From Candidatus Nanohalobium sp. (lineage in GTDB: Archaea > Nanohalarchaeota > Nanosalinia > Nanosalinales > Nanosalinaceae): DNA of 11,871 nt. Positions 1-11,871 of the stretch are shown here, in pieces (position 1 is the first letter of the stretch; each line of letters opens with the position of its first letter). The notes under the pieces are model-generated. The model had not been told where the DNA came from. It made no database searches and saw nothing but the letters and a program-made list of their open reading frames with translations. Both the position numbers and the translations under genes were made by a program. The stretch covers positions 11,438 through 23,308 of the forward strand of contig JBDGTY010000026.1 in NCBI GenBank assembly GCA_042216335.1. Reading direction: 5' to 3'.

Positions 1-311
1 GTGTTGAGCTGTTCGATTTCGTCGCTGACTGTGTTTCCTCTGACAGATTTCCTTCTTCTTACCCCATCCTCGTCTTCGTTGATGCCTGCTCCGTCTTCCA
101 GAAGTACTCTTTCTCTTTCGCTTCCATCAATGCTGTGTCTCATCGGGAAGCCGGACTTGTCGCTTCCTCCTGTTATCTTGAGCGTGTAGCCTGAGAGGCC
201 GACGATCCCGCCGTCGAACTCTTCTCCTACCTTTTTCCCGATCAACTGGGAGTTATCTTCGATTTCTTCCTGGAATGTTTGACCGTCAGAAGTTCCGATT
301 GTAATTTGCAT
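1..311 (-). CDS. rps6e: 30S ribosomal protein eS6 (S6e), 5' part; 3' end lies beyond the left edge
   Basis: Manual translation from the ATG at 311 gives MQITIGTSDGQTFQEEIEDNSQLIGKKVGEEFDGGIVGLSGYTLKITGGSDKSGFPMRHSIDGSERERVLLEDGAGINEDEDGVRRRKSVRGNTVSDEIEQLN. It contains the eS6 signatures ITGGSDxxGFPM and G.RRRKSVRGN...QLN. SD-like GCAGGTAG lies upstream. Confidence 0.95.
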   Translation of the reverse strand, partial: MQITIGTSDGQTFQEEIEDNSQLIGKKVGEEFDGGIVGLSGYTLKITGGSDKSGFPMRHSIDGSERERVLLEDGAGINEDEDGVRRRKSVRGNTVSDEIEQLN

Positions 312-322
312 GATTATCTACC

Positions 323-340
323 TGCTCAGTTTCCCGAGCA
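323..340 (-). promoter_or_regulatory. Stem-loop with GAAA tetraloop in the rps6e 5' leader
   Basis: The minus strand reads UGCUCGG-GAAA-CUGAGCA, a 7-bp stem with one G-U pair. It ends 11 nt before the ATG and abuts the SD-like sequence. Confidence 0.55.
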
Positions 341-380
341 TGAAAGACAACGGCGGCAAGCTTTTTGAATACTGTCGGGA

Positions 381-388
381 TTTTTATT
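381..388 (+). promoter_or_regulatory. Putative TATA box for trkH (likely leaderless transcript)
   Basis: TTTTTATT about 25-32 nt upstream of ATG 413. The same motif and spacing occur before the GT2 gene. Confidence 0.45.
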
Positions 389-412
389 CAGGCCTCCAGA
401 ATCAAGGAATGT

Positions 413-1840
413 ATGAGGCCGCGCGTAGTCGCCCAGATAATCGGACGTTTTATGCTGGTTTTCTCAGTTATACTGGCGGCTCCGGTCCTCATCGGCCTGT
501 ACTACACCGAGTCGAGCGCAACGCTCGCACCTTTCATCTACTCGGCCATCACCTGCCTCATAGGCGGTTTCATACTGAAACATGGTGGGAGAAGCGATGA
601 TCCTTCTGTGAAGGAGGCGATGATCGCGACAGTGCTTGGCTGGAGCCTGGCAACTTTTCTGGGAGGAGTACCATTGCTCCCAGAGATGAGTCTTATCAAC
701 GCGGTCTTTGAATCAGCCGCCGGCCTGACAACTACCGGCATGTCGATGTTCACTGCTCCGGGAAGCCTTCCGCATTCGATACTTTTCTGGCGTGCACTGA
801 TGCAGTGGGTTGGCGGCCTCGGGATACTGACTTTCTTCATAGCTGTCATCAGGGAGTCAGGAGGCATCTCCCGTAGACTGTTCTCGGCGGAGACACACAA
901 GTCGGATCCAGGAAGTATAAGGCCTTCCCTGAGAAAAAGCATCATCGAGCTCTGGCGTGTCTACGGGTTCATCACATCCGTGATAATAGGTACTTTCGTC
1001 GCGCTGGGTATGCCCGTGTTCGACGCAGTAACCCACGGATTCTCCACTCTCTCCACTGGAGGATTCTCGACGACAGCCCAGAGTCTTGGAGGTTTCTCAC
1101 CGGCGATACAGGCCGCAACAGTTCCTTTCATGTTCATAGGCGGCGTCAACTTCGTCATACTGTACAGGTTGCTGAGAGGAGAGCTGAAATCCCTGAAGAA
1201 CTCGGAGTTGAAGCTCTACACCCAGATATTCCTGGCGCTGACTGGGGTCTTCCTGCTGGAAACCCTGAACTCCTCAGGTCTGTCGCAGGCGCTGCTGGAC
1301 TCTGCTTTCCAGTCGGCATCCATCATCTCCTCCACAGGCTTCGCCACTACCTCACTCATGGCTTTTTCGATCGCCGTCCAGATAATCATAATCGGAGTCA
1401 TGTTCGTCGGAGGCTCGGTCGGTTCTACTTCAGGCGGATTGAAGGTGTTCCGGCTCAAAACTCTGATAGAACTGCTGAGGACACGTATCCGGGCCTACTC
1501 TCTTCCAGAGACCGCGATAAACGAGGTCAAGATCGACGGCGAGCTGCTGGATGTTTCTGCTATAAGGACTGTCTCCGTCCTGTTCTTCATCTGGGTGGCG
1601 GTCGTTTTCCTCGGAACAGTCTCTGTACTGGCGTTTGACAACGTCAGCTTTGCTGCTTCGCTTTCCGGAGCTGTTTCCGCGGCCGGCAACATGGGACCTG
1701 TCTTCCTCTCCGGTGAGAGGATGGTTGAGCTTTCCTGGATCTCGAAGTCGGTCTGGATCGTTTTGATGCTGGCTGGGCGTCTTGAGATGCTCCCGGTTCT
1801 GGCAATATTTAATAGGAGCATCTTCCCAGATTCAAAGTAA
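413..1840 (+). CDS. trkH: Trk-type K+ uptake membrane subunit TrkH
   Basis: Four P-loop glycine motifs (GLTTTG, STLSTGGFS, ISSTGF, AGNMGP), plus WRALMQWVGGLGI, GGSVGSTSGGLK and LAGRLE. Start set at ATG 413 rather than TTG 365, whose extension covers the promoter. Confidence 0.95.
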   Translation: MRPRVVAQIIGRFMLVFSVILAAPVLIGLYYTESSATLAPFIYSAITCLIGGFILKHGGRSDDPSVKEAMIATVLGWSLATFLGGVPLLPEMSLINAVFESAAGLTTTGMSMFTAPGSLPHSILFWRALMQWVGGLGILTFFIAVIRESGGISRRLFSAETHKSDPGSIRPSLRKSIIELWRVYGFITSVIIGTFVALGMPVFDAVTHGFSTLSTGGFSTTAQSLGGFSPAIQAATVPFMFIGGVNFVILYRLLRGELKSLKNSELKLYTQIFLALTGVFLLETLNSSGLSQALLDSAFQSASIISSTGFATTSLMAFSIAVQIIIIGVMFVGGSVGSTSGGLKVFRLKTLIELLRTRIRAYSLPETAINEVKIDGELLDVSAIRTVSVLFFIWVAVVFLGTVSVLAFDNVSFAASLSGAVSAAGNMGPVFLSGERMVELSWISKSVWIVLMLAGRLEMLPVLAIFNRSIFPDSK

Positions 1841-1842
1841 GG

Positions 1843-2502
1843 ATGTACGTAGTGATCACAGGGATCAACACACTATCCCGGAAACTCGTCGATAGGCTGG
1901 AAGGCAGGCACGACGTCGTCATAATAGACGAAGACCAGGACAAATGCGAACGCCTCTACAGCTCCTCAGGAGCAACAGTCATAAACAAGTCACCTTCAAC
2001 ACTCTCAGCGCTGGAAGACGCCGGCATAACACAGGCAGACATATTAATCGCGACGCAGCAGAACGACAACGAGAACATGGTAGTATGTTCCCTCGGAAAG
2101 AAGTACGGTGTGCCGAAAGTGGTTTCCCGGATGGAGGACGACGAATATTTCGAGGCGTTCCAGATTATCGATGCACAGGCCATCGGCCACACAGATTTAC
2201 TTCTCTCGGAGTTCCTATCCGCGGTGGAACACCCTTACCTCGTGAAGCTGGCCAACCTCTCCGGCGACAGAGAAGTACTGAAGGCGCAGATACAGGACGA
2301 CTCCTCACTCAACGGGAAGACGGTCAAGCAGTTGAAGCACCGGAAGAAGTTCCCGGAGAAGTTCAACGTCGCATCGATAGTAAAAGATGATGAGATCCTG
2401 AATGCGGAGTCCGAGACCGAGCTGGAGAGCGGAGACTCCATCATCCTGATAGGGCCGGAAGAGGAGAAGGAGAAGCTGGACAAACTCTTCCAGAACCAGT
2501 AG
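1843..2502 (+). CDS. trkA: TrkA/KtrA-family single RCK (RCK_N + RCK_C) regulatory subunit
   Basis: Starts 2 nt after trkH. Contains HDVVIIDED, LEDAGITQADILIA, D.EN..VC.L.K.YGVPKVVSR, and the C-terminal TrkA-C pattern (S.L.GK.V..L; ELESGDSIILIG). Confidence 0.9.
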   Translation: MYVVITGINTLSRKLVDRLEGRHDVVIIDEDQDKCERLYSSSGATVINKSPSTLSALEDAGITQADILIATQQNDNENMVVCSLGKKYGVPKVVSRMEDDEYFEAFQIIDAQAIGHTDLLLSEFLSAVEHPYLVKLANLSGDREVLKAQIQDDSSLNGKTVKQLKHRKKFPEKFNVASIVKDDEILNAESETELESGDSIILIGPEEEKEKLDKLFQNQ

Positions 2503-2540
2503 CCCCAACCGGTAAAACACCTTCTCTTCAAAACCTTTAC

Positions 2541-3962
2541 ATGACCGCAATCGTCTGGATCAGGAGAAGCCTCAGAGAACACGACAACACCGCACTCGTC
2601 GAGGCCAGCAGAGAACACGACGAAGTCATCCCGTTCTACGTGGTCGACGACGAATACTTCGAGAACGCAACTCTTGGTTATCCGCGCGTCAAGTTCTGGC
2701 ATGATGCTCTGAAAGACTTGAAGGAAAACCTGGATGGAAAAGATGGCAAAGATTTGATTGTTCGGAAGGGAAAACCGGTCGAGGAACTTCAAAAAATAAT
2801 AGAAGAGACGGATGCAGACGCAGTCTACCACAACAGGGACTATACACCGCACTCCCGGCAGAGAGACGAGAATGTAGAAGAGGAACTAGAGGTAGAGGTC
2901 GAAACATTCAAGGACGTCGTGATGTTCGAGAAAGAGGAAATCCTGACCAATTCCGGCACGCCGTACAAGGTCTACACATACTACAGCAAGAAGTGGTTCG
3001 ACCGGGAGAAGAGACGGCCGCAAGATGTAGAGGAATACACTACACCGAAGGCTGAGTCAGATGAGATACCTTCGCTGAAGGAACTCGGATTTGAAGAGTC
3101 GGACGAACTTGAGTGGGTCTGGAACCCGGGCAGGGAAGGCGGAAAGGAAAGAATCGAAGATTTCAAGGATAAGATCTGGAACTACGACGAGAACAGGGAC
3201 TACGCCTGGAAAGACGCGACTTCAAAGCTTTCACCACACCTGAAGTTCGGCACGGTGTCGATCAGGGAGGTTTTCTGGGAGGCAGAGAGGATCAAGGCCA
3301 GGAACCCGAACGACGATACCTCGGGAATCAAGACCTGGCAGGAGGAACTGGCGTGGAGAGACTTCTACATGCAGGTTCTGTGGAACTGGCCGGAAACCAC
3401 GGAAAAACCTTTCCTAGAGGAATATGAGGAGATAGAGTGGAGAAGTAAGGAGGAAGCCAAGGAGGATTGGGAGGCCTGGGTGAAAGGTGAGACCGGCGTT
3501 CCTTTCGTTGACGCAGGTATGCGGCAGCTGAAGAGGACCGGCTGGATGCACAACCGATTGAGGATGGTAGTAACATCTTTCGCGTGTAAAAATCTATGGC
3601 TGGACTGGAAGGACGTCCACAAATACTTCAAGAAGATGTTTGTTGACGCTGAGATCGCCTCGATGGTCGGAGGCATCCAGTGGGCCTATTCGATCGGAAC
3701 GGACGCCCAGCCGTACTTCCGTGTATTTAACCCGTTCTCTCAGGGCGAGGATTACGATCCCGACGGAGAATACATCCGGAAGTGGGTTCCAGAGCTGGAA
3801 GACGTGCCCGACGAGCACATACACAAGCCACATGAGATGAACCGGCTTCAGCAGGAGGACTGCGGCGTGGAGATCGGCGAGGATTATCCCGAGCCTATCG
3901 TTGACCATGATGAGCGCAGAAAGGAGGCTATCGAGAAGTTTGAGGAGGCTCGGGAAGATTAA
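2541..3962 (+). CDS. phr: Photolyase/cryptochrome family flavoprotein, class I CPD photolyase-like, with atypical flavin-site residues
   Basis: Motifs WIRRSLREHDN.AL, TSKLSPHLKFG, EELAWRDFY, GETGVPFVDAGMRQL..TGWMHNRLRM, GTDAQPYFRVFNP, DPDGEYIRKWVPEL and YPEPIVDH. Confidence 0.95.
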   Translation: MTAIVWIRRSLREHDNTALVEASREHDEVIPFYVVDDEYFENATLGYPRVKFWHDALKDLKENLDGKDGKDLIVRKGKPVEELQKIIEETDADAVYHNRDYTPHSRQRDENVEEELEVEVETFKDVVMFEKEEILTNSGTPYKVYTYYSKKWFDREKRRPQDVEEYTTPKAESDEIPSLKELGFEESDELEWVWNPGREGGKERIEDFKDKIWNYDENRDYAWKDATSKLSPHLKFGTVSIREVFWEAERIKARNPNDDTSGIKTWQEELAWRDFYMQVLWNWPETTEKPFLEEYEEIEWRSKEEAKEDWEAWVKGETGVPFVDAGMRQLKRTGWMHNRLRMVVTSFACKNLWLDWKDVHKYFKKMFVDAEIASMVGGIQWAYSIGTDAQPYFRVFNPFSQGEDYDPDGEYIRKWVPELEDVPDEHIHKPHEMNRLQQEDCGVEIGEDYPEPIVDHDERRKEAIEKFEEARED

Positions 3963-3987
3963 TAATTAGGGTTGGTGAAGTTTTGGT

Positions 3988-4854
3988 GTGATAGAATTAG
4001 GGATTTTGCTGGCTCTGGGAGTAGCGGTTGTGAAAGGGTTTCAGAGCGTCTACGAGAGGGAGAACGTACTTGACACGGACGAGTACGTTACCGCTTGGAG
4101 TTCGAGGTTCTTTGCGCTTCCCTTCCTGTTAGTTTTCCTGGCTTTTCAAGGCGTTCCAGCCCTCAGTACGGATGTCCTGTTTTACCTGATACCTCAGGGA
4201 TTACTGATCACTTTTACTTCCGTTCTGATAGCCAAGGCGTTCAAGGAGTCGGATGCATCGATCGTCACACCTATGTTCGCTCTTTCACCGATCCTTGTAG
4301 TCGGCACCTCGTTCCTTATGCTCGGGGAGACGCCTAGCCCAGAGGGAATAATCGGTATTTTGCTGATAACCCTGGGAGCGTATATCCTGAAGATACAGGA
4401 GTCGACTCATGTACTTGATCCTCTGAGAAAGCTCTGGAAGGAGAGAGGCGTCCAACTGATCTTGGTAGTGATTCTGATCTACTCGGTGACCGCAAACATC
4501 GACAAAATCGGAGTTACAAGGTCCTCAGCGGTTTTCTGGACTCTTTCAATCCACTTCACGGCCTCTATGCTGCTACTGCCCATCATGATCGGTAAATCCT
4601 CAGACTGGAAGTCCAAGGTGAAAAACAAATGGCAGGAACTTGGGTTCCTGGGAAGTCTCGGAGGCATCTCCAGCCTCCTCCAGATGACCGCACTGAAGCT
4701 TACACTGGTCTCCTACGTCATCGCCATCAAAAGACTGAGCATACCTATAGCAGTTATATTCAGCTTCTTCATGCTTAAAGAGAAGGAAAGCTTCTCGGAA
4801 AGGATGGCCGGATCCGCACTGATGGTGATAGGCGCCATACTGATAACGTTGTAA
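3988..4854 (+). CDS. EamA-like DMT superfamily permease (about 10 TM)
   Basis: 288 aa hydrophobic protein with two EamA-like halves (KA...SDASIVTP...LSP..V......LGE; ALK...VSYV..IKRLS......LKEK). GTG start with GGTGA SD-like sequence upstream. Confidence 0.88.
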   Translation: MIELGILLALGVAVVKGFQSVYERENVLDTDEYVTAWSSRFFALPFLLVFLAFQGVPALSTDVLFYLIPQGLLITFTSVLIAKAFKESDASIVTPMFALSPILVVGTSFLMLGETPSPEGIIGILLITLGAYILKIQESTHVLDPLRKLWKERGVQLILVVILIYSVTANIDKIGVTRSSAVFWTLSIHFTASMLLLPIMIGKSSDWKSKVKNKWQELGFLGSLGGISSLLQMTALKLTLVSYVIAIKRLSIPIAVIFSFFMLKEKESFSERMAGSALMVIGAILITL

Positions 4855-4856
4855 AA

Positions 4857-6134
4857 CTACTTCTCCACCCGGTACCAGTCCATATCCCGGTCGAACAGGA
4901 ACTCGAGGAACGATCTTACAGTTATTATGCTGAAGAACGGGAAGACAAGCGGAACAGCAACCCAGGAAAAACCAATTGAATCCACAAAGTTGTACTTTCT
5001 ATCGTGAAGACGCATAGCCAGTGCGATGACAGCCAGAGAAAACACAGGCACGCTGTAGATCATCTCCGCACCGAGGAAGAACAGTATCAGGAATTTCGAG
5101 ACCACTGTAAGCATAAGGAAGCTGCCTAGAAGGCTTCCAGAAGCCAGCAGTACTGAAAAGATGCTTCTCCTGCCACTGAAGTCCTTGAAAAGTTTATGGA
5201 ACATCTTGGACATGACCTGGAAGTATCCTGTCATCCATCGCTTTCTCTGTCCCCACCAGTCCCGGAAACTGTGTGCCGCAAGGTTTTCAACCGGCAGAGG
5301 AACGTCAGCGACATCCACCTTGTTGATATAGCATTTATGGGCGAAATCGTAGTCCTCCACCAGTGTATCATCGCTGTAGCCACCGAGCTCCTCGAAAACA
5401 TCCTTCCTCATCCCGACACTCCTGCTCCCAACCAGCCTGAAACCAGTGAAGAGTGTGAGGAGCTGCCGGGAGATGTAGGTGAAGAAGACTGATTCATAGT
5501 AGCTGAGTGACTCGATCAATCCATCGGGTTTCGGGACGTTACGTGCCTGGACTATCTCATGCTCCTGGAGCTCTGAAACAAGTTCTGAAAGGAAGTTCGG
5601 ACGTACTCTCTGGTCGGAGTCGAAGAAAGCGATGTACTCCGAATCTACCTCTTCTACCGCGTAGTTCATGGCCCCTGCCTTGCTTCCCGGGTACTTCGTG
5701 TTGACGAGATACTCTACTTTATCATCCTCAGCCAGCCTCTCAGCCCTCTCTATCCCCTCATCATCGTCCTCCTCGCACACTATGAGAACTTTGAAATCAT
5801 CATAGGACGATTCGAGCAGCGAGTCGACGCTCCTGTCCAGTACCTCGTAGTCCCGATAGGTCGGGATTATGCAGGTTATCATTCCTTCTGGTGTTTCTTG
5901 CGGAGAGGCGTACCTTCCAATCCTGACGAGATAGATGACTGCGGAGACCGTGAAGAACCCTGCGAACCCGATGCTGGAGACAGCGGCATCAAGCCACAGC
6001 ACCTCGAAAACCACGAAGAAAAGGTCTACTGTGAACCTGTGAACCTGGAATCCCTGGAAGAAGCCAAGGCCTATCAGGAACAGGACCAGCAGGATGAAAC
6101 CTGTTCTCTCGGCCACACCTTTCAGACTGAACAT
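4857..6134 (-). CDS. Membrane GT2 glycosyltransferase, cellulose-synthase-like (processive signature)
   Basis: Motifs IIPTY, KAGAMN, FFDSD (DxD), GGY...TLVEDYD and QRKRW (5235-5249), with N- and C-terminal TM helices. Confidence 0.9.
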   Translation of the reverse strand: MFSLKGVAERTGFILLVLFLIGLGFFQGFQVHRFTVDLFFVVFEVLWLDAAVSSIGFAGFFTVSAVIYLVRIGRYASPQETPEGMITCIIPTYRDYEVLDRSVDSLLESSYDDFKVLIVCEEDDDEGIERAERLAEDDKVEYLVNTKYPGSKAGAMNYAVEEVDSEYIAFFDSDQRVRPNFLSELVSELQEHEIVQARNVPKPDGLIESLSYYESVFFTYISRQLLTLFTGFRLVGSRSVGMRKDVFEELGGYSDDTLVEDYDFAHKCYINKVDVADVPLPVENLAAHSFRDWWGQRKRWMTGYFQVMSKMFHKLFKDFSGRRSIFSVLLASGSLLGSFLMLTVVSKFLILFFLGAEMIYSVPVFSLAVIALAMRLHDRKYNFVDSIGFSWVAVPLVFPFFSIITVRSFLEFLFDRDMDWYRVEK

Positions 6135-6157
6135 ACAGACTTTTAGACAGAATCAGA

Positions 6158-6165
6158 AATAAAAA
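6158..6165 (-). promoter_or_regulatory. Putative TATA box for the GT2 gene
   Basis: Minus strand TTTTTATT about 24-31 nt upstream of ATG 6134. Confidence 0.4.
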
Positions 6166-6230
6166 CCAGGTCTGGAGTTTCTGGACGGTAAAATTTACTT
6201 AAAACCCGGAAGCCCATTCTATGCATAGTG

Positions 6231-8363
6231 ATGACCATCGGTTCAAAACTCGGAAAAGTCACTGTTCTTCTCGCACTAACAACCCTTGTGATCGGACTCG
6301 GAGCATCGCTGAGCTGGGAAAGACCTTCCAATGATGGGAAACATATCAATAAATCTTTCAGGCTCGAGGTCTCCGGTAATTCAGGACTCAGTGGTGTCAA
6401 TTTCTACTTCGATAAAGGAAACGGGTGGAAAGATGCAGGAAGTGCAAGCGAGAATTCCGGAACATACTATACCGACCTTGGTAGCACGAACCTGGGAAGC
6501 GTCGAAGGCCTGAAATTGAAGGCCAATACTTCAGATGTAGATGCTAGCGATAATGAGACAAGTACAAGGACTGTGACATTAGATGTCGGAGGACTTAGTG
6601 TAAACCCCAATGAAGACAATAAATACGTAGGAGCCGATCCAAAGATCGAATTCCAGGTTTCAGACAACTATAGCGATGTAATCAATGCTACTGCATCCGT
6701 AAGTTCCTCTGATGGATCGGTTTCGATCAGCAGTGATGCCAGCGTCAACCCTAACTGCAATCCCGGAAATACCTGTGCTGTAAGCTTTGATATAGATACG
6801 AGCGACCTGAGCAACGGCGACCAGTTCACTGTTGATGTCACCGCCACCGACCAGGTAGGAAAAACCGGAAGTGACTCAGCCACCTTCACATTAGATGATT
6901 CGTATAACGGTGATACTTCTCCGACTATCTCTCTGGAGAACGGCGGGAGTAACGGAGTGGTTTCGCTGGATGAGGGTGAGGAGGCGCAGGTAAACATCGA
7001 TATCGATGATAAAGATAACGAGAATACTGATATCCGGGCGAAGTGTTTCGCGAACGATGATAAGATCGGTACGACGGATTACGCGAGTCCAGGTGATGGT
7101 TCGGAGTTTTCGTGCAGTGTTCCTGCGGACGAGTACAGCGGAGATGTGAACTTCGAGGTACTGCTGTGTGATGAGGCAGGTAACTGCATGGATGACAGGG
7201 CTTCGAAGGATATCACTATCGACACCGAGCTTCCTACCATAGGTTATGTTGAGCATCCGGAAGGTGTTTCGACCTTTAACGGAGAGTTCACTTTGAACTA
7301 CGGTGCTTCCGATGATACGGGTATCAAGAGGCTGGAGTACAGCACGGAATCCGGAAACTACGGCAGCGGGATAAAGGTCGAGAGGGACGGCGACGGCCAG
7401 TTCACGGTCGCGGTAGACGATATCTCTCTCAACGCAGGCGGAACGAATACTCTCTACATCAGGGCACTGGATAAGGCCGGTCAGTGGAGCGGCGAGAAAA
7501 AATTCCAGTTCGAGTACTACCCTAACAAGCAGCCAAAGATCTCACTCAGTGCCCCTGAACGAGTCGAGGTTAAATCCGATTCCACTAAGACCTTCGACGT
7601 CACCATCGAGAACACCGGAGAGTTCCTGATCAGGAACTCAGTCATCTCTGACGGCAAGCTCGTGGAAGAGAACATCAACGTGACGGACCTGAAGGAAAAC
7701 TCAAGTATAACGAAGTCGATCACTATAGATGCCTCGCAGAGAGGTGTTGGGGTCTACAACATGACCTTGAGTTCGGATAGTCCATCAGCTTCGACTACTG
7801 TCGAGGTCGTGGTCCAGGCGACCAAGAGCCAGCAGCAGAGCATCAAACAGGATGTTGAGAACTGGGCTTCTAAGCTCGAAAGCCTGGAAAGCAATATCTC
7901 GAAGCTTGGAGGCCTTAAAGAGGAGAACAAGGAAGCGCTGGAAGGAAACGTCTCAGAGTTCAGGAGGAAAGTGGAGAAGGCTCAGAACGCCACGCAGAGC
8001 GGGGAATACTACAGGGCAAAGAATTACCTTCAGAACATCGACTCCGAATTCTCTCAGGCCTCCCAGACCTATACAGAGGTCAGGAAGGAGTACAACCAGA
8101 GGATGACCAACAGGTTGATCATGATCGCACTGGTGGGAGTTGTCGTCCTGGGAGGAGGAGCAGCCGGATTCCTGCTTTACAGGGAAGAGGAACTCCTGGG
8201 AGATGAGGGACTGCCGGACGTGCTACCAGATGACTGGGAGATCGACGTACCCGACAACCTTCCGGAACTTGGAGTGATGAGCAAGGCCAAGGGGCTTCTT
8301 GGAAACGGTGAAAGCGAGGAGGAAGAAGAGGAAGTCGGCTACACCTTCGAGGACTTCACCTAG
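6231..8363 (+). CDS. Large secreted, C-terminally membrane-anchored surface glycoprotein with Ig-like repeats, a CARDB-like domain and a helical stalk
   Basis: N-terminal signal-like segment (KLGKVTVLLALTTLVIGLGA). Beta-rich S/T/D/N/G repeats carry Big-like D.(A/V)G motifs (TATDQVG, LCDEAGN, RALDKAG), followed by V.I.NTG, a charged helical region, a TM helix (LIMIALVGVVVLGGGAAGFLLY) and an acidic tail. Start is ATG 6231 or in-frame GTG 6228. Confidence 0.8.
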   Translation: MTIGSKLGKVTVLLALTTLVIGLGASLSWERPSNDGKHINKSFRLEVSGNSGLSGVNFYFDKGNGWKDAGSASENSGTYYTDLGSTNLGSVEGLKLKANTSDVDASDNETSTRTVTLDVGGLSVNPNEDNKYVGADPKIEFQVSDNYSDVINATASVSSSDGSVSISSDASVNPNCNPGNTCAVSFDIDTSDLSNGDQFTVDVTATDQVGKTGSDSATFTLDDSYNGDTSPTISLENGGSNGVVSLDEGEEAQVNIDIDDKDNENTDIRAKCFANDDKIGTTDYASPGDGSEFSCSVPADEYSGDVNFEVLLCDEAGNCMDDRASKDITIDTELPTIGYVEHPEGVSTFNGEFTLNYGASDDTGIKRLEYSTESGNYGSGIKVERDGDGQFTVAVDDISLNAGGTNTLYIRALDKAGQWSGEKKFQFEYYPNKQPKISLSAPERVEVKSDSTKTFDVTIENTGEFLIRNSVISDGKLVEENINVTDLKENSSITKSITIDASQRGVGVYNMTLSSDSPSASTTVEVVVQATKSQQQSIKQDVENWASKLESLESNISKLGGLKEENKEALEGNVSEFRRKVEKAQNATQSGEYYRAKNYLQNIDSEFSQASQTYTEVRKEYNQRMTNRLIMIALVGVVVLGGGAAGFLLYREEELLGDEGLPDVLPDDWEIDVPDNLPELGVMSKAKGLLGNGESEEEEEEVGYTFEDFT

Positions 8364-8381
8364 AAAAAACTCTTTTTGTCT
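8364..8381. terminator. Putative bidirectional oligo-T terminator between convergent genes
   Basis: AAAAAAC-TCTTTTTG gives a T-tract on each strand directly after both stop codons. Confidence 0.45.
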
Positions 8382-8726
8382 CTACAGTATCCTTTCTGCC
8401 TCGGAGAACTTCTGCTTCAGCATGCCTTTATCCCTGACCGTGGTGACGATGCTCGCCAGTTCCTCGGTGTAGTCCTCTTCTTTCGCGGCCTTGTCCGCTG
8501 CATCATTCAACAAGATACCTGTCTGCGGATCATCCGTCAACTTCTCAACGATCCCCTGATCCGCCCGCTTCTCGTTCATGTACTGAGACACCGCCGGCTG
8601 AGTAACATCCAGGAGATCCGCGATCTCATGCTGGTGAAGCCCGTAATCCTCACTCAGCTTCCGGGCCAGTACACTCCTCACTGCGGGTAGAAGATCCTCG
8701 GAGATAACCTCGGATTCAAACCTCAT
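8382..8726 (-). CDS. Stand-alone XRE-like HTH transcriptional regulator (COG2522 / ThiR N-terminal-domain-like)
   Basis: E.....LLPAVRSVLA..L...YGL.Q.EIA.LL.VTQPAVSQY...KRA is the characteristic pattern of this archaeal family. Confidence 0.85.
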   Translation of the reverse strand: MRFESEVISEDLLPAVRSVLARKLSEDYGLHQHEIADLLDVTQPAVSQYMNEKRADQGIVEKLTDDPQTGILLNDAADKAAKEEDYTEELASIVTTVRDKGMLKQKFSEAERIL

Positions 8727-8730
8727 ACAG

Positions 8731-8745
8731 TATAACGCCGTGATA
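8731..8745. promoter_or_regulatory. Imperfect palindrome, candidate autoregulatory operator
   Basis: TATAAC-GCC-GTGATA (5 of 6 arm positions pair), 4 nt upstream of the HTH start codon. Confidence 0.45.
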
Positions 8746-8777
8746 AAATTGATAACTGTTGCTGTAGTTCAGCATAT

Positions 8778-9047
8778 GTGGAAAGACCAGGCCGGAATGA
8801 AATCAGGGAATTCAACAGAATCCTTGAGAAGAAGGAGAGCTCCCGCTGCTACATCGAGGCTAACCGCGAAACTTTATCCAAAAATTACGAAGGCAAGGAA
8901 GTGATAGCGATAACTGGCGAAGAAGGGAGCGAGATAGCAGCAGCCTATGACCCAGAATCTGAACACAACTGGGAGCAGGCGCTTTCAGCCATAATAGAAA
9001 CTTATGGTGAAGAAACGTATCACAGCGCCGTTGCCAGAGAACTATAA
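8778..9047 (+). CDS. Small acidic hypothetical protein, DUF5678-like
   Basis: 89 aa, GTG start, fills the intergenic gap, with acidic composition like the other genes. YIEANRETLSKNYEGKEVIAI resembles the N...L...Y.GK..AI pattern of DUF5678 proteins (from memory of the family). Confidence 0.6.
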   Translation: MERPGRNEIREFNRILEKKESSRCYIEANRETLSKNYEGKEVIAITGEEGSEIAAAYDPESEHNWEQALSAIIETYGEETYHSAVAREL

Positions 9048-9070
9048 TAGAGAAAAATGAAAGAAAAAAT
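9048..9070 (-). terminator. Putative oligo-T terminator of the histone gene
   Basis: The minus strand is T-rich (two T5 runs and a T3 run) immediately after the TAG at 9071. Confidence 0.5.
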
Positions 9071-9412
9071 CTAGTGATCCGCCTGTTCGACTTCGCGTGA
9101 AAGCCTTTCGACGTCGGCTGAGAGTGCGTCCAGTTTCCGGGCGACTCTTTCCTTCTCCTTGATGATGTTCTCGACTTTCTCGTATTTTCTTGCGGCGGTG
9201 TCGAGGTGGTGTTTTTCGACGTATGCTGCGTCCGTCTCCATCATGTTGTCGATGATCTCTTCTGCGATCTCACCGAGCAGGAGGTTGAGGCCGTAGTATA
9301 CGTTTGAGCGGACGTACTGACCGTCTGCTGCCTTGTCTCTGATCATCCTTTTGATCCTTGCGTGAGTGAAAGGAAGGTCTTCTACCTCAGTGTCGTTTGG
9401 GACTTCTACCAT
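9071..9412 (-). CDS. Histone-fold protein with C-terminal coiled-coil extension (coiled-coil histone variant)
   Basis: LPFTHARIKRMIR (alpha1, cf. LP.A.I.RI.K), YVRSNV (L1), a long amphipathic alpha2, YVEKHHL (L2/alpha3), then heptad-rich VENIIKEKERVARKLDALSADVERLSREVE. Confidence 0.85.
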   Translation of the reverse strand: MVEVPNDTEVEDLPFTHARIKRMIRDKAADGQYVRSNVYYGLNLLLGEIAEEIIDNMMETDAAYVEKHHLDTAARKYEKVENIIKEKERVARKLDALSADVERLSREVEQADH

Positions 9413-9440
9413 GTTATCACAGCCAAAAATTCGGTTTAGA

Positions 9441-9475
9441 AGCTTTTAATGGTTTCCAAATCGAAAGCTATAAAC
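9441..9475. promoter_or_regulatory. Back-to-back BRE/TATA promoters for the histone gene (-) and the 9499 gene (+)
   Basis: Plus strand CGAAAG-CTATAAA (9462-9474), about 25 nt before ATG 9499. Minus strand GGAAACC-ATTAAAAG, about 30-37 nt before ATG 9412. Confidence 0.55.
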
Positions 9476-9498
9476 CCCCTGAGCCACAAGAAGAGAAT

Positions 9499-9726
9499 AT
9501 GGTTGACTGGCAGGCCGTGAACCTCGGGCTCAGCATCTTGGTCAAAATCGTTTTCCTTGGGATATTTGCAGCGACAATCTACGTACTGAAGAATGCTAAC
9601 GAACTGGTTGAGTCGGCGGAGAGGTCTGCCGAGTCGATCGAGCAGACGGCAGAGGACATCGGCCGTATCGTATCGGTTCTCAGGATGCTTCCGTTCACGA
9701 AGCCGAAAGGTGGTCGGGATGAATGA
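9499..9726 (+). CDS. Small membrane protein (75 aa): one TM helix plus a short coiled coil
   Basis: MVDWQAVNLGLSILVKIVFLGIFAATIYVLKNANELVESAERSAESIEQTAEDIGRIVSVLRMLPF... ATG 9499 follows a good BRE/TATA. The track's TTG 9397 start would overlap the histone gene. Confidence 0.75.
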   Translation: MVDWQAVNLGLSILVKIVFLGIFAATIYVLKNANELVESAERSAESIEQTAEDIGRIVSVLRMLPFTKPKGGRDE

Positions 9727-9970
9727 GTTCGTCGAGGCGGCGAAAAACTCCTCCAACGGCGAGGAAGATGATTCGAAGGACCGTTACGAGAAGGTTAAGA
9801 AGGAGGAGGCCGGTACAGACAAGCCTGATCCTGTTAAGCAGCGGTACAACGAATTGAAGGAGAAGGCGAAGAAGGAGTACAAGAAACAGGAAGAGAAACG
9901 GAGGAAGCGGCAGAAGGAGCAGGAGGAACTCGAAGACGATGAGGATGACGAAGGTTTCGTAACGTATTAA
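9719..9970 (+). CDS. Highly charged hypothetical protein (83 aa)
   Basis: ATG 9719 overlaps the upstream stop (ATGAATGA) and has SD-like AAAGGTGG. The protein is a K/E-rich helix with an acidic tail ending GFVTY, and uses GAG/AAG-rich codons like its neighbours. Confidence 0.75.
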   Translation: MNEFVEAAKNSSNGEEDDSKDRYEKVKKEEAGTDKPDPVKQRYNELKEKAKKEYKKQEEKRRKRQKEQEELEDDEDDEGFVTY

Positions 9971-9996
9971 ATACGAGTTTCGATTGATTTCTGGAT

Positions 9997-11166
9997 ATGG
10001 AGCTGGAGCGAGTCCCGGATATAGCCAAGTATCTTTCAGCTGTTTTCCTGCTCGCCTGGATAGGGCGGAGCACGGTCTGGAACTTTCTGCCGATATTTTT
10101 CGAGAACAACATGGAATCAGTGTTTCTGGTCGGAGTCCTGACATCTCTCAGCGCCGCAGTACCTATCATACTTGACATACCTGTCGGGAATCTTGTGCAG
10201 AGGGCAGGCGAGAAAGTTGTTATCTTCATGGGGATTTCACTCGTTATACTGCCGCCCCTGATGTTTTACACTGCTCTGGTGCCGCTGTTCTTCGCCGGTA
10301 AGATCCTGGAGGGTGTTGCAAAGGCCTTCATCTGGAACGGTGGATGGAGCCTGACCCTGAAGAGTTCCGACGCGGAGACGGAGTCCGAATCTGTGTCTAT
10401 CTTCCTGCTCGGGATCAACATGGCGATTGTCACCGGCCCTGTGATCGGAGGATACCTGATAGCCGGCTACGGTTTCGGCCTCCCCTTGATGCTCTGGGTC
10501 CTTACCTCTAGTCTCGCAGTAATAGCTTACTACTTCGCTATCGGGACGGAGCGGGAGAAAGGACTGGAGAGCTCGCTGGAGGACCTGACACACAGCAGCA
10601 CGTACTTCAACGACTTCCACCACCTGAAGGAGAACTGGAGCAACCTGCGGCACGAGCTTGTCCTAATATTCCTCTACTCAATAATCTTCTCATTCTACTG
10701 GCTGGCCGTGCCTCTGCTGCTCGACAAGATGAACGCCGACTTCGCCACGATGGGCCTGATCTTCGGCTTTGCGGCGCTGCCCAAGATGTTCCAGTTCGTG
10801 TTCGGGGACATAGCCGACAGGATAGGCAAGCACCACACCATCAGAATCCTGGCAGTACTCCTTATACCGACCCTGTTCGCCATGTCGATGGTCGAAAGTC
10901 TCATACTTACCGGACTCCTCTTCTTCCTGGCCCGAGTATTCTCCTCCGGCATGTCACCCGCCATCCACGGCATCTTCGACGAGAACGTACCGAACGAGGT
11001 AGAAGGAGAGATGACAGGATTCAACGAACTTGCAAAACACACCGGCCAGACCATCGGCCCGGTCTTCGCCGGAACAGTAGCCTCCATCTGGAGCCTCAAC
11101 GGATCATTCATAGCCGCGGCAGGAGTCGCCGCACTCATCCTCATAATCTCACTACTTGATTTTTGA
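9997..11166 (+). CDS. Major facilitator superfamily permease
   Basis: 389 aa, about 12 TM in two halves, with motif-A-like PVGNLVQRAGEK and FGDIADRIGKH, plus GPVIGG and GQTIGPVFAG. Confidence 0.9.
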   Translation: MELERVPDIAKYLSAVFLLAWIGRSTVWNFLPIFFENNMESVFLVGVLTSLSAAVPIILDIPVGNLVQRAGEKVVIFMGISLVILPPLMFYTALVPLFFAGKILEGVAKAFIWNGGWSLTLKSSDAETESESVSIFLLGINMAIVTGPVIGGYLIAGYGFGLPLMLWVLTSSLAVIAYYFAIGTEREKGLESSLEDLTHSSTYFNDFHHLKENWSNLRHELVLIFLYSIIFSFYWLAVPLLLDKMNADFATMGLIFGFAALPKMFQFVFGDIADRIGKHHTIRILAVLLIPTLFAMSMVESLILTGLLFFLARVFSSGMSPAIHGIFDENVPNEVEGEMTGFNELAKHTGQTIGPVFAGTVASIWSLNGSFIAAAGVAALILIISLLDF

Positions 11167-11871
11167 TAACTCAGGAAACTCGAAGAGACCGGCCTCACGG
11201 GACACACCCACAGCCTTCAGATCGTCGACACCATATTCCCTCAAAACCGGGCAGAGGAGCTCCTCACGCGGCATATTGTTGACCTCGGAACCGTTCGAGA
11301 TCTTGGAGTAAGCCGGCATCACGACTATATTTCCAGCTTCTATTTCTCCGTAGAGGAAGCAGTCGATCTTCTCCTTCACACCCACATCATCGGTTAACGC
11401 CAGTGCAGGATGTTCATGGCCAATAACCAGTGTATCGAAATTTTCATCGACATCTTCATGGCCGTGGACGAAGAGAACTCCGTCCTCCCCGAAACTTTCT
11501 CTCAGTTCCAGGCCGTGTTTTTCCGCGGTGTTATCCAGGAAAGTGTCGTGATTTCCCTCGATCAGGAGGACCTCATCGAACAGATCTATCAGGAACTCGA
11601 GGAATTCGTCTACCTCCTGCTTTTCCGTATAGCTGGTCGAGAACTGGTTCTTCAGGTCTCCATTCACCAGTATCCTGTCAGCTCCAGTCTCTTCCCTTAT
11701 CTCCTCAAGTTCGTCCTTGATGTCGTCGAGCTGAAAACGCGGGACATAGCTGCCCTTCGACGTCATGCTGCCCTCCAGTCCGAGATGTATATCGGATATG
11801 ACGACAAGGTCAAGCGCCGGGTGGTACAGCGCGGGTTTGCTGTCTATTGTCTGGAAGCCGAGGATTTCCAT
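11152..11871 (-). CDS. Calcineurin-like metallophosphoesterase (COG1407-type)
   Basis: Five metal-binding motifs: SDIHLG, NGDLK, GNHD, HGH and GHEHP, plus VMPAYS. The ATG is at the window edge and the protein looks full length. Its 3' end overlaps the MFS gene by 15 nt. Confidence 0.9.
   Translation of the reverse strand: MEILGFQTIDSKPALYHPALDLVVISDIHLGLEGSMTSKGSYVPRFQLDDIKDELEEIREETGADRILVNGDLKNQFSTSYTEKQEVDEFLEFLIDLFDEVLLIEGNHDTFLDNTAEKHGLELRESFGEDGVLFVHGHEDVDENFDTLVIGHEHPALALTDDVGVKEKIDCFLYGEIEAGNIVVMPAYSKISNGSEVNNMPREELLCPVLREYGVDDLKAVGVSREAGLFEFPELSKIK

Follow-up and report, generated by a model that had tools for sequence, protein, structure and literature searches.

The window, that is, the whole stretch of 11,871 nucleotides analysed in this study, carries on its forward strand a photolyase gene, P0001, whose features are collected in Table 1. 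The encoded protein consists of an N-terminal alpha/beta (antenna) domain and a helical FAD-binding domain, and its matches to PF00875 (E = 6.7e-42) and PF03441 (E = 8.8e-85) in Pfam are those of the PHR-fold family. The AF2 model of the protein (mean pLDDT 96.9) matches solved structures closely, with Foldseek TM scores of 0.92 to 4u63, 1owm and 1qnf, and the best PDB sequence matches in phmmer are photolyases as well: 4u63 (E = 7.4e-91), 1tez (3.1e-81) and 1dnp (1.4e-77). The best full-length sequence match and the best Foldseek match is the same protein, the class III enzyme PhrA of A. tumefaciens (4U63; TM 0.92, 34% identity), which has its domains in the same order as P0001 and the same contacts to FAD and, through HNR.RM and QW, to the substrate. 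The alignment with PhrA reaches residue 467 of 473, so that the protein stops with the PHR domain and a C-terminal extension is absent. E. coli Phr (1DNP) and Synechococcus/Anacystis PhrA (1QNF, 1TEZ) are also alike in structure and sequence (TM 0.89-0.92, E-values 1e-77 to 3e-81). P0001 scores below the cut-offs of the NCBIfam class I models (NF007955 equivalog, 355.7 against 506; TIGR03556, 8-HDF-type, 362.8 against 884.6) and below those of the cryptochrome models (TIGR02766, plant type, 261 against 603.85; TIGR02765, DASH, 213.5 against 317.05), and a Pfam search of P0001 for PF04244, the DPRP N-terminal domain of FeS-BCP, gave no match.

Table 1. The photolyase gene, its domains and the flavin-site residues considered here (positions in the window)
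Feature	Position	Strand	Basis or occurrence
Photolyase gene P0001	2541..3962	+	473 aa plus stop; ORF list, translation
N-terminal alpha/beta (antenna) domain, residues 3-157	2547..3011	+	Pfam DNA_photolyase match
FAD-binding helical domain, residues 266-468	3336..3944	+	Pfam FAD_binding_7 match
Trp300, distal triad Trp kept (E. coli W306)	3438..3440	+	Trp 119/120
Trp353 (E. coli L356), common, not fixed	3597..3599	+	W96 H18 F2 K2 among 120
Trp356, middle triad Trp kept (E. coli W359)	3606..3608	+	Trp 120/120
Val359-His360 (E. coli G362-E363), clade-fixed	3615..3620	+	Alignment
Phe367 (E. coli L370), clade-fixed	3639..3641	+	Alignment
Motif DAEIASMVGGIQW, residues 369-381 (E. coli D372..W384)	3645..3683	+	Translation, alignments
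Glu371 (E. coli D374)	3651..3653	+	E115 D5 among 120 clade members
Met375 (ATG), flavin-N5 Asn site (E. coli N378)	3663..3665	+	phmmer, MAFFT
Ile379 (ATC), proximal triad Trp site (E. coli W382)	3675..3677	+	phmmer, MAFFT
Tyr383 (E. coli A386), clade-fixed, one helical turn past Ile379	3687..3689	+	Alignment; AF2 helix 372-382

No residues of the photolyase flavin pocket have been studied more than N378 and W382 (E. coli numbering), and in the textbook view they are fixed: the Asn hydrogen-bonds flavin N5, and the Trp is the proximal link of the photoreduction chain. The initial annotation, which was made from the sequence alone, had placed a Met and an Ile at these two sites, and translation, phmmer and MAFFT bear out both codons and their positions. 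In the phmmer alignments to PDB chains, the motif runs ungapped against 'vdadpasnaanwqw' of 4u63 and 'vdgdlaannggwqw' of the A. nidulans photolyase (1tez and 1owl), and therefore Met375 falls on the N5 Asn and Ile379 on the proximal Trp. As a MAFFT alignment with E. coli Phr concurs (N378 to M375, W382 to I379), an alignment shift that would restore Asn and Trp is excluded. PhrA, unlike P0001, reads ASNAANWQW and so has the canonical Asn and Trp at the N5 and proximal sites. Two class I features are thus missing from P0001, the Asn at the N5 site (Met375 here) and a complete W382-W359-W306 triad (Ile379 here).

Relative to class I CPD photolyases, P0001 differs by N378 to Met, W382 to Ile, G362 to Val/Leu, L370 to Phe, A386 to Tyr and E363 to His. 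We compared these sites between the 120 closest homologues of P0001 (61-100% identity to it; the Met/Ile clade) and the 146 nearest full-length representatives outside this clade (the outgroup). The N5 site is Met in all 120 clade members, as opposed to Asn in 144 and Asp in 2 of the 146 outgroup sequences, while the proximal Trp site is Ile in 118 and Val in 2 members of the clade but Trp in 145 and Phe in 1 of the outgroup. At A386, Tyr (120/120) stands against A130, S11, G2 and T1; at L370, F118 and Y2 against an invariant Leu (146/146); at G362, V64, L55 and I1 against an invariant Gly (146/146); and at E363, His in 100% of the clade against Glu in 81% and His in 0% of the outgroup. Altogether, seven columns that are otherwise conserved carry a replacement fixed in the clade, six of them within residues 345-383 (Fisher p = 1.7e-5), in agreement with the earlier proposal of a coordinated rewiring. 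The further changes listed at that time (D374 to E371, the Gly of DWxxG to V359, an extra W353, and Y383) were all seen in the alignment, although the Glu is unremarkable by itself because it also occurs in 13 of the 146 outgroup representatives. L370F and E363H, which are co-fixed with these changes, were not among the observations of the initial annotation.

Other residues of the active site have been kept. The equivalents of E. coli R226, T234, S235, S238, W277, R278, N341, R342, R344, M345, D372, G380, G381, W384 and R397 are conserved in 120/120 clade members, and Y222 (119/120) and E274 (116/120) are nearly invariant. Judged by sequence, the FAD-binding set, including the Arg344-Asp372 salt bridge and the phosphate contacts T234, S235 and S238, is conserved in every one of the 120, and the CPD-binding residues (R226, E274, W277, N341, M345, W384, R397) in 116-120 of them. 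P0001 therefore resembles class I CPD photolyases in W359, W306 and every FAD/CPD contact checked, and the alignment agrees with the earlier statement that both outer triad Trps and the E..W, N-R..M and QW substrate contacts are intact. Site 377 is Ser in 69 and Ala in 51 of the 120 clade members; a polar or small residue at this site has been linked to stable FADH- and good repair (JBC 2022).

Could these replacements result from error or decay? Sequencing error had been considered unlikely from the start, and the recurrence of Met (120/120) and of Ile or Val (118 and 2) in the close homologues supports that opinion. We also scanned contigs with a back-translated pattern in which the W382 codon was left free; as the pattern demands GG and QW..G.D, more divergent members of the family escape it. 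Genome contigs yielded 52 stretches (51 photolyases of the Met/Ile type and 1 chance match), metagenome contigs yielded 38 (36 of the Met/Ile type and 2 chance matches), and viral contigs yielded 0. In these genome, metagenome and viral scans, Met at the N5 site was never paired with Trp; it was always accompanied by Ile/Val and Tyr. The named records recovered belong to Nanohaloarchaeota, plus one Halorutilales haloarchaeon. Of 70 genomes from the phylum, 58 have PF03441 matches, and the combination of Met, Ile/Val and Tyr was seen at 29 of 30 loci examined. For P0001 against four relatives, pN was 0.09-0.12 and pS about 0.8 (saturated).

One might think of a photolyase relic, inactive or in decay, in the reduced genome of a symbiont, since two residues regarded as essential are missing and the genome is only about 1 Mb. 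However, the same states are fixed in 120 homologues down to 61% identity, the type recurs at 51 genome and 36 metagenome loci, pN lies far under pS, the reading frame is unbroken and the AF2 model has high confidence; this conservation pattern makes a relic extremely unlikely. Lineage-specific decay is likewise excluded by the clade-wide conservation and by pN being far below pS. The Met/Ile pair and the co-fixed changes are a lineage trait, neither error nor decay.

The Met/Ile clade was monophyletic with a support of 100 both in FastTree (94 rows) and in IQ-TREE (LG+G4; 47 of those 94 rows). It joins P0131, P0121, P0138 and type B, a canonical paralogue described below, with an SH-aLRT of 91, and the PhrA-like representatives reading DTLVDAD...WQW fall outside it in a tree that holds no named class III reference sequence. 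Its nearest named relatives in the tree are the haloarchaeal class I-like photolyases (P0138, from a Halobacteriales archaeon) and nanohaloarchaeal type B; these are about 40-44% identical or less to the Met/Ile clade and have the canonical proximal Trp together with an N5-site Asn, which is Asp in P0138. Homologues and trees thus confirm that the motif marks a clade across Nanohaloarchaeota, a check that the initial annotation had proposed. The trkA gene adjoins the photolyase gene at 41 of the 82 relatives' loci searched, in two locus sets that share genomes. A photolyase has been inferred in the nanohaloarchaeal ancestor with a PP of 0.99 (2026 MBE paper). As part of the explanation that we prefer, the Met/Ile proteins form one ancient lineage of the class I/III photolyase supergroup that has been inherited vertically.

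The initial annotation had not recognised Met/Ile as a described subclass. For class I/III photolyases this agrees with the literature searched, in which no such subclass was found; it does not hold for photolyases at large, since Met together with an interrupted chain has been published for FeS-BCP. In SePhrB, a FeS-BCP (6-4) photolyase of Synechococcus elongatus, the N5-site residue is described as Met399 and the donor chain as interrupted, and the enzyme shows photoreduction without an external donor, very slow reoxidation and efficient repair (PMC9178010). Hence SePhrB and the 'HC' subgroup of FeS-BCP (8IJY), as they are described, share with P0001 the Met by N5 plus an interrupted aromatic donor chain. 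They are unlike P0001 in their DPRP N-terminal domain, their Fe-S cluster and their (6-4) substrate, and the residue that Met has replaced in them is Glu instead of Asn. The likeness has arisen by convergence, and no class membership follows from it. All 4 FeS-BCPs checked from nanohaloarchaeal relatives have Met at the PhrB-E403 site, together with Y391F and Y395F. According to the 2022 JBC paper (PMC9356274), Asn at the N5 site is conserved in CPD, 6-4 and DASH enzymes. In the literature searched, no class I/III photolyase is described with Met at this site, and N378M, N386M and N403M are not mentioned; the papers on nanohaloarchaeal photolyases, judged by their titles, include none on the N5 or proximal Trp residues.

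Most likely, P0001 is a nanohaloarchaeal CPD-type photolyase, predicted by sequence and by analogy to be a working one, that has kept the machinery for binding FAD and the dimer while the residues surrounding the flavin have been remodelled. Repair would then proceed as in other photolyases, with excited FADH- donating an electron to the flipped-out dimer. By analogy with SePhrB, the Met-lined and more hydrophobic N5 pocket may keep the flavin reduced, may allow its re-reduction without the Trp382 route, or both, and the nearby donor could be Met375 or Tyr383, possibly with His360 as a partner. With a donor at either residue, the classical triad would become dispensable. On the other hand, Asn378 of E. 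coli photolyase is reportedly crucial for DNA repair, and Met there might therefore cripple class I chemistry. Moreover, where a type B paralogue is present, a division of labour is possible, and the Met/Ile protein is perhaps not the main CPD enzyme. According to a review (PMC10940379), the photolyase flavin remains reduced in vivo and the photocycle is unnecessary.

The genome from which the window comes is 96% complete and about 1 Mb in size, and it has one gene of the PF03441 class, which is its only class I-like member. It also has a FeS-BCP gene, of the prokaryotic (6-4) photolyase family, which is cut off by a contig end. A search of this genome for UvrA gave no match at the family cut-off. 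In the Halorutilales genome with the Met/Ile type, that copy is likewise the sole PF03441 gene, and some nanohaloarchaeal genomes also hold the canonical N/W paralogue (type B, about 450 aa).

These data bear on whether the pocket might have been retuned to repair some other substrate, such as single-stranded DNA lesions or a different UV photoproduct. In favour of this, the pocket replacements that are fixed together occur in the Met/Ile clade alone, and its N-terminal domain has aromatics of its own, which hint at a broader remodelling. Such a role is nonetheless quite unlikely: the equivalents of the E. coli CPD contacts E274, W277, N341, M345 and W384 are kept, the same genomes have a separate FeS-BCP of the (6-4) photolyase family, and the score against the DASH model is under its cut-off.

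A search for DMRL synthase in the window's genome found none and, as riboflavin synthesis is therefore lacking, flavins would be imported; riboflavin kinase is present, while CofH (F0 synthase) gave no match there. It could be argued from the imported flavins, and from the inability of Met to offer the usual carbonyl hydrogen bond to N5-H, that the catalytic cofactor is not ordinary FAD but a 5-deaza or modified flavin without a hydrogen-bond partner at position 5. This we regard as highly doubtful, because all contacts to the FAD phosphate, ribityl and isoalloxazine groups are kept, including the R344-D372 salt bridge and G381, riboflavin kinase is present, CofH has no match, and SePhrB, with Met at its N5 site, is described with FAD.

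Natural replacements of the N5 Asn are known within the same supergroup: plant cryptochromes have Asp at 378 and the insect type I cryptochrome has Cys, and changes at this site are the best-known marker of cryptochrome versus photolyase (PMC9356274). P0001 might by the same token be a cryptochrome-like light or redox sensor, in which the altered N5 residue shifts the resting or signalling state of the flavin, and the extra canonical paralogue of some relatives could then handle repair. However, plant and insect cryptochromes keep the Trp chain, carry C-terminal extensions and have lost repair, whereas P0001 lacks the first link of the chain and retains the substrate contacts. The photoreceptor function is unlikely because every CPD- and DNA-contact residue is conserved, the extension is absent (the PhrA alignment ends only at residue 467 of 473), and the missing proximal Trp is the very one that cryptochromes need for light-driven reduction. 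It is further disfavoured by TIGR02766 and TIGR02765 scores under their cut-offs, and by the P0001 type being the sole class I-like member in the window's and the Halorutilales genomes.

Returning to P0001 as a probable CPD repair enzyme, we can tentatively go one step further and read it jointly with SePhrB: it is possible, though doubtful, that Met over N5 represents a second general photolyase design, which would have arisen independently in two classes and which here would employ a Tyr383-His360 donor. Under such a design, FADH- would be self-sufficient and resistant to oxidation and the Trp chain would no longer be required, and the cells of this lineage would appear to use Met for both of their photolyases, the CPD type and the 6-4 type. 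Going by position in the sequence, Tyr383, one helical turn on, may fill the empty Trp382 cavity and, with the co-fixed His360, may form a Tyr-His proton-coupled donor that feeds the flavin from W356-W300.

The lineage-wide replacement suggests a second natural way of keeping a photolyase active. What is new is the Met plus Ile/Val pocket in a class I/III lineage, as Met plus an interrupted chain was already known in FeS-BCP. A clade that is under purifying selection and replaces both residues, yet keeps the repair site, amounts to an evolutionary experiment, which bears on the role of Asn378 and Trp382 and on the means by which FADH- is preserved or restored in the absence of the triad. Because the Met-type FeS-BCPs offer a parallel, the question is a general one. 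Met-type enzymes may retain their activity under air and strong light with no reductant supplied, and the authors of the SePhrB study consider such stability useful for applied photolyases (PMC9178010). The question is also relevant to UV survival in brines of DPANN symbionts with genomes of about 1 Mb and no detectable UvrA.

One further observation concerns the N-terminal domain of P0001, in which the aromatics Y39, F40, Y47 and W53 are specific to the clade. Mapped by hand from the phmmer PDB alignment, they would fall at residue positions of the 8-HDF pocket.

We compared P0001, the photolyase encoded in the window, with PDB chains by phmmer, and it matched over its full length the class III PhrA of A. 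tumefaciens (4u63, E 7.4e-91), the class I photolyase of A. nidulans (1tez / 1owl, E about 3e-81) and E. coli Phr (1dnp, E 1.4e-77). The motif region is free of gaps in the alignments to 4u63, 1tez and 1owl, in which the N5-proximal Asn is aligned with Met375 and the proximal triad Trp with Ile379. Aligning P0001 with E. coli Phr, as translated from L002, gave the identical mapping (N378 to M375 and W382 to I379). The motif, the codons and the two replacements reported in the initial annotation are therefore borne out. The AF2 model of P0001 (mean pLDDT 96.9) superposes on 4u63, 1owm and 1qnf at a TM of 0.92 (Foldseek), and residues 372-382 form a single helix in it. As Met375, Ile379 and Tyr383 are spaced i, i+4 and i+8 on this helix, all three line one helix face, and the ring of Tyr383 may fill the space vacated by the Trp382 indole.

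Features of the window and of related loci (window or locus coordinates unless residues are stated)
Feature	Position	Strand	Remarks
trkH + trkA (potassium uptake)	365-2502	+	directly upstream of photolyase, same strand, 38-base gap
Photolyase ORF, intact, 473-aa protein P0001	2541-3962	+	ORF call and translation
Clade-specific aromatics Y39, F40, Y47, W53	2655-2702 (residues 39-53)		N-terminal antenna domain; in place of aliphatic residues
DNA_photolyase domain	P0001 residues 3-157		Pfam, E 6.7e-42
FAD_binding_7 domain	P0001 residues 266-468		Pfam, E 8.8e-85
Motif DAEIASMVGGIQW	P0001 residues 369-381
Met375 codon ATG	3663-3665
Ile379 codon ATC	3675-3677
711-aa ORF	6228-8363	+	no Pfam match
Small neighbour ORFs	8376-8690, 8778-9047, 9071-9412, 9593-9970		no Pfam match
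Second photolyase-family gene, FeS-BCP / prokaryotic (6-4) type	G000:C15:3-1004 (window's genome, locus L042)	-	cut by contig end
Full-length FeS-BCP of a relative	L034:1297-2709	+
Type C gene, nanohaloarchaeal chromosome	L032 (G040:C1:482000-499000), 1561-3129
FeS-BCP gene, same 17-kb stretch of G040	L032, 12045-13457
Type B gene, same 17-kb stretch of G040	L032, 14297-15652

The best 120 homologues of P0001 in a collection of 5.8 billion proteins (61-100% identity) come from Nanohaloarchaea wherever a source is named. The Asn site is Met in all 120, and the Trp site is Ile in 118 and Val in two. Among 50%-identity representatives this clade is reduced to a single one, P0084 (69% identity), and the best representative after it is merely 44% identical to P0001. 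In the outgroup of 146 representatives of at least 430 aa (three shorter ones were left out of the counts), the Asn site is Asn in 144 and Asp in two, and the Trp site is Trp in 145 and Phe in one. The Asp, which is the plant-cryptochrome state, occurs in the class I-like representatives P0138 and P0232, one of them from a Halobacteriales MAG, and the Phe in P0228 (Bacillus altitudinis group).

Contigs were also scanned with the back-translated pattern D-x-[DE]-x3-M-x-G-G-x-Q-W-x4-G-x-D, in which the Trp codon was unconstrained. Genome contigs (one genome per species, 185,579 species) yielded 52 stretches, of which 51 were Met/Ile-type photolyases and one a chance match; metagenome contigs yielded 38 (36 photolyases and two chance matches), and viral contigs no stretch of either kind. 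All 51 photolyases from genome contigs carry Met, Ile or Val, and Tyr, and Met together with a retained Trp was never found in these scans. Named records among the genome matches belong to Nanohaloarchaeota (Nanosalina, Nanohalobium, Nanoanaerosalina, Asbonarchaeaceae and QJJ MAGs) with a few exceptions, namely a complete Halorutilales (class Halobacteria) chromosome and a record labelled Colwellia polaris; several other matches bear no label beyond “uncultured archaeon” or “uncultured euryarchaeote”. The Colwellia polaris MAG contig (JBLGBK010000004.1, L046) has a nanohaloarchaeal Met/Ile photolyase and is 51,507 bases long, as is contig C4 of G046, a genome assigned to the window's own family in the phylum scan; the label is probably wrong. 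Within the phylum, PF03441 matched in 58 of 70 genomes, and 29 of the 30 loci examined carry Met, Ile or Val, and Tyr, the remaining one being a contig-end fragment. The Met/Ile finding is real.

The Met/Ile sequences form one group in both trees (support 100, FastTree, 94 rows; SH-aLRT 100, IQ-TREE LG+G4, 47 of the 94 rows) on a stem of about 0.49, so that, together with the Met shared by 120 of 120 homologues, the question whether the motif marks a nanohaloarchaeal clade is answered positively. The nearest outside group consists of a metagenomic protein (P0121), the Halobacteriales photolyase P0138 and the type B paralogues (SH-aLRT 91, no star).

The rewiring reaches beyond the two residues and is broader than the initial annotation saw. 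We set the 120-member clade against the outgroup over the 117 columns conserved in both sets, counting residues that are fixed in the clade and present in no more than 5% outside it. Seven columns qualified, six of them within residues 345-383 (Fisher p 1.7e-5): P152 to Tyr (Y147 of P0001); A348 to Thr (T345); E363 to His (100% of the clade); L370 to Phe (118 Phe and two Tyr, against Leu in 146/146); N378 to Met; W382 to Ile; and A386 to Tyr (120/120, against 130 Ala and 11 Ser). The Gly362 site, Gly throughout the outgroup, is Val in 64, Leu in 55 and Ile in one of the clade. The D374 site is Glu in 115 of 120, yet Glu is found in 13 of the 146 outgroup representatives as well. Trp353 is present in only 96 of 120 members (His in 18), so this additional Trp is not essential.

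The machinery around this pocket is retained, as first noted for W356, W300 and the CPD-binding residues. The middle triad Trp (W359 site) is kept in 120/120 and the distal one (W306 site) in 119/120, and the substrate contacts in 116-120/120. R226, T234, S235, S238, W277, R278, N341, R342, R344, M345, D372, G380, G381, W384 and R397 are invariant in the clade, Y222 is kept in 119 members, and E274 in 116 (Gln in the other four). These patterns are consistent with the notion that P0001 is probably a working CPD photolyase with a rebuilt flavin pocket; action on another substrate is improbable. In comparisons with four relatives, pN was 0.09-0.12 and pS was about 0.8 and saturated, and it is scarcely conceivable that P0001 is a relic. 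Site 377 is Ser or Ala in the clade, and parts of a 2022 JBC study (PMC9356274) tie this photolyase-like state to a stable hydroquinone and good repair. Sections of a review (PMC10940379) describe the photolyase flavin as held reduced in vivo with no need of the photocycle, so loss of the first triad link would be tolerable.

Against the reading as a working CPD photolyase, canonical paralogues stand alongside the Met/Ile gene in some relatives; a sensor role for P0001 is nevertheless unlikely. Asn378 is also said, in the title of a cited paper, to be crucial for repair in E. coli.

The N5-proximal Asn is conserved in CPD, (6-4) and DASH enzymes according to the 2022 JBC study (PMC9356274), Asp and Cys being the exceptions in cryptochromes. 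In the literature searched, no description of Met at the N5-Asn site of a class I/III photolyase was found, nor any occurrence of N378M, N386M or N403M, and no title among the nanohaloarchaeal photolyase papers found concerned these residues. The main precedent at the flavin is SePhrB, the FeS-BCP (6-4) photolyase of Synechococcus elongatus, as both proteins have Met near N5 and an interrupted donor chain. According to portions of the SePhrB paper (PMC9178010), Met399 lies near N5 (Glu in related enzymes), the Trp/Tyr chain is interrupted, and the enzyme shows photoreduction without an external donor, extremely slow reoxidation and efficient repair; subgroups without an intact chain have Met in 37 of 50 members. 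A 2025 preprint, in the part seen, makes the same point for a second cyanobacterial enzyme. However, the SePhrB class has a DPRP domain, which P0001 lacks, so P0001 is no member of the FeS-BCP class, and the combination of Met and a broken chain must have originated independently in the two. By this analogy, Met375 together with the newly gained shell of hydrophobic and aromatic residues could stabilise FADH- or supply electrons, and either would make Trp382 dispensable.

The window's assembly (1.02 Mb, 74 contigs, 96% complete) has one PF03441-class gene, and UvrA gave no match at or above the family cut-off in this draft. An archaeal riboflavin kinase is encoded, and neither lumazine synthase nor CofH was found in the draft assembly, so that the cell probably takes its riboflavin up from outside and would be unable to make 8-HDF. 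As CofH is missing, the antenna chromophore may be different or absent. Hand mapping places two of the clade-specific aromatics of P0001, at positions 39 and 53, on Ile41 and Leu55, residues of the 8-HDF pocket in the Synechococcus enzyme. Use of another cofactor by P0001 itself is very unlikely. In relatives, trkA adjoins the photolyase gene at 41 of 82 loci searched, which come from two locus sets with some genomes in common.

The sole PF03441 gene of Halorutilales archaeon Cl-col2-1 (CP169074.1; L084 / L096; genome about 1.9 Mb) is a Met/Ile photolyase that shares 59% identity with its closest nanohaloarchaeal counterpart. It lies within the Met/Ile group beside a QJJ-9 sequence (support 90, no star), and this nesting suggests that the gene has passed between haloarchaeal and symbiont lineages, in either direction.

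Some genomes of the phylum carry additional paralogues: canonical N/W type B (about 450 aa), type C (490-520 aa) and FeS-BCP. Over residues 1-334, the product of the cut FeS-BCP gene in the window's genome shares 86% identity with a protein from the same genus. The latter has Pfam DPRP and a weak FAD_binding_7 hit, and its matches to FeS-BCP (6-4) photolyases of solved structure have E-values of 1e-73 to 1e-76. When this same-genus protein is aligned with PhrB of A. tumefaciens, Met takes the place of Glu403, Phe that of Tyr391 and of Tyr395, and Tyr that of Trp342. The Met and both Phe occur in 4/4 nanohaloarchaeal FeS-BCPs checked, a SePhrB-like state at the N5 site and in the chain; the copy of the window's genome ends before these three positions. 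The three photolyase genes of L032 look like an acquired island, with the Met/Ile gene of G040 elsewhere on the chromosome, and genome G055 (L040) has a similar grouping.
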